This document shows positions 1 to 64,000 of a DNA stretch of 64,000 bases, piece by piece; the first letter of the stretch is position 1; every line of letters starts with the position of its first letter. The position numbers and the translations under genes were made by a program. Under the pieces are notes generated by a model. It made no database searches, was not told where the DNA came from, and worked only from the letters and a program-made list of their open reading frames with translations. This DNA is from Patescibacteria group bacterium (GTDB lineage Bacteria; Patescibacteriota; Minisyncoccia; UBA6257; GWB1-50-10). The stretch is taken from contig JANBVK010000001.1 of assembly GCA_024239035.1 (NCBI GenBank), positions 107,010 to 171,009 of the forward strand. Direction: 5' to 3'.

Positions 1-815
1 CCATTAATTGAATCTCCGCCAGGCAATTGTTTTACTATGGCTGAATCTCCACTAGATAGTAAATCCAACCAACAAACCCCATATGAATCTTGACTGACAC
101 TGTAACCTGGATTCCATGAAGGATCTTTGGAAGCATCATTTTTTTGACGTAAATCATAAACTCCAAAATCTAAGAAGACATTTCCTTCAACACCCACTTG
201 TTCTCCAATTATCTCTCCTTCTACAACCTCTGCATCTTGTACTCCAGTAGTCTTGGAATCCCCTTCTATCGGTTCTGGAAATGTTTCTGCTATGGCGGCT
301 AATTTTGGTGAAAGTTTGTATAAATGATCAAATCTATACCAAATACCACAAGGATTTATGAAATCGAATAAATATTGGACTTCTCCGTCTTGTAAATATC
401 TGCTTCCTTCACTAATATAACCATCGAGAGGGGCCCTAACGATTACATCTTCTTTTTTAGAATTATCAAACCGGAATCCCCCATGGGGGTTGAAGGCCCC
501 ACCTCTTATTTGTCCTGGATAAAGTATAGATGTTGCTAAACTAACGTCTACTGGAGATTTCAGTACCAAAGGATCTGGACATGTTGGAGGATTTCCTTGG
601 CTACTCCACTCGTTACCATCATACCTCCAAGAAACTCTGCTTATGGGTCTACTATCATCTTCTTCAATAATATCTTCCCTAGTACTCTCTTGAAAACCAG
701 TACTTTCACCAGAATCTTCATATGTTTTAAACAAATTTGAGTTGTTAAACAAAAAAAATCCTCCAACGGCTAAAACTAATCCTAATACGATTCCAATGAT
801 TAATTCTTTTTTCAT
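1..815 (-). CDS. Membrane-anchored extracytoplasmic protein, partial (C-terminus beyond window start). N-terminal 50 aa are paralogous to the next gene.
   Basis: ATG at 813-815 (minus). Translation begins MKKELIIGIVLGLVLAVGGFFLFNNSN, near-identical to the N-terminus of ORF 817..2052. Open frame continues to position 1. Confidence 0.6.
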   Translation of the reverse strand, partial: MKKELIIGIVLGLVLAVGGFFLFNNSNLFKTYEDSGESTGFQESTREDIIEEDDSRPISRVSWRYDGNEWSSQGNPPTCPDPLVLKSPVDVSLATSILYPGQIRGGAFNPHGGFRFDNSKKEDVIVRAPLDGYISEGSRYLQDGEVQYLFDFINPCGIWYRFDHLYKLSPKLAAIAETFPEPIEGDSKTTGVQDAEVVEGEIIGEQVGVEGNVFLDFGVYDLRQKNDASKDPSWNPGYSVSQDSYGVCWLDLLSSGDSAIVKQLPGGDSIN

Positions 816-816
816 T

Positions 817-2052
817 TTATCTTTCTAATTCTTCAAAACTCTTAAAAGCCCATGAGCCTTCTCCACAATTCGGTTCTATATTTTCTCCTACCTTTAATGT
901 CGTCGGACTAGTTAATTGCACAAGAATGCTGATGGGCGATGGTTTTTTATGTAGGTCCGTCGATTTTTGATCGAGTAAATTATCGAAACAATAAATATTT
1001 TCATCTTTAATGTCTTTAAAGTCTCTATTAACTAATCCAGAATTTGTTGGTGTAAAGTAATAAACTGCCGGTTCTAAAGTTTCCAGGAATCCAATAGCCA
1101 TGGCTCCTATTGTTGAGTTCTGAAAATCGTGCATCAAAGAAAGTTCTGGTCTTATAAATTTACTTTTAGAATTTTTAACAAACCATGTTCCTTGAGCGGT
1201 CCCTTTTATATCCTGATTAACTTCCCCACAGATGGGGTTTGTTGTTCTTCTGTCTTCGCGTTCTCCTAATAAAGATTTGAGTTGTATTTTAAGATCAGCA
1301 TTAAAATAATCCAAAGGACACACAAGATACCTTTGCCATTTTTGCCATCTGGAGGTATTTGCATAGTCTAATTCTTTTTCTCTGTAATCTGACAAACTGA
1401 AATCCAAGGGGCGCTGCCAAAATAATTTTCCCATAGTTCCCAATTGTTCCCCTGCAGAAACTTTAATGCTTAACTTTTTTGTACAAGTATGCCCTTTAAA
1501 TCTGCCAAATTCGTAATCCTCACAACGCTCATATGGAGGTTTTATTTCTAATTTTAATTTATCTGAAACAGTTGACAGGTGCAGGAAAAAACCTTCAACT
1601 TCTTTGCATGGAGAAAAATGAAGCGAATAGTCTTTGGAATTTGGAACTGGTTTTGCCATATCGTCCTCAATTATTTCTGTGATCCACATGTCTCCCGGAG
1701 AATAAAAAGCTCTTTCTATTGGTGCATCCTCTTCGGTTCTATAGGTATAAAGGTAAACGTGGTCAGTTGGATAGATATGTTCCGGGGCTTCACCAATAAA
1801 GCCTAAAGGTCTTATGTACCATAAGTCATCAAAGTTAATTGGTGTTTCTGTAAACAAATCTTTTCTACCCTCACAAGAAGGAATATCCAAAGATGTTTTT
1901 TGAAATTGGTCTTCCCTTACGTTTTCTTGAAAATCACTAATTTCACCAGAACCTTCATATTTTTTAAACGAGTTTGAGTTATTAAACAAAAAAAATCCTC
2001 CGACTGCTAAAATTAAAACTACTATAATTCCAATTATCAGCCCTTTTTTCAT
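817..2052 (-). CDS. Membrane-anchored hypothetical extracytoplasmic protein (N-terminal TM anchor, divergent ectodomain)
   Basis: 411-aa ORF with an N-terminal hydrophobic anchor MKKGLIIGIIVVLILAVGGFFLF. Tandem paralog of the upstream partial gene. 4-nt overlap with the next gene. Confidence 0.6.
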   Translation of the reverse strand: MKKGLIIGIIVVLILAVGGFFLFNNSNSFKKYEGSGEISDFQENVREDQFQKTSLDIPSCEGRKDLFTETPINFDDLWYIRPLGFIGEAPEHIYPTDHVYLYTYRTEEDAPIERAFYSPGDMWITEIIEDDMAKPVPNSKDYSLHFSPCKEVEGFFLHLSTVSDKLKLEIKPPYERCEDYEFGRFKGHTCTKKLSIKVSAGEQLGTMGKLFWQRPLDFSLSDYREKELDYANTSRWQKWQRYLVCPLDYFNADLKIQLKSLLGEREDRRTTNPICGEVNQDIKGTAQGTWFVKNSKSKFIRPELSLMHDFQNSTIGAMAIGFLETLEPAVYYFTPTNSGLVNRDFKDIKDENIYCFDNLLDQKSTDLHKKPSPISILVQLTSPTTLKVGENIEPNCGEGSWAFKSFEELER

Positions 2053-3569
2053 AGTCCCATTAACCTATCTGCATTTTTATAAGCGAATTTTTCCTGAATC
2101 TCCGGGCTGAGTCCTCCTATGAAGTCTCTCGCAAACCATGTAACTTCGCCGTATACATCGTCATCGAAATGCCAAGAATAGAGGGCATCTGTTCCCCACA
2201 TTATTCTGTCTGGGTGGGCCTCTATTAGTGGCTTCCAGTAACGTAGTGCAGATGCTAAAATCCTATGATACATTTCATCGGAGTGTAAATTATTCAGGAA
2301 TTCTTCCTTGGTCATACCATCTATAGGTAGGCTATATGGATACATCAAACCCGCATCTATTGAGTAGTAGATATTATCATGCTCCCGGATAAGAAGCGGA
2401 ATAATTTTCTCCACCCCCTCATCACTATGCAGAAGGACTTTTGTTTTAGGATTGTCTCGTAACGCGTCATGTAAGTCATCAAGGTCACTCTCTCTTGGAT
2501 GAATCATGACTACTAAATTATTCAGAGCGGCGTAATCATAGAGCTCATACATCTCATCATCATTCAACCGAATATCCTTGTAGAGAGGATTTTCACTATC
2601 CACATGTATCTCGCCTATTCCTTTAATAGGATATTTTTTGACGTAGTCATCTATCAATTTTGTTGTAAAATACTTTCTCGACTTAATACCACTAAGACTA
2701 TCGGGAAAAAGGAAAGGATGTATTCTACCACAATATCTATTACCTATTTCCATGGCCTGCTTCAAAAAGGGATTAGTCCATTTTTTTTCTCTAATAACAA
2801 AAAAGTCATGGTTTAATGGAAGGAAACCGATTAAGCCGGTGACACCAAGAGTATCAAACATAGTAAAGATTTCATCTGCGTTATCTGAATTTATCAAGAG
2901 TTTAGTGTACTCAATTCCTTCCGGTGAATCTTGTGAATCTTGACCGGTTAGATGGAGATGTGCATCAAACAACGGACCGTCGTATTTCTCTTCAGGAAAA
3001 GATAGAGGTGAGGAGAGAAGGTTTGTATCAAGAATAAATGTTTTTGCGCTATCTTCTCCAATTCCATCGTGAACGAATCGGGCTATCTCTTTAGTAGAGT
3101 TGCCAACGACAGAGTAAAGTTTGTAGATGGTAGTTCCTGTCCCCTCTTTATTTATTTTAAATGTGGCGATGTCGCCATATTTCTGGACAATCGCATCATA
3201 CTCTGCAGTTATTGGAGGAAGAATATCTTCATTTGTCTCTGGTCTGGAGAGTTCATAAACAGTGAGCCCATCCACACTTACGTTCTTATCAGAGTTGGAT
3301 TCTTTATGTGGGATGTAGCTGGCAACCGTTACAGACTGAAGACCTTCCACTTCCACACTTGTCCATAAAGACGTTGTCTCAACGTTGACCTTCACTAGAT
3401 ACGTATCAGGAGGAGAGCCAAGAGTATTGGGTTCTGCGTTATATTCAAACGGCTTTTCAGTAATGACGCATGGTTCATTAAAATTATTCTCAATCTGTTT
3501 ATCTATAAAGAACGCTCCTCCCGCAATCACTCCAATAATAACTGGCACGAGAATTAATAGTTTTTTCAT
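2049..3569 (-). CDS. Membrane-anchored amidohydrolase-superfamily protein (HxH metal-binding motif)
   Basis: Motifs DAHLHLTG and GEIHVD are typical of metal-dependent amidohydrolases of the TatD/amidohydrolase-2 type. Likely start at the MKKLLILVPVIIGVIAGGAFF signal-anchor (3569) rather than the ORF-track start at 3665. Confidence 0.55.
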   Translation of the reverse strand: MKKLLILVPVIIGVIAGGAFFIDKQIENNFNEPCVITEKPFEYNAEPNTLGSPPDTYLVKVNVETTSLWTSVEVEGLQSVTVASYIPHKESNSDKNVSVDGLTVYELSRPETNEDILPPITAEYDAIVQKYGDIATFKINKEGTGTTIYKLYSVVGNSTKEIARFVHDGIGEDSAKTFILDTNLLSSPLSFPEEKYDGPLFDAHLHLTGQDSQDSPEGIEYTKLLINSDNADEIFTMFDTLGVTGLIGFLPLNHDFFVIREKKWTNPFLKQAMEIGNRYCGRIHPFLFPDSLSGIKSRKYFTTKLIDDYVKKYPIKGIGEIHVDSENPLYKDIRLNDDEMYELYDYAALNNLVVMIHPRESDLDDLHDALRDNPKTKVLLHSDEGVEKIIPLLIREHDNIYYSIDAGLMYPYSLPIDGMTKEEFLNNLHSDEMYHRILASALRYWKPLIEAHPDRIMWGTDALYSWHFDDDVYGEVTWFARDFIGGLSPEIQEKFAYKNADRLMGL

Positions 3570-3671
3570 ATTCAAGTTTATTTTTAAGTTTGCCATTACT
3601 TGTCTTGTACAAAAAGCCTTTTTAAAAATCCTGACACAAATCCCCGATTCTAGCAATTTATACAATAAAAA

Positions 3672-3762
3672 CCTAACGGCTCAACGACGGGTGTCGTTGA
3701 GCCGTTAAGATTACACCATCCGCCACGTCCTCACTTCATCTACGTACATAAGCGTGGACGGT
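3672..3762. repeat. Two-hairpin intergenic repeat, copy 1 (perfect 14-bp stem AACGGCTCAACGAC/GTCGTTGAGCCGTT)
   Basis: About 90 bp nearly identical to 36377..36466. The first hairpin is perfect here; the second is degenerate here but perfect in copy 2. Confidence 0.6.
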
Positions 3763-3789
3763 TAGAGCTCACATTGATATGATGGGGTT

Positions 3790-4908
3790 ATGACATCAAA
3801 ATCTAAAAAAATTGTTAGTAAATTATTTACGGAAGCCGATATAAAAATTAACGGCAGCCGGCCGTGGGACATTCAGACACACAACGAAAAACTTTTTGAC
3901 CGTCTAATAAACCAGGGTTCTATGGGTTTGGGAGAGTCTTATATGGACGGCTGGTGGGACACAGAAAAACTCGATCAGTTTTTTTACAAGATTTTTAGCG
4001 CTGGATTAGATAAAAAAATTAAGTACGACTGGAACCTTATCTTTGCATACTTAAAATCCAAGATACTAAACACGCAGACAAAACAACGAGCCAGGAAGGT
4101 GGCTGAAGAACACTATGATCTCAGCGCAGAGCTGTATGAATCGTTCCTGGATCCATATAATCAATACACGTGTGGATACTTCAAAAACACTAAAGATCTC
4201 AATAAAGCGCAGGAGCAAAAGCTTCGTCTTATCTGTGAGAAATTGCAGCTTTCGCCGCAAGATAAAGTCCTGGATATTGGCTGTGGCTGGGGAGGATTTG
4301 CTAAATTTGCTTCCGAACACTACAACTGTCATGTTACCGGCTTGACCATCTCAGATAAGCAGCTTAAATACGCCAAAAAATATTGCCGAGGACTTCCGGT
4401 TAAAATCATTAAATCAGACTACAGAGACATCAGCGGCAAATACGATAAAATAGTGATTTGCGGCATGATAGAGCACGTTGGCTATAAAAATTACAGGACT
4501 ATCATGAAAGTTGTTCACCGTTCTTTAAAAGATGATGGTCTTTTTCTATTACATACCATCGGAGGAAATACTTCAGTGACCACCGCAGATCCATGGATAT
4601 TAAAATATATTTTCCCGAATTCTATGCTTCCATCGATCAAACAAATTTCCTCCGCGACAGAGAGGCTGTTCGTTATTGAAGATTGGCACAATTTTAGTAC
4701 GCATTACTATAAAACATTGATGGCTTGGTTCGATAACTTTGATCGCAACTGGCAGAAATTAAAATCTCAATATGATGAACGTTTCTATCGAATGTGGAAA
4801 TACTATTTACTTTCTTTTGCAGGATCATTTCAGGCGCGTAAAAATCAGCTCTGGCAAATCGTATTCTCAAAGAAGGGTTTGCCGGGCGGATACACTTCAA
4901 TCAGGTAA
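3790..4908 (+). CDS. cfa: Cyclopropane-fatty-acyl-phospholipid synthase (SAM-dependent methyltransferase)
   Basis: LDIGCGWGGFAKFASEHYNCHVTGLTISDKQLKYAK SAM-binding motif. Overall CFA-synthase-like sequence and length (372 aa). Confidence 0.85.
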   Translation: MTSKSKKIVSKLFTEADIKINGSRPWDIQTHNEKLFDRLINQGSMGLGESYMDGWWDTEKLDQFFYKIFSAGLDKKIKYDWNLIFAYLKSKILNTQTKQRARKVAEEHYDLSAELYESFLDPYNQYTCGYFKNTKDLNKAQEQKLRLICEKLQLSPQDKVLDIGCGWGGFAKFASEHYNCHVTGLTISDKQLKYAKKYCRGLPVKIIKSDYRDISGKYDKIVICGMIEHVGYKNYRTIMKVVHRSLKDDGLFLLHTIGGNTSVTTADPWILKYIFPNSMLPSIKQISSATERLFVIEDWHNFSTHYYKTLMAWFDNFDRNWQKLKSQYDERFYRMWKYYLLSFAGSFQARKNQLWQIVFSKKGLPGGYTSIR

Positions 4909-4963
4909 CCAGTTTTCTAGACAACTGACTAGTGATTCAGTAAACTAGACATAAGAAAACACC

Positions 4964-5608
4964 ATGAATAAACTCTATATTTTTCTAATCTTAGTAATTC
5001 TAATTTTAACAGGCAGTTATTTTATATTTGCCCGAGACACAGAAGAAAAACCTATAAACAATAATACATCAACCCCACCTACAACCAACACGATAACCCC
5101 ACCTACAACTGAACCTACAACTAACATGATTGCAACAATAAAAACTAATTTCGGCGAGATTAAACTGGAGCTTTTCGATAAAGACGCGCCAAAGACGGTA
5201 GAAAATTTCGTGAAACTCGCCGAGTCCGGCTTTTATGACGGCGTAAAATTCCATCGGGTAATCAAAGGATTTATGATCCAGGGCGGCGACCCTCTAAGTA
5301 AGGATGATTCCCTTAAAAACAGATGGGGCACAGGCGGCCCCGGCTACACTTTCGAAGACGAAATCCACGCAAATAACCGCAACGTCGCAGGCACCATCTC
5401 TATGGCGAACGCCGGCCCGGACACTAACGGCAGCCAGTTCTTCATTAACACTGCTAACAATAACTCTCTTGATGCCAAACACACCGTTTTCGGCAAAGTA
5501 ATAGCAGGAATGGATGTCGTTCAAAGCATTGAAAATACTGCGACCGCCGGCCCCGACCGCCCCGTCGACGACGTAATAATTGAAAGCGTCAAGATTACAG
5601 GCAACTAA
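4964..5608 (+). CDS. ppiB: Peptidyl-prolyl cis-trans isomerase, cyclophilin type, with N-terminal signal/anchor and Thr/Pro-rich linker
   Basis: [34 protein letters not shown] and HTVFGKV cyclophilin motifs. Confidence 0.85.
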
Positions 5609-5655
5609 CTAGTTCGCTAATTCCTGCCTGCCGGCAGGCACGGCGTACGAATGGT

Positions 5656-6783
5656 ATGCGCAAGGCGCTACTCATATTACTTTTCATCATTGTTATAGCC
5701 GGGGGACTGCTTTTTGTCTCTCGCGATAAACTTGAGAGAAATTTTTTTAAGCCAACCGATACTAGTCTGGAGAAAGGCGTGCAGGAGGTGCCAGACGAAG
5801 ATATTAAGATAATCGCTGAAGATCTCAACATTCCATGGGAAGTTGCTTTTTTACCGAGCGGCGAGATACTTGTTACCGAGCGTACAGGGACTCTTCTTAT
5901 AATCGGGGTGGATAGAATAAAAATTCCCATTGAAGGCGTCGAGCATGTCGGCGAAGGCGGGTTGCTCGGCCTTGCTCTACATCCTGACTTTAGTGAAAAT
6001 AAATGGATCTATCTCTACCTTACAACGAGAACCGACACGGGGCTTGTTAATCGTGTTGAGCGCTATCGCCTCTTTGAAAATCAACTCTCTGACAAAACGA
6101 CTATCATTGATAACATTCCGGGAGCTTTATTCCATGACGGCGGACGAATTGCCTTTGGTCCCGACGGATATTTGTACGTAACAACGGGAGACGCCGGAGA
6201 CGGTGCCTCAGCCCAAGATACGGAAGCGCTGTCAGGAAAAATTTTGCGACTGTCGGATGATGGATCAATCCCTCCAGGGAATCCATTTGGCAACGCCGTG
6301 TACTCATACGGCCATAGAAATGCTCAGGGTCTTGCGTGGGATACGGCAGGGAATCTTTGGGCAACAGAGCATGGAAGGTCAGGGACCCGTTCCGGATTTG
6401 ATGAGCTAAACTTTATAGAGAAGGGGCAGAATTACGGATGGCCGGTTATTCAAGGTGACGAGGAAAAAGAAGGAATGATAAATCCCGTCATCCACTCTGG
6501 TCCGGACGAGACATGGGCTCCTGCGGGGGCATTATATTATAACGGGAGCATCTTCTTTACAGGATTAAGAGGAGAATCTATTTACGAATCAGACATTCAA
6601 GACGGACGCGTCTCCGATATACGCATACATCTGCGGGGGAAGTTCGGCCGATTGCGTGCAATGAGCATTGGATCAGACGGCTTTTTTTACATCACGACTT
6701 CCAATACTGACGGGCGCGGTAAAAAACATATAGGAGACGATAAGATCATCCGGATCAATCCAACTATCTTTTCGTCAACTTAA
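5656..6783 (+). CDS. PQQ-dependent soluble sugar (aldose) dehydrogenase, beta-propeller (YliI/GSDH family)
   Basis: NIPWEVAFLPSGEILVTERTG, HDGGRIAFGPDGYLYVTTGD and GHRNAQGLAWD motifs are characteristic of the glucose/sorbosone dehydrogenase family. N-terminal TM/signal. Confidence 0.75.
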   Translation: MRKALLILLFIIVIAGGLLFVSRDKLERNFFKPTDTSLEKGVQEVPDEDIKIIAEDLNIPWEVAFLPSGEILVTERTGTLLIIGVDRIKIPIEGVEHVGEGGLLGLALHPDFSENKWIYLYLTTRTDTGLVNRVERYRLFENQLSDKTTIIDNIPGALFHDGGRIAFGPDGYLYVTTGDAGDGASAQDTEALSGKILRLSDDGSIPPGNPFGNAVYSYGHRNAQGLAWDTAGNLWATEHGRSGTRSGFDELNFIEKGQNYGWPVIQGDEEKEGMINPVIHSGPDETWAPAGALYYNGSIFFTGLRGESIYESDIQDGRVSDIRIHLRGKFGRLRAMSIGSDGFFYITTSNTDGRGKKHIGDDKIIRINPTIFSST

Positions 6784-6824
6784 TACCTTCCCCTACAACC
6801 CTCAGAACATTCCTTCCAAAAAGA

Positions 6825-6856
6825 AAAGACCTCGTCAACATATGGACGAGGTCTTT
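6825..6856. terminator. Bidirectional hairpin between convergent genes (12-bp perfect stem AAAGACCTCGTC/GACGAGGTCTTT)
   Basis: Inverted repeat located between the 3' ends of the + gene ending at 6783 and the - gene ending at 6855. Confidence 0.6.
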
Positions 6857-7460
6857 ACTGACCTAGCGCGAATCTCAGTTTCCGCGACTTTCGCGAAAGG
6901 AATGCAACAGTGCTATCCAATACCAGCCCCACAACCGGGTAGGCAAAATCCTGTGGCTGACCGCTGTAGCGGAGTGCGACCACAATGATTCCTAGAGCGA
7001 ACGCGCTCATCCACACATACCACGCAAGCGGCTCTTCATTGTTCGGATCCCGCCAGACACCTTCAATGGTCGGCAGAAACCCGATTGATATCGCCGTGAT
7101 TATGAGTAGGTTCGCATAAGTTGCCTCCCTACTCACCCACCACACGAAAATTGCAGCAAAACCAATAGTAAGAATGACTAACTCGTGTCTTGTGGGTCTT
7201 ACAAACTTATTGCGCAGGAGTACGCTCCAGAAAATGAGGGTTGCACCAATTGTCCCGGCAATCACCTGCAGCGACTTTACCCAATCAGCGCTCATTGCGA
7301 AGTACGAACCGGCATTTAAACTCATCAAAAAGAACACGATCATCCATGTCACAACATTCGGCCTCGAGCTCCCCTTCTGTGCTTGGTGGTTATAGAGTAT
7401 ATACGCTAAAAGATGAAGAACTGCGACAACAACACCCAAATAAGTGGTGAATCGTTCCAA
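6855..7460 (-). CDS. Hypothetical polytopic membrane protein
   Basis: 201-aa ORF with about 5-6 hydrophobic segments. No recognisable catalytic motif. Confidence 0.5.
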   Translation of the reverse strand: MERFTTYLGVVVAVLHLLAYILYNHQAQKGSSRPNVVTWMIVFFLMSLNAGSYFAMSADWVKSLQVIAGTIGATLIFWSVLLRNKFVRPTRHELVILTIGFAAIFVWWVSREATYANLLIITAISIGFLPTIEGVWRDPNNEEPLAWYVWMSAFALGIIVVALRYSGQPQDFAYPVVGLVLDSTVAFLSRKSRKLRFALGQ

Positions 7461-7655
7461 GAGTCACTCTCCTTTCATTTAAGATTCCTTGTTTTAGAGC
7501 TTTCTAGAAAATAAGGCAATATTATGGTTATGTCAAACAAAAACATCGGCTCAGACCTGTTTGAGCCGATGTCTTGATATATCGTTCTGATATAATTACT
7601 CTATACAACCAAGAAATTAGAGAACCTCCTTAAATCCCTCTAGAATCAAACGTAT

Positions 7656-8252
7656 ATGGAAAAGCCAAATACGGACACAACGGACACAAGAAAGAAACCT
7701 CTTATTTTAGTACTGGGGGGGACTTACGGCGTGGGTAAAACTACTCTCGCTCACCAGCTCTCTAAAGAATTAAATATCCCCCACCAAGCCGGCTTGGGTT
7801 TTTGCTACTATACTCTTAAAACTCTCCTACCAGATAATCCAATTGTTAAAAATTGGGGACTGTATAATACGTCAAATAAAACCTCCATAAAGAGAATATT
7901 ATTCCGGGAAGCCAAGTTAATTAGCAAAGTTATTCACACTCTTATAGATTCCGCCACTAAAACGGGAGAAAATTACATAATAGAGGGTCTCCAATTACTT
8001 CCTAAATACCTTCCTTTTGAGAAAATTCGCTACTGCGTTCTTACTGTTACCGATGCTGACGAATACAAAAGACGATTTGAACACCCCACAGAAACAAGAA
8101 CGAAACGCTTAAACAGCTCTACTCTCGAGATCGCAAAAACCATTGAAGAAATAATCCTAGAAGAGGCAGCACCTTACAATGTCCCTGTTTTTGATAATGT
8201 TTCACTAATCAGCGAAACATCGCAAAAAATTAGGGAGCATTTTGGGATTTAG
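7656..8252 (+). CDS. P-loop NTPase/kinase-like protein (Walker A GGTYGVGKTT)
   Basis: LVLGGTYGVGKTTLA Walker A near the N-terminus. Size and layout resemble small nucleotide/2-phosphoglycerate-kinase-like P-loop proteins. Confidence 0.5.
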   Translation: MEKPNTDTTDTRKKPLILVLGGTYGVGKTTLAHQLSKELNIPHQAGLGFCYYTLKTLLPDNPIVKNWGLYNTSNKTSIKRILFREAKLISKVIHTLIDSATKTGENYIIEGLQLLPKYLPFEKIRYCVLTVTDADEYKRRFEHPTETRTKRLNSSTLEIAKTIEEIILEEAAPYNVPVFDNVSLISETSQKIREHFGI

Positions 8253-8977
8253 GGTCTGCGTTTCCGCAACCGAATTTTCTTAACTCGCTCAAATAGTGGC
8301 TGATAAAGGTCTTCTCTGGGGTCAATATATAATTCCTGACGCGACGGCGCCCGATCAGTAAAGACGACCGGCGCCTCTTTGATAATGGTAAGTGGCTGCC
8401 GCTCGGCCCCCTCCCCCATAACCAAAATAGCAGCAGTAGCCAAACTGTCAGCCACGTCGGTCTTCGTTCGCTTCATAGTGCGGCCAAAAATATCCTTACT
8501 GCCGCGATAATCACGGATTCCTTCAAAACCGGCATACCCGAGCGCCACACCCATAATACTGGAACATAAAGGATATAAATGGCTATCAGTAATTAATACT
8601 CCTAACTTTTTTACGCCGTAATGTTTCTGCAGTTTTTTACGAATTATCCGAGCCGTCCGAAAACTATCTTTTGGCAACAACGCTAACTTACCGTCTGCAT
8701 TCGACCGATCAATGCCGGCAGACCTCATAACCACACCATCTTTAATGGTAAGCCATGCATATTTTGTCCTCATCACCCACTGGCTCTCTTTTTTAATTAA
8801 CTGTTCTTTAGTTTTTTTATTGATAATTCGTCGTGTTCTCCCCTCGGAAAAAGACACTATTTTTGACGTAATAACCAAAATGGATTTTTCAGACAACCGC
8901 GGTACCTTTCCGACAATAAAATCAAAAAGATCCTCCCCTTCTCTAAAAATCCGAGTTTTAATTGGTTGCACATTCAT
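8249..8977 (-). CDS. F420-0:gamma-glutamyl ligase (CofE)-like family protein
   Basis: ITSKIVSFSEGR and LITDSHLYP segments resemble the CofE/F420-ligase fold. Probable ATG at 8975-8977 preceded by AGGAG; the ORF-track start (8995) is a GTG. Confidence 0.45.
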   Translation of the reverse strand: MNVQPIKTRIFREGEDLFDFIVGKVPRLSEKSILVITSKIVSFSEGRTRRIINKKTKEQLIKKESQWVMRTKYAWLTIKDGVVMRSAGIDRSNADGKLALLPKDSFRTARIIRKKLQKHYGVKKLGVLITDSHLYPLCSSIMGVALGYAGFEGIRDYRGSKDIFGRTMKRTKTDVADSLATAAILVMGEGAERQPLTIIKEAPVVFTDRAPSRQELYIDPREDLYQPLFERVKKIRLRKRRP

Positions 8978-8988
8978 GGATGCTCCTA

Positions 8989-9056
8989 CCCCCACACCTA
9001 ATGAGGATTGCGAAGCTCACGCTTCGTAAGAAGCAAATCCTCATTAGGTGTGGGGG
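8989..9056. promoter_or_regulatory. Long perfect inverted repeat (21-bp arms CCCCCACACCTAATGAGGATT ... AATCCTCATTAGGTGTGGGGG, 26-nt loop with an inner hairpin) just upstream of the CofE-like start and its AGGAG
   Basis: Seen directly in the sequence. Sits between the upstream terminator and the start codon. Confidence 0.5.
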
Positions 9057-9094
9057 GTAATTACTCGATAATAACGAAAAAGGTTTCTTTATGC

Positions 9095-9137
9095 AAAACA
9101 AAAAGGGTGCTTGAGACCTGAATCTCAAACACCCCCC
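9095..9137 (-). terminator. Rho-independent terminator of gene 9161..9625 (hairpin GGGTGCTTGAGA...TCTCAAACACCC followed by a T-run on the minus strand)
   Basis: GC-rich hairpin plus a TTTTTGTTTT run in the minus orientation, 25 nt after the stop. Confidence 0.6.
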
Positions 9138-9160
9138 TTTACTACACCCTTCGTGAAATC

Positions 9161-9625
9161 CTAACCGCTGGTCAAGGCAACCTGATTTTCTGCTTCGATA
9201 CGCTTCGCAACGCTTTTAACGAAAGCCCTGCGCTTCTTTTCATCACCGTGACTATCACCGAGCCTCAACTGGGCAACCTCTTCGCTCCACTGACGAGCCA
9301 CCTCATCCCCTCCAAGTTGGCGCTCAAGGCGTCCCAAGGGAACCAGGACTTTGTCAACAAGAAGATGAGAGAGACTGATGATCGTCATCGTGGAAAGACG
9401 TTCCGGGTCAATCCCAGAAATCAGATCGTAAAACTGGCTTCCAAAACTTCCGTTCTGGAGACACATAAGGCGGTCCACTCCGTTTGCACGTGCCGTTTGT
9501 CGAACCCGTTCGGGTGTCAGAGCAGAGATGACTTCACCCAAATCGCGAATTCCTTGCCTGATCGTCCCGAGTTTCGGAAACTGCTCCTTCTGCGATCCGC
9601 CTTTTCCAGCCCTTTCGTTTGTCAT
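9161..9625 (-). CDS. Hypothetical protein encoded in a locally GC-rich segment (possible foreign origin)
   Basis: 154-aa ORF with protein-like composition and its own terminator. The overlapping + strand ORF 9248..9691 looks like antisense noise. Local GC is clearly above the window average. Confidence 0.45.
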   Translation of the reverse strand: MTNERAGKGGSQKEQFPKLGTIRQGIRDLGEVISALTPERVRQTARANGVDRLMCLQNGSFGSQFYDLISGIDPERLSTMTIISLSHLLVDKVLVPLGRLERQLGGDEVARQWSEEVAQLRLGDSHGDEKKRRAFVKSVAKRIEAENQVALTSG

Positions 9626-9783
9626 AACCCCTCGCTGTGGTGGTTAGGTAAAAGGGTATATACAACGTACCACATTCAGCTTAACTTATAGTAATTAAGC
9701 CGTCAACAAAGCCGTATAGAGACAAAACCGGAATGTGGTAAAATAAAGATTAAAGGTCGCAGTATAATTATCTTTATTTAAAC

Positions 9784-10065
9784 ATGGCAAACACGGTAAT
9801 AAAAAAAGACGGAACTAAGAAGCCTTTTGATAGTGAGAAAATCAGAAAATCAATCGAGTCTGCCGCCGAAGAAGCGGGTCTGGAAAAAGAAAGAATTAGC
9901 GAAATCGTAAACCAGGTTGCAAATGAAACAATGCAATTGGCGGAAGGAAAAGAAGAAATTGCCACCAGCGAGCTTAAAGAAAAAATCCTAAGCACCCTTG
10001 ATACGGTTGAGCCGTCAGTCTCGGCGGCGTGGCGGGAATATGACAGCAAACGCAAAGCCCAGTAA
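9784..10065 (+). CDS. Stand-alone ATP-cone domain protein
   Basis: VIKKDGTKKPFDSEKIRKSIESA matches the ATP-cone signature of the NrdR/NrdD N-terminus. No zinc ribbon. 93 aa. Confidence 0.55.
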   Translation: MANTVIKKDGTKKPFDSEKIRKSIESAAEEAGLEKERISEIVNQVANETMQLAEGKEEIATSELKEKILSTLDTVEPSVSAAWREYDSKRKAQ

Positions 10066-10096
10066 GACTCTTAGTAAATTAGCGGAATATCCACAT

Positions 10097-10137
10097 CAGA
10101 ACCTCCGACAAGGCGTCGGAGGTTCTGATTTCTTACT
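10097..10137 (+). terminator. Rho-independent terminator (13-bp perfect stem CAGAACCTCCGAC/GTCGGAGGTTCTG followed by ATTTCTT)
   Basis: Starts about 30 nt after the stop of the ATP-cone gene. Confidence 0.7.
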
Positions 10138-10180
10138 AAAACCTCTTATATTTCACGAACAATAGTGTTAAAATTAAAGG

Positions 10181-10708
10181 ATGAACTTTAAAAACCCATC
10201 TTTTAATATTCTAATTATCGTAACACTCCTGTTACTTAGCGTCTCAGTCTCTAATGCCCATATAAGCATTGGTGAATACGCCGGAACTCACGCCGTATCA
10301 TTTGACCCCGAGCCGCGCTCACCATTTGTCGGAGAAACGGTGGATATGGATTTCTACCTGCGCGATTTGAGCGGTAACTTTGCAAACGAGCCCTTCTTGA
10401 TAACGGTAAACGTTCAAAAAGTCCTGCCTGATGATTCTGAGATTACAATCTTTACCACCGAACCAGAGATTATAATAGACGGCAACTATAAAACGAATTA
10501 CAAATTTACCGAACCGGGACACTATCGCTTGGAATTTAATTTTCAAAGACCGAGCGAACCAGACATTAGTCGCGAAGGTATTTTTGATATTGAAGTACGC
10601 GATACGACTGGCGGAACCTCTACCACAACTATTCTTATTCTCTTGGTTCTCACTGCTATCCTTGCATTTACTGCCAGTTCTATCTTTACCAAACGCAGGA
10701 CATCCTAA
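10181..10708 (+). CDS. Hypothetical secreted protein with C-terminal TM anchor
   Basis: N-terminal signal peptide and a C-terminal hydrophobic segment followed by KRRTS. Confidence 0.5.
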   Translation: MNFKNPSFNILIIVTLLLLSVSVSNAHISIGEYAGTHAVSFDPEPRSPFVGETVDMDFYLRDLSGNFANEPFLITVNVQKVLPDDSEITIFTTEPEIIIDGNYKTNYKFTEPGHYRLEFNFQRPSEPDISREGIFDIEVRDTTGGTSTTTILILLVLTAILAFTASSIFTKRRTS

Positions 10709-10740
10709 CCCTGAAAACTTACCCGTCAACGGGTTCACTT

Positions 10741-13227
10741 ATGACAGAATCGCACGGAAAAATCAGATGTGTAATAACAAAATTTACGCTTGTTATTGGC
10801 GCTACCGTAGCTTTTTGGTTTCTGGGGATAAATTCAGTTTCCGCCGCCAACGTAAGTGTGGTATTACCAAACGGCGGAGAATGCTTAACCGTCGGCACAA
10901 AATTTACCATAGAGATAGCCTCCGATGCTAATCATGTTGCTCTCTATTATCGGGCTGATGGCGCCCAACCAGCTCATCTTGACTCGTCTTTAATCAAACA
11001 CCCTCTCCAGCAAACAACTTGGGGCTGGACCCCTTCAACCGATGACATCTCTGAAACCGGACGCATTTGGGTAGAGGGCCACCTTAATAATCACAACTCC
11101 ACCGGTGACTGGGATGATTCTAATGCCGACTTTGCGGTACGAGCAGATTGTTCTGGCGGCAACGGCGGCAACGGCGGCAACGGCGGTGGCGGCAGCGTTA
11201 CCAGCGCCGGCGGCAAACTAGCACATCGTCCAGAGATTGAAATTATCTCTCCTAAGAAAGGGGTTTTCAACGACTCAATCAAAATTGATTACAAAGCCAC
11301 AGATAAAAACGATGAACTCGGACAAGAAAACCTAGGTCTGGGTAGCGCTCCGGTTTCTATTTTTTATTCAAAAAGCACTGACGTAATAAGACTTAAGAAA
11401 CTCATTGCTAAAAACCTGCCAGCCGTTGGTTTATATGATTGGGACATTACCGATATCCCCGACAGAGACGACTATGCAATTATAATTGAGGCCACTGATA
11501 ATTCTAAAGAAGTAGGTCAAGCAATTTCTGAAACCTTTTCAATCGACAGCACTGTACCGGTGGTCAAAGTATATTCTTCGGGAGCCGAGATTTCCTGGCT
11601 TACTAAAAATAAAACATATTCCTTTATTGAATACGGCCCAATAAGCAACGAATACACTTCAAGAACTGATTTTGATACTGAGCTTACTAAAGAATACTAC
11701 GCATTAATTGAAAATCTCACAGCAAGCACGACTTATTACTTTCGCACTATCGCAGGACGGGCTTTTGACAAAGAGATAACAGTATCAGAAGAGTTCAGTT
11801 TCTCTACTCCGCTCTCACCAACGCAGGTAAGCGGTTTATTTGGGGTAGCCGGCGCAAGCACTACTCTCCTCTCGTGGATAAACCCTCCCGACTCGGATTT
11901 CCAAGAAACCGCCATTGTAAGAAGAGGAGATCGCTTTGCTAAAAACCAGGAAGATGGAGAAGTTATTTTCCGAGGCGATGAAACTTATTACCGTGATTCC
12001 ACCCTTACAAATGGCACTACTTACTATTATTCTATCTTCAGCATTAACTCTAATAATAATGTCTCTCTGCCAGTTAATATCACACTTACCCCCAAGGATA
12101 ATTTACTGCCGGCGCCGGCTCCCCCGCCGCCCGAGGATGATAGCACAAGCACTCTATCCAGAGTCCGTGCTCCTTCCTCTGAGCCCGGTGAAAACGCCGT
12201 CACTCTGCGCTGGAGGAATCCGGAAAGTGAAAATTTTCTCGGCATTCAAATCATCCGAAATGAAGATTCATTACCAGCAAACGCTTTTGACGGCAAGGTA
12301 ATTTTTCGGGGGCGGACTGAGATTTTCAAAGACTCGGGACTAATGGCTGATAAAAGATATTTCTACGGCATTTTTGTTTTTGGATGGACGAGCAATTTCT
12401 CGTCCGCCGCGTTAACTGCCAGCGTGACTCAGCCGCTCACCCAAACCCCCGAACCATTAACTTCCTCAACGTCCCTCCAAGAATTTGAAGAATTTATTAT
12501 TGAAAACAAGCCAAAAATCATCCAAACAGATATCGCCAAATTACAAAACAAGATTAAGGAACTCTCGTCACTCACCGAAAAAGAGTTAGGAATGATCCTC
12601 TCTGAAATTAAAGAAATACTAAATAAAATTAAGGAAGTTTCTATGTTTGTTGTTCCGGAAAAAATTGAAGAAAAACCGTCCCGCATCACCAAAACGCTTC
12701 AATTTGGCGCGGAAGACGAGGAAGTTAGAACCCTCCAGGAAATACTCAGGGGTTTCCCCGACATTTACCCCGAAGGAATTACAACGGGTTACTTCGGAGA
12801 ACTAACACGAAGGGCAATTCAGCGTCTCCAAACAAGTTTCGGTATCGCATCCTCGGGAGATGAAACAACCAGCGGCTACGGATTGGTCGGTTCGAAAACT
12901 AGAATAGCGCTAAACGCCCTAAAAGAAAGAAAGGTGCAAACCGTAATCATTGAACCTGAAAAATTTAACCCTAAAACTACCATAATACCCGTAGGCGGCA
13001 TAGTCCGTTGGATAAACAACGATACGAATGTTTCCTGGCCGGCCGCAGACATTCACGACACTCACTCCAACTATCCCGAGTCCGGCGGTTGTATCAGCAG
13101 CGCCTTTGATGCTTGTCGGGATTTGCAGAAAGGAGAAGATTACTATTTCATTTTCAATATACCCGGCACGTGGGAATACCACGACCACGTAAAACCTGAC
13201 AGAGTTGGGGAAATTATTGTAAAATAA
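10741..13227 (+). CDS. Large secreted multidomain protein with Gly-rich linker, FN3-like beta-sandwich repeats, peptidoglycan-binding (PG_binding_1-like) domain and C-terminal cupredoxin-like His-motif domain
   Basis: Signal peptide ending SVSA-ANV. A GGNGGNGGNGGGGS linker. Repeated TxYYFRT/TTYYYSIF beta-sandwich signatures. EEVRTLQEILRGFPDIYPEGITTGYFGELTRRAIQRLQ resembles a peptidoglycan-binding domain. C-terminal WINNDTNVSWPAADIHDTHS...WEYHDHV. Confidence 0.6.
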   Translation: MTESHGKIRCVITKFTLVIGATVAFWFLGINSVSAANVSVVLPNGGECLTVGTKFTIEIASDANHVALYYRADGAQPAHLDSSLIKHPLQQTTWGWTPSTDDISETGRIWVEGHLNNHNSTGDWDDSNADFAVRADCSGGNGGNGGNGGGGSVTSAGGKLAHRPEIEIISPKKGVFNDSIKIDYKATDKNDELGQENLGLGSAPVSIFYSKSTDVIRLKKLIAKNLPAVGLYDWDITDIPDRDDYAIIIEATDNSKEVGQAISETFSIDSTVPVVKVYSSGAEISWLTKNKTYSFIEYGPISNEYTSRTDFDTELTKEYYALIENLTASTTYYFRTIAGRAFDKEITVSEEFSFSTPLSPTQVSGLFGVAGASTTLLSWINPPDSDFQETAIVRRGDRFAKNQEDGEVIFRGDETYYRDSTLTNGTTYYYSIFSINSNNNVSLPVNITLTPKDNLLPAPAPPPPEDDSTSTLSRVRAPSSEPGENAVTLRWRNPESENFLGIQIIRNEDSLPANAFDGKVIFRGRTEIFKDSGLMADKRYFYGIFVFGWTSNFSSAALTASVTQPLTQTPEPLTSSTSLQEFEEFIIENKPKIIQTDIAKLQNKIKELSSLTEKELGMILSEIKEILNKIKEVSMFVVPEKIEEKPSRITKTLQFGAEDEEVRTLQEILRGFPDIYPEGITTGYFGELTRRAIQRLQTSFGIASSGDETTSGYGLVGSKTRIALNALKERKVQTVIIEPEKFNPKTTIIPVGGIVRWINNDTNVSWPAADIHDTHSNYPESGGCISSAFDACRDLQKGEDYYFIFNIPGTWEYHDHVKPDRVGEIIVK
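11155..11196 (+). repeat. In-frame hexanucleotide microsatellite (GGCAAC/GGCGGC)n encoding a Gly-Asn-Gly repeat
   Basis: ggcggcaacggcggcaacggcggcaacggcggtggcggcagc. Confidence 0.8.
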
Positions 13228-13235
13228 AAATAAGA

Positions 13236-13775
13236 ATGAAAAAAATTATAACAATCTCAATTGCTGTTCTAATTCTGGGGTTGGCAGCTTTTTTTATCTT
13301 CTTTTATCCGCAGGGAGAACAGGCCCAAGTAGACCTATCTCAAATCCCTCCTACTCCTGCCGTTACCACCTCTCCCGAACCCATCATCCCATCCCAAGAA
13401 GAACCGATCCCTCAAATCCCAGAGACCGAAGAAGAAACAGAAATATCTCTTCCTGTCCCTTCTCCTCCACCTGCGCCTCCCCGGGAACCGCAAGAGTTTA
13501 TCGTAACTATCTACAGCAACGAGAGGGCAGAACCGGCTAACCCAACCATTCGCGTGGGCGACACGGTAACTTTCATAAACGCTGATAATGAACTCCATTG
13601 GCCAGGCGCTGATCCCCACCCGACCCACAGTTCTCTCCCCCCATTTGATGCCCTGGGCGGTATTTCCAAAGGTCAAAGTTTCTCATACACATTTCGAAAA
13701 ACTGGAAGTTTTGGATATCACGAACACCTTCTCGATGACCCACCCACATTAGGTGTAGTCACTGTTCTACCTTAA
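13236..13775 (+). CDS. Secreted/anchored small protein with Pro-rich linker and C-terminal cupredoxin-like His-motif domain (paralogous to the C-terminus of the upstream large protein)
   Basis: FINADNELHWPGADPHPTHS...FGYHEHL aligns with WINNDTNVSWPAADIHDTHS...WEYHDHV of gene 10741..13227. Confidence 0.55.
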   Translation: MKKIITISIAVLILGLAAFFIFFYPQGEQAQVDLSQIPPTPAVTTSPEPIIPSQEEPIPQIPETEEETEISLPVPSPPPAPPREPQEFIVTIYSNERAEPANPTIRVGDTVTFINADNELHWPGADPHPTHSSLPPFDALGGISKGQSFSYTFRKTGSFGYHEHLLDDPPTLGVVTVLP

Positions 13776-13790
13776 TCCTTCTCTCAAATA

Positions 13791-15587
13791 ATGAGGTTTA
13801 AAATCAAAAATATAAGTATTTTCTGGCAGTTCGTATTGCTGGGGGTAATTATATTTACCATCATTGGAATTTTCCTCTCCAGTCTCATCGCCCCGGCGCT
13901 TATCCGCCTTACTCTACAACAACGGGAGCTGACCTCGGTAGTTTTTGCTAACCGGTTGGCTGCTGAATTTCTTTTACCAGAAGATTTTGTAAGGCCTGCA
14001 GAAGGAGAAAGCCGGGAACGCTTTGAACTTTTCGCGAACAACCTGCAAATTCCAGGGTTATTTCGAGTCAAAATCTGGAACCCTGAAGGGATTATTGTGT
14101 ATTCAGATATAGAAGAACTTATTGGGAAAAGGTTTCCATTACGCTCCGAACTTCAAAACGCGTTTAATCTGAAAACAGAAGTTAATTTAATAAAATTCGA
14201 TCCAAACGAACCGCAATATTTCTATGAGCTGTCCTTTGGAGAAGGCATAGAGGCCTACGCACCCCTTACCTTTGGTGCTTCCCCCGAAGTGATGGGAGTA
14301 GTAGGAACCTATGCTCGATCCGGATTCTTGCAGGAACAAATTAACGAAATTAAAAATCGTTTTGTACTAAGTATCGGACTATCTTTGGCTTTAATGTTTG
14401 CCGCACTTTCGTTTATCGTCTGGCGGGCTTCACGTACGGTTGACACCCAACGAAAAGAACTCTCAAAATATGCCACCGGCCTTGAAGAAATGGTAAAAGA
14501 AAGAACCGCCGAACTAGAAGAAGAAAGAACCAAACTCTCACAAATCACTCAACATATGAAAACCGGCGTCATTCTCTTAGATAAACAAGGAAAGGTTGTT
14601 TTTGTAAATAGGGAGGTTAAAGCTATGTTGTCGCTTAAAGATAAGGGAGAAGATAAAGCGCTTGAGATGCTCTATGCTAAATTCCCAAAATTAAATCTCA
14701 AAGAACTTATTTTAAAGTGCCTCTCGGGCCAACCCTCCAACATATCTGAAGCTGAGTCGGACGAGAAAATATTTGAAATATTATCTGGCTGCTTGCCTGA
14801 GCCTGGTAAAGGTTTTTTTGGCCACCTTATTTGGATACGAGACATTACTGAAGAAAAAGAACTTGACCGCGCGAAGACCGAATTCGTCGCCATTGCTTCG
14901 CACCAACTTAGAACCCCTCTCTCTACCATCAACTGGTACACGGAAATGCTCCTCAGCGGTGATAGGGGAAAAATAACAAAAGATCAGGAAACTTATTTGA
15001 AAGAAATCTACCACGGTAGCAAAAGAATGGTTGATTTGATTAATTCTCTCCTAAACGTTTCACGGATTGAATTAGGTACTTTTTCTGTTGAGCCAAAGTC
15101 GGTAAAACTTATAGAAATTGCCGACAGTGTAATAGGTGAACTTTTTCCAAAAATTAAAAACAAAAAATTAAAAATAGAAAAGGAGTATGATAAAGACCTG
15201 CCAATTATGAACGCCGATCCAAAACTTATGAGAATGGTCCTTCAAAACTTACTCGCAAACTCGGTTAACTATACTCCTGAAGGAGGGAGAATAAGTTTAA
15301 CAATTAAAAGACAGGGATCCGATGTATTTATCAAGGTTAGAGATACCGGCTATGGCATCCCCAAGGACCAGCAATCAAAAATTTTTGATAAACTATTCCG
15401 AGCCGACAACGTGATAGAAAAACAAACTGATGGCACGGGTTTGGGTCTATATACAGTAAAAGCGGTGGTGGAGCAATCCGGGGGCAAAATTCGGTTTGAA
15501 TCGGAAGAAAACAAAGGTACAACCTTCTACGTTACAATCCCTCTAAGCGGGATGATAAAGAAAGAAGGAGCCAAAAGACTCACTTGA
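13791..15587 (+). CDS. Sensor histidine kinase (two N-terminal TM segments, HisKA and HATPase_c)
   Basis: H-box FVAIASHQLRTPLSTI. G-boxes DTGYGIP and GTGLGLYTVKAVVEQSGG. Confidence 0.85.
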   Translation: MRFKIKNISIFWQFVLLGVIIFTIIGIFLSSLIAPALIRLTLQQRELTSVVFANRLAAEFLLPEDFVRPAEGESRERFELFANNLQIPGLFRVKIWNPEGIIVYSDIEELIGKRFPLRSELQNAFNLKTEVNLIKFDPNEPQYFYELSFGEGIEAYAPLTFGASPEVMGVVGTYARSGFLQEQINEIKNRFVLSIGLSLALMFAALSFIVWRASRTVDTQRKELSKYATGLEEMVKERTAELEEERTKLSQITQHMKTGVILLDKQGKVVFVNREVKAMLSLKDKGEDKALEMLYAKFPKLNLKELILKCLSGQPSNISEAESDEKIFEILSGCLPEPGKGFFGHLIWIRDITEEKELDRAKTEFVAIASHQLRTPLSTINWYTEMLLSGDRGKITKDQETYLKEIYHGSKRMVDLINSLLNVSRIELGTFSVEPKSVKLIEIADSVIGELFPKIKNKKLKIEKEYDKDLPIMNADPKLMRMVLQNLLANSVNYTPEGGRISLTIKRQGSDVFIKVRDTGYGIPKDQQSKIFDKLFRADNVIEKQTDGTGLGLYTVKAVVEQSGGKIRFESEENKGTTFYVTIPLSGMIKKEGAKRLT

Positions 15588-15635
15588 CCGTTAAACTTCT
15601 AGACTAGTAAAAACTAATTGTTGTATAATTAAACC

Positions 15636-16067
15636 ATGGCAAATCTAGACAAGTCGGCACAAAAAAATAAAACAATTCTAGTTGTAGAGGACGAACGATC
15701 CTTACTTGATGTAGTTAAGGAAAAACTTGAAATTGATGGTTTCAATGTTATAACAGCGCGGTCAGTAGAAGAGGCATTACCTTATTTAGAAGACCCAGAA
15801 AAAATAAGTGTAATCTGGTTAGACCACTACCTTATAGGTAAAGAAAGCGGCTTGGATTTGGTCGCTAGGCTAAAAAGCGGTGATTCAAAATGGAAAAATA
15901 TCCCCATTTTCGTCGTTTCCAATACTGCTAGTAGTAATAATATACGGACATATATAAAATTAGGTGCCTACAAATATTATACTAAAGCTGATTATAGTCT
16001 AAAATCCATTATTAAAGACATTAAAGAATCTATAAAGGAACGGGAACAACAACCAAAACCTAACTGA
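15636..16067 (+). CDS. Response-regulator receiver-domain protein (stand-alone REC)
   Basis: ILVVEDERSLLDVV...VIWLDHYL receiver signature. No output domain. Confidence 0.7.
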   Translation: MANLDKSAQKNKTILVVEDERSLLDVVKEKLEIDGFNVITARSVEEALPYLEDPEKISVIWLDHYLIGKESGLDLVARLKSGDSKWKNIPIFVVSNTASSNNIRTYIKLGAYKYYTKADYSLKSIIKDIKESIKEREQQPKPN

Positions 16068-16079
16068 ATTTCCTAAAGT

Positions 16080-16481
16080 ATGCCCGATAAACCCAAGAAA
16101 ATCCTTATTGTTGAGGACGAAATACCAATGCTAAAGGCATTGGCTGATAAATTTTCCCAGAGTGGATTTGAGACATTTAAAGCAAAAAACGGTGCGGAGG
16201 GTTTAGCTACCGCCCTAAAAGAACACCCTGATTTAATCCTACTTGATCTTATTATGCCAAAAATGGACGGGACGAAAGTGATGGAAAAATTACGGGAAGA
16301 CTCCTGGGGGAAAGACGTTCCAATCATCGTCCTTACTAACCTGAATTTGGAAGAAATGGAAATATTGGAGAAAAGTAAAATACCGGATAAGGTGAAAAAA
16401 GGTAAACCACTTCAGTATTTAGTAAAAACCGATATGAAACTCGAAGACATCTTAGAAAAAGTCAAAAAAGCTCTCGGTTAA
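16080..16481 (+). CDS. Response-regulator receiver-domain protein (CheY-like, stand-alone)
   Basis: KILIVEDEIPMLKAL...DLILLDLIMPKMDG...K receiver motifs. Confidence 0.8.
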   Translation: MPDKPKKILIVEDEIPMLKALADKFSQSGFETFKAKNGAEGLATALKEHPDLILLDLIMPKMDGTKVMEKLREDSWGKDVPIIVLTNLNLEEMEILEKSKIPDKVKKGKPLQYLVKTDMKLEDILEKVKKALG

Positions 16482-16484
16482 AAG

Positions 16485-16519
16485 AAAACACACCCCAGTC
16501 GGGGTGTGTTTTCTTTTGT
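16485..16519. terminator. Rho-independent terminator (ACACACCCC-AGTC-GGGGTGTGT plus TTTTCTTTTGT), possibly bidirectional (A-run on the other side)
   Basis: Directly follows the stop of 16080..16481 and abuts the 3' end of tRNA-Gly on the opposite strand. Confidence 0.75.
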
Positions 16520-16590
16520 GTGCGGGATACGGGAATCGAACCCGTGTCTCAACCTTGGGAAGGTCGCATTCTACCACTAAACTAATCCCG
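16520..16590 (-). tRNA. tRNA-Gly (anticodon CCC), no encoded CCA
   Basis: Minus-strand cloverleaf GCGGGAT...ATCCCGC acceptor, T-arm ACGGG-TTCGATT-CCCGT, anticodon loop UUCCCAA. Confidence 0.8.
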
Positions 16591-16659
16591 CCTTCGCCAG
16601 CCATAGCTGGCTTCGGCGGGCAAGCCCGCTGAAGCATGCGACGGCTGGATATATATTAT

Positions 16660-16974
16660 TTATTGTGATGTACTTGTGACGTTCGGAACAATTATTATTA
16701 ACCCCTCCCCCTCTTCACGATAATTAAATTGGGACTTCAGTTCCTTGAGAAGATTCTCCGGATTCTGGAAATATTCTATCCGAGAAGTGAGCGTCCTATT
16801 CTCTTCCTCAAGTGATTTTAAAACTTCACTTAATTCTGCCGCTTCTTTTCCTAATAAATTTTTCTCCTGCACCAGATTATAAACCCCCCACCCCAAGAGA
16901 GCAATAACTATAATTAAAACCAAAACCTTCCATAACGGCATCACCTCCATTATAACGTCCTTTCGGATTACCAT
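16660..16974 (-). CDS. Septum-formation initiator family protein (FtsB/DivIC-like: TM plus coiled coil)
   Basis: Single TM WKVLVLIIVIALLGWGVY followed by heptad-rich LSEVLKSLEEENRTLTSRIEYFQN. True start may be the internal Met around 16941. Confidence 0.5.
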   Translation of the reverse strand: MVIRKDVIMEVMPLWKVLVLIIVIALLGWGVYNLVQEKNLLGKEAAELSEVLKSLEEENRTLTSRIEYFQNPENLLKELKSQFNYREEGEGLIIIVPNVTSTSQ

Positions 16975-16986
16975 CCAACCAAAAAA

Positions 16987-17169
16987 GTAGTTGATAATCT
17001 TTTCTGTAATATGCCGGAGCGAAGCTATAAATTAACGAATGAAAAACAGAAAAGTAGAAAAACAGCGCTGTTTGAGCGAAACGAGTTCGCTGTTTTTCGT
17101 CAAGCTTTTCTGTTTTGAGGAGTATAATTTATCTGAGTAAAGGCGATTGCAGAGAAGATTATCAACTAC
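16987..17169. repeat. Repeat element family, copy A (about 183 bp, 20-bp terminal inverted repeats, core bidirectional terminator hairpin). 3' TIR overlaps the lepA stop codon.
   Basis: 5' arm GTAGTTGATAATCTTTTCTG and 3' arm CAGAGAAGATTATCAACTAC. Core AAAAACAGCGCTGTTTGAGCGAAACGAGTTCGCTGTTTTT. More than 85% identical to the copies at 48800 and 50523. Confidence 0.75.
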
Positions 17170-18959
17170 TTCTTCAACAGTTCCCTAAACACATCCGGCG
17201 TAATCTTCGCTTGAGAACGCTCCTTTAAACGTTTCTTGCCCTTCTTCTGCTTCTGCCATAGTTTCATTTTCCTCGTCCTGTCCCCGCCGTAAAGATGACC
17301 GGTAACGTTCTTTTTTAAAGCCTGAATGTCCTCTCGCGCAATTATATTCGCCCCCACCGCTGCCTGAATCGGCTGTGCAAACTGCTGTCGCGGTAAAAGT
17401 TTCTTAAGACGCTTAATCATCTCCCGCCCTTCTTGTTCATAAGTGCTTTTAGGAAAAAACCGGCTAAGCCCCGGTACCAATATCCCAGAAATCAGCACAT
17501 CAACCCGCAGGACATCCGATTTTTTATAGCCGGCTAGCTCATAGCTAAAAGAGGCATACCCCTCTGTTGCAGACTTTAATTTATCATCAAAATCGCTTAT
17601 AAGTTCCGCTAAAGGCATATCCGCATCTAACTTAACCCTGTCCTGTAATGTTTCAGTCATAATATTACTCAACCGAAAAAGCTTCTGGAGCGGAAAAAGA
17701 CTATTAATGTGGTTTTCGGGAACAATTATCTCAATCCTCACCATCGGTTCCCAAATCTCATCAAAATTTTCGGGTAAATCTTCGGGTTTTATAATTTCAA
17801 TGTCAGTACCTTTAACTTTCACTCGATACACCACCGACGGAAACGTATTCATAATACTGATCCCGAACTCCCGCCTCAAACGTTCCGCAGTAATCTCAAA
17901 ATGGAGACGGCCTAAAAATCCAATTTTAAACCCCCTGCCCAGCACTTCATTTTGGTCAGGATCAACGGTCAAAGACGAATCATTAAGTTTAAGTTTTTGT
18001 AACCCGCGTTTTAAAAGTTCATGGTCATTGCTGTCTTCCGGATAAAAAGATACAAACACCACCGGCTTCGGCTCCTTATAACCCGTAAGGGGCTGATAAC
18101 TAGTCGCTGGTTGCTGGTTACTGGGGACTATAATAGTGTCCCCTATTTTAATCTTTTCCGGATCCTTGACGCCGGTTGCAATATAACCGATCTCCCCGGG
18201 CTTAATTTCGAGTACCGACTTTAGCTCGGGAATAAAATAACCCAATTCCTTAATCTTAGAACCAGTCTTAGTCGCCAAGAGGTATATGTTATCATCACTC
18301 TTAATTTTCCCGCTAAAAACTCTAACAGACGCAACGACACCCTTATGGTCGTCGTAGAAAGAATCAAAAATGAGAGCACGAGTGTGATTGCTTTCGTCTT
18401 TGGGTGACGGTATGCAGCGAACAACTCCTTCAAGTAATTCTTTAACGCCTTCTCCTGTCTTCCCCGAAACAAGAAAAATATCTTTCTGCGATACCCCTAG
18501 AAGTTGTGCAACCTCACGAACAGCTCTCTGTAGTCGATTGTCGCTGCGGTCCTCGAATAAGTCTATCTTACTTACCGCGCCGATAATTTTTAACCCTGCC
18601 GCTTTCGCTGCTCGAAAGTTCGCCAGAGTCTGCGCCTGAATCCCCTGCCCGGCATCAACGAGTAAAATCGCTCCCTCCACCGCTACAAGAGCCCGGGAAA
18701 CCTCGTAAGAGAAATCAGAATGGCCGGGAGTGTCAATAAGATTTAGGTCATAAGTTTCAGCTTTCAAGTTATAACTCATCCGCACGGGAGCCATCTTAAT
18801 CGTAATCCCCCGCTCCCGCTCAAGCTCAAGCTGATCCAAGTACTGCGCTTTCATCCGCCTCTCCGGAACCGTCCCCGTAATCTCTAAAAACCTATCCGCA
18901 AGCGTGGATTTACCGTGATCGATGTGAGCGATTATACAGAAATTCCTTATGTTCTTCAT
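17166..18959 (-). CDS. lepA: Translation elongation factor 4 (LepA/EF4)
   Basis: NFCIIAHIDHGKSTLADR G1 motif, DTPGH, and full-length (597 aa) LepA-like sequence including the LepA-specific C-terminal domain. Confidence 0.95.
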   Translation of the reverse strand: MKNIRNFCIIAHIDHGKSTLADRFLEITGTVPERRMKAQYLDQLELERERGITIKMAPVRMSYNLKAETYDLNLIDTPGHSDFSYEVSRALVAVEGAILLVDAGQGIQAQTLANFRAAKAAGLKIIGAVSKIDLFEDRSDNRLQRAVREVAQLLGVSQKDIFLVSGKTGEGVKELLEGVVRCIPSPKDESNHTRALIFDSFYDDHKGVVASVRVFSGKIKSDDNIYLLATKTGSKIKELGYFIPELKSVLEIKPGEIGYIATGVKDPEKIKIGDTIIVPSNQQPATSYQPLTGYKEPKPVVFVSFYPEDSNDHELLKRGLQKLKLNDSSLTVDPDQNEVLGRGFKIGFLGRLHFEITAERLRREFGISIMNTFPSVVYRVKVKGTDIEIIKPEDLPENFDEIWEPMVRIEIIVPENHINSLFPLQKLFRLSNIMTETLQDRVKLDADMPLAELISDFDDKLKSATEGYASFSYELAGYKKSDVLRVDVLISGILVPGLSRFFPKSTYEQEGREMIKRLKKLLPRQQFAQPIQAAVGANIIAREDIQALKKNVTGHLYGGDRTRKMKLWQKQKKGKKRLKERSQAKITPDVFRELLKK

Positions 18960-19495
18960 AAATCGAATTCATGGACGGAAACATTGCCTATGTGAGGCGT
19001 TTTTTCTGAAAATAGATGGTGCGCAAGACGCACAATGCCACTGTGTGTCACAACAAGAATAATTTTATCGTGATAATCACGCTTTGATCCTTCTATAAAT
19101 TGAATTAGCCGCTGCTTGACGTCTTTCACTGATTCTCCTCCATACGGACGGAAGTCGTACTGTTGATTTCTACTAGCAATCTTATTAACCTTACCCTTTG
19201 TTTCCTGTTCTATCTCATCCCACGATTTTCCTGCAAGCGAACCAAACGAACGATCTTCTAAGTTCTTGTCTAACACTAAGGGCTTGTTAAAGCGCTGCTT
19301 GATAGCCTCCGCGGTTTGACTTGCCCGCTTGAGCGGAGAAGAAATAATGACGTCAAAATCACCGCTCAATTCTGCTGCAAGATCCTCTGCTTGCTTCATA
19401 CCTACCTCATTAAGCGGAGCATCTATGTCACTTCCCATAGGTTTTCCCTCTCTATTATAATCTGTCTCCCCGTGCCGAACAAAAATAAATTTCAT
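18956..19495 (-). CDS. Histidine phosphatase family protein (phosphoglycerate-mutase-like)
   Basis: FVRHGETDYN catalytic RHG motif and a later H in VVTHSGIVR. 4-nt overlap with lepA. Confidence 0.85.
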   Translation of the reverse strand: MKFIFVRHGETDYNREGKPMGSDIDAPLNEVGMKQAEDLAAELSGDFDVIISSPLKRASQTAEAIKQRFNKPLVLDKNLEDRSFGSLAGKSWDEIEQETKGKVNKIASRNQQYDFRPYGGESVKDVKQRLIQFIEGSKRDYHDKIILVVTHSGIVRLAHHLFSEKTPHIGNVSVHEFDL

Positions 19496-19503
19496 AAATG
19501 AAT

Positions 19504-19533
19504 TCTACACTATCTCCACCCAATAACACTAAT
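19504..19533 (-). pseudogene. Relic of a Cys-rich-paralog 3' end (degenerate copy of the conserved ...QAEVV-stop nucleotide block) just upstream of the phosphatase start
   Basis: ctacactatctccacccaataacacta matches ttacactacctccgcctgataacactg (the 3' end of all four paralogs) at 21 of 27 positions. Confidence 0.45.
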
Positions 19534-19549
19534 TTTTCCCTCAACTTTT

Positions 19550-21337
19550 TTACACTACCTCCGCCTGATAACACTGCTCGCAATAAACTATCTCCTCCCT
19601 ATCTGGTGCGTATGACGTTTCAAACTCGTTGGGACACCTGCCTTCCAGGTGATGATTATGCTTCGTGGTGTTTTTGTACACCTTGTAATCACACACGCAT
19701 TGACGATGAAAAAGCTGAGGTCGATTTCTCCACGCAACTCTATCAAAGTGTCTACAATTGAAACAAAGCCGAGGTAACGGCAAATTCAGTTGGCGATAAA
19801 ATTGAAGTTCTTGGAAAGTAATACGAAAGGCCGTTGCACAATTTTCTCCACATTGCTCAGGATGATTATTATTTTCATCATGCTGGCATTGAATGACTTC
19901 TTTTAAGATGTCATCACCCAACTTTTGAATTTGATCGGGAAGTTCATCTGAGGTTTTAGTTATCGAATATGCCCTCTCTTTTGGTCTACGCCAGTTGTAA
20001 CCCTGCGCTTTTGCTTCTTTTTCCGTAAGCGGGAAATATTCATGTGCCTGTGTTTCACTGTATCCAAATGCACTCATATCTGGCGGGAAAAATTCACCGT
20101 ATTTATACACCCGTCCTTTTGCATCAACATAAGGCATTTTGTTCATATGTTTAATGATTTTCGGAACCATCGCTCTATAGTCTTCTTTCGAATATTGCCT
20201 ATTTAAAATGCAGTATTGCTTGCTCTTCAATGCTACACAGCCAAACAAATTGTTTGATTGACGACAATTTACTGTATAGCGAGATTCATTTGCCGCAAAT
20301 GATTCAGCTGTAAAAAATGTGTTATAGATACCGTGGCCGGTGGCAATAATATCATAGGTAAGCTCTGTACCTTCGGAAGATGTAACATCCATGCCGTCTT
20401 TATTTGGACCATAAATCACGCTTTGGCAATGAGCCATATTTTGAGCAGTGCCCACAAAAAAACAATTACGAAGCTCTGTTGCATTATAGAGATAATCACC
20501 AGTACAATTTTTTGCTTGTACGCTATGCTGATATTTGACGGGGTGTTTGAGCCATACTTCCATTGCTTGTCCTCGAGCACGCTCAATACCAGACCAAGAA
20601 TCAAGTCTCATTTCTGCAAGCTTTTTTTGATATTCCTCCTTGCCGTAAGATTCATTGAAAATATGATAGCTCTTATTTCGCAACCCTGAACAACCAAAAC
20701 AACTATCACATCCGACACAATCCTGACTGAACCATACGTCGTTACACGAAGTGCAGCTTCGTGAGAAGAAGGTTTTATACGAATCATTGGTGTTGATACA
20801 GTAGTAGCAAAGCTCACATCCTTTACAGTTGACCATATCTATACACTGCTTACTCCTCAGTAATGTGACACTGTAAGCGCTATCCTCTAGGTATCCTGCA
20901 TCAAAACACAAGTAGCAGTTTTTTGCCCATGCTGCGATACTGTAATCACTGTTTGTTTTTTCCATAGACCACATAGGAGCCCATGGAACTTTGTTAAACA
21001 AGTCCCTGATTTGTTCAAAGAATGGTTTTGAGAAATCATACTCCATTCCATAATCCATGGGGTCCCATGCATCACTCTCCCAGTATTCGTAATCATAAAC
21101 TGGCATTGGAGCATCGGGAGGAATTAAGGTAAATATTTTCTTTCCTGTGGCATCACAAGTACGTTCGTAAAGGTATCGCATGTTGCGAAAAGACATCCGA
21201 CGCATTGCTCGGCATTTCCAACAAAACGTCGGCACCGGCACTTTTATCTTCTCATAAAACGCAAAATCTTGAGCCTCAACCTCAAATGAGTTCTTACAGT
21301 TCTGACATAGTCGTTTTTCGGCTTGGAAATCAGACAT
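19550..21337 (-). CDS. Cys-rich multi-CxxC zinc-ribbon protein, paralog 1 of a 4-5 member family (cytoplasmic, 595 aa)
   Basis: N-terminal CQNCKNSF...CWKCR and C-terminal RCPNEF...YCEQCYQAEVV zinc-ribbon-like motifs. Internal CKGCELCYYC and DCVGCDSCFGC clusters. No signal peptide. Confidence 0.8.
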   Translation of the reverse strand: MSDFQAEKRLCQNCKNSFEVEAQDFAFYEKIKVPVPTFCWKCRAMRRMSFRNMRYLYERTCDATGKKIFTLIPPDAPMPVYDYEYWESDAWDPMDYGMEYDFSKPFFEQIRDLFNKVPWAPMWSMEKTNSDYSIAAWAKNCYLCFDAGYLEDSAYSVTLLRSKQCIDMVNCKGCELCYYCINTNDSYKTFFSRSCTSCNDVWFSQDCVGCDSCFGCSGLRNKSYHIFNESYGKEEYQKKLAEMRLDSWSGIERARGQAMEVWLKHPVKYQHSVQAKNCTGDYLYNATELRNCFFVGTAQNMAHCQSVIYGPNKDGMDVTSSEGTELTYDIIATGHGIYNTFFTAESFAANESRYTVNCRQSNNLFGCVALKSKQYCILNRQYSKEDYRAMVPKIIKHMNKMPYVDAKGRVYKYGEFFPPDMSAFGYSETQAHEYFPLTEKEAKAQGYNWRRPKERAYSITKTSDELPDQIQKLGDDILKEVIQCQHDENNNHPEQCGENCATAFRITFQELQFYRQLNLPLPRLCFNCRHFDRVAWRNRPQLFHRQCVCDYKVYKNTTKHNHHLEGRCPNEFETSYAPDREEIVYCEQCYQAEVV

Positions 21338-21440
21338 AGCGTGTTGAGGCGAAATCCTGAGGAAAACCGAAGGGCTCCGGTTCGATAGTGAACTTTTGTT
21401 TGCAATTCTGACATTTCGAAGACACTGAGCTTGTCGAATG
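21338..21440 (-). pseudogene. Relic 5' fragment of a Cys-rich paralog (encodes CQNCKQKFTIEPE..DFA then stop) immediately upstream of the paralog 1 start
   Basis: tccggttcgatagtgaacttttgtttgcaattctgacat matches the paralog 2 5' coding region 23231..23271 at 32 of 41 positions. Frame is disrupted. Confidence 0.5.
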
Positions 21441-21464
21441 TGGTTTCGTTTCGGAATTCATAAA

Positions 21465-21502
21465 TTAATTACGTAATTAAATACGTATTTTAATACGTAA
21501 AT
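21465..21502. promoter_or_regulatory. Array of three TACGTA-centred palindromes at 12-bp spacing (AATTACGTAATT, AATACGTATT, TAATACGTAAAT) in the paralog 1 upstream region
   Basis: TACGTA at 21470, 21482 and 21494. The first two are perfect palindromes. Confidence 0.5.
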
Positions 21503-23290
21503 TCATACTACCTCCGCCTGATAACATTGTTCGCAGTAAACAATCTCCTTCCTCTCCGGAGCGTATGATGTCTCAAACTCGTTAGGGCATCTTCCTTCCA
21601 AGTGGTGGGAATGTTTTGTAGTGTTTTTGTATTTTGTAGCTTGCTCTGAGCCTGTCGAAGAGTCACACACGCACTGGCGGTGCCAAAGGTTTATAGGATT
21701 TCTTCTTCTGAAACGTGCATAATACCGGCAGTTGGGACATAGCCTAGGGAGAGGGATATTCATTTTTCTATAAAAATTGAGTTCATCAGAAACAATTCGG
21801 AAAGCCGTTACACACCTCTCTCCACATTTGCCCTGATGTGCACAACTAATAACTTCTTTCACAATACTGTCATCAACGTCTCTTATATGGTCAGGAAGTT
21901 GCTCTGCAGAGACAGTGATCTGATAAGAAGGTTTTTCGAGGTCACGCCAATTAAATCCTTGAGCAAGAGCGCGTTCTTTATCCAGCGGAAAGTAATCATA
22001 GGCCGGCGTTTCATTATAGGGGAAGGGAGACAGTTCTGTTGGAAAGAATTCTCCGTGAGCATATATCTTTCCCTTTTTATCTTTATATGACGCCTCGTTC
22101 AAGTGGTCTATAATTTGAAGAACAAGCTCCTCATATTTTTCTTTAGTATATTCTTTGTTTAAAATGCAATACTCCTTCTTGCGAAGTCCGATACACCCAA
22201 ATAAATCATGGCATCCGTTTTTACATATGTCACAATAGGTAATATTTCGCACTTCTGGCCAGGCATCCGAAGATAATTTCACATTGTAGGCATTCACGCC
22301 CATGGTGTTCACCTCATAGTTCAATTCCATCACGCAACACCCGTTGTTGATATCCATGGAATCCTTCGCTTTATTTACAAAAAGGCAATATCGGCAGTTT
22401 TCAAGTTCAGCCCCATTGAAACAGTGATAACAATCTTTAGAGTATGAAATCGTGTTTCCAACGACATTTGTTACGTTTTTAGTATAGGCATGTTTGTGCA
22501 ATGCTTTCTTTCTCATTGCTTCAAATTTAGCGGCATACGTTGAAAAATTCTTATACGAACCCGTATCAATGTCTTTCATTTTTTGCTTATAGTCCTCTTT
22601 GGTACATTGCTTATTTTCAAACACGTGAGACTTGTTCCAAATATTGCTGCTTAAAAAGCAATCTTGGGAACCCCTGGCATCGAAACAGAACGAAAGCCCC
22701 GTAGAACTCGCACAGTTTTCAACAAATATAAGTTGTGACACCTCGAGGCATTCGATACATTCATAACAATACTCTCCCCGGAGCACTATGAAACAATCAA
22801 CCAAGTTTTTAGAGTTCAAAATTCTGTAGCTATACATCGAGTCCTCGTTGTCCGAGCCTGAAAAAATGAGATAGCAATTTTTGCAATTTGCAATCTGGTT
22901 TGCGTATTCACAATTCACGCATTTATCAACTTGGAGCGCTACTCGAGGTACTTTATTCTGCAGCTCCTTAAATTGTGTAAAGAACGGTTTATTAAAATTG
23001 TATTCTCTTCCATATTGCGTTCCATCCCACTTATCTGAATACCAGCACTCTCGGCAATATACGGGGAAAGTCACATCCTGAGGATACATAGCAATAATAT
23101 CCTTGCGACAAAGGTCACATATTCGTTTATGAAGGCTTCTCTCATTTCGCCAAGAAAGTCTGCGTTGCAGCCGGCACGGAGGACACCACGTAGGCGCCGG
23201 CACTTTTATCTTCTCATAAAACGCAAAATCATCCGGTTCGATGGTAAACTGGTTTTTGCAGTTTTGACACTGTCTGGCCTCTTGTGTCAT
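21503..23290 (-). CDS. Cys-rich multi-CxxC zinc-ribbon protein, paralog 2
   Basis: Same architecture and termini as paralog 1 (CQNCKNQF...CPPCR at the N-terminus, YCEQCYQAEVV at the C-terminus). 35-bp nucleotide-identical patch with paralog 1 (GCCGGCACTTTTATCTTCTCATAAAACGCAAAATC). Confidence 0.8.
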   Translation of the reverse strand: MTQEARQCQNCKNQFTIEPDDFAFYEKIKVPAPTWCPPCRLQRRLSWRNERSLHKRICDLCRKDIIAMYPQDVTFPVYCRECWYSDKWDGTQYGREYNFNKPFFTQFKELQNKVPRVALQVDKCVNCEYANQIANCKNCYLIFSGSDNEDSMYSYRILNSKNLVDCFIVLRGEYCYECIECLEVSQLIFVENCASSTGLSFCFDARGSQDCFLSSNIWNKSHVFENKQCTKEDYKQKMKDIDTGSYKNFSTYAAKFEAMRKKALHKHAYTKNVTNVVGNTISYSKDCYHCFNGAELENCRYCLFVNKAKDSMDINNGCCVMELNYEVNTMGVNAYNVKLSSDAWPEVRNITYCDICKNGCHDLFGCIGLRKKEYCILNKEYTKEKYEELVLQIIDHLNEASYKDKKGKIYAHGEFFPTELSPFPYNETPAYDYFPLDKERALAQGFNWRDLEKPSYQITVSAEQLPDHIRDVDDSIVKEVISCAHQGKCGERCVTAFRIVSDELNFYRKMNIPLPRLCPNCRYYARFRRRNPINLWHRQCVCDSSTGSEQATKYKNTTKHSHHLEGRCPNEFETSYAPERKEIVYCEQCYQAEVV

Positions 23291-23300
23291 GGGTTATAAA

Positions 23301-25403
23301 TCACTTCCTAAGCGTCAAATCCAATATCACCCTCGCGTCCGGATCTTCATCTTCATAAATGAATATTGGGCTATTTGACTCCGACCAAACATAACCTAAC
23401 GGCGCCCCGAGAGTTACCCTCAAATTGCTCTTTACACCTGATTGGCGTTCAAAGATAAACCGGAACCTCTTTCCTGAACTCACACGAACTTGGTTGCCGC
23501 TCGGCGTTTGGTAACGCAGGTTCAACGTGCGGGTCTTCCCGGCCGGCGTCGTAAACCACGTTGCAAAAACACTTTTCCCGTGCGCTTCCATACTCCAGGC
23601 ATCATAGCCGGCAATGAGCACTCTGGTCTCCTCAATCTCTTGAAGATCGGCATTTACAGCGTATCCCTCACCATCATAATCAGGCCTCCGAAAACTTTTA
23701 GTACTGTTTCCTTTCAAAGAGACTAGGGTGGAGGCGGGATTTGTAAATATTTGAATAAAATTCTGATTATCTTTACGCCACCAGGGATCTTCTTGTTTAT
23801 CCCCTTCGTGTTTCCGTTCAATTGTTAAATCAGTAAAAACACCGCCGTCAGTATCAATATCCAGTCTTACCTCCAGCCGCTGCCGAACAAAAGCATCACT
23901 TTTACCGCCGGCGATATTAGCATCCACCACTGCAAGATACGAGCCCCAAAAACTGCTGGGCAACGGATAAACAGCACCGTCAATATTCTTAGAATTTAAG
24001 AAAGCCGCTAGGTCACCTTCTTTCGCAAAAATCATAATGTCTTTTTTGGTAATATGCCTTTCTAACTCATCAATTAGAGACCTTTGTCCTTCTTCTCCCA
24101 TCTGATCTAACCTCTCAAGAATGAGAGGAGTTAGCACGCTCAATACTTTTTTCGGATTCTCTCCTTTTTTCTTATCCCGGCCCGTTTCAACCTCTTTCTG
24201 AATCTCAATCAAAAAGTTATCTCGGTCTACCACTAAATCATATTCCTCTATCGGGACCGGACCAATAATACCGAGAATGGTCTCCATCACATTAATGTTT
24301 AGGGCAATAACGCCCTTGAAAGTAACGTCCTGCTCTTTGTAAAGTTTAGAGTTCTCTAAAAACCCCGTCACTGTTCTGGCAGAAGTAGGAAAGTCAAAAA
24401 ACCAATTAGCGTCTCTCGCTCCCCAATCCTTAGTTACTAACTGGAGCGGATCGGGCGGAATCACTTTTAATTCAAGGTTAAGAGGATGATCCGGCCAATA
24501 AATATCCTGAACTTCCAGGTTGGTCATCTGACCCCGCTCTACCTGCAAATCTGCGTAACTGCCAATAAAACCGCCGCCAGGTCTGATTTCGGCCGGATTT
24601 TGAAATAAAAGAAGAATATGGATCTCGTCTTCCGAATCAATAAGAGCAAGGAGCCCACCCAAGAAGCTGTCCAGATTATGAAGATCGGAACTATATTTAA
24701 GGTATTGATCGCCAATCTGCCCCTCAACGTTTTCAAAGAAAGAAGAAATAGATTTAAGGTTGGCGGCTGTATTTCTTATTGATTCAATCTGGCCAGTGAC
24801 TCCCTGTATTGACCCACGGATACCTTCTAAACGGTCAACAAGAGCTTGGCCGTCATTTTGGAAGTAATAAAAACCGTTCCCTTTCAGATCATTTAATGCC
24901 TCGGAGAGTTCTAAAAAATTAAGATTCAGGGCACTAATCTGACTTAAAAAGGCACCTGCTTCTTTAAAGGCCGGCAAGATGCTGCCGACGACGCTAAAGA
25001 GCACTCGGTTTTGCGGTCTCTCTAAAATGGCATTCAAACTTGATAATTCTTCAGTATTTTCTTTTAGGGCCAAACCAGCTTCAGCGGGTTCAAAAGCTCT
25101 GAGCGCCCCAACTGAAAAGGTAAAATTACTTACAATCTTATCTCCCTTCTCCACAATAAGCGCTTTTACTTCTTTGAGATTGAACGCAAGAAGAGTACCC
25201 ATAAGAATAAAAACCACCACTACTAAAGCTGTCCCCCATCTCAAAAATTTTTTATAAAATCCAAATCGGGCAGGTTCCTCTTGGAGCACATGAGTTAGAT
25301 TCAACTTAACAAACCTAACCGGCTGTTTATAATTGATACCTGGTTTTCTTATATCAACTAAAACCGGATCAATATTTTTAGCGGGTACAATTCGTTTTTT
25401 CAT
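23301..25403 (-). CDS. Large membrane-anchored extracytoplasmic protein, possibly DUF4012 family (polysaccharide-locus associated)
   Basis: 700 aa with a single N-terminal TM after about 60 residues. Sits next to GT4 and sugar-transferase genes. Confidence 0.4.
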   Translation of the reverse strand: MKKRIVPAKNIDPVLVDIRKPGINYKQPVRFVKLNLTHVLQEEPARFGFYKKFLRWGTALVVVVFILMGTLLAFNLKEVKALIVEKGDKIVSNFTFSVGALRAFEPAEAGLALKENTEELSSLNAILERPQNRVLFSVVGSILPAFKEAGAFLSQISALNLNFLELSEALNDLKGNGFYYFQNDGQALVDRLEGIRGSIQGVTGQIESIRNTAANLKSISSFFENVEGQIGDQYLKYSSDLHNLDSFLGGLLALIDSEDEIHILLLFQNPAEIRPGGGFIGSYADLQVERGQMTNLEVQDIYWPDHPLNLELKVIPPDPLQLVTKDWGARDANWFFDFPTSARTVTGFLENSKLYKEQDVTFKGVIALNINVMETILGIIGPVPIEEYDLVVDRDNFLIEIQKEVETGRDKKKGENPKKVLSVLTPLILERLDQMGEEGQRSLIDELERHITKKDIMIFAKEGDLAAFLNSKNIDGAVYPLPSSFWGSYLAVVDANIAGGKSDAFVRQRLEVRLDIDTDGGVFTDLTIERKHEGDKQEDPWWRKDNQNFIQIFTNPASTLVSLKGNSTKSFRRPDYDGEGYAVNADLQEIEETRVLIAGYDAWSMEAHGKSVFATWFTTPAGKTRTLNLRYQTPSGNQVRVSSGKRFRFIFERQSGVKSNLRVTLGAPLGYVWSESNSPIFIYEDEDPDARVILDLTLRK

Positions 25404-25421
25404 GAATATGCTGCGTTTTTA

Positions 25422-26519
25422 TTAAACCGCAAAACCGTTCTCGGAGACAATATGGCGTATGTTCTCCTTAAACTGAACTTTAGAAAACCGCTCCGCCCGC
25501 TTGCTAATATAAGAACGGTCAAATGACGTTCGCTCAAAATCTTGAACTGCATTCATTAATGTCTGAACGGACTGCTCTCCGAAAAGCAGCCCGGTTTTCC
25601 CGTGCTCAACAATTTCCCTTCCGCCGCCCTCGTTATATGCGATAACCGGCAGACCGCAGGCCTGTGCCTCAGCCGCCACCAACCCGAAATCTTCAATCTG
25701 CGGGAATACTAATGCTTTAGCATTACTGTACATTCGCCGTAACTCACTATCGCTCAAAAAAGGAATAAATTCCACATATTGAGAGTCGGCAAGTTTTTGA
25801 AGTTTGCTCATCTCCGGACCAACCCCAACAATCTTCAATGGTTTTTTTAAACGGTTGAACGCCTTAATCCCTAAATCAAATCCCTTGTAATAAAGCAAAC
25901 GACCCGCCATTAAAAAATATTCTTTCCCGGAAGTAATGGGTTCCGGATAAAAAGTCTCCGTATCAACCGGAGGGTAGACGACGCGTGCCTCCCTGCCGTA
26001 ACACGACTGGACTTTCCCGGCGATAAACTCGGAATTAGCAATAAAGAAATCAACTTTCTGCGCGGCTCTCTTATCCCACGCACGCAGTAAGCGGGCAATA
26101 GGACGAAGGATGCCTTTTGTAAGAGGCCATGGGGAAAAGGGTAAATTCTTCAGATAATCTATCTCCCACGCGTAACGGAGCGGGCTGTGACAATAACTTA
26201 TGTGATATGGGGCGTGTATAGAAATACCTTTGGCGTATCCGGCAGTAGACGAAATAACGAGGTCGTATTTCTCGGGACTCCGTAGTAATCTCGCTGCAAA
26301 GGGCATTAGAGGTATAAAAGCACGATGGCGCCCCCTCACAAAAAAACTATCAAGAATGCTCGTTTTTCTTATGTTTTTCCTGAAAAACCCAAACGTCTTT
26401 TTCTCATCATAAAGGAGAGTATAAAGATCGGCTTTGGGGAAAATTTCAAGGAGAGTCATCAAAACCCTCTCCGCCCCTCCAAATTGGTTCAAATAATCAT
26501 GAAGAATAGCAACACGCAT
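25422..26519 (-). CDS. Glycosyltransferase family 4 (GT-B, retaining)
   Basis: C-terminal FPQIEDFGLVAAEAQACGLPVIAYNEGG (EX7E-type GT4 signature). Confidence 0.85.
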   Translation of the reverse strand: MRVAILHDYLNQFGGAERVLMTLLEIFPKADLYTLLYDEKKTFGFFRKNIRKTSILDSFFVRGRHRAFIPLMPFAARLLRSPEKYDLVISSTAGYAKGISIHAPYHISYCHSPLRYAWEIDYLKNLPFSPWPLTKGILRPIARLLRAWDKRAAQKVDFFIANSEFIAGKVQSCYGREARVVYPPVDTETFYPEPITSGKEYFLMAGRLLYYKGFDLGIKAFNRLKKPLKIVGVGPEMSKLQKLADSQYVEFIPFLSDSELRRMYSNAKALVFPQIEDFGLVAAEAQACGLPVIAYNEGGGREIVEHGKTGLLFGEQSVQTLMNAVQDFERTSFDRSYISKRAERFSKVQFKENIRHIVSENGFAV

Positions 26520-26611
26520 CCCCTCATTTTATAACTTTTTCCTGCCTTGCGCCATAAATTTACCGGAGAAAACCAACCACCAAAAAGATTTTTCTGTTTC
26601 TGAAGAAAACC

Positions 26612-27199
26612 CTAAACCCCCGTGGGGTCAGAAAAGAAAATCCAAACAGTTTTAAAAAGTATCTTTATGTCTAACCAAAGTGACTGATGTTCAACGTAAT
26701 AAAAGTCCAACTCCAATTCCTTAAAATACGGCAAAGCCGACGCGCCGCTCACCTGTGATAGACCGGTGAGTCCGGCTTTTGCAAAATACAATTTCTTAAA
26801 TCCCGGAGGATACTGCGCGACTTCTTCTGGCTCATGCGGCCGCGGTCCCACCAGCGCTAATTCTCCTTTTAAAACGTTTAAAAACTGCGGAAATTCATCC
26901 AACCGAAATTTCCGCAGCAATTTCCCAACCCCCGTAAGTCTCGGGTCGTCCTTAATTTTAAAAAACGGCCCGTCGTTCCGCTCATTCAAATGAGCGAGAT
27001 TTCTTTTTGTAGCATGCGCCCCCTGCACCATTGAGCGGAATTTATATACCTTAATAACCTTTCCCCCGCTTACCCGATCAAGTTTAACTAAAACCGGCCG
27101 ACCGCCATTAAGTACGATCGCCAAAACAATAAAGGGTGTAAGCGGAAGAATAAACAATAACCCACAAACAGCACCTATGATATCAAAAAATCGTTTCAT
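26612..27199 (-). CDS. Sugar transferase (polyprenyl-phosphate glycosyl-1-phosphate transferase, WbaP/EpsL C-terminal domain type)
   Basis: Single TM then KFRSM, DEFPQFLNVLKGELALVGPRP and KAGLTGLSQV motifs typical of bacterial sugar transferases. Confidence 0.85.
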   Translation of the reverse strand: MKRFFDIIGAVCGLLFILPLTPFIVLAIVLNGGRPVLVKLDRVSGGKVIKVYKFRSMVQGAHATKRNLAHLNERNDGPFFKIKDDPRLTGVGKLLRKFRLDEFPQFLNVLKGELALVGPRPHEPEEVAQYPPGFKKLYFAKAGLTGLSQVSGASALPYFKELELDFYYVEHQSLWLDIKILFKTVWIFFSDPTGV

Positions 27200-27867
27200 G
27201 GAATTATTATGACAAACTCACCCTTCTTTTTTTCTCCTTGAAAATGCGATTGAGTCTCCAACATACTCCCCCTAAAAATTTCTTCGTGCAGTTTAGTAAG
27301 TTCTCGCGCAACAATAATTTCATATCCCTCTCCAAAAACTTCACTAATACTCGCCAGAGTTTTCTCCAGGCGGTGCGGTGATTCGTAAAGCACTATTGGT
27401 CTTACCTCAATAATCTCTAATTTTTTAAAAAAAGTCTGTCTCCCCTTCTTGTGGGGTGGATACCCTAAAAACGTAAATCTGTCGGCGTTCACTCCAGAGA
27501 CTGATAAAGCAGTGACAAGCGCCGACGGTCCCGGGATGGGAATAATTTTAGCGTCGGGAAGTTCTTCTTGAATAAATCTTACCAACCTCGAGCCGGGATC
27601 AGAAATCCCGGGCGTCCCTGCGTCAGAGACAAGCGCAACTCGTTCTCCTTTTCGCAACCTGTCACCTACCTCGCCGTGCACTCGCTCTGCTATGTGTTCA
27701 TCGTATCGCTTAAGCGGTTTTTTGACGTCATATTGATTTAGGAGTTTCTTAGTAACCCTCGTATCCTCCGCTAAAATCAAATCAACCTGCTTTAAAATCT
27801 CAAGCGCCCGCAGAGTTATGTCTTTCAAATTACCAATCGGAGTGGCGACAACGTATAATATACCCAT
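27196..27867 (-). CDS. rsmI: 16S rRNA (cytidine1402-2'-O)-methyltransferase RsmI (tetrapyrrole-methylase fold)
   Basis: GILYVVATPIGNLKDITLRALEIL N-terminus, typical of RsmI. Start taken at MGILYVV (the ORF-track start 27903 is probably too long). Confidence 0.8.
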   Translation of the reverse strand: MGILYVVATPIGNLKDITLRALEILKQVDLILAEDTRVTKKLLNQYDVKKPLKRYDEHIAERVHGEVGDRLRKGERVALVSDAGTPGISDPGSRLVRFIQEELPDAKIIPIPGPSALVTALSVSGVNADRFTFLGYPPHKKGRQTFFKKLEIIEVRPIVLYESPHRLEKTLASISEVFGEGYEIIVARELTKLHEEIFRGSMLETQSHFQGEKKKGEFVIIIP

Positions 27868-27917
27868 AATTCTTTGTTTCTTTATGTTTATTATTATACA
27901 CATTATCTCCGCTTAAA

Positions 27918-29018
27918 ATGACCAATAAAATCTTTTGGAAAATAGGAATAGGGGCTGTCTTAATTGTTTTGATTGTCTGGGGAGTGAATTCAGTAAACAA
28001 AGAGCAAGAAAAAGAATTGAGTTTCTCTTATGAGCGCGACCTGGTGTGGGGCGGTTATGGAACAGATGAAGGCGAATTCGACCTGCCTTATGGATCAGAT
28101 ATTGTTAGTATTGACGGAGAAGATTTTATTTTTATCTCGGATTGCCACAACAATAACGTTCAAAAGTTCACTCTCGATGGCGTATTCATTTCTCGGTTCG
28201 GAGAGCTGGGTAGCGAGCCGGGTCAGCTAGACCATCCTGCAGACATTAAAATCGACAAAGACAAAAATATCTGGGTAGTTGAGGAGGATAACCGACGTCT
28301 CTCAATATTCAATTATAATGGGGAGTTCATTGATAATTTTGAGATAACTGCAAAAGCAGCGATAGGAGATACAGGGGAGATTTATGGCATTACTTCTGAA
28401 CCTTTAAGCGTCGCGTTTGATAGTCAGGGAAATACTTACTTGTCCGATTTCGGAATGAGCCGGGTTTTTAAATTTAGTCCTTCGGGTGATATATCGTTTA
28501 TGTTAGGATACGGCGTTGAAGCAGGAGAAATTAGTATAAGGACCGAAGAAGTAAGTATAGGGACCGGTGATGGTGAATTTGATGGAAACTATTACATCGA
28601 AGTTGATAGCCAGGACAATCTCTATGTCGTGGATCGAGGCAACCATCGTATCCAAAAGTTCGACCCTAATGGCAACTTCCTGCTTAAATGGGGTAGGAAC
28701 GGCGGCGACGGGACACCAGGCAACCAGCCGGGTGAATTCAACTGGCCGCACGAAATAGCTATTGATAAATACGACAATGTTTATATCGCGGATACCTTTA
28801 ACAAGAGGATTCAAATTTTCAACAGCAACGGAGGATTCCTCCATCAATTCGGCGGTGATGGCGTATTCACGGCCCCTAAAACGGTAGCGGTTGATGAGAA
28901 GTTAACTTTATTTATAGGCGATGTTGGGGGTGAAACCACCTATGACGAGGAAGAAAGAGAGTTCCACTACGGACACGAAGATGAAGTAACGATTAGCCGA
29001 TGGAAGAACGTATATTAA
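27918..29018 (+). CDS. NHL-repeat beta-propeller protein with N-terminal TM anchor
   Basis: Repeated YVVDRGNHRIQKFD and YIADTFNKRIQIFN NHL signatures. Confidence 0.75.
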   Translation: MTNKIFWKIGIGAVLIVLIVWGVNSVNKEQEKELSFSYERDLVWGGYGTDEGEFDLPYGSDIVSIDGEDFIFISDCHNNNVQKFTLDGVFISRFGELGSEPGQLDHPADIKIDKDKNIWVVEEDNRRLSIFNYNGEFIDNFEITAKAAIGDTGEIYGITSEPLSVAFDSQGNTYLSDFGMSRVFKFSPSGDISFMLGYGVEAGEISIRTEEVSIGTGDGEFDGNYYIEVDSQDNLYVVDRGNHRIQKFDPNGNFLLKWGRNGGDGTPGNQPGEFNWPHEIAIDKYDNVYIADTFNKRIQIFNSNGGFLHQFGGDGVFTAPKTVAVDEKLTLFIGDVGGETTYDEEEREFHYGHEDEVTISRWKNVY

Positions 29019-29058
29019 ATTAAGCCCTCTACAGCGCAAGGTAAAATCTCTTTTTCTG

Positions 29059-29130
29059 TAGCCCCAAGGGGAATCGAACCCCTGTTTTCAGGATGAGAAC
29101 CTGATGTCCTGGCCACTAGACGATGGGGCC
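29059..29130 (-). tRNA. tRNA-Glu (anticodon CUC), no encoded CCA
   Basis: GGCCCCATCGTCTAGTGGCCAGGACATCAGGTTCTCATCCTGAAAACAGGGGTTCGATTCCCCTTGGGGCTA, closely resembling bacterial tRNA-Glu. Anticodon loop UUCUCAU. Confidence 0.85.
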
Positions 29131-29138
29131 AATTTAGC

Positions 29139-30470
29139 CTACAACCCCCGCCTGCCGGTAGGCAGGTAATTGTCATACAATCCCCGCTTCCTCAACCAGC
29201 GCCCGCTCTGCCGTACCAGTAACTCCCTCGCCCGGGCAGGTTCGGCCATCACTTCCTTAACAACTCTCTCCATCCTCACCGACTGCGATCCTTTCACTAA
29301 AATCAAATCTTCTTTCCGGATTTCCTCCTGCAGCCGCCTACCGCATTCACGGACGCTCATGAAGCTCAATACTTTCTTCCGAGGAAAGCCCGCACGAACC
29401 GCAGACTCAGCAATAAATTTAGCCCGTGTGCCAACGGTAAACAATAGATCTGTGCTCTTCGCTGCTAGCCGCCCCGCTCCTTTATGCGCCTCTATTGTGT
29501 ACTTTCCCAACTCCAGCATATCACCGAGAACCGCAATCTTTCTCTTAGCTTTTAAACTTCTTAACGTATCCAATGCCTCGTGCATTGCAACCGGCGAAGC
29601 GTTATAGGTATCATCAATAATAACACTCTCCTTAATGCCGCCCAATGCTCTAAGCCGGCCGGGCGGAGATCTGTAACCTGATAAGGCATCAGCAATTTTA
29701 GCCAAATTCATTCCATAAATCAAACCCACCGCAACGGCCGCCGCCGCCGCATAAGCGTGGGCCCTGCTCAAAACTTTTGTAAGCCGCACCGATACAGAAT
29801 TCCCTCCATATCTTAGCTTAAAAGTTATACCTGTAAACTTCTTATCAAAATGGTTTTGAAAACCGCTGATGCGTATATCAACGCCCCCTGAAAACCCGAA
29901 CGTCATGGGGTGAGCCCGGCTCTCTTTTTTCATTTCCAAAACGGCGATATCATCGGCGTTTAAAACTGAAAAACCGGTTACCGGCAAACTTTTTACAAGT
30001 TTTAACTTTTCCTGCGCCACTGCTTCCGGCCCGGCAAAAAACTCAACATGCACCGGAATCTCCCCCAATGCGGTTACAACGCCGATATGCGGCCGGGCAA
30101 CGTCAAGAAGATATTTCATGTCTCCCGGTCTGTCCACGCCGTATTCCAAAACCAAAATCTCCGGATAAGAGGGGTTCTTAACGAAAATTTGAAATAAAGA
30201 AGAAGTAATTACTCTAAACCAAAAGAACAACCCTCCGGTAGAATCCCAATCTCCCAAAATTGTAAGCGGCAATCCTAGTTCGTTGTTAAAGCTCTTTAAA
30301 GAAACTCTCACCCGCCGGCTATGACCTAAAACGGTCACCAATGCCGCCTTAGTGGAAGTCTTGCCGACGTTACCGGTTACGCCAACGATACCGGGCTTAT
30401 AACGCCTTAGAGTAAGCCTGGCCAGTATCTTTAACTTCCAGGCTAAAATTTTGATAAAAGGATTCCTCAT
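29139..30470 (-). CDS. murF: UDP-N-acetylmuramoyl-tripeptide--D-alanyl-D-alanine ligase (Mur ligase, most likely MurF)
   Basis: GVTGNVGKTSTKAA P-loop of Mur ligases. Located downstream of ftsI in the division/cell-wall cluster. Confidence 0.7.
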   Translation of the reverse strand: MRNPFIKILAWKLKILARLTLRRYKPGIVGVTGNVGKTSTKAALVTVLGHSRRVRVSLKSFNNELGLPLTILGDWDSTGGLFFWFRVITSSLFQIFVKNPSYPEILVLEYGVDRPGDMKYLLDVARPHIGVVTALGEIPVHVEFFAGPEAVAQEKLKLVKSLPVTGFSVLNADDIAVLEMKKESRAHPMTFGFSGGVDIRISGFQNHFDKKFTGITFKLRYGGNSVSVRLTKVLSRAHAYAAAAAVAVGLIYGMNLAKIADALSGYRSPPGRLRALGGIKESVIIDDTYNASPVAMHEALDTLRSLKAKRKIAVLGDMLELGKYTIEAHKGAGRLAAKSTDLLFTVGTRAKFIAESAVRAGFPRKKVLSFMSVRECGRRLQEEIRKEDLILVKGSQSVRMERVVKEVMAEPARARELLVRQSGRWLRKRGLYDNYLPTGRRGL

Positions 30471-30499
30471 GCCGCTTGTTATATGTTACACGATGCATA

Positions 30500-32089
30500 T
30501 CACTGACTCAATTTATCCGGCGGAATATTATAATAATTCAAAACGTATTCCGCCAACTCCCTGAATGCCGGCACAACCGTCAAGCCAGCCAAAGAACTCT
30601 CAGGCTTATCTAATTTTAAAAGAATAACAAATCTGGAGTTACTTGCCGGAGCGAAACCAACGAAAGTGTGAATAAGCTCTTCCGTATAACCGCCTTTCTC
30701 AAAATCGGGAATCTGAGCCGTTCCCGTTTTCCCGGCCACCCGATACTGAGGAATGGCCGCAACGACCGCTTTCTCCACCGCCCGTTCCATCATCGTGGTA
30801 ACCTGACGAGCCGTCTCCTTGCTTACCACCCGCCGGACCACGTACGGCTCGGCCTCCCCATCAGTGTAAGGTCTCATAAGCAATCCGCCGTTTGCAATGG
30901 CTGAGAAAGCATTAATCAGTTGAACGGGCGTTACGGCTGTTCCTTGGCCAAACGAAGCAGTGGCAAAATCAATTGCCCGGGCGTCTTTTCTTTCTAAGTT
31001 CCTCAAACTTCCTCCTGCCTCATCCGGTAGATCAACATCCGTTCTTTCCCCAAACCCGAATTTCTTCAAGTATTCGTAAAAAATTTGATGCCCCGTTTCC
31101 TGCTCCGCAAAAACCGCGCCCGTGTTCACTGATTTCTCAATCACTTTAGACATAGTAATTTCACCGTATGCCTTCTTGTCCCAATTCCGAATCGTCTTTC
31201 CGTTTAAAGTAACGCTCCCCTTGTCAACATATGTCGTCTCTGGAGTAATCGCTCCGCTGTCAATGCCGGCCGCCATAGTGAGCGGCTTAAACACAGACCC
31301 GGGCTCATAGATATACTGGACGGCCGGATTCAAAAAACTCCCGATAGGAAACTCACTATAAGCGTTCGGGTCAAAATCCGGAGCGTTGGCTAATGCCAAA
31401 ACTTTCCCCGTAGCGGGTTCTTGGATAATGACTGTTCCTCCACTCGCCTTAAATCGCGAAACAAGTTCTCTCAGCGTCTGCTCGGCCTGCGATTGAAGGG
31501 TGATATCAATCGTCAAATGCACGTCGTCTCCCTCGGCTAAATCCCCGTTACGGAGTTTCTCAATCCCATAGAGTCCCGCCGGCTCGTCATTCTCGGTATT
31601 TACCCCCACAAAGCCGGTAAGATGCGACGCCAACTTACCATATGAGTAGAAACGGTACTGTTTTTTATTAAAATAGACGCCTTCTAAGGCTATGTCCCGA
31701 ATAGCTGAAATCTGTTCCGGAGAAGCCCGGTCAACCAGTAACCTGAACGAACTTTCCGGATTATCGAGAACTTCTTGCAAATCCTCCTCTTCCCAACCAA
31801 CGATTGGAGCCAGGACTTTAGCAGCTAAGTAAGAATTACCGATCTCCTTCGGGGAAGCAAAGATGACCGGATAGTCGCGGTTCAGAGCCACCCGCGCAGC
31901 GCTACCGTTTCTATCAGTAAAAAAGATTTGTCCCCGCCTCAATTCAAGTTCCGCCTGAAACTCATTTCTCGCTTGGGCTCTTTCAAAATAATAATTCCCA
32001 TCTTTAACCTGCAAATCGTAAAGTTTAAGACCAAGCAGGCCGTAGCTCAATCCAAATATTAAAGTTAAAGCGAAGAATCGGAAAGCCAT
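30500..32089 (-). CDS. ftsI: Penicillin-binding protein transpeptidase (FtsI/PBP3-like)
   Basis: SxxK (GSVFKP), SxN (SVNT) and KTGT motifs. N-terminal TM. Division-cluster context. Confidence 0.85.
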   Translation of the reverse strand: MAFRFFALTLIFGLSYGLLGLKLYDLQVKDGNYYFERAQARNEFQAELELRRGQIFFTDRNGSAARVALNRDYPVIFASPKEIGNSYLAAKVLAPIVGWEEEDLQEVLDNPESSFRLLVDRASPEQISAIRDIALEGVYFNKKQYRFYSYGKLASHLTGFVGVNTENDEPAGLYGIEKLRNGDLAEGDDVHLTIDITLQSQAEQTLRELVSRFKASGGTVIIQEPATGKVLALANAPDFDPNAYSEFPIGSFLNPAVQYIYEPGSVFKPLTMAAGIDSGAITPETTYVDKGSVTLNGKTIRNWDKKAYGEITMSKVIEKSVNTGAVFAEQETGHQIFYEYLKKFGFGERTDVDLPDEAGGSLRNLERKDARAIDFATASFGQGTAVTPVQLINAFSAIANGGLLMRPYTDGEAEPYVVRRVVSKETARQVTTMMERAVEKAVVAAIPQYRVAGKTGTAQIPDFEKGGYTEELIHTFVGFAPASNSRFVILLKLDKPESSLAGLTVVPAFRELAEYVLNYYNIPPDKLSQ

Positions 32090-32376
32090 TGGTTACTGTT
32101 TAAGTAATCCGGGTTTCTCTCTAAAACCAAACTATGCTCCGATGCCAGCCCTCCTAAATTAGCCGGATCAGTTATTTTATAAATATTATTTTTTAAGTCT
32201 GCGTTTAAAGCTTGTCCTTTAACAATATCTTCTTTCAAAGTTTTTAACTGAAAGCGGGTGTCAACCAAAGAGTTATATGTAAATATGTAAACCAAACCTC
32301 CTACTAAAGCGACAGCAAAAACTAAAATCAGAAAACGAACGTAATCTTGATATTCGGATGGTTTAATGATTGTCAT
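32065..32376 (-). CDS. ftsL: Cell division protein FtsL-like small bitopic protein
   Basis: 103 aa, single TM, located between rsmH and ftsI. Confidence 0.55.
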   Translation of the reverse strand: MTIIKPSEYQDYVRFLILVFAVALVGGLVYIFTYNSLVDTRFQLKTLKEDIVKGQALNADLKNNIYKITDPANLGGLASEHSLVLERNPDYLNSNQWLSDSSL

Positions 32377-32383
32377 AAATTTA

Positions 32384-33253
32384 TTAGAGAATTTTTATGG
32401 CGCGGAGTTTAGCAGACCGGCTTCGCGGGTTATCTAAAACTTCTTCCTTGCTCGGAACAATCGGCTTCTTGGTTAAAATTTCTGCTTTTCCCTCTTTAGA
32501 TAAATCCCTAAAGCTGTGTTTAACAATCCTGTCTTCCAAAGAATGAAAAGAGATAACTACCGCCCGCCCGTGAGGATTTAAAATTTCAGGAATACAGTTT
32601 AGAACGGTTTCTAAATTCTTAAGTTCTTGATTTACGAAAATCCGCAATGCCTGAAACGTTCGGGTAGCCGGGTGGATTCTTGCATGAGCGTAACTCTTGG
32701 GAACCACCCCGGAGATTATGTCAGCAAGGACCTTAGAAGTCCTAATTGGTAAATTCTTTTTAATGGCTCTGGCAATTCTGTAAGCAAAGCGTTCTTCGCC
32801 AAAATCTTTAATGATCTTTGCTAATTCCGATTCCTTTAATTTTTCCAGCCATTTATAAACCGGCTTGGACTCCTCCGAATATCTCATATCAAGCTTCTCG
32901 TCGCGCTGAAAGCTAAATCCTTTCTCCGAGCTCTCCAACTGCTCGGAAGAAAGCCCCAAATCAAGCAATAACCCGTCTGCCTTTCCTAATTTTTTATTTT
33001 TTAATATCATCGGCACGTTTTTGTAATTGTCGCTTACTAAAATAACATTTTTACGATTTGCCATTTGCACTTTACGCTTTGCAATTACATCTTTATCCCA
33101 ATCAATCCCTAAGAACTTTCCGCCCGGCATAATTTTCTCCAAAACTGCAGCCGCATGTCCTCCCCCATCAAGTGTCCCGTCAATAAAGAATTCTCCGGGT
33201 TTGGGGTCCAAAAACTCTATTACTTCCCTTAAAAGAACCGGCTTGTGCTTCAT
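32384..33253 (-). CDS. rsmH: 16S rRNA m4C1402 methyltransferase RsmH (MraW)
   Basis: KPVLLREVIEFL...DGTLGGGGH N-terminal motif. Follows mraZ. Confidence 0.9.
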   Translation of the reverse strand: MKHKPVLLREVIEFLDPKPGEFFIDGTLDGGGHAAAVLEKIMPGGKFLGIDWDKDVIAKRKVQMANRKNVILVSDNYKNVPMILKNKKLGKADGLLLDLGLSSEQLESSEKGFSFQRDEKLDMRYSEESKPVYKWLEKLKESELAKIIKDFGEERFAYRIARAIKKNLPIRTSKVLADIISGVVPKSYAHARIHPATRTFQALRIFVNQELKNLETVLNCIPEILNPHGRAVVISFHSLEDRIVKHSFRDLSKEGKAEILTKKPIVPSKEEVLDNPRSRSAKLRAIKIL

Positions 33254-33263
33254 GCCCCATAAA

Positions 33264-33710
33264 TCATATCCCTAGCTCCCCTAATTTTTCCGCTATCTCA
33301 TCAGAGGCCGCTTCGGTCTTGGATTTATACTGCTTCCATGCATCTGCATCCCACACCTCAGCCCGATTAAAAAGCCCCGCAACAACTACCTGCTTTTTCA
33401 GGCCTGCGTATTCTCTCAGATAATCAGGAATTAAAATGCGTCCCTGAACATCGAGACGCACGTCGCTTGCCCCGGCAAGCATAAGCCGGACAAATGCCCG
33501 GGAGTTTGCTTGCGCAAGCGGTAGTGAGGTGAGTTTTTCCACTAACCCTTCCCACTCCTTCAACCCGAAAATAAAGAGCGACCGGTCAAGTCCGCGCGTA
33601 ATAATCGCCCCGGCGCTTAAATCCGTCCTGAACTTCGCCGGAACCGCCATTCGACCTTTAGAATCTAAATTATGTTTGTATTCACCTAATAACATAATCG
33701 TCTCCCCCAC
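33264..33710 (-). CDS. mraZ: Transcriptional regulator MraZ
   Basis: Duplicated DxxxR motifs (LDSKGRMAVP, LDVQGRILIP). 148 aa. Confidence 0.9.
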   Translation of the reverse strand: MGETIMLLGEYKHNLDSKGRMAVPAKFRTDLSAGAIITRGLDRSLFIFGLKEWEGLVEKLTSLPLAQANSRAFVRLMLAGASDVRLDVQGRILIPDYLREYAGLKKQVVVAGLFNRAEVWDADAWKQYKSKTEAASDEIAEKLGELGI

Positions 33711-33911
33711 TTAAAGGAGGTAAAACTCTTTACTCGTGAGTATGTCGGAGAGTGTTATAAAATTCGCGAGAGAGAATGATAAGCAATAGAACAAAATTGT
33801 TGTTTGAGCGAAGCGAGTTTGATTTTGTTCGTCTTTGCTTCATTCAAGCAAGCTTGAATTTTAAACACTCGGAGACTTTTACGAATGAGAAAGAGCTTTA
33901 GCGAACTAACT

Positions 33912-33962
33912 TTATCCCCAGAACTGCCTAGTTATCCCCAGAACTGTCCACAATTCCCCACT
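33912..33962. promoter_or_regulatory. Three TGGGG(A) direct repeats at exact 20-bp spacing (two full TTATCCCCAGAACTG units plus a third partial) about 200 bp upstream of mraZ. Candidate MraZ operator.
   Basis: CCCCA at 33916, 33936 and 33956 on the + strand, which reads TGGGG in the gene orientation. Confidence 0.45.
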
Positions 33963-33997
33963 TGAGTTTAATATTACCCCACCCGATCAAACCGAGT

Positions 33998-34025
33998 CAA
34001 AAACAAAAATCCGCCACCCGGCGGA
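33998..34025 (-). terminator. Rho-independent terminator after cutA (CCGCCGGGTGGCGG plus TTTTTGTTTTT on the minus strand)
   Basis: Hairpin followed by a T-run in the minus orientation, 64 nt after the cutA stop. Confidence 0.65.
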
Positions 34026-34087
34026 ACCAAAAAACCTTTATTCATGCGGATATTAGTTTCTAAAGCACTTAAGTTATTAACAAGTTA

Positions 34088-34411
34088 TCAACCCGTCTCC
34101 CCTCTCAACCATTTCATATAGTCAGCACTAACGTTATCAATGTCTATTGAGCCGACAAACGGCAGCTCATCATTGTGCATTTTTTTAGCTATTCTCTCTA
34201 GTTTTTTAAAATTCTTCGGCAGAGTTTCCATTACCAATAAGCATCCTTTAGCCGTTTCGATCTTGCCGCTCTTCGGCGGCCAAAAGTAACGGGCCAGCAA
34301 CCGCGGAAATATATCAAAACACGCCGCCAATCTTTCTTCCAAAGACTTATTGCCAATATCAGTGGCTTCTTTAACAGTATTACAATTCACCAAAACCCAG
34401 ATGATTTTCAT
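34088..34411 (-). CDS. cutA: Divalent-cation tolerance protein CutA1 family
   Basis: 107 aa. CutA-like sequence: IIWVLVNCNTVKEATDIGNKSLEERLAAC...ELPFVGSIDIDN. Confidence 0.7.
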   Translation of the reverse strand: MKIIWVLVNCNTVKEATDIGNKSLEERLAACFDIFPRLLARYFWPPKSGKIETAKGCLLVMETLPKNFKKLERIAKKMHNDELPFVGSIDIDNVSADYMKWLRGETG

Positions 34412-35292
34412 TTCGTATTTTTAATCCAATTCACAATCGTTCGCGCGAGCTCTTTTTCCTTTCCGGTGAATCCATGGTCAGCACCTTTTATAATCTTACC
34501 GCTAAAAAATTTATCTGATATTTGTTTTTTAAACGCTTCAAGAATTTCTTGGACCGGCCTGTCAGCATACTGTTCCTTCCCACCAATGAGCACGAGGACG
34601 GGAACACGAATTTTCCTTGCCCAATAAAACTTTCTTCTCGGATTATAATACGGAAACGTATCTTCTCTACTACCTTCTTTTGCAATGCTCAAAAATCTCT
34701 CCGCAGACCAGAATGCACCACCCACAAAAGACGGCGGCATAAAAGTTTTTCTTTTTCCTTTTTTAACCATTGCCTTAGCCCATTTAATGGCTAAGCGGTA
34801 TTTTCTGCCGAGATTTTTCTTAAGTATTGGAATGTCGCTAAGCGGCCCAAGAAGACCAATGCCGGCCACACCGCGTTTCCCAACTTTCCAAATATAGTAA
34901 GCAATTTTATTCGCGCCGGTGCTATGCCCCAGGAGAAAAATTTTCTTATAACCCTTCTTTCGCAAAAAACGAATCACAGCGTCAATGTCATATACAGAAT
35001 GTTCAAAACGTTCAAAAGTCGTGCCGCTAAGAACTTTTTTTGTTTTGTTTTTAAGTTTTCTCCTTAGAAAGTTTATGGTCCCCTGTCCTCTGTGGTCAAA
35101 AATCGCAAAGGCAATGTTCCTGTTATTTAAAACGTTTGCCACAGAAAACGTCCATTCGGGCCTGTCGGAGAATCTTCCCGTAAGACCAGAAACCCATAAC
35201 GCAGCTACGCTACTCTTACGCTTCGGTTTGAAAAACAACCCCTCAAGCGGAATCCCGTCTTTGGTAATAATTTGATGAAGTTCAGTAAGCAT
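34408..35292 (-). CDS. Alpha/beta-hydrolase fold protein (GHSxG nucleophile elbow)
   Basis: FLLGHSTGANK nucleophile elbow and a later DH pair. Confidence 0.7.
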   Translation of the reverse strand: MLTELHQIITKDGIPLEGLFFKPKRKSSVAALWVSGLTGRFSDRPEWTFSVANVLNNRNIAFAIFDHRGQGTINFLRRKLKNKTKKVLSGTTFERFEHSVYDIDAVIRFLRKKGYKKIFLLGHSTGANKIAYYIWKVGKRGVAGIGLLGPLSDIPILKKNLGRKYRLAIKWAKAMVKKGKRKTFMPPSFVGGAFWSAERFLSIAKEGSREDTFPYYNPRRKFYWARKIRVPVLVLIGGKEQYADRPVQEILEAFKKQISDKFFSGKIIKGADHGFTGKEKELARTIVNWIKNTK

Positions 35293-35328
35293 GATTTAAA
35301 TTATCTTACTCTCTTAATTTATAGCGAA

Positions 35329-35547
35329 TCAGTCGGTTATTTTCCACTGGACGCGGCCGACGGTACCATCAGTCAAACGCACCTTAACGCCGCGCGGATG
35401 GACGTTCTTTGAGGTTAGAATCTCCTTTACGATCCCCTGGGTGTAATTGTTCGTGCCATAATGCTTTTTCTCAATGATCCAGACGGCATCCCCCGGCTTG
35501 ATCTCACTCCGTCTCGGCGGCGTAGGATTATCAATTCCACGGGTCAT
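35329..35547 (-). CDS. YwbE/DUF2196 family small protein
   Basis: PGDAVWIIEKKHYGTNNYTQGIVKEILTSKNVHPRGVKVRLTDGTVGRVQ matches the YwbE consensus (GIVKDILT...HPHGIKVRL..G.VGRVQ). Confidence 0.65.
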   Translation of the reverse strand: MTRGIDNPTPPRRSEIKPGDAVWIIEKKHYGTNNYTQGIVKEILTSKNVHPRGVKVRLTDGTVGRVQWKITD

Positions 35548-35593
35548 GAATTTATTCTCCTAATTTCTTGTTGGTTGATTCCTTAATATCCTA

Positions 35594-36028
35594 TTACTCT
35601 AAACGTATTCTTGTATTAACGTTAAATCCATTCCTAGCAATATCGGGTAATTCACTTGCTAGAAATCTCGGTAATACGGTTACTTTTGTAACATCAACCC
35701 AGTCAATTTCTGCCAACTCGTGTCCTCCGTGGGTGCTAGCAGCCACATTATGGTTTAGGTAATCTTTGGAATTTTTAATATGAAAATACAGCCCTGGATT
35801 GCTATAACCATTTTTTTCTCTTATTTGATGGATATATATTAAGTTACTAATCTCTGGCTTAACATGCGTTTCTTCAATTAATTCTCTTTCAAGGGCCGAG
35901 AGTATATTTTCACCGGGTTCCATACCACCTCCGGGCAGACACCAAAAATCAGCCGAGGCGTTGTTCCTCACTAAAAGAAACTTGCCTTCATATTCTATTA
36001 TTGCTCTAACTGAGATTGTGTTATTCAT
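35594..36028 (-). CDS. NUDIX hydrolase
   Basis: Nudix box GGGMEPGENILSALERELIEETHV. Confidence 0.85.
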   Translation of the reverse strand: MNNTISVRAIIEYEGKFLLVRNNASADFWCLPGGGMEPGENILSALERELIEETHVKPEISNLIYIHQIREKNGYSNPGLYFHIKNSKDYLNHNVAASTHGGHELAEIDWVDVTKVTVLPRFLASELPDIARNGFNVNTRIRLE

Positions 36029-36055
36029 GAATCTATTTATAGTGATCTCGTCAAA

Positions 36056-36331
36056 TTATTTTTTCCGCATCAACAACAAGCGACGCTCTGGCGTATAGTG
36101 CCACCACGGATGCGACGGAGCGCCGTTCATAAAAGCCACGGCAGCCATAAAAGTGTCCAGTAAACACGGATCATGCCGCTTACCGGTTTTCTTATTAAGT
36201 CTCTCGTAGAGCTTCAATGGGTCATTGTTTTTAAGCTCACTTGGTCTTGTAATACCCACCTCGCGAAAACACCGCGCTATTTTCGGCCCCACGTTCGGGA
36301 TATCTTCTAATTTCTTAATCATACTTTGCAA
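36056..36331 (-). CDS. Helix-hairpin-helix domain protein (Cdd1/mitomycin-resistance-like HhH)
   Basis: LEDIPNVGPKIARCFREVGITRPSEL HhH motif. 91 aa. Confidence 0.5.
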   Translation of the reverse strand: MQSMIKKLEDIPNVGPKIARCFREVGITRPSELKNNDPLKLYERLNKKTGKRHDPCLLDTFMAAVAFMNGAPSHPWWHYTPERRLLLMRKK

Positions 36332-36376
36332 AAACTTTTTCTCCCCCCTAATTTTACCACCTCTTTCACTTAAAAC

Positions 36377-36466
36377 CCTAACGGTTCAACGACACCCATC
36401 GTTGAGCCGTTAAGATTACCGCACGTCTTCACTTCATCCACATATGTGGACAAAGTGAAGACACGC
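36377..36466. repeat. Two-hairpin intergenic repeat, copy 2 (both hairpins intact: AACGGTTCAACG/CGTTGAGCCGTT and GTCTTCACTT-caTCCACATATGTGGAca-AAGTGAAGAC)
   Basis: Matches copy 1 at 3672..3762 except the loop of hairpin 1 (ACCCAT here, GGGTG there). Confidence 0.6.
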
Positions 36467-36523
36467 AAAAATCCAGAAAAAAACAAAAAGCCGCACGCAG
36501 AGCATGCAGCTTTCTGCGGCGGC
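36466..36523 (-). terminator. Rho-independent terminator of the PurM-like gene (GCCGCCGCAGAAAGCTGCATGCTCTGCGTGCGGC plus TTTTTGTTTTTTTCTGG on the minus strand)
   Basis: GC-rich hairpin followed by a long T-run in the minus orientation, 26 nt after the stop. Confidence 0.75.
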
Positions 36524-36548
36524 TGTTACTAGCCATAACGTGTTGCGG

Positions 36549-37739
36549 TCAGCGAACGCCGAGTGTTGCTCCCGAATACTCGAGATCTTTCGGCTTGATG
36601 ACGACCTTCTTCTCATCACTCCGCTCAATGTGTCCGGCATAGCATGCGCCGTAGCGATTGAGGTACTCGTCTCCTTTGAGCACGTCCCAAACTTTCCTCA
36701 CATCAGCTTCCGGCACATAGAGCGCGAAACCCGCACCCATGTTGAAGTTTCCGTATGCCTCCCAATCATCCACCGGACCATGTCTCTGCAAAAAATTGAA
36801 GATCGGTAGTTGCTTCGGCAGGCACTCGATGACGTAGGCGAACGGTTGTGTTGCCCGCATGAGCTTGCGCCAGCCGTGCCCCGTGATGTTCACTGCGTAG
36901 TGGATGTTCACACCACGATCCAAGCAATCCTCGACGAGCGCGACATAGATATACGTAGGGTCGAGTAATGTTTCGCCGTACGTTCGGCCATCGTCGAGTT
37001 TGGTGAGATAGCCGTCCGGCAGAGCGCGCGACGGGAACCATTGCGGAAAGAAAAGATGCGCTAGTCGTCGCCAGAAACCGTCTCTCCGCCCGGCTATCCT
37101 TCGAGCCATCGTGAGGGCGTTCGCGTGGATACCGGAACTCTCGATGAGAATGATAGCATCGCCATGCTGGATGCTGTCTGCCGTGATAAGCCGCTCCTTC
37201 GGCTTCACAATGCCCATCGCTGAACCGGAAAGAACAACCGCCCCCGGCATAACCACGCCCTTGAGAGTTGGTGTTTCGCCGCCACCCCACACACAACGCG
37301 CCAGCGTGCACGCCCTCTTCCAACCCCCGACGAGATCGCGACATCTCTTCTCGTCATTAAACCAGTCAGAGTCGCCGACGGCAAGGTGCATCGCCACCGA
37401 GAGCGGAAGCGCGCCGAGTGTAACCATGTCGTTCACAATCATCGCCACAGTGTCCTGCGCGATGTGATCGTAGTACGACTTACCGGTTAGGCGGTACATA
37501 GCATCAGCTACGAGGTTTTTCGTACCGAGACCCTCCTCAACATGGGCAAAGTAGCTTTTTGCCGCCTCGATGAGATAAGCACTTTCACCCCGACTCATCT
37601 CGACTTCCCGAAACTCGCCATTATTGAGACGACTGATGTTTGTTGCTGTCTCATGCCCGGCGAGTTGCGCCATCCGCTTGAACGGATCCATTGCGCCGTA
37701 ATCAACACCAACGCCGACATATGTCATTCCTCCTATCAT
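36549..37739 (-). CDS. AIR-synthase-related (PurM superfamily) protein, high-GC gene
   Basis: EEGLGTKNLVADAMY (PurM DGVGTK-like) N-terminal domain plus a C-terminal PurM-like domain. About 55% GC against a 40% window background. Confidence 0.6.
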   Translation of the reverse strand: MIGGMTYVGVGVDYGAMDPFKRMAQLAGHETATNISRLNNGEFREVEMSRGESAYLIEAAKSYFAHVEEGLGTKNLVADAMYRLTGKSYYDHIAQDTVAMIVNDMVTLGALPLSVAMHLAVGDSDWFNDEKRCRDLVGGWKRACTLARCVWGGGETPTLKGVVMPGAVVLSGSAMGIVKPKERLITADSIQHGDAIILIESSGIHANALTMARRIAGRRDGFWRRLAHLFFPQWFPSRALPDGYLTKLDDGRTYGETLLDPTYIYVALVEDCLDRGVNIHYAVNITGHGWRKLMRATQPFAYVIECLPKQLPIFNFLQRHGPVDDWEAYGNFNMGAGFALYVPEADVRKVWDVLKGDEYLNRYGACYAGHIERSDEKKVVIKPKDLEYSGATLGVR

Positions 37740-37921
37740 TGACCGCTCCTTTTTCAGTTAGAAATGAACAAATTAAGCTATTTACTCTAGCTTGATTACC
37801 AAAATCACACTAGCGAAAACATCATAAAAAATCAACCATCTGTACCACCTCTTAGTAAATAAAAGGGACGCCCACTGTTTCCAATGTGCGTCCCGTTAGG
37901 ATGAATTTTCCGGCAAGCGAC

Positions 37922-38824
37922 TTATACGCTCGCGACTTCAAGGAGCTCGTCAAGCAGCGAACTGAACACTTGCTCGTGCCGCTCGAGATAGGCGGTGGCT
38001 ACCTGCACTGCCACAGCACCGCTCTCTCGATACTCCCGAATGTCTTTTCCGTGAGTGATGCCGCCAACGCCGATAATCTGAATGCGATCCGGTAGAAGTT
38101 CTCGCAGTTGCCGAACTTGCCCGAGACCAATCGGCTTCATCGCAGGTCCCGCGAACCCGGCAAAGCCACCGCCCGGCGTAATTCTCGGCTTCGCGCCGTT
38201 GTAGCTGAACGCGTTGGGGAAGGTATTCACCGTCGTGACAACCTTGGCCACTTTCGACGCGCCGATAACCTGCGCTAATCCAGCGAGCGCGAAAGGGTCC
38301 GATAAAGGAGATATCTTGACCGACACTTTTGCGTCGGCTCCGACTCTCTCCTCGACACGATGCAGAATCTCGGTGACCAGCGCCGGATCGAAACATGCGA
38401 TGCGCTTCTGCGTACTACCCTGCCACACGTTTGGGCAGCCAAGATTCTGCTCCACGAGGTCTGCCCCACCACCGAACGCGAGCTCCGTGAGGTTTGCATA
38501 CTCCTCCGGTGAGAAACCAGCGACACTCACGAAAAGCGGTTTGTTTTCGCCGTGAGCCACGGCGACCATTTCGGAAATCGTTTCCCTGTAGTACGGCGCG
38601 CCGCGGTTCGGAAGCCCGAGCGAATTGAGCGAGAACATCGGCCCCGCCCAGTAGACATCGCCGGTGTTACCCGTTCGCGGCTCCACGGTGATCGAGCCAA
38701 CCATGACCGCCGCACTGGCTGAACGCGAAAGCTCTTTCACTTCTTCCAGCGATCTGCATGTCCCCGCCGCGTTCATCAGCGGGTGTTCCAATCGGATACC
38801 TGCGACTTCAGTTTGCAGCTCCAT
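37922..38824 (-). CDS. Dihydroorotate-dehydrogenase-like flavoprotein (class 1A-like, active-site Cys in NLGCPNV), high-GC gene
   Basis: NAAGTCRSLEEV, NLGCPN, KISP and GVGGI motifs of a DHOD TIM barrel. Confidence 0.65.
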   Translation of the reverse strand: MELQTEVAGIRLEHPLMNAAGTCRSLEEVKELSRSASAAVMVGSITVEPRTGNTGDVYWAGPMFSLNSLGLPNRGAPYYRETISEMVAVAHGENKPLFVSVAGFSPEEYANLTELAFGGGADLVEQNLGCPNVWQGSTQKRIACFDPALVTEILHRVEERVGADAKVSVKISPLSDPFALAGLAQVIGASKVAKVVTTVNTFPNAFSYNGAKPRITPGGGFAGFAGPAMKPIGLGQVRQLRELLPDRIQIIGVGGITHGKDIREYRESGAVAVQVATAYLERHEQVFSSLLDELLEVASV

Positions 38825-39241
38825 GCCTTTTTCTTCCTCTCTTCGATTGGGAATGTACGATTTCAGCCCGACTATCGGGCTGATTACTAAAATCCGGAAC
38901 GTAGATCTCAGGAGGGCAGAATGACCAGAGAATGTGAAACGGGCCTGTATTGCAACCCATCGCCGACCTCCTTCAGACGATCGTATTCCTTCGCGAGCAC
39001 TTCAGACAACGTTCTATTGAGACTACTCTCGTCTACGTTTGATACAAACCCCACTCCAAAATGATGGAAACCCTTAACATCAGTTCCAGAGCTGAATGTA
39101 TGGAACAGAACAGAAAGAAAGAAATGACAGGACATATACGCCTCCCAATATGAGTAACAAGCAAGTCAAGGTTCTGCGGAAAAGGATGACACCAGCAAGA
39201 CAAATTGTCAATTCCCACCCTTCGCCATTAAAAATGGTCAG

Positions 39242-39315
39242 TGGGCGGAACAGGATTCGAACCCGTGACCTTTCGGATGTGACCCGAACGCTCTAACCAA
39301 CTGAGCTACCCGCCC
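39242..39315 (-). tRNA. tRNA-Val (anticodon CAC), no encoded CCA. The high-GC island abuts its 3' end.
   Basis: GGGCGGGTAGCTCAGTTGGTTAGAGCGTTCGGGTCACATCCGAAAGGTCACGGGTTCGAATCCTGTTCCGCCCA cloverleaf. Confidence 0.8.
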
Positions 39316-39391
39316 ATCATCCACACCACTATTGTACCCCAAGAAACGGAGCCAACAGTTCTTGCTATCACACAAGAATTATTTTTCTCTC

Positions 39392-39763
39392 CTACTGCAA
39401 CTCTACCGTAGCTCCTGCTTCTTCTAGCTTTTTCTTAAGCTCATCTGCTTCCTCCTTATTCAATCCCTCCTTAATCGTCTTCGGAGCACCATCAACTATA
39501 TCTTTTGCTTCCTTAAGACCAACACCGGCCGCTTCCTTAACTATCTTAATCACATTAATCTTCTGATCCCCCGCAACTTTAAGCACTACATTATAAGAAC
39601 TTTTCTCTTCCTTATCGCCGGCTTCTTCTCCGCCGCCTCCAGCCGTAGCGGGCATTGCAGCCGAGACGCCAAACTTTTCCTCCAGCGTTTTCACAAGCTC
39701 GGAGAGCTCAACCACTGAAAGTTTTTCGATTTTTTCTATTATATCACTAAATTTTTCTGCCAT
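39392..39763 (-). CDS. rplL: Ribosomal protein L7/L12
   Basis: [33 protein letters not shown] ... [16 protein letters not shown]...GLKEAKD. Confidence 0.95.
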
Positions 39764-39771
39764 AATATTTT

Positions 39772-40275
39772 TTATTTATTTTCGACCATTTTTGATTTCT
39801 GATCCAAAACATAAAGTAACATTTGGAGCGGCGCAGAGAGCATTCCTACAAGCTGCCCCAAAAGAACTTCCCTGCTTGGCAACTGACCTAAACTAAGAAT
39901 CTCCGCACTCTCAACAAATGCTTTATCTTTTATATTAAAACCGCCGAGTATCTTAAGAGAGCCCTTCTCCTGCTTGGAAAACTTATACACCGTGGATGCA
40001 GTCTCATGAACGTCTTTTGGTGAAAATACCACACCCGTCTGGCCCTCAAAATTTTTTGGATCAAACTCCATCCCAATCTTCTCAAATACAAACTTAAGAA
40101 GGCGTTTCTTCACCACACGAAACACACCACCAATTGCCCGCACTTGTCCTCTAAAATCATTTAACTTATTTACTGATAACCCCGTAAAATCAACTAAAAC
40201 CACCGTCTCGCTTCCTTTGAGATTTTCCACTCCCTGCTCAACTGCTTTATTCTTTTGATCTTTTGTTTTTGCCAT
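39772..40275 (-). CDS. rplJ: Ribosomal protein L10
   Basis: [42 protein letters not shown], adjacent to rplL. Start taken at MAKTKDQ. Confidence 0.9.
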
Positions 40276-40394
40276 AAAAAAAGCGGCATCGTGCCGCAAA
40301 ACATAAAAATCCTTACTCTCCTACATAGGACTTATCCGCCTATTGGCGGACCTATGATCTGCGGATACGTGTACATATTAGCCTACCTCAAGTA
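40276..40394 (-). promoter_or_regulatory. Probable ribosomal-protein L10 leader (autoregulatory 5' UTR) with hairpins GCGGCAtcgtGCCGC and CCGCCtattGGCGG
   Basis: Structured region of about 120 nt between an upstream terminator and the rplJ start. This is the conserved position of the L10 leader in bacteria. Confidence 0.45.
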
Positions 40395-40473
40395 AATGTC
40401 AACACCGCCAAAAAACGAAGCGGCACTGATTGTAAGTGCCGCTTGGTTTTGTACTCTGCTCTGGCGAGATACA

Positions 40474-40665
40474 TCATCGTGCAAAAAGCATTATCACAAC
40501 AACGCCGATCATAATGATGAAAAGGATCCGCTCTAGCCAGTTCCGCCCCTTCTTGCCGTAGAACGGGTGTGGTCGATACTCTCGCCGAATATTTCGAGAC
40601 ATAACCCCTCTCTGTTGAAGTTCTATAAAGATTAATACCTCAAAAAGCCTGTGTGTGTCAAACAA
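40474..40665 (-). CDS. Small hypothetical protein with C-terminal TM (63 aa)
   Basis: ORF followed by the hairpin AAGCGGCACTTACAATCAGTGCCGCTT plus a T-run (minus orientation) at about 40395-40445. Confidence 0.3.
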   Translation of the reverse strand: MFDTHRLFEVLIFIELQQRGVMSRNIRREYRPHPFYGKKGRNWLERILFIIMIGVVVIMLFAR

Positions 40666-40703
40666 AAACCCAACCTTAAATCAGCGCCTCGAAAGGTTTT
40701 TAG

Positions 40704-41786
40704 TTATAATCCCCCCTCCAAGTCCTCAAGTAATTTCTTAGCTTTCGTTGAAAGTTTTTTAGGTGTCTTTAACGTAAAAGAAATATAAAGATCGCCGCGA
40801 TTGTGAATCAAACCAAAAACGGGCATGCCTCTCCCCGGCACCCTAAGCTTGTCTTTAACGTTGAATTCTTGCGGCATAGAAACCTCAAATGTCTCCCCGT
40901 TTATATCTTCAATCTTAATTTTTCTGCCGAGTAGCGCGTCAGTAAAACTAATTTCTCGTTCCATAAGGAGATCTCTTTTATTTCTTGAAAATACCGGGTG
41001 GGGCTTTACTTTGATTACCACATAAAGATCACCGTTTGACCCTTCTCTTTCTCCCGCTTCCCCTGCGCCGCTTACCTTTATAATCTGCCCGTTTTCTACG
41101 CCGGGATTAATGTCAATTATTATCTCTTTCATGCCTAAAACCCTAGCCGCCCCCTCACAAACCTCACAAGGTTTATTCGGCATCTCGCCGCGTCCGGAAC
41201 ACTTCGGACAAGATTTGACCTGGGCAAAATTGCCAAAAAATGTTCTCTTTTGCTCTTTAATCTCCCCTCGCCCCTGACATACGGTGCATGTTGTAAATCC
41301 CTTACTCTTATCATGACCCAATCCCTTACAAGCATCGCAAGAGATATAAGTTTTAAGGCTAATTGTACGCTTAAGTCCTTTATACGCTTCCTCTAATGAA
41401 ATTTCCTGGAGTGTCTCGATATCAGAACCATGAGTATAGGTCTGACGACGCTGCCCGCCAAACTGGCCAAAAAGACTCTCTAACACATCACTTAAATCAA
41501 CCATGTCACCGCCAAAATCAACATTCCAACCTTCTCCAAAACCCGCTTGTCTGTAAGGCGCCCCTCCAGGCGTTCCCTCAAAAACCCCGCCAAACCGGTC
41601 ATACTGCGCCTTCTTTTCTTTATTAGAGAGCACTTGATAAGCCTCATTTACCTCTTTAAATTTCTTCTCGTTGCCGCCTGACTTATCAGGATGATATTTA
41701 TGAGCCAATTGGCGGTAAGCCTTCTTTATGTCCTCGTTTGAAGCATCTTTTGAGACGCCTAAAACTTTGTAATAATCCTCTGTCAT
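40704..41786 (-). CDS. dnaJ: Chaperone DnaJ
   Basis: J-domain HPD motif (AHKYHPDK), G/F region, four CxxCxGxG repeats. Confidence 0.95.
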
Positions 41787-41805
41787 AATTCTATAAATTG
41801 AGTTT

Positions 41806-42849
41806 CTAACTCAACATCACAAATTCCCGACCTCTGTTCTCTAGAGTAATATGAGCGAACCCACTAATCAATAGAAACTTAAATAACACAAACGCCACTA
41901 GTTCTATAAACCAATAAAGCAAAACAGCTATCCCCTTCACACCAAAGAAAAAAGCCAATGCTAAAGCTAAACTTAATGCCGATTTTAAGGCAGCCGACAA
42001 GCCGTTAAAATAATCTTTGGTTATCCTAAAAACCTCTCCTGTTACCGGTGCGCTGGCATTAAGCGGACCAACGACTTTCTCCAATTCTTTTTTTAATTCT
42101 AGGGAAAACCGCCTGACTGCTTCCGCTTTTTCGGGTGGTGGTAAACGCTGGAAATTAATGGCGGGATCGGCCTCTGTCTCCCCCATCGAACTGGGTATCT
42201 TTCTAAGCTGGTTCAGAGCAATAACATCAAGAAAGCTCTGAACAGTTTTATTAAAAGATATGTCGGAAAACACAAGCCCTACAATCGGCTGGGAAGAGGC
42301 AAGTGTCTGACCAACCAGTACCCTACCCAACTCGTCATTAAAATTCCCCCACGAGAAGTAATTCAGATAAAACACTATTGTCAAGAAAATTAGAAGACCG
42401 GTAACGGCTCTGGGTAAAATACTCCTGGCTGTAAAGAAAAATTTTATCTCCAAGCTGTTAGATAATACTCGCTGACCCCTTACGGCCGCAAAAACCAGAA
42501 AAATAAAGAAGATTAAAGAGCCGGCTATCAAAACCAATGAGGGAGAAGGATAAATCCGAGAATAGAAAACAATAAGCGGAGTAATCCCCTGCAAAAACAT
42601 CACTACTACCATATTAAACCTGCCTTTAATAAAAAATATCTGGAGAATCATTACTACTAAGAAACCGCCGCCAAACAAGAGGCTAAAAAACAAACGGCTG
42701 TAGTCAGCTGTCAATAAAAATTTATTGAAGAAGTAAGTAGTAGCAAAAATAAACCCAGCGCCGAATAGAACCAAGATAATTATCTTCCAGAGACTGCGAT
42801 CTTCTTCTGATTCTTTTGATTGGCTAATTACTGTCGGGTTGGGACTCAT
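41806..42849 (-). CDS. Hypothetical polytopic membrane protein
   Basis: About 8 predicted TM segments. Overlaps the dnaK 3' end. Start uncertain (MSPNPTV proposed). Confidence 0.45.
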
Positions 42850-44740
42850 TTGGTTTTTGTTCGTCCGGCTTTTTACTATCGGAGTCGGGCTTATCCTTAG
42901 TATTATACAATGACCCTCCAACTCTTTGAAGTTCCGAAGAAAGCTCAGTTGTTGCTCTTTTAATCGCTTCTATGTCTTCACCGCCCTGTACCTGCTTTAG
43001 GCTTTCTATTTTTTTATTAACGCTGTCTTTGATATCAGCCGAGAGTTTCTCTCCCGCGTCTTTTATGCTTTTCTCCGATGTATAGATAAGCGACTCGGCT
43101 TGATTTTTGGCGTCAATAAGCTCTTTCTTTTTCTGGTCTTCGGCGGCGTGTTCAGTCGCCTCCTTCTTTAGACGTTCAACTTCCTCTTTGTTCAAACTGG
43201 TACTTGCTTCAATCTTCACCGACTGACCCTTATTGGTAGCTTTATCCTTGGCTGAAACGTTCAGGATTCCGTTTACATCAATGTTAAAAGTTACCTCTAC
43301 TTGAGGAACACCGCGAGGCGACGGCGGGACACCATCTAAGATAAAACGAGCAAGTGTCTTATTATCGGCCATCATCGGCCGCTCGCCCTGACCAACATGA
43401 ATCTCAACGGACGTTTGATTGTCGGCAGCGGTCGAGAAAATCTGTTTCTTATCGGTAGGTATAGTTGTGTTTCTGGAGATCATCGGCGTAGCAACGCCGC
43501 CAAGCGTCTCAATTGAGAGCGTGAGAGGCGTAACATCAAGCAGAAGCATATCTTTTACATCTCCCTCTGGCTTACGACCTTCGTCTTTAGCCGCAATAAT
43601 CTCAGCCTGAATCGCCGCCCCGGTAGCCACCACCTCATCGGGATTGATGCCTTTATGAGGTTCCTTGCCAAAAAGTTTCTCTATTGCTTTTTGAATGGCT
43701 GGCATTCGCGTCTGACCGCCAACGAGGATGATCTCGTCAATATCTTGCATCTTCAAGCCGGCTCCTTTCGGCGACGCGGCGGTAACGGCCTCCTTTACCA
43801 GACTGATAGATTTATCAATCATCTCACCAACTAAATCTTCTAACTTAGCGCGGGTAAGTTTCATTAAGAAGTGTTTCGGACCCGATGCATCAGAAGTAAT
43901 GTAGGGTAGGTTCACTTCGGTCTCAAGCGTTGTTGAGAGTTCGTGTTTCGCCCGCTCTACCGCCTCTTTCAATCTCTGAAGAGCTAGTGAGTCCTTGGAT
44001 ATATCAATTCCTTCTTGCTTCTTAAATTCTTTAACAAGATGTTCAATTATTTTTTTATCAAAATCATCTCCTCCTAAGTGAGTGTCGCCGCCGGTCGCTT
44101 TCACCTCAACGGTATTATCAGCCACTTCAAGAATGGAAATATCAAAGGTTCCGCCGCCGAGGTCGTAAACGACTATCTTTTCTTCTTTCTTGAGGTTTAA
44201 ACCGTAGGCGAGCGCCGCTGCCGTCGGTTCGTTTATAACACGTTTCACTTTAAAACCGGCTATCTCGGCAGCGTTTTTAGTGGCTTGCCGCTGACTATCA
44301 TCAAAATAAGCAGGCACGGTGATTACTACTTCATCAATTTTCTCGCCTAAGATGGCTTCGGCATCAGCTTTCATTTTTTGGAGAACCATCGCTGATATTT
44401 CCTCTGGTTTATACCATTTTTCCCCCATCTTAATCTCAACTCCTCCTTGCTCAGAAGCCTTCATCTCAAACGGGAGCCAATCTTTATCGTGTTTCACTTC
44501 CTTGTCAGTAAACTTGCGACCGATTAAGCGCTTCACTGAAAAAATGGTGTTTTTGGGGTTTACGACCGCCTGGCGTTTAGCAAGCAACCCGACAAGCCGC
44601 TCACCCGACTTGCTGGTAGCAACTATTGAAGGGGTAGTGCGACCCCCCTCGTGATTCTCTAAAACGCGCGGTTCACCCCCCTCCGTTACTGCCATCGCGG
44701 AGTTAGTTGTTCCTAAATCTATTCCTAGTATTTTAGCCAT
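42824..44740 (-). CDS. dnaK: Chaperone DnaK (Hsp70)
   Basis: [23 protein letters not shown] and full-length Hsp70 sequence. Confidence 0.97.
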
Positions 44741-44743
44741 GTT

Positions 44744-45250
44744 TTATTTATTTTTATTTTGACCTTTTGATAATTTTACTCTCGCGGGCCTTATAACCTT
44801 ACTACCCAAAATATAACCACCTTCAACTTCTTCGGCCACGGTTCCTGCTTGTTTATCAGATTCTATCTCGCTTACAGCTTCGTGATAATTAGGATCAAAC
44901 GAGTCGCCCGGCCGAACAATAATCTTTTCCAAACCATACTTCTTAAGTATTCCTTCTAACTGGTTCTTGATTAAAGACATGCCTTTCTGGGCCGGACTGT
45001 CTTTCTCTAAAACGGTCAAACCGAGATTAAAACTGTCTAAAATAATAATTAGTTCCGATATTAAAAGTCCGTTGCTCAATTTAGCAAACTGTTCAAATCT
45101 CTGACCCTCTTCTTTCTTATAGTTAATGATATCTGCCTTTGCCCGCCTCCAACCGTTCAAATATTCTTCCCTTTCTCTCTCGCATTTGGTGAGTTTATCC
45201 TGCGGTTCGCCGGTTTTCTCTTTTTTTTCCTTTTTATCTTTCTTTTCCAC
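44744..45250 (-). CDS. grpE: Nucleotide exchange factor GrpE
   Basis: Position between hrcA and dnaK. Coiled-coil N-terminus and GrpE-like C-terminal beta domain. Confidence 0.8.
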   Translation of the reverse strand: MEKKDKKEKKEKTGEPQDKLTKCEREREEYLNGWRRAKADIINYKKEEGQRFEQFAKLSNGLLISELIIILDSFNLGLTVLEKDSPAQKGMSLIKNQLEGILKKYGLEKIIVRPGDSFDPNYHEAVSEIESDKQAGTVAEEVEGGYILGSKVIRPARVKLSKGQNKNK

Positions 45251-45253
45251 GTC

Positions 45254-45958
45254 TTATAATACTTTTTCTAAATATTTTAACAACCCTAATGATTTCTCGT
45301 AGTCCATACGCTTCGGACCAATCGCAATAATAAATATTTCTTCATTGTTTACTACCAACCGCTGCGCCACGACCGAAAGGTGATGGCTTTTAGTAATGGG
45401 GCTCTTGCCAATAAAAACTTGAGGCCAAGCGTCGTCTTCCTGCCACCGGTTGATATTCAGAGCCAATCGATTTGGTAAGAATTCAAAATCTTTTGCCACT
45501 TCCACAAAGTCAGACCGCTCATCTAACTCTAGGTTTGAAAAAAGATCTTTAAAACCGCTGCTCGACATCCGCTCAGCCACCGGTTCATAACCAACGCCGA
45601 GAACTCCCAAGTAGCCTGATAATTCTTGAATCAGCCGGTCCCTCTCTCCTTCTAAAAATTCTTCCATCAAATCAACAAACCGGTCTATGTGGCTATTCAC
45701 TCGAATCTCTTCCTCGCTGTCACGGAGCAAATTCCTCACGAAAAAACGATAAGCCTTGTCAGTCGGAAATCTTCCTCCCGAAGGATGGTTCTGATAAAAG
45801 TAACCCGCTTCGCTCAAATCGTTCAGTTCCCACCGGATCATCGCCGGCCTGATTCCAAAATCATACTTTTGGTACAGACGCTTGGAAGTAATCGGCTGAC
45901 CGGTCTTAATAAATTCTCTCACTCCGCCCTCCAAAATAGATTCTGTTCTAGGCCTCAT
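45254..45958 (-). CDS. hrcA: Heat-inducible transcription repressor HrcA
   Basis: N-terminal winged-helix ILEGGVREFIKTGQPITSKRL. Operon position upstream of grpE-dnaK-dnaJ. Confidence 0.8.
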   Translation of the reverse strand: MRPRTESILEGGVREFIKTGQPITSKRLYQKYDFGIRPAMIRWELNDLSEAGYFYQNHPSGGRFPTDKAYRFFVRNLLRDSEEEIRVNSHIDRFVDLMEEFLEGERDRLIQELSGYLGVLGVGYEPVAERMSSSGFKDLFSNLELDERSDFVEVAKDFEFLPNRLALNINRWQEDDAWPQVFIGKSPITKSHHLSVVAQRLVVNNEEIFIIAIGPKRMDYEKSLGLLKYLEKVL

Positions 45959-45976
45959 TACCGCGTAAGCTTAACA

Positions 45977-46003
45977 TTAGCACTGATGAGCGTCAAGTGC
46001 CAA
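45977..46003. promoter_or_regulatory. CIRCE-like operator (TTAGCACTG-N9-AAGTGCCAA) upstream of hrcA
   Basis: Close match to the CIRCE consensus TTAGCACTC-N9-GAGTGCTAA with 9-nt spacer. Confidence 0.6.
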
Positions 46004-46777
46004 TTAAGGACACGCCGCCGAACTAGTCGCGATGTTGCCGGAGTTGTTAAGTTTCAAATGAAAGCATGAGCCGCCGGGCGCGACGAAAATGATGCCAGCC
46101 GAAGAACTGGCAAACCCTATATCACCGTTAACTTTTAATTTCACCGCCGAAACCGGCCCCGTGCCGATACCGATGCCTCCAGAAAAGAAACCGTCTTTCC
46201 AGTTATTGCCAGCATTACCAATGTCATAAGCGTTGTGCGTATTCGGTAAAACGCTTGAATCAAAAGTAGCGGCCGAAATTTTGGTAATGGCTGTTTTTAA
46301 ACTGCGAGTGGCTTTGGCTTGAAGATTATTAGTGTTGAAATCCAGAGCCAAATCAACTTGAACCACCGTCGGTCCGCCGGGGTTTTCATATTTCGTCACC
46401 AAAAAATTATTCACCTTTACGTTAGAGTCAGTAAGTGCGATAGCGGCACCGGCGCCTTCTTGGATGTATATTGCTGTATTTGAAGCGTCAACATAAATTA
46501 TTGTTGGATCAAGAGTTGAAGACGCCATCCGGAGAGTTAGCGTCGTTGTTGCTATCCCGGCTTCCATATCAACGAGGCTAGACCCGCTCACCGAACGTTG
46601 GATGGTATTCCCCACAAAAGAAATCTGCTGATTTACTTCATTAATGGAATTCTGCCTATTCTGAATTTGAGTAATGGCGGTCAAAATACTCACCAAAAAG
46701 ATAGAACTCACCGCAAAAATAACGGTGTAAATTAGCACCTCTATTAAAGTGAATCCTTGTTTTGACGTATCTCTCAT
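46004..46777 (-). CDS. Type IV pilin / pseudopilin-like protein (prepilin N-terminal methylation motif)
   Basis: KQGFTLIEVLIYTVIFAV class III signal peptide. Confidence 0.8.
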   Translation of the reverse strand: MRDTSKQGFTLIEVLIYTVIFAVSSIFLVSILTAITQIQNRQNSINEVNQQISFVGNTIQRSVSGSSLVDMEAGIATTTLTLRMASSTLDPTIIYVDASNTAIYIQEGAGAAIALTDSNVKVNNFLVTKYENPGGPTVVQVDLALDFNTNNLQAKATRSLKTAITKISAATFDSSVLPNTHNAYDIGNAGNNWKDGFFSGGIGIGTGPVSAVKLKVNGDIGFASSSAGIIFVAPGGSCFHLKLNNSGNIATSSAACP

Positions 46778-46807
46778 AACCCAAGTAAGTTATAATAATT
46801 ATAACAG

Positions 46808-48709
46808 ATGACAAGACCGTTCAATAACGCTTATCAAAATATTCTCTTAGTTCTGATCCTTGGTTTGGCTGCTATTTTGATGTTCAATGCCGCAAGCGGT
46901 GAGTCGGCTATCACGGATGAGCGGGCACACATCCCCGCCGGCTTTGGCTACGTTAAATTCCTGGACTACCGTCTAAATCCCGAACACCCGCCGTTTATAA
47001 AAGCATTATCTGCTCTACCGCTCACCATCCTCGACTTAAACTTTCCAACCGAACACAGAAGCTGGACGGAAGACGTAAACGGCCAGTGGGATGCCGGCAC
47101 TCAATTTCTCTATAAATCAGGAAACGACGCAGATCAAATAGTAACCGTCTCACGGCTCTTCCCTATCGTCCTTACCCTTCTGACTATCGTAATAATCTAT
47201 ATCTGGTCGCGGGAGCTTCTTGGGAACTGGTGGGCTCTTATTCCAGCTTTCCTTTTCGGCCTATCACCAACCGTACTTACCCACGGTCACTATGTCACAA
47301 CCGACATCGGTGCTACTTTTGGCATTCTTCTTGCCACATTTGCTTTCACTAAGTTTCTTCTCAAGCCCTCTAAAACAAATACAATCTGGGCTGGAATCGC
47401 TTTCGGTATTGCGCAAATTACGAAATTTTCAGCTGCCCTGCTTATTCCTTATTTCTTAATTCTTACTTTCTTATTTTATCTAGGACTCGTTTTGCGGGAT
47501 TGGAAGACAACCGAGAGAATCTCTAGAATAAAAAATTCTTTAAGAATCTTTTGGGTGTACCTCCGAGGCATCGTTTTTGTATTTGTAATCGGTGCCCTTG
47601 TTATTTATGCAGTCTATTTCCTCTTCACTATAAACTATCCTCCTGAAAAACACTTAACTGACGCCACTCAAATTCTTACTTCTTTTAGCCCTCACTGGAT
47701 AGCCGACGTAAATCTCGCAATGATTCAAAGTCCCGTGCTCCGACCTATGGGCGAATATACGTTGGGACTTTTAATGGTTCTCCAGCGCTCCGCCGGCGGT
47801 AACACGGGTTATTTCTTAGGCGAAGTCTCGGCTACCGGTTGGTGGTACTACTTCCCTGTTGTGTTTCTGTTAAAAGAACCCCTACCCTCTTTAATTCTAA
47901 TCTTCTTTGCGCTGGGACTCGGTATCTGGCACATCATTAAAAGCCTAAAATCTAAAACCTCCAAATTAAAAACTTTCACAAACTACTTGGGCACTCACCT
48001 TCCTGAATTTGCAATGCTTACGTTTATCGTAATTTACTGGGGATATAGCATGAGAAGTCCTTTGAACATTGGCGTTCGCCATCTATTGCCGACCATGCCT
48101 TTCATTTACATCTTATCCATAAGCAGCATAAAATCATGGGCTAATACGAAATTAGATTTGAAAGACAAATTTATCGCATCGCTCTTCGCCGTTTCAAGCT
48201 ACCTGCGTAAAACATTCATAAAATTCTTATTTCTTGCCATCCTGCTCCTATGGTATCTTGGAGGAACCATAGTCGCAGCTCCTTACTTCCTTTCTTATTT
48301 TAACGAGCTGGGCGGCGGAACTACTAACGGCTACCGTTATGTAACTGATTCAAATTATGACTGGGGTCAGGATTTAAAACGATTACAGGCATTTGTTAAG
48401 GACAAGAATATCGATCTTATCGCAGTGGATTATTTTGGCGGCGGAGATCCTAAATACTACCTTGGTGAAAACGTTGCTGAATATTGGTGGTCAGCGCGGG
48501 GTAATCCCAGGGACATTGGCATTGAATGGTTGGCGGTCTCCATAAACTCCCTGCAGGGCTCTCTAGGAAAAACCGCCCCCGGCTTTGAACGAAAGCCGGA
48601 AGATGAATATCGCTGGCTCCAAGAACTCCGTCCCCCACCCGCCGGGCTGGGCCAGGTACCCACACCCGACTTCCGCGCCGGCACTTCCATATTCATCTAC
48701 CACCTATAA
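46808..48709 (+). CDS. Polytopic membrane glycosyltransferase, GT-C fold (PMT/ArnT-like, GT39/GT83 family)
   Basis: About 12 TM segments. First-loop ITDERAHIPAG (DE motif) and PEHPPF motif typical of polyprenyl-phosphate-sugar-dependent GT-C enzymes. Confidence 0.55.
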   Translation: MTRPFNNAYQNILLVLILGLAAILMFNAASGESAITDERAHIPAGFGYVKFLDYRLNPEHPPFIKALSALPLTILDLNFPTEHRSWTEDVNGQWDAGTQFLYKSGNDADQIVTVSRLFPIVLTLLTIVIIYIWSRELLGNWWALIPAFLFGLSPTVLTHGHYVTTDIGATFGILLATFAFTKFLLKPSKTNTIWAGIAFGIAQITKFSAALLIPYFLILTFLFYLGLVLRDWKTTERISRIKNSLRIFWVYLRGIVFVFVIGALVIYAVYFLFTINYPPEKHLTDATQILTSFSPHWIADVNLAMIQSPVLRPMGEYTLGLLMVLQRSAGGNTGYFLGEVSATGWWYYFPVVFLLKEPLPSLILIFFALGLGIWHIIKSLKSKTSKLKTFTNYLGTHLPEFAMLTFIVIYWGYSMRSPLNIGVRHLLPTMPFIYILSISSIKSWANTKLDLKDKFIASLFAVSSYLRKTFIKFLFLAILLLWYLGGTIVAAPYFLSYFNELGGGTTNGYRYVTDSNYDWGQDLKRLQAFVKDKNIDLIAVDYFGGGDPKYYLGENVAEYWWSARGNPRDIGIEWLAVSINSLQGSLGKTAPGFERKPEDEYRWLQELRPPPAGLGQVPTPDFRAGTSIFIYHL

Positions 48710-48799
48710 ACTACTCCACAAAATAAGATTTTTGTTTCTGAAGAAACCTGTCGGAGCGAGACGGTGAACATAATCCACCGCTTATCACCCAATCAAAAA

Positions 48800-48987
48800 G
48801 TAGTTCATAAATTCTCCTCTGTAGTATGCCGGAGCGAAGTCATAAATTAACGAACGAGAAACTAAAAAGTAGAAAAACAGTGCTGTTTGAGCGAAGCGAG
48901 TTCGCTGTTTTTCGTTAAGCTTTTCTGTTTTGAGGAGTATATATTTATCTGAGTAAAGGCGGCTACAGAGGAGAATTTATGAACTAC
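48800..48987. repeat. Repeat element family, copy B (188 bp, perfect 25-bp TIRs GTAGTTCATAAATTCTCCTCTGTAG / CTACAGAGGAGAATTTATGAACTAC)
   Basis: Core is more than 90% identical to copies A and C. Lies between convergent genes. Confidence 0.75.
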
Positions 48988-48994
48988 ACAACCC

Positions 48995-49789
48995 TTACTG
49001 ATAATAAATCCTGTTTGGCACGCGGAAATCAAAATAAATCACTTTACTAAACTCAAACCGCTTATCCAAATTCTTAATAATCCCCTCCAAGTTATCCGGC
49101 GCAAAATTTAAACTAAAGTAAAATATCGGCCCCGAAGCCACCTCTGCCTGCCACTCCTCGAGAGCTAAATCTCTTATCTCAACGGACGAGACGATAAAAT
49201 CATAATTATCTAGAGTTCCCAATGTTTGAAATACATTCTCTACCCGCACCGGATCGTTAAGAATGGGGTTGCCTAAAATCACCGGACGGTTATTTATATC
49301 TTCAATTTTCAAAATCAAAACCCCCTGAACGTCCGGCACGCGGGCAAAAACAATACCCTGCCGATCAAAACCGTAACAATCATTCTCTAAGACACACCAA
49401 ACCCCGAACAACTCCCTCTCGTGAGCGCCAATGATCACTTTCTTTTCTCCTAAATTCGTCTTGATATTTATCTCTCCCAAAACCGGCAACGAACTGAGAA
49501 ATTCAGGTTTTTTACCAAACTCCCAAAAGAGTATATTATCCGACCCTAATAACGAACGTAGGCGGCTATCACTTATCATTTTTGCATTCAAAGAGGCAAA
49601 TAACACATCGTTAGAAATAAGTTTAGAACCGTTAACCTCAAAACTTTCGACTTTTAAAAAATCGGCATAAAGCACAAAATACGCAAACCCTATAAGCGCG
49701 GCACCGAGGAGAAATCCCGCTCCTGACCACAGCAAAAATCTCAAACGTATTAATCTCTTTTTCTTCTTTTGAAAAGGTAAATCTTGCAT
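48995..49789 (-). CDS. ftsQ: Cell division protein FtsQ/DivIB-like (TM plus POTRA)
   Basis: N-terminal TM then VESFEVNGSKLISNDVLFASL POTRA-like segment. Confidence 0.5.
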   Translation of the reverse strand: MQDLPFQKKKKRLIRLRFLLWSGAGFLLGAALIGFAYFVLYADFLKVESFEVNGSKLISNDVLFASLNAKMISDSRLRSLLGSDNILFWEFGKKPEFLSSLPVLGEINIKTNLGEKKVIIGAHERELFGVWCVLENDCYGFDRQGIVFARVPDVQGVLILKIEDINNRPVILGNPILNDPVRVENVFQTLGTLDNYDFIVSSVEIRDLALEEWQAEVASGPIFYFSLNFAPDNLEGIIKNLDKRFEFSKVIYFDFRVPNRIYYQ

Positions 49790-49795
49790 TGCTTG

Positions 49796-50452
49796 CTATT
49801 CGTAAACCCTCACAGGGAATGAATATGTATACTCTGATGCTCCCTCCTCCTGCACCTCAACGCTCACTGGATAATCACCTTTTGAAAGCCAGGTATGACT
49901 TAAAAATCGAACCTCATCCGGAAAAGATTCTCCTTCCTCTCTTTCTCCATCACCCCAATCAACTGAGTAAATAGAAACTCTATTAATTGATACGATAAGC
50001 GGCGTCCCTACCTTAGTAATAATCGTCGCTGGCGGCGGAGGAACAAGAAAGAGGGAACTCGCCTCAGCTGGAAGTGTTTCGCTCTCACCTCCTGTGATAG
50101 AATTAATCGTTAAAATTCCCTGGGGAGAAACCACGGTTGGAGTATTGTTAACCAAAGAACCTGCAAATGACTGAATTTTCTTTCCTACAGGAAAAATGGT
50201 TTCCGCAACTTTCTGTTTTACGTACTGCTTTGCCGTCTCCTCCGTCTCCTCTTTTGCTTCCCGGACTGCCTGGGCTCTCTCACGTGCCTTATTTTCTAAA
50301 CTATCAACTATACTGCCGAGGAACTGCCCCGCTCCTCCTCTCGTCTCACTCCCCGTATCACCGCTCCACCACCGAGCATACCCAAAGTAACCCCCGTATG
50401 AGATCCCCACAAACAGAAGAACCCAAAATACACCAATAAAGAGACGACGCAT
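49796..50452 (-). CDS. Hypothetical secreted/anchored protein
   Basis: N-terminal TM. No recognisable domains. Confidence 0.45.
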   Translation of the reverse strand: MRRLFIGVFWVLLFVGISYGGYFGYARWWSGDTGSETRGGAGQFLGSIVDSLENKARERAQAVREAKEETEETAKQYVKQKVAETIFPVGKKIQSFAGSLVNNTPTVVSPQGILTINSITGGESETLPAEASSLFLVPPPPATIITKVGTPLIVSINRVSIYSVDWGDGEREEGESFPDEVRFLSHTWLSKGDYPVSVEVQEEGASEYTYSFPVRVYE

Positions 50453-50522
50453 TACACTTATACTACCACTCTCCCCTTACGAATAGTCAAGTAAATCTCT
50501 TTTTACTACCCAACCCTAAAAA

Positions 50523-50639
50523 GTAGTTGATAAATCTTCTCTGTAATATGTCGGAGCGAAGTTATAAATTAACGAACGAGAAACTGAAAAGTAGAAAAAC
50601 AGTGCTGTTTGAGCGAAGCGAGTTCGCTGTTTTTCGTTA
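50523..50639. repeat. Repeat element family, copy C, 3'-truncated after the core hairpin (lacks the 3' TIR)
   Basis: 5' TIR GTAGTTGATAAATCTTCTCTG plus the conserved core to ...CGCTGTTTTTCGTTA. Confidence 0.7.
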
Positions 50640-50669
50640 CCTTATTACACCACATCCCACAAACGTAAT

Positions 50670-50834
50670 CAGCTTTTAGCTGAGGACAGATTGCTTTTCG
50701 GAATATCTCGCAGTCCCGTTGGGCTTGGTCTCGAGCGAGGTGAGAGCCAGCGGGACGAGGGAAAAGAAAGTTTTACCGCTGGAGTAAAACTATTCTGGTT
50801 CCGAAAGGTAACTGTCCGAGGATACTAAAAGCTG
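50670..50834. ncRNA. Candidate structured RNA of about 165 nt (long closing stem with tandem G-A internal loop, 10-bp second stem, mutually exclusive inner helices), abutting the serS stop
   Basis: CAGCTTTTAG pairs CTAAAAGCTG. GGACAG pairs CTGTCC. CTTTTCGGAA pairs TTCCGAAAGG. CCAGCGG/CCGCTGG competes with GTTTTAC/GTAAAAC. Confidence 0.4.
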
Positions 50835-50835
50835 A

Positions 50836-52095
50836 CTACTTCCTTCCTATCTCACTCTTCCCCACATAATCTTTCAGCGCTTTTGGAACTTTGATAGTTC
50901 CCCGCTGAGTTTGATAATTCTCAAATATCGCAACTAAAGTCCGCCCAATAGCAAAAGCTGTAGCGTTCAACATATGGACAAACTCTTTCTTCTCTCCCCT
51001 CATCTCATATTTAGTATTAACGCCGCGCGCTTGAAAATCAGTAGTATTAGAGCACGAATGGGTTTCCCGATAAGTCCCCTCTCCGGGAAGCCACGCCTCA
51101 ATATCATGCTGTTGCGCATCAGTCCAGCCCATATCCCCCGTGCATATCTCAACCACTCTGTAAGGGATATCAAGTTTTTCCATTAACTTTTCCTGAAGAG
51201 AAAGTAAAATTTCATACTCCTTAACCGAATCCTTTGGTTTAGTGAATGAGAACATTTCCACTTTATCAAATTGGTGAACTCGCAAAATCCCTTTAGTATC
51301 TTTACCGTATGAGCCCGCCTCCCTCCTAAAACAGGTTGAAAAACCAACATATCGTCGGGGTAGTGTTTTTTCGTTCAATACCTTATTCATATGCATCGGC
51401 CCTATAGTGTGCTCCGCGCTTCCTACCAAATATAGATCGTCTTTGGGTAAATAATAACGTTCCTCTTTCTGGTCTGCGGCAAGTCTCCCCATACCGGCGA
51501 ATGCCTCAGGACGAATCATTACCGGCGGCACAACCGGAATAAATCCATGTGGTAGAAGCGTGTCATATGCAAGCTTCACAAGCCCGAACTCAAGGAGCAC
51601 TGCGTCCCTTAATATATAACTGAAACGAGTGCCCGTCACTTGAGAGGCGCTCTGAATGTCAATCAAGCCTAAATTTTCTGCTAAATCGAGGTGACTTTTC
51701 GGTTGAAATTTAAACTTCGGTTTCTTGCCAACTTCCCTTAAAACTTTATTAAAAGATTCATCTTTACCAACAGGGACGTCCTTAAAGGGTAAGTTGGGTA
51801 AGTAGCTCAAAACCTCATCTCGTTTTTTACCGAAGGTTTCACTCTCACCTTTTATTTGAATAATGCGCTTCTTTAAAATCTGTGCCCGGTTTAACGAGTA
51901 GTCTCTACGACCTTCAGCGAGTTCACTGGTAACCTTATTTTGCTCCGCTTTAAGTTGATCTAGGGCGGCTATTTTTTTCCTCCACTCATCATCCAATCTA
52001 AGAAACTTATCAACAAGCTTTGGATCAACATTTTTTTTAGTAATTCCTTCTCTTACCTTATCTGGATTTTCGCGAATTATATTTACGTCGAGCAT
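50836..52095 (-). CDS. serS: Seryl-tRNA synthetase
   Basis: Class II motifs, N-terminal coiled coil, 419 aa. Confidence 0.95.
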   Translation of the reverse strand: MLDVNIIRENPDKVREGITKKNVDPKLVDKFLRLDDEWRKKIAALDQLKAEQNKVTSELAEGRRDYSLNRAQILKKRIIQIKGESETFGKKRDEVLSYLPNLPFKDVPVGKDESFNKVLREVGKKPKFKFQPKSHLDLAENLGLIDIQSASQVTGTRFSYILRDAVLLEFGLVKLAYDTLLPHGFIPVVPPVMIRPEAFAGMGRLAADQKEERYYLPKDDLYLVGSAEHTIGPMHMNKVLNEKTLPRRYVGFSTCFRREAGSYGKDTKGILRVHQFDKVEMFSFTKPKDSVKEYEILLSLQEKLMEKLDIPYRVVEICTGDMGWTDAQQHDIEAWLPGEGTYRETHSCSNTTDFQARGVNTKYEMRGEKKEFVHMLNATAFAIGRTLVAIFENYQTQRGTIKVPKALKDYVGKSEIGRK

Positions 52096-52104
52096 AATCT
52101 TAAA

Positions 52105-52509
52105 TTATAAATTAAAGCGTGAAGAATGAAGCTTGTTCGGTTCATATGCATGCATTACCTCAATCTCCGGTTTATATCCTAAATCCTTAATATGATTCTC
52201 CAAATTCTCTCGCAAAGCATGTTGATCGTAACCTATGGCGATAACGTCGGGTTTGTATTTTTTAACAACCTCCCACGTACCAATCTCCATATCACCAACA
52301 ATTACTTCATCAACACCGTCTTCTTTCTTGATATTTTCGAATCGTTCTGCGAGATTAATCTCAGGTAAGTAGCCTTTCAGGTACTGGACAATGTGGTCCT
52401 GCGCCACCACTGCAACTAAATAATCGCCGTGACGGCGGGCCTCCCCAAAAAACGTCCGATGCCCTTCATGAACGCCGTCAAACGTGCCGAATACCATTAC
52501 TCGTTTCAT
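52105..52509 (-). CDS. Cytidylyltransferase-like nucleotidyltransferase (HxGH motif; RibL/TagD-like)
   Basis: VFGTFDGVHEGH near the N-terminus. 134 aa. Confidence 0.6.
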   Translation of the reverse strand: MKRVMVFGTFDGVHEGHRTFFGEARRHGDYLVAVVAQDHIVQYLKGYLPEINLAERFENIKKEDGVDEVIVGDMEIGTWEVVKKYKPDVIAIGYDQHALRENLENHIKDLGYKPEIEVMHAYEPNKLHSSRFNL

Positions 52510-52516
52510 ACTAAAG

Positions 52517-53980
52517 TTACTTTGATTTTCTTTTCATTAACGGGAAAAAAACGGTTTCCCTAATCGGTTTATCCATAAGTATAGCGAATACCCGCTCTGA
52601 CATTCCAAAACCGGCTGCAGGCGGCATACCATATTCCAGCGCCTCTAAAAATTCTTCGTCTAATCTTTGCGCTTCCTTATCTCCTTTTTCACGCAACTTC
52701 ATTTGTTCTTCAAATCTCTCTCTTTGATCAATTGGATCATTTAATTCTGAAAAACCCTTACCAAGCTCTGTTTCTACAGCCATTATCTGAAATCTGGCAA
52801 CTCTCCCTGAATCTTTCTCTAATCGCTTAGCAAGAGGCTCAATCTCAACCGGCGGATTAACCAAAAAACACGGTTGTATTAACTTACGTATAACCGCCTT
52901 TTTGAAAATTATATCTATAATCCTCCCCTTCCCAGCAGTACGCTCATATTCTAATTTTAATTCCTTGGCTTTTTTCTGAAGATCTTCGATTGTTGCTTTC
53001 TCTAAATCAACTCCGGTTTCTTTCTTGAATATTTCATAGTAATCAAGTCGTCTCCACTTCTTTCCCCAGTCAACTTGGTGACCGCACGAATTGACGATAA
53101 GCGTCCCACAAACTTTTTTAACAACGTCTTTGTAAAGTTTTTCTGTAAGCTCCATCATGTCTTCATAATCAGCGTACGCCCAATAACACTCCATCTGGGT
53201 ATAGTCCTGCAGATGCTCCCGATCAATCCCCTCGTTTCTAAAGATCCTTCCAATTTCAAATACTTTCTCATACCCACCAACCAAAAGCTTCTTTAAAGGC
53301 AACTCTAAAGAAATTCTAAGATATAAATCCATATCGAGCGCATTCAAATGCGTAATAAACGGTTCTGCATCTGCACCGCCCGGAACACGCTCAAACACCG
53401 GCATTTCTACCTCTAGAAAATCTGCGCTCTTGAGATGTTCTCTCACGGTATCCCAGAATAAACTTTTCTTAACAAACATCTCTTTAATTTCGGGGTGGAG
53501 AAGTATATCCAGATATCGCTCTCTCAGCTTGGTCTCGACATCCTCTAAGCCGTACCGGTGAGCCGGCAGCGGTTTCAAACTCTTCGCAATCATCCTAACC
53601 TGCTGGACAAGCAGACTTTTCTCTCCCCGCTCTGTATTGAAAACTTTCCCTTGAGCTTCTACAAAATCACCAATATCAAAGGTTTCTTTGATGAGCTTAA
53701 AGTTTTTAACTTTTTCCTCGTTAAAAACGAGTTGAAATTTTCCGGTGCCGTCTTGAATATGAGCAAAAATAATCTTTCCTTGATCCCGCCATGCCATAAT
53801 ACGTCCCGCTACCGCGATTGATTTCTTCGAGCTCTCAAACGCCGAAAAACGCTCGATTATTTCAGCTAACGTTGCATCCCGATGAACCTTTGCAGGATAG
53901 GGATTACCAGTCTCTTCATACTTTCTAAGCTTTTTCTTCCGCTCTTTAACTAGATCTTCAAGCATGCCAATGTTGTCCAA
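52517..53980 (-). CDS. lysS: Lysyl-tRNA synthetase, class II
   Basis: OB-fold N-terminal domain plus class II catalytic core. Length and sequence typical of LysS. Confidence 0.95.
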   Translation of the reverse strand: MDNIGMLEDLVKERKKKLRKYEETGNPYPAKVHRDATLAEIIERFSAFESSKKSIAVAGRIMAWRDQGKIIFAHIQDGTGKFQLVFNEEKVKNFKLIKETFDIGDFVEAQGKVFNTERGEKSLLVQQVRMIAKSLKPLPAHRYGLEDVETKLRERYLDILLHPEIKEMFVKKSLFWDTVREHLKSADFLEVEMPVFERVPGGADAEPFITHLNALDMDLYLRISLELPLKKLLVGGYEKVFEIGRIFRNEGIDREHLQDYTQMECYWAYADYEDMMELTEKLYKDVVKKVCGTLIVNSCGHQVDWGKKWRRLDYYEIFKKETGVDLEKATIEDLQKKAKELKLEYERTAGKGRIIDIIFKKAVIRKLIQPCFLVNPPVEIEPLAKRLEKDSGRVARFQIMAVETELGKGFSELNDPIDQRERFEEQMKLREKGDKEAQRLDEEFLEALEYGMPPAAGFGMSERVFAILMDKPIRETVFFPLMKRKSK

Positions 53981-53994
53981 ATTTTGGAGCCTTC

Positions 53995-54480
53995 TTATTC
54001 TATACCTAAAATTTTATAATCTGTTTCCTTCTTCGGGGTTTCCACATTAACCACATCGCCAACTTTCTTGCCTAAAACCCCTTTGCCAACCGGAGATTCA
54101 TTAGAAATAAAACCCCGTGTAGGCCTAGCTTCACTCGATCCAACAATGGTATACGCTACTATCTCTCCTTTGTCTTTTTCCAGCTTGACTTTAGATCCAA
54201 TTCTAACCGTTGCCGTGCCGCTGGACTTCTTAATAATGGAAGTTTTTCTTAAGAGATTATCGAGTTCGTTAATCTTTTTCTCTAAATTAGATTGTTCCTC
54301 TCGCGCATCCTGATATTCAGAATTCTCTGAAAGATCCCCCAACTCCTTAGCTTGCTTAAGACGCTTGGCAATCTCTTTTCTGCCTTTAGTCTTTAATTCT
54401 GCAAACTCCTTAGATAATTCGTCGTACCGTTCTTGAGATAAGTAAGTTATATCCATGCTGATTTGTATATCTGCGCTCAA
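53995..54480 (-). CDS. greA: Transcription elongation factor GreA
   Basis: N-terminal coiled coil with the acidic-tip-bearing segment LGDLSENSEYQDAREEQ and C-terminal FKBP-like domain. Confidence 0.9.
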   Translation of the reverse strand: MSADIQISMDITYLSQERYDELSKEFAELKTKGRKEIAKRLKQAKELGDLSENSEYQDAREEQSNLEKKINELDNLLRKTSIIKKSSGTATVRIGSKVKLEKDKGEIVAYTIVGSSEARPTRGFISNESPVGKGVLGKKVGDVVNVETPKKETDYKILGIE

Positions 54481-54488
54481 TTTATATA

Positions 54489-56360
54489 TTAGCGCAGTTT
54501 TATTCGGTTCTCATAGTACCACGAAAACACATCTCTAGCTACTGGCACAACGTTTAAACTTCCCTCCCGGGCATCTTCCACCAAAACCAAAATTGCAATC
54601 TGAGGTTCGCCAGCTAACGGATCGTAAGGAGCGTAACCAACAAAGAATGCATTAACTTTTTCATTGTTATTAACCTGAGAGGTACCAGTTTTAGCCGCAA
54701 CGCTAACCGGTAAACCGCTCAAAAGATTAGCGGTCCCGTACGGTCTAACTACCGCATCTCTCATCCCCTGCTGAACCTCTTTTACATAACCGCCAATTCC
54801 CTGACTTATGTCTTTTAAAACGGTGGGTTTACTCCTAATAATTTCTTCCCCCTCACGGTCGATAACCGATTTCATAATACGGAGTTGATAGAATTCACCG
54901 CCCGTAGCTATGGCACTTATGTAGTTTAAAAGAGTAATGGGCGTCACCAATAAATCCCCTTGCCCAATACTTACATTGTAAGTGTCACCCAATCGCCAAG
55001 TTTCCCCTTGTTCATTTTTCCAGTAAGGATCCGGCAGAAAACCAGGAACCTCTCCCGGCAAATCAATTTCTGTCTTCCCTCCCAAATTAAATTTTTGCCA
55101 CCAATCTTTCAACTTAGTAATCCCTAAACCCTGTTGGTTTTTGAATCCACCACCAACTTCGTAAAAATAAACATTGGAAGATCTCGCAAGCGCACTATGA
55201 AGATCAACCCAGCCGTGAGGCCGCCAATCTAAAAAGAGACTTGGGGGAGAATCGGGACTGTAGGGATTGGGGATCTCAATAAAGCCAGCAGAAAAAATTT
55301 CAGTCCCAGGATTAACAACCCCCTCAACCAGAGCCGCTGTAGCGACAAGTGGTTTAATAGTTGAGCCGGGGGCGTACAACCCGCTCACGGCCCGATTGAA
55401 AAAAGGCTGATTATTGCTTTCCAAAAATCCAGCTACGTTATTGGCATCAAAACCCGGAATACTGAAAAGAGCCAAAACCTCACCATTCTGAGGATTAATG
55501 GCAATACCAACGCCTATATTCCTGTCTAACTCAGAAAGCGCCTGCATTAAACGGTTATAAAAGTACTCTTGAAACTCCCGATCGATAAACGTTTCTAACT
55601 TACCGCCCACCTGAGACAACGCTGACACCCTCTTTTCTTTAATCTTGCCTACTGCATCGCGCAAGAAAATCTCCCGTCCGTTTACACCTCGCAAACTGGC
55701 GTCATAGTACGCTTCCAAACCCGCCTTACCAATCTCATCATCAATAAACAAACCCGGACTCTGTTTTAAGTCGTGAACGCTAACCAAACCGGTAAAACCG
55801 AGTAAGTGGGAGAAAGTAAGAGATAATTCATGAACCCTTTTAAAACTCTGTTCAACCCGGAGACCCGGCACGTTATCCGATTCAAGAATAGCTATCTGAT
55901 TATGGTCTAGATCTCCGGTTAAAAAAAGTTTCTCACTAGAACCCCAGTCTTTCTCCTTAATTCTTTGGTCCAATTCTCTCTGATCTATCCCTAAAATCTC
56001 ATTAATTCTCCTAAAAACGGATAACCGATCATCCAAATTTTTAGGCAACTCGTGGGGCACTAAAAAAGTATTAAGAGTCTGCTCATTACGAATTAAGGGA
56101 ATACCAAAACGATCCACAATCACTCCCCGCGGCGCTGGTTCTACTTCAGCATAACTTATATTAGCCAAAGATCGCGATGTATAAAAAGAGTTGTTAAAAA
56201 CCCCCAAATTCACTAATTGGCCAATAACTACTAGAATCAAAAACAGAACCAATACAAAGAAACTTTTAAACACCCTATCACCCAAAGGAACCTCAAGAAG
56301 ATCTTCTTCCACGACCTTATCCGTCAAAATATCTTCTAAATTAATATCCCGTTTATTCAT
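54489..56360 (-). CDS. mrdA: Penicillin-binding protein 2 (elongasome transpeptidase)
   Basis: SxxK (GSTIKP), SSN and KTGT motifs. Lies directly downstream of mreBCD. Confidence 0.85.
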   Translation of the reverse strand: MNKRDINLEDILTDKVVEEDLLEVPLGDRVFKSFFVLVLFLILVVIGQLVNLGVFNNSFYTSRSLANISYAEVEPAPRGVIVDRFGIPLIRNEQTLNTFLVPHELPKNLDDRLSVFRRINEILGIDQRELDQRIKEKDWGSSEKLFLTGDLDHNQIAILESDNVPGLRVEQSFKRVHELSLTFSHLLGFTGLVSVHDLKQSPGLFIDDEIGKAGLEAYYDASLRGVNGREIFLRDAVGKIKEKRVSALSQVGGKLETFIDREFQEYFYNRLMQALSELDRNIGVGIAINPQNGEVLALFSIPGFDANNVAGFLESNNQPFFNRAVSGLYAPGSTIKPLVATAALVEGVVNPGTEIFSAGFIEIPNPYSPDSPPSLFLDWRPHGWVDLHSALARSSNVYFYEVGGGFKNQQGLGITKLKDWWQKFNLGGKTEIDLPGEVPGFLPDPYWKNEQGETWRLGDTYNVSIGQGDLLVTPITLLNYISAIATGGEFYQLRIMKSVIDREGEEIIRSKPTVLKDISQGIGGYVKEVQQGMRDAVVRPYGTANLLSGLPVSVAAKTGTSQVNNNEKVNAFFVGYAPYDPLAGEPQIAILVLVEDAREGSLNVVPVARDVFSWYYENRIKLR

Positions 56361-56364
56361 TTAT

Positions 56365-56820
56365 TCATTCTTTTAAAAAACGAAAAATAGGCCAAATAAC
56401 AAACCCTAAGATAAGATTATACAAAACCTCTCCTAAAACTAAACCCACCGATATCAATGAGAACCGGAATACATTGATAATTAAATAAAAAATCACCGTC
56501 CCCAAAAGAATAGCAATCAAGAAATCCAGCATATTGTTACCGGTTAATATCCGCTTTAAAAAATAAAAACCTATAGCTAAAACTACCACCACCAACACTT
56601 GAGGAAACCAGTAAGGGGTTAGGGTAAAAAACACTGCCGCCATTGATAAAAGCAACGCCCCCAAAAACCAAATATTATCTAGTTTAAAAATAATCAACAA
56701 AAAACTAATAAGAATTAAATTAGGGTTGATACTACCTAAACTTAAAATCCCAGACTGCTGCAGAAAAAACGCGGCAACAACCGCTAAAAATACCAATAAA
56801 AATTTTATGTATATGTTCAC
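56365..56820 (-). CDS. mreD: Rod shape-determining protein MreD-like membrane protein
   Basis: Small polytopic membrane protein in the mreB-mreC-mreD position. Confidence 0.5.
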   Translation of the reverse strand: MNIYIKFLLVFLAVVAAFFLQQSGILSLGSINPNLILISFLLIIFKLDNIWFLGALLLSMAAVFFTLTPYWFPQVLVVVVLAIGFYFLKRILTGNNMLDFLIAILLGTVIFYLIINVFRFSLISVGLVLGEVLYNLILGFVIWPIFRFLKE

Positions 56821-56821
56821 A

Positions 56822-57535
56822 TCAAGGAAAATCTGTTATAACTAAAACCTTATTAATATTCTCCAGCCGATATAACGTTGTTAGCTCGGCAGCAAGCCAC
56901 GCCTCATTCGAAACAGGTTTTACTTCGCCTATAGTTCCAATTAAAAGATTTAGAGGGAAATCGGGAGAAATATTTAAGACCTCATCTCCTAAATTAATAT
57001 TGGCTCCCAGAGAAATTAGATCTAAAGAAGGAGGTGTTCCCCCTTTCAAAAGAGCTTTTGTATCTTCACTGCCGATAATTACACTACTCCGCCATTCAGG
57101 GTTAAAAACGGTTTCAACAACGCTCTGCGATCTCAAAACATCTTTAACTTTCCCCAGAAGAATATTTTCGTTTATTAAAACCGGCATTCCCGGCTCAATT
57201 CCATCCCGAGCACCAATGTTTATGACTACAAAACGCCGATCATTAAAAGGGTAACGTGAATAAACTTGTCCTACTTGGTAAGAAAAATGCTCTGAAATAA
57301 TTACCCCTTCTTCTAACTTACCAAGTTTTGCCAATAAACCTTGATTCTCAAGCTCCAAATCCCGAAATCTTTGATAATCAAATGCCCCATCCCAAAAACT
57401 TAAATTCAGAGCCCTAAATTCTTGGAGAACCCCATTAACACCGCCGCGATAAAAAAATGCCAAAAATAAAAAAAATAAAGTTAAAAAAAGAACTAAAAAA
57501 AATTGTGGAGATTTCATCCCAACAAAAAACTTCAC
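56822..57535 (-). CDS. mreC: Rod shape-determining protein MreC
   Basis: N-terminal TM, coiled coil, beta-rich C-terminal domain. Follows mreB with a 4-nt overlap. Confidence 0.6.
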   Translation of the reverse strand: MKFFVGMKSPQFFLVLFLTLFFLFLAFFYRGGVNGVLQEFRALNLSFWDGAFDYQRFRDLELENQGLLAKLGKLEEGVIISEHFSYQVGQVYSRYPFNDRRFVVINIGARDGIEPGMPVLINENILLGKVKDVLRSQSVVETVFNPEWRSSVIIGSEDTKALLKGGTPPSLDLISLGANINLGDEVLNISPDFPLNLLIGTIGEVKPVSNEAWLAAELTTLYRLENINKVLVITDFP

Positions 57536-58554
57536 CCCAACTTCAAATTGGAAAAATTATCTAAAAGATGACTGTATTTATCGAAATTCTCAACAACAAC
57601 ACCTGTCCCCCTCACAACACAGGTTAAGGGATCGTCTACCAATTTAACTTCAACGCCGGTCTCTTTCTGCAACATCTGATCAACACCCCTCAACATACTG
57701 CCTCCTCCGCACATATAAACTCCGTTTTTATGGACGTCACCAACCAACTCAGGAGGAGAAGCTTCAATTAAATCTTTCAACCCCTCGTGAATAAGTCTTA
57801 GGGGACGACCGAGCCATAGACGCACTTGAGTGTCTTTAACAACAATCTCCCGAGGCAAACCACTTACCACGTCTCTCCCTCTTATCTGCACCTCCAAGCG
57901 TTCTGATTGAGGAATTGCCGCGCCGACAGCGATTTTTATGTCTTCGGCCGTTGGCTCACCAATACTTAACTTAAGTTCATCTCTTACTGACCTTATAATT
58001 TCACTATTCAGGAAATCACCGGCAACCTCAAGTCGTTTTGAGACAACTATCCCATTCATGGAAATAATTGCCATATCAGTCGTGCCGGCACCAATGTCAA
58101 CAACTAAATATGCAGTCGGCTGATGAATATCAAGTTGACTGCCTAGGGCAGCAACAAGCGGCTGCTCGACTAAGTGCACCTCATTTGCACCCGACTCCTT
58201 CAATAAATCTTCTACTGACTTCCTCTCAACCTCCGTTAGATTAGTAGGAACACTTACAATCATTCTCGTAGACCAAGACCACGGAATATGACCATCTTTT
58301 AAAAAGTGTTGAGTCATCTCACGAGCCATATCAAAATCGGCAATAACTCCGTGAATTATAGGCCTCGAAACCGTAACGTGAGCCGGCGTCCGACTCCGCA
58401 TTGTTTTTGCGTGATCACCATAAGCAACAATCCTGTTGGTCCGGTTATTAAAAGCTATAACAGAAGGTTCATTAACCACTACTCCGTTCTTGTTCAAATA
58501 AATCTGAGTCGTATCAGTTCCCAAATCAATGCCGATATGTTTTTTTAAAATCAT
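57532..58554 (-). CDS. mreB: Rod shape-determining protein MreB (actin homolog)
   Basis: IGIDLGT...VVDIGAGTTD...MCGGGSML actin-fold ATPase motifs. Confidence 0.9.
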   Translation of the reverse strand: MILKKHIGIDLGTDTTQIYLNKNGVVVNEPSVIAFNNRTNRIVAYGDHAKTMRSRTPAHVTVSRPIIHGVIADFDMAREMTQHFLKDGHIPWSWSTRMIVSVPTNLTEVERKSVEDLLKESGANEVHLVEQPLVAALGSQLDIHQPTAYLVVDIGAGTTDMAIISMNGIVVSKRLEVAGDFLNSEIIRSVRDELKLSIGEPTAEDIKIAVGAAIPQSERLEVQIRGRDVVSGLPREIVVKDTQVRLWLGRPLRLIHEGLKDLIEASPPELVGDVHKNGVYMCGGGSMLRGVDQMLQKETGVEVKLVDDPLTCVVRGTGVVVENFDKYSHLLDNFSNLKLG

Positions 58555-59810
58555 GATAAAGTTTTTATTATTTCTTCTAATTTCATCAACTTGGTCTCTT
58601 TCTCGTTCCTGTGCTTAACCTCTAGTTTTTCCTGAACTATTGTTTTCTCACTCACCACCAATCTCACGGGCAGACCAATTAGATCGGCGTCGTAGAATTT
58701 TTCCCCTGCATGAACCTGGGCCCGATCATCATAAAGCACTTCTATTCCCGCCTTAGCCAGTTTATTATAAGCAATATCTGCTTGCTTTTTCAATGATGAT
58801 GTCATCTCCCCTACTGCCAGAAGGTGAACTTTGAGGGGAGCAACCGACTCCGGCCAAATAATTCCCTGCTCGTCGTGATGAATCTCGGAAACGGTCCCCA
58901 TCACTCGTCCTAAACCAATACCGTACGAACCCATCACTACATATGCTTTCTTGCCGTCTTTGTTTACAAACTGTAAATTAAAGGCTTCGGAATATTTCGT
59001 ACCAAGCGGAAAGATGTTGCCCACTTCAATAGTTTTTATTTTATCTAGAACTCCTTTTTGACATTCGGGGCACTGGTCTCCTCCTTTGTTTTTAGAAATC
59101 TCTTTATTCTCTGCAAAATTACAGAGGCGGCATAAAACAATCTCATCCTCACCCGCAGGAGACTCCACTTGAAATTCGTGCGTATTCGAAAATGTAAAAT
59201 CCCCGCCGGCGGCAGTGGTATAGATTGATTTTAAGCCGCATCGTTTGAAAATTTTTTCATAGGCGCCTTTTACCTCATTATAGTAACGAAACATATCTTC
59301 TAGAGAAACATGGAAACTGTACAAATCTTTCATTATAAACTCCTTTCCCCGCAGAAGCCCCGATCGAGCCCGCGGCTCATTCCTGAACTTTGACTGGATT
59401 TGATACGCCGCAAACGGCAGGTCTTGATAAGAACTTATGTATTTAGAAACGATATCGGTAAGCACCTCCTCATGTGTCCACCCGAGAACAAAACCGGGGG
59501 TTTTTTCTTCCTTACCTTTCACCTCAAATCCTATCCCAACGTCCCATCGCCCGCTCTTATCCCAATATTTCTTCTCAACGAGCGCGGGCATTAACATCTC
59601 TTGCCCGCCTATAGCGTTCATCTCCTCCCGGATAATAGCCGAAATCTTCCTAATTACCTTCCAACCCAAGGGGAGGTATGAATACACGCCGCCCGAATTT
59701 TTATAAACAAAGCCTCCTCTCTCAAGGAGCTTCGCATTAACACTAACTTCATCCTTAGGGTCCTCCTTATATGTTCTAGAAAAAAGCTCCGACTGCCGCA
59801 TAAACCCCAT
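58551..59810 (-). CDS. proS: Prolyl-tRNA synthetase (short form lacking the editing domain)
   Basis: Class II aaRS motifs, C-terminal anticodon-binding domain, 419 aa. Confidence 0.85.
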   Translation of the reverse strand: MGFMRQSELFSRTYKEDPKDEVSVNAKLLERGGFVYKNSGGVYSYLPLGWKVIRKISAIIREEMNAIGGQEMLMPALVEKKYWDKSGRWDVGIGFEVKGKEEKTPGFVLGWTHEEVLTDIVSKYISSYQDLPFAAYQIQSKFRNEPRARSGLLRGKEFIMKDLYSFHVSLEDMFRYYNEVKGAYEKIFKRCGLKSIYTTAAGGDFTFSNTHEFQVESPAGEDEIVLCRLCNFAENKEISKNKGGDQCPECQKGVLDKIKTIEVGNIFPLGTKYSEAFNLQFVNKDGKKAYVVMGSYGIGLGRVMGTVSEIHHDEQGIIWPESVAPLKVHLLAVGEMTSSLKKQADIAYNKLAKAGIEVLYDDRAQVHAGEKFYDADLIGLPVRLVVSEKTIVQEKLEVKHRNEKETKLMKLEEIIKTLS

Positions 59811-59831
59811 TCTATCAGAAGAAATTGACCG

Positions 59832-60800
59832 CTACAACTCTTCTTTTTCCAGACAGCGGGCCATCGGTAGAAATTTTTTCACCAGGAAGAGTGCGTAGCT
59901 TTTCGGTACATACTTGATGGGTACATGATACAAATCAACCCAGACATGACTGTAAATTGCAAAGAGTATAGATTGTTTTAAATAGTGCCGCTCTTTTTTT
60001 GATAGCTTTCTTTTTTTTAAATATCCCTCTAGAAATTTTTTAGTTAACGCTCTATCCAACCGTCCTTTACTCTCACAATTCCACATAATTGTTTTTCCCA
60101 CATCGAACACAAAAGAGTCCACATACGTATTGCCGAAATCAATCACCCCAGTTAATTTCTCTCCAATAAAAAGTTCGTTGTCGAGTTTGATGTCCACGTG
60201 GATTGGGCCCCGAGGAAGCCATTTGGGCAGACGATTATTCAGAACTCCCCGTTTTACCTCTTCAACAACTGCCTTTAGCTGGGGATGAGTTTGTCTTTTC
60301 ACATAACGATACATTAATGCCATTATTTTAGGGTTTAGGTCGTAAAATCTCCGCCTGCCCCGCATTGTCTTTTTGAACTTACTGCCCAACTTATGAAATT
60401 CTCCAACAAATTCACCAAGCTGATACGCCATCTTTGGTGTAATTCTTTTTGGTTGCCGACCGGGCAAAAATCGATACACGCTTACTGCGTATCCTTTGAA
60501 ATTCTCAAGATATTTTCGGCGTTTTGATGGAATATAATGAGGAACCGGTAAACGTTTCAGGTGTGTAAGAAAATTTATCTCGTGCAGGAGAGCGATTCTC
60601 GGCACGATCTTCATATCCGCAACAACGACTTTCTTGCTGGACAAATTGTGCTTTGCAACGATAAATTTCCCCTTCGGGGTTGTAATTGCTACCTTTGGCG
60701 TCTGATACCCCTGCCGGAAATACGTAATGTTCCCTATCTTACCAAGCTCAAATAAGTCTGTAATCTGCTGATATTCCCTTTTAGAAAAAAATTTAAGCAT
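59832..60800 (-). CDS. APH/CotS/homoserine-kinase-II family protein-kinase-like protein, translationally coupled to the upstream Cys-rich paralog
   Basis: Brenner motif IHVDIKLDN and DFGNT. AUG (MLKFF) 2 nt after the paralog 3 stop with GGAGG 10 nt upstream. The ORF-track start at 60836 overlaps the upstream gene. Confidence 0.65.
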   Translation of the reverse strand: MLKFFSKREYQQITDLFELGKIGNITYFRQGYQTPKVAITTPKGKFIVAKHNLSSKKVVVADMKIVPRIALLHEINFLTHLKRLPVPHYIPSKRRKYLENFKGYAVSVYRFLPGRQPKRITPKMAYQLGEFVGEFHKLGSKFKKTMRGRRRFYDLNPKIMALMYRYVKRQTHPQLKAVVEEVKRGVLNNRLPKWLPRGPIHVDIKLDNELFIGEKLTGVIDFGNTYVDSFVFDVGKTIMWNCESKGRLDRALTKKFLEGYLKKRKLSKKERHYLKQSILFAIYSHVWVDLYHVPIKYVPKSYALFLVKKFLPMARCLEKEEL

Positions 60801-60802
60801 TT

Positions 60803-62551
60803 CTACACCACCTCCGCCTGATAACACTGCTCGCAATATACAGTCTCCGGTCTATCAGGAGAATACGAAGACTGCATAGACTTTCCACATTTCACGCATT
60901 TTCTCTCATACAACTCCAGCACGATAGAGCCGAACTTTTTTCTTTTCTCTGCCAACCGTACACTGTAATGTTTCTGGGGTAAGGGAAGATTATATCTCCT
61001 GTAAAACTCTAATTCTGCCTTTATATAGCGGGATTTCTTATTATTTTCGCTGTCAAAGACAACTTTATTCAAAATATCGTCTTTCACCTCACGAATATCC
61101 TTAGGAAGATCTTTTGAATCAACGATTTCTCCTTCCACCTCATACAAAGTCTCCTGGATATCTTCTGTCCGATATCCATACCTCCTCGCCGTCTCAACGT
61201 CATCATATCCTTTATAGGAGGTAGCAATAGAAATATTGTAGGGAAACGGTGAAAGTTTGGGTGGGAAAAATTCTCCATATTCACCTTTCTCTAACATTTT
61301 TGCCTTTACTTTATCTACCATCTCCCAATAGTCTTTCTCAGCGTACTGCTTATTGAGAATACAGAACGATTTATTTTTAAGTCCGATGCAACCAAAACAG
61401 TCGTGGCAGTTAATACAGAGATCACAATATTCTATCTCACGGCAATCATCAACATCAATGGAAAATTTAATCCCGTAGTTATTGTCACCTGCCCAAGATT
61501 CATAACTAAACTCCGTACCTACACCGCCAACAATATCGTATGAATCTCTGGTTTTCGTAACTCCAATGGAATATGCCACGTTTTCCCCACCAATAATATA
61601 AAAACAAGCGTAACAATTTTTGGAATCCTTAATATAATCACCAAAACTTGCGACCGCTCGGTCGTTGTGAGTTTCTTTATAAAACGCCTTCTTTTTCAAT
61701 TCGGTGAACTTTCCTTTTAAAGAATTTAAAGATTCTCGGTCGCCAAGATTTAACGCTCGTATCTTCTCCTCATAAGCCTTTTTAGTCAACGGTTCATTAA
61801 AAAAGTGGTACTTTTTGTGACGCAAATTCACACAACCAAAACAGTATTCGCAATCTCGACAATCGAAAAGGAAGTAGGAATAGAGACAATGCTTCGAGTG
61901 CTCCACAAAAAAACAATTGAAGAGATCAGAACTTTCGAAACAATCGTAGCAGGTATCAGAGTTTCTCAGTGCAAAACCATCAAAGCAACTTCGCGAATCA
62001 ATCAAAGAAATACTATACGCACTATCTTCAGATTGGTAAGAATCAAAAATTAAATAGCAGTTTTTCAGTCGAGTCGAGTTATTGGTATAATCACTCCTAA
62101 TGCTTGTACTATCAATGTGGAGATTGGGCCGAGGAACGTTCCGCATAAGCTCTCCAAATTGATCAAAGAATCCCCGGCTATCGGTGTAGGCGCTGGCATA
62201 ATCGTTAGGATCCCATTCCTCGCCAAACCACATCTGATGTTCATAAACTTTGTATGGTGTGGTAGGGGGGTACTGAGAAATAATCGACTTTTTAGAAAAA
62301 GATGATACTACCTTAAAAAGATTGTAAGAATTCGTAAAAGCAATTTTTCTCCGTATACGTTCCTTGGGAGATAACGTTGGCAGAGGCACCCGCATTTTCT
62401 TGTAAAACTCAATATCTTCCGGACGAACGTAAAATTTCTCACCAGAAAATCGGCAAGTCCTCCACTGACCTCCCTTCTCATCTAATTCAAGTTTGGAAAA
62501 GTATTCATCCAGCGCTTTATCAAATTGTGGAGTTTTGCTCACTTGATTCAT
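60803..62551 (-). CDS. Cys-rich multi-CxxC zinc-ribbon protein, paralog 3 (N-terminal ribbon Cys lost)
   Basis: Same conserved blocks (KNCYLIFDS, CRDCEYCFGC, CDLCINCHDCFGC, GEFFPPKLSPFPYN, LEFYRRYNLPLP) and YCEQCYQAEVV terminus. Confidence 0.8.
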   Translation of the reverse strand: MNQVSKTPQFDKALDEYFSKLELDEKGGQWRTCRFSGEKFYVRPEDIEFYKKMRVPLPTLSPKERIRRKIAFTNSYNLFKVVSSFSKKSIISQYPPTTPYKVYEHQMWFGEEWDPNDYASAYTDSRGFFDQFGELMRNVPRPNLHIDSTSIRSDYTNNSTRLKNCYLIFDSYQSEDSAYSISLIDSRSCFDGFALRNSDTCYDCFESSDLFNCFFVEHSKHCLYSYFLFDCRDCEYCFGCVNLRHKKYHFFNEPLTKKAYEEKIRALNLGDRESLNSLKGKFTELKKKAFYKETHNDRAVASFGDYIKDSKNCYACFYIIGGENVAYSIGVTKTRDSYDIVGGVGTEFSYESWAGDNNYGIKFSIDVDDCREIEYCDLCINCHDCFGCIGLKNKSFCILNKQYAEKDYWEMVDKVKAKMLEKGEYGEFFPPKLSPFPYNISIATSYKGYDDVETARRYGYRTEDIQETLYEVEGEIVDSKDLPKDIREVKDDILNKVVFDSENNKKSRYIKAELEFYRRYNLPLPQKHYSVRLAEKRKKFGSIVLELYERKCVKCGKSMQSSYSPDRPETVYCEQCYQAEVV

Positions 62552-62558
62552 ACTCTAT

Positions 62559-62582
62559 TTAACAATTCGCGCGAATTGTTAA
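62559..62582. promoter_or_regulatory. Perfect 24-bp palindrome TTAACAATTCGCGCGAATTGTTAA filling the 32-bp spacer between paralogs 4 and 3
   Basis: Self-complementary over all 24 nt. Confidence 0.55.
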
Positions 62583-62583
62583 G

Positions 62584-64000
62584 TCATACTACCTCAGCTT
62601 GATAACACTGTTCGCAATAAACGACTTCTGGTCGGTCAGGGGCATAGGTTGTTTGAATTGACTTACCACATTTCGCACACTTCCGCGCGTAGAGTTTGAA
62701 GGGCCCCCGGCGGCGGAGACGATCAAGATAACGGCAGTTAAAACATTTCAGCGGTACAGGAATGAGCATCTTTCGATAAAACTCCAACTCTGGCTGAATT
62801 AAGCGGTAATTGAAACTACAACCCGTACACTTCAGCACTTCCTTCACAATGCTGTCAGGAATGTCTTTAATATGATCCGGTATATCTTCGGGTTGAATCG
62901 TTTCGTGGCCTTTCGTACGGGGAATATCATCTTCCCATCGAAATCCTTCAGCAACTGCCTGCTCTTTAGATAAAGGATAATTCTCTTGGGCTGGCGTCTC
63001 GTTGTAGGCGAAAAACGCAAGTCTTAGTGGAAAATATGAACCATATAATCCATCCTGTTCCATCTGTCTAACTATCTGATCTCGCATTTTACTGTAGTCT
63101 GATTCACTATACTGTTTATTTAAAATATAGTACTTTCCATTCTTCAACCCATCACATCCGAAACATTCCTCTGATCTACTCATGCCAAAACAGTACCGAA
63201 GTCCTCTGCAAGAATCACACCCCCATGACCCAATTACATTGTACGAGTATCCAACCGCAACGGTTTCCAACAAAAGCTCAGAGTCATACCCATATCCCAT
63301 AACGTCATAGCTATCCCTAGTAGATTTTGTAGCAAACTCAAATTTACAATCCTCTGATTCAGTTACCTCGAAACAGTGTTTACAATTCTTCGAATTGAAA
63401 ATATACTCCCCTTCTGAACCAACAGACTTTAAATTATTATTCTGCCTACGAGGGAACTGAAGCGCATGCTCCTCAAATTTCTCAAGCGCATCTTGAACCT
63501 TTTTATAACTCCCGGCAATCTCGGCAACTCTTTTCTCATATTCTTCTTTAGACAACGCTTCATTAAAAAAGTGATACTGCTTGTTACGCAAATTAACGCA
63601 CCCAAAGCAATCTTGACAGTTACTACAACCAAGTAAAAACCACGAGTTCAAACAGCTCATCACGTTCTGACCGTACCGCACGCCGTGGCTTTTATGCCCG
63701 TTAATGCATTCGTAAGATTGTTCAAGACTAATCGCGAAATAGATATCCAAAGAATCCCGACAATCTTTCACCCCACGCGAATAAGCTACATCTTCGTTAT
63801 AACCGCTATTAAATATTAAATAACAATTCTTGTTATATCCGGCGAAATTTTGGTATTCACTATTAACACTCGTACCTATCGTTGTATAAACGCTTTTCTT
63901 CGGTACCTTCAGCATTAACTCCTGTAATTGATCAAAGAACGCCCTCGAAGGATTATAATCTCGGGCAAAAGACTTTGCATCCCATTTATCTGAGTTATAA
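62584..64000 (-). CDS. Cys-rich multi-CxxC zinc-ribbon protein, paralog 4, 5'-truncated by the window edge
   Basis: The frame remains open upstream of the ORF-track Met to the window end (reads ...YNSDKWDAKSFARDYNPSRAFFDQLQELMLKVPKK, homologous to the WDxxxYGxEYxFxKPFFxQ block of the other copies). Ends YCEQCYQAEVV. Confidence 0.75.
   Translation of the reverse strand, partial: YNSDKWDAKSFARDYNPSRAFFDQLQELMLKVPKKSVYTTIGTSVNSEYQNFAGYNKNCYLIFNSGYNEDVAYSRGVKDCRDSLDIYFAISLEQSYECINGHKSHGVRYGQNVMSCLNSWFLLGCSNCQDCFGCVNLRNKQYHFFNEALSKEEYEKRVAEIAGSYKKVQDALEKFEEHALQFPRRQNNNLKSVGSEGEYIFNSKNCKHCFEVTESEDCKFEFATKSTRDSYDVMGYGYDSELLLETVAVGYSYNVIGSWGCDSCRGLRYCFGMSRSEECFGCDGLKNGKYYILNKQYSESDYSKMRDQIVRQMEQDGLYGSYFPLRLAFFAYNETPAQENYPLSKEQAVAEGFRWEDDIPRTKGHETIQPEDIPDHIKDIPDSIVKEVLKCTGCSFNYRLIQPELEFYRKMLIPVPLKCFNCRYLDRLRRRGPFKLYARKCAKCGKSIQTTYAPDRPEVVYCEQCYQAEVV

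Follow-up and report, generated by a model that had tools for sequence, protein, structure and literature searches.

Genes and palindrome at the locus

The stretch of DNA analysed here, referred to in the following as the window, is 64,000 nucleotides (64 kb) of a metagenome-assembled Patescibacteria genome and encodes four cysteine-rich paralogs, at positions 19550-21337, 21503-23290, 60803-62551 and from 62584 onward. They share 33-44% pairwise sequence identity, contain 4-7% cysteine with 10-13 CxxC motifs each, and all have a common C-terminal end, VYCEQCYQAEVV; their sole family match is a weak one to a treble-clef zinc finger, at the C-terminus. The last two, paralogs 3 and 4, are neighbours on the minus strand. 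Paralog 4 (62584-64000) is represented by its C-terminal 471 residues, its N-terminus lying past the end of the window, and its 3' end reads ..AGTATGA (62584-62590) with the TGA stop codon at 62584-62586, while paralog 3 (582 residues, 60803-62551), which is likewise rich in cysteine, has its ATG at 62549-62551.

Between these genes, directly upstream of paralog 3, we find a perfect 24-bp palindrome, TTAACAATTCGCGCGAATTGTTAA, at 62559-62582, built from two 12-nt arms without a spacer. The first-pass annotation had described it as the spacer between the two paralogs, beginning 1 nt past the stop codon of one and ending 7 nt before the start codon of the other, and on both counts it was right: a single nucleotide (62583) separates it from the paralog 4 stop and seven (62552-62558, ATAGAGT on the minus strand) from the paralog 3 ATG. 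Read on the gene strand, the junction thus runs ..GAGGTAGTATGA, C, the palindrome, ATAGAGT and the ATG AAT.. of paralog 3. No second copy occurs in the 64-kb window, even when up to six mismatches are allowed, and only 3 of 200 dinucleotide-preserving shuffles produced a loopless perfect palindrome with arms of 12 nt or longer, so that an origin by chance is unlikely.

On the other side of paralog 3, a kinase-like open reading frame with motifs of the aminoglycoside/choline-kinase type (59832-60836) starts about 2 nt past its stop codon. This frame is missing in a sister genome, where a 200-nt gap with a class-B palindrome is found instead (L010 4665-4864).

Palindromes at other paralog junctions

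It had further been proposed that each paralog has its own palindromic control element. This holds for a minority of the family: by our own count over a listing of 183 paralog 3' junctions, about 16% carry a palindrome whose arms measure 10 nt or more, and most of the junctions are short spacers or ATGA overlaps. These palindromes fall into several unrelated sequence classes. One of them, ACTATGA-N4-TCATAGT with the centres TGCA, CGCG, CATG and others, lies just past the stop codons of cysteine-rich paralogs (L010 4671-4688; L002 4798-4819; L015 ~1377-1396; L074 ~6458-6481; L080 ~1221-1242; L082 ~4883-4904 and 6857-6896), including the paralog 3 orthologs of L010 and L002, and is probably the site of another regulator. 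A different element, an array of TACGTA units (ATTTACGTATTAAAATACGTAT..TACGTAATTAATT), lies between paralogs 2 and 1 in the window (21469-21500) and is kept at the orthologous junction of the sister genome (L090 6340-6392), likewise with three TACGTA units.

Orthologous junctions in related genomes

The closest comparison is provided by loci L010 and L090, which belong to one sister genome, with protein identities to the window of 91% for LepA, 89% for paralog 2, 88% for paralog 3, 84% for a DUF4012 protein and 80% for HisPhos. More distant orthologs of paralog 3 are found in L001 (72% identity) and L002 (66%). In L001 and L010 the TGA of the upstream paralog overlaps the ATG of the paralog 3 ortholog (..GTATGA..) without any spacer, and in L002 the gene for an MFS transporter overlaps it by the same ..GTATGA.. 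arrangement. The first-pass annotation had looked to the orthologous spacers of relatives for the palindrome; the paralog 3 spacer is missing there, being replaced by the ATGA overlap, but the sister genome has the identical 24 bp, together with the adjoining ATAG, one junction further upstream. There, in L010, the site lies 1 nt past the TGA of a paralog A and 12 nt before a paralog B, which in turn overlaps the paralog 3 ortholog. Blastn aligns positions 62621 to 62555 of the window with L010 1151-1217 and positions 62536 to 60800 with L010 2932-4668, and finds no counterpart in the window for the 1.7-kb paralog B. Since the same site stands upstream of B in L010 and of paralog 3 in the window, it heads the paralog 3 unit in both.

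The homology blocks and the junction sequences also account for the nucleotides around the paralog 3 start codon, AGTATGA (62548-62554, minus strand): they are what remains of the overlap (..GTATGA) between the stop codon of the lost paralog B and the next start codon. The same seven nucleotides also end paralog 4, and we considered the insertion of a MITE or transposon with a 7-bp target duplication. We rejected it on the grounds that the second AGTATGA is the B overlap relic; for a MITE or IS element, moreover, the two heptamers stand 1 nt and 4 nt away from the arms, and the palindrome is present in a single copy in the window. A different remnant is seen in L102 (1-86), where about ten terminal codons of a paralog (..FEQRYQTEVV and the stop) are all that remains before the site and the frame is broken ahead of them; it shows that the loss of paralogs extends as far as their 3' end and the site.

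The identity of the two copies stands against a diverged background. Four-fold degenerate sites are 0.60-0.73 identical between the window and the sister genome (L010/L090), so that neutral retention of all 24 positions has a probability of about 0.67^24 ~ 7e-5, and the site is either constrained or homogenised.

A motif family in Parcubacteria

As fuzzy searches of loci from relatives show, the palindrome is one copy of a Parcubacteria motif family, nnnACAATTC-N4-GAATTGTnnn, with variants in which changes in one arm are compensated in the other (e.g., TTTCTAATTCGCGCGAATTAGAAA, TCTCTTATTCGCACGAATAAGAGA and TAAACAATTCGCGCGAATTGTTTA). On the gene (minus) strand, the family alignment divides the window copy into a first half-site, TTAACAATTC (62573-62582), a 4-bp centre, GCGC (62569-62572), whose sequence differs among the copies, and a second half-site, GAATTGTTAA (62559-62568), followed by a right flank, ATAG (62555-62558), that it has in common with L010, L002, L021, L034 and L102. 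The centres found in the family are GCGC, TCGA, TATG/CATA, GCAC and TAAC, and in L010, L090, L021 and L034 the dyad reaches 28-34 bp. Across an alignment of 20 sites, the ATT of one half-site and the AAT of its partner are invariant and the C:G pair adjoining the ATT core is retained in 19, with the outer 3-5 nt varying symmetrically.

A search for CAATTC-N4-GAATTG with at most one mismatch returned 26 matches in 666 kb, compared with 0-6 in shuffled sequences. Leaving aside the matches brought in by the pattern scan itself and three one-mismatch matches, these are found next to arsR-like genes, ahead of cysteine-rich paralogs or ahead of other genes nearby. In the window, L010, L021, L001, L079 and L034, a copy is followed at a distance of 2-25 nt by the ATG of a cysteine-rich paralog, and the same holds for the downstream copies of L092 and L002. 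Within a genome the copies co-vary, both being of the TCGA form in L102 and all three identical in L097, which fits either gene conversion or copies that follow the specificity of a single regulator.

Scanning a genome collection for TTAACAATTC-N4-GAATTGTTAA gave six matches, of which only one, from Sungbacteria (L004), resembles a member of the family. Two come from the same contig of one Harrisonbacteria genome and were set aside as coding coincidences, as both encode LNNSDELL, one in a TsaE-like gene (L006 5099-5122) and the other in a ComEC-like gene (L009 7183-7206); that two unrelated genes of this genome contain the same 24-nt quasi-palindrome is itself probably a coincidence. The other three are from outside the CPR, lie upstream of unrelated genes (including LysR and Hsp20) or near no clear open reading frame, and were treated as chance or unrelated matches. 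Literature searches for the motif core sequence, and for Patescibacteria in combination with leaderless and Shine-Dalgarno, returned no matches, and we regard the family as a previously undescribed one of candidate ArsR-type operators in Parcubacteria.

The ArsR-like gene and its two flanking sites

The assignment to ArsR rests on the company that the motif keeps. We first saw it on both sides of a gene of about 90 codons with an HTH_5 domain in L016/L090 and L002, and then examined the contigs of homologs of this gene. In all eight lineages covered (L090/L016, L102, L002, L092 from Jorgensenbacteria, L095, L097, L099 and L101), an ArsR/SmtB-family gene for a protein of ~88 residues (86-90) is bracketed by the motif. 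The protein matches HTH_5 (PF01022) and scores 49-52 bits against the ArsR/SmtB subfamily model NF033788, whose cut-off is 55; its best relatives of solved structure include HlyU, SmtB, CzrA, PagR and CadC, and the L016 protein contains no cysteine. The arsR-like homologs found number 1,439.

The copies flanking the gene are related to each other in different ways. In L102 the upstream and downstream sites have the same sequence, TTAACAATTC-TCGA-GAATTGTTAA, and so they do in L097, with AGTACAATTC-TATG-GAATTGTACT on both sides and a third copy further upstream. In L092 the downstream site is the exact reverse complement of the upstream TGAACAATTCGCGCGAATGGTTAA, and in L095 it is a near mirror image. 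L099 has AGGACAATTC-TATG-GAATTGTCCT upstream, AGGACAATTC-CATA-GAATTGTCCT downstream and a third copy, TGTACAATTC-CATA-GAATTGTCCT, further upstream, and L101 has TGTACAATTCGCGCGAATTGTACA upstream and TGAACAATTCGCGCGAATTGTTCA downstream. In L002 the downstream copy is in two parts: the left half, CCATTTCTAATTCGCGC, forms the last codons of the arsR-like gene, and the right half, GCGGAAATAGGAAAATATG, adjoins the ATG of the next paralog.

On the upstream side, the site directly adjoins a TATAAT, TATGAT or TATAAA hexamer in L097 and L099 and ends 6-17 nt before the -10 box of the arsR-like gene in L002, L092, L101, L090 and L102 (hexamers read by eye). The genes around this unit differ from lineage to lineage and include HisPhos, LepA, cysteine-rich paralogs, a convergent glycosyltransferase, a methyltransferase and archease-RtcB.

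Several details of these loci deserve mention in their own right. In the mirror-image pairs (L092 3953-3976/4275-4298; L095 3902-3925/4287-4310; L099 3919-3942/4327-4350) the same asymmetry, CAATTC..GAATGG or TATG versus CATA, is turned toward the gene, or away from it, at both flanks, whereas the copies of L097 are direct; a simple operator model does not explain the mirror arrangement. In L002 (6925-7203) the two halves of the split downstream site are separated by an inserted GC-rich hairpin of about 45 nt. In L097, some 78 nt are identical before the arsR-like gene and before a gene for a hypothetical protein of 323 residues (2296-2375 and 3915-3995), and this repeat, which holds the site, a TATAAT box and the leader, amounts to a copied promoter module.

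Because the motif always brackets an ArsR-family gene in relatives, the palindrome is most likely the binding site of this regulator. One of the proposals of the first-pass annotation, a site for a dimeric regulator, thereby gains support, both from the linkage in eight of eight lineages and from the conserved half-sites around a variable 4-bp centre. Its companion proposal, a recombinase site, finds no direct support, as no recombinase gene lies nearby.

Mobility nevertheless deserves to be weighed on wider grounds, with the palindromes as the ends of a relocating arsR cassette or as breakpoints at which paralog cassettes are gained and lost, and the window copy as one left behind. The genes that surround the arsR-like gene and its two sites change from each lineage to the next; mirror-image flanking copies occur in L092, L095 and L099, and the copies of one genome stay identical even when the centre changes, as in L102 and L097; and the presence or absence of paralog B breaks exactly at the right flank of the site, before which L102 keeps only the relic of a paralog 3' end. 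However, no copy has a recombinase or transposase gene beside it, the 88-residue winged-helix protein has no catalytic domain, target-site duplications are absent (the AGTATGA repeat being a relic of a paralog 3' end), the symmetric GCGC centre confers no directionality, and, among the variants, those of the form TTAAC...GTTAA are the only ones to fit the attC core consensus, in elements far shorter than attC. We therefore consider mobility very unlikely.

A related idea, to which we give little credence, is that the arsR-like gene and its two palindromes form a self-contained relocating module that would act, when bound by protein, as a transcriptional insulator or cassette boundary, where cassettes of cysteine-rich paralogs are gained, lost and shuffled; the window copy would then mark the loss of B and perhaps of the arsR-like gene.

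The window itself has no arsR-like gene detectable by tblastn, and the best profile HMM match within its 64 kb has an E-value of 1.4. At the syntenic locus, where L090 and L102 have the order paralog, site, arsR, site, (HisPhos), LepA, the window passes directly from paralog 1 to HisPhos, and none of the arsR-like homologs listed comes from the 621,264-bp contig of the source genome. From these three observations it follows that the site may be an orphan, a once functional operator that is now inert and decaying or neutral after the loss of its regulator. It is, however, still a perfect palindrome and identical to the sister copy at 24 of 24 positions, despite a divergence of 27-40% at four-fold degenerate sites; even for the window lineage alone, we estimate the odds of this under neutral evolution at about 0.82^24 ~ 0.01. 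As the window covers only about 10% of the 621-kb genome, the regulator may also be encoded elsewhere, and a decayed orphan seems improbable to us.

DNA site or RNA hairpin

Palindromes of this kind could act in DNA or in RNA, and the variation among family members bears on the choice between the two. In the 20-site alignment, 9 of the 12 symmetric pairs have changed on both sides, an outcome reached in none of 500 shuffles; G.U occupies 2 of 240 cells, and 21 cells are non-canonical. Conserved half-sites at a fixed spacing around a free centre are the signature of a dimeric DNA-binding protein. The free energies of the hairpins that nine members would form as RNA range from -15.1 to -2.2 kcal/mol, and for three of the nine, the upstream and downstream copies of L092 and the downstream copy of L095, all flanking arsR-like genes, folding is no better than in shuffled sequences (z ~0). 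The family thus keeps its half-site sequence and dyad symmetry but not its hairpin stability, and has hardly any G.U pairs, which argues for recognition of double-stranded DNA by a dimer. A structured RNA would show a conserved stable stem and compensatory changes with G.U intermediates, a pattern that the family lacks.

For the window copy, the first-pass annotation had envisaged a 12-bp RNA hairpin occluding the start region of paralog 3. The stem reaches at most 10 bp, closed by a GCGC tetraloop (-9.1 kcal/mol, z = -3.8), and ends 7 nt before the ATG, leaving the start codon outside. Occlusion in RNA is a weak candidate for the primary function also for the scarcity of Shine-Dalgarno sites and the three members that fold like shuffles. 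An intrinsic terminator was rejected as well, none being called between 60500 and 64000, where the stem, AT-rich rather than GC-rich, is followed by AUAGAGUAUG without a U-tract, and so was a known RNA family, for lack of any Rfam match at E <=1.

The hairpin could still act in a co-transcript of paralogs 4 and 3 by hindering the re-initiation or loading of ribosomes at paralog 3, and may in addition stabilise the 3' end of the paralog 4 message or determine where it lies. The copies of the window, L010 (-11.2 kcal/mol) and L021 (-15.1 kcal/mol) fold well, the element lies 1 nt past a stop codon in four genomes of the clade, unstructured start regions matter in a genome almost devoid of Shine-Dalgarno sites, and the spacer of the window abolishes the coupling that relatives achieve by ATGA overlaps. 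Indeed, symmetric co-variation, on which we rely for an operator, is also expected from a hairpin, and the window copy is a good one. On the other hand, the folded members that do no better than shuffles all lie next to arsR, on both strands most imperfections are mismatches other than wobble pairs, the 101-nt region around the window palindrome is not unusually stable (z = -0.8), and the sites of L097 and L099, which adjoin the -10 box on its upstream side, would lie outside the transcript. An RNA hairpin is on balance an unlikely explanation.

A putative operator upstream of paralog 3

The reading that we favour, and hold to be probable on the basis of comparative sequence evidence, is that the palindrome is a putative double-stranded DNA operator of a homodimeric, ~88-residue winged-helix regulator of the ArsR/SmtB family that is widespread in Parcubacteria. 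The perfect 24-bp dyad agrees with what is expected of ArsR/SmtB operators, an inverted repeat of ~24-28 bp with two half-sites. The two 10-bp half-sites (nnnACAATTC), set around a 4-bp centre of free sequence, would bind the dimer; in relatives, one copy upstream of the regulator gene, overlapping or adjoining its promoter, and a second just downstream of it would be bound in the same way, as would the further copies 2-25 nt before the start codons of cysteine-rich paralogs. In the window, an occupied site would shut off paralog 3, either by occluding a weak, leaderless promoter of this gene or as a roadblock to RNA polymerase reading through from paralog 4.

As to the first route, a -10-like hexamer, TTAAAT (62557-62562, minus strand), overlaps the right end of the palindrome, matching TATAAT in five of six positions and preceded by TG. 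The right arm and its flank read TGTTAAAT and leave 5 nt to the paralog 3 ATG; a bound dimer would therefore cover the -10 region and the start of a possible leaderless promoter. Hexamers placed in this way recur in the window, where, in 12 of 53 genes, a sequence matching TATAAT at five or more of six positions stands 6-8 nt before the start codon and 7 of 53 have a Shine-Dalgarno site; the peak of TATAAT-like hexamers at this distance implies widespread leaderless mRNAs. The gene at 10181, with TGTTAAAAT, then 6 nt and then the ATG, resembles the start of paralog 3. TTAAAT might thus conceivably serve as the promoter of a leaderless paralog 3 mRNA, at a spacing from the ATG of 5 nt versus a modal 6. 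A consensus scan paired no full sigma-70 promoter with the window site, and there is no -35 partner. A geometry as in the arsR promoters, with a -35 box in the right arm and a -10 box 17 nt downstream, was rejected, as neither the window nor L010 has a -10 box at this position.

Significance

Patescibacteria are mostly uncultured and encode very few transcription factors, and, to our knowledge, hardly any experimental work bears on how this group (CPR) regulates its genes. Comparative genomics here allows a cis-element to be matched, in many lineages, to one particular small regulator of the ArsR family. The result is a candidate regulator-operator pair and, with it, a first way into a large and uncharacterised family of ~580-residue cysteine-rich paralogs with 10-13 CxxC motifs each. 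That the regulator gene has a site at either flank is an unusual, conserved arrangement, which may show how compact genomes with leaderless transcripts and few terminators insulate neighbouring transcription units.

Comparison with known systems

Like REP elements and other intercistronic hairpins that stabilise transcripts, the palindrome lies between cistrons right after a stop codon, where it could protect the upstream message and uncouple the genes; unlike them, it is present in one copy in 64 kb, is kept in sequence rather than in stability, and is linked, as a family, to a regulator and not to a RAYT transposase. With the attC sites of integrons it shares a position at the 3' end of several tandem genes, and the TTAAC...GTTAA ends fit RYYYAAC/GTTRRRY by eye. 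These sites are, however, roughly 57 bp or longer, as against 24-30 bp here, and the palindromes have no second (L) box pair, extrahelical bases or nearby integrase, with family members such as TTTCTAATTC.. and TCTCTTATTC.. lacking the core consensus altogether. An attC-like site was accordingly rejected, the core fitting only the TTAAC/GTTAA copies, the element being too short and no integrase being encoded in any of the loci. The hix and gix sites of DNA invertases are quasi-palindromes of ~24-26 bp placed as mirror images around a segment, as are the copies in L092, L095 and L099, but the loci here contain no invertase gene, most copies have a symmetric centre, those of L097 are direct, and the segment is the regulator gene alone.

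The closest parallel is with the operators of the SmtB/ArsR family, such as smtO/P-SmtB, czrO-CzrA, ziaO/P-ZiaR and nmtA-AzuR. Proteins of this family recognise inverted repeats of the 12-2-12 type, located at transcription start sites or close to them, and regulate cysteine-rich metallothioneins (PMC8790569). The Parcubacteria system departs from these in the half-site, ACAATTC in a 10-4-10 arrangement rather than a TGAACA-type 12-2-12 repeat, in a shorter regulator (86-90 residues, free of cysteine in L016 and just under the NCBIfam cut-off), and in the second site that always follows the regulator gene. Common to both are a dyad of ~24-30 bp, a small winged-helix homodimer as the binder (predicted in our case), and a location at or overlapping the promoters of the regulator's own gene and (putatively in our case) of target genes, which would here, too, include cysteine-rich proteins. 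While the parallel with metallothionein targets is suggestive only, the regulator itself is homologous to SmtB, CzrA, HlyU, PagR and CadC.
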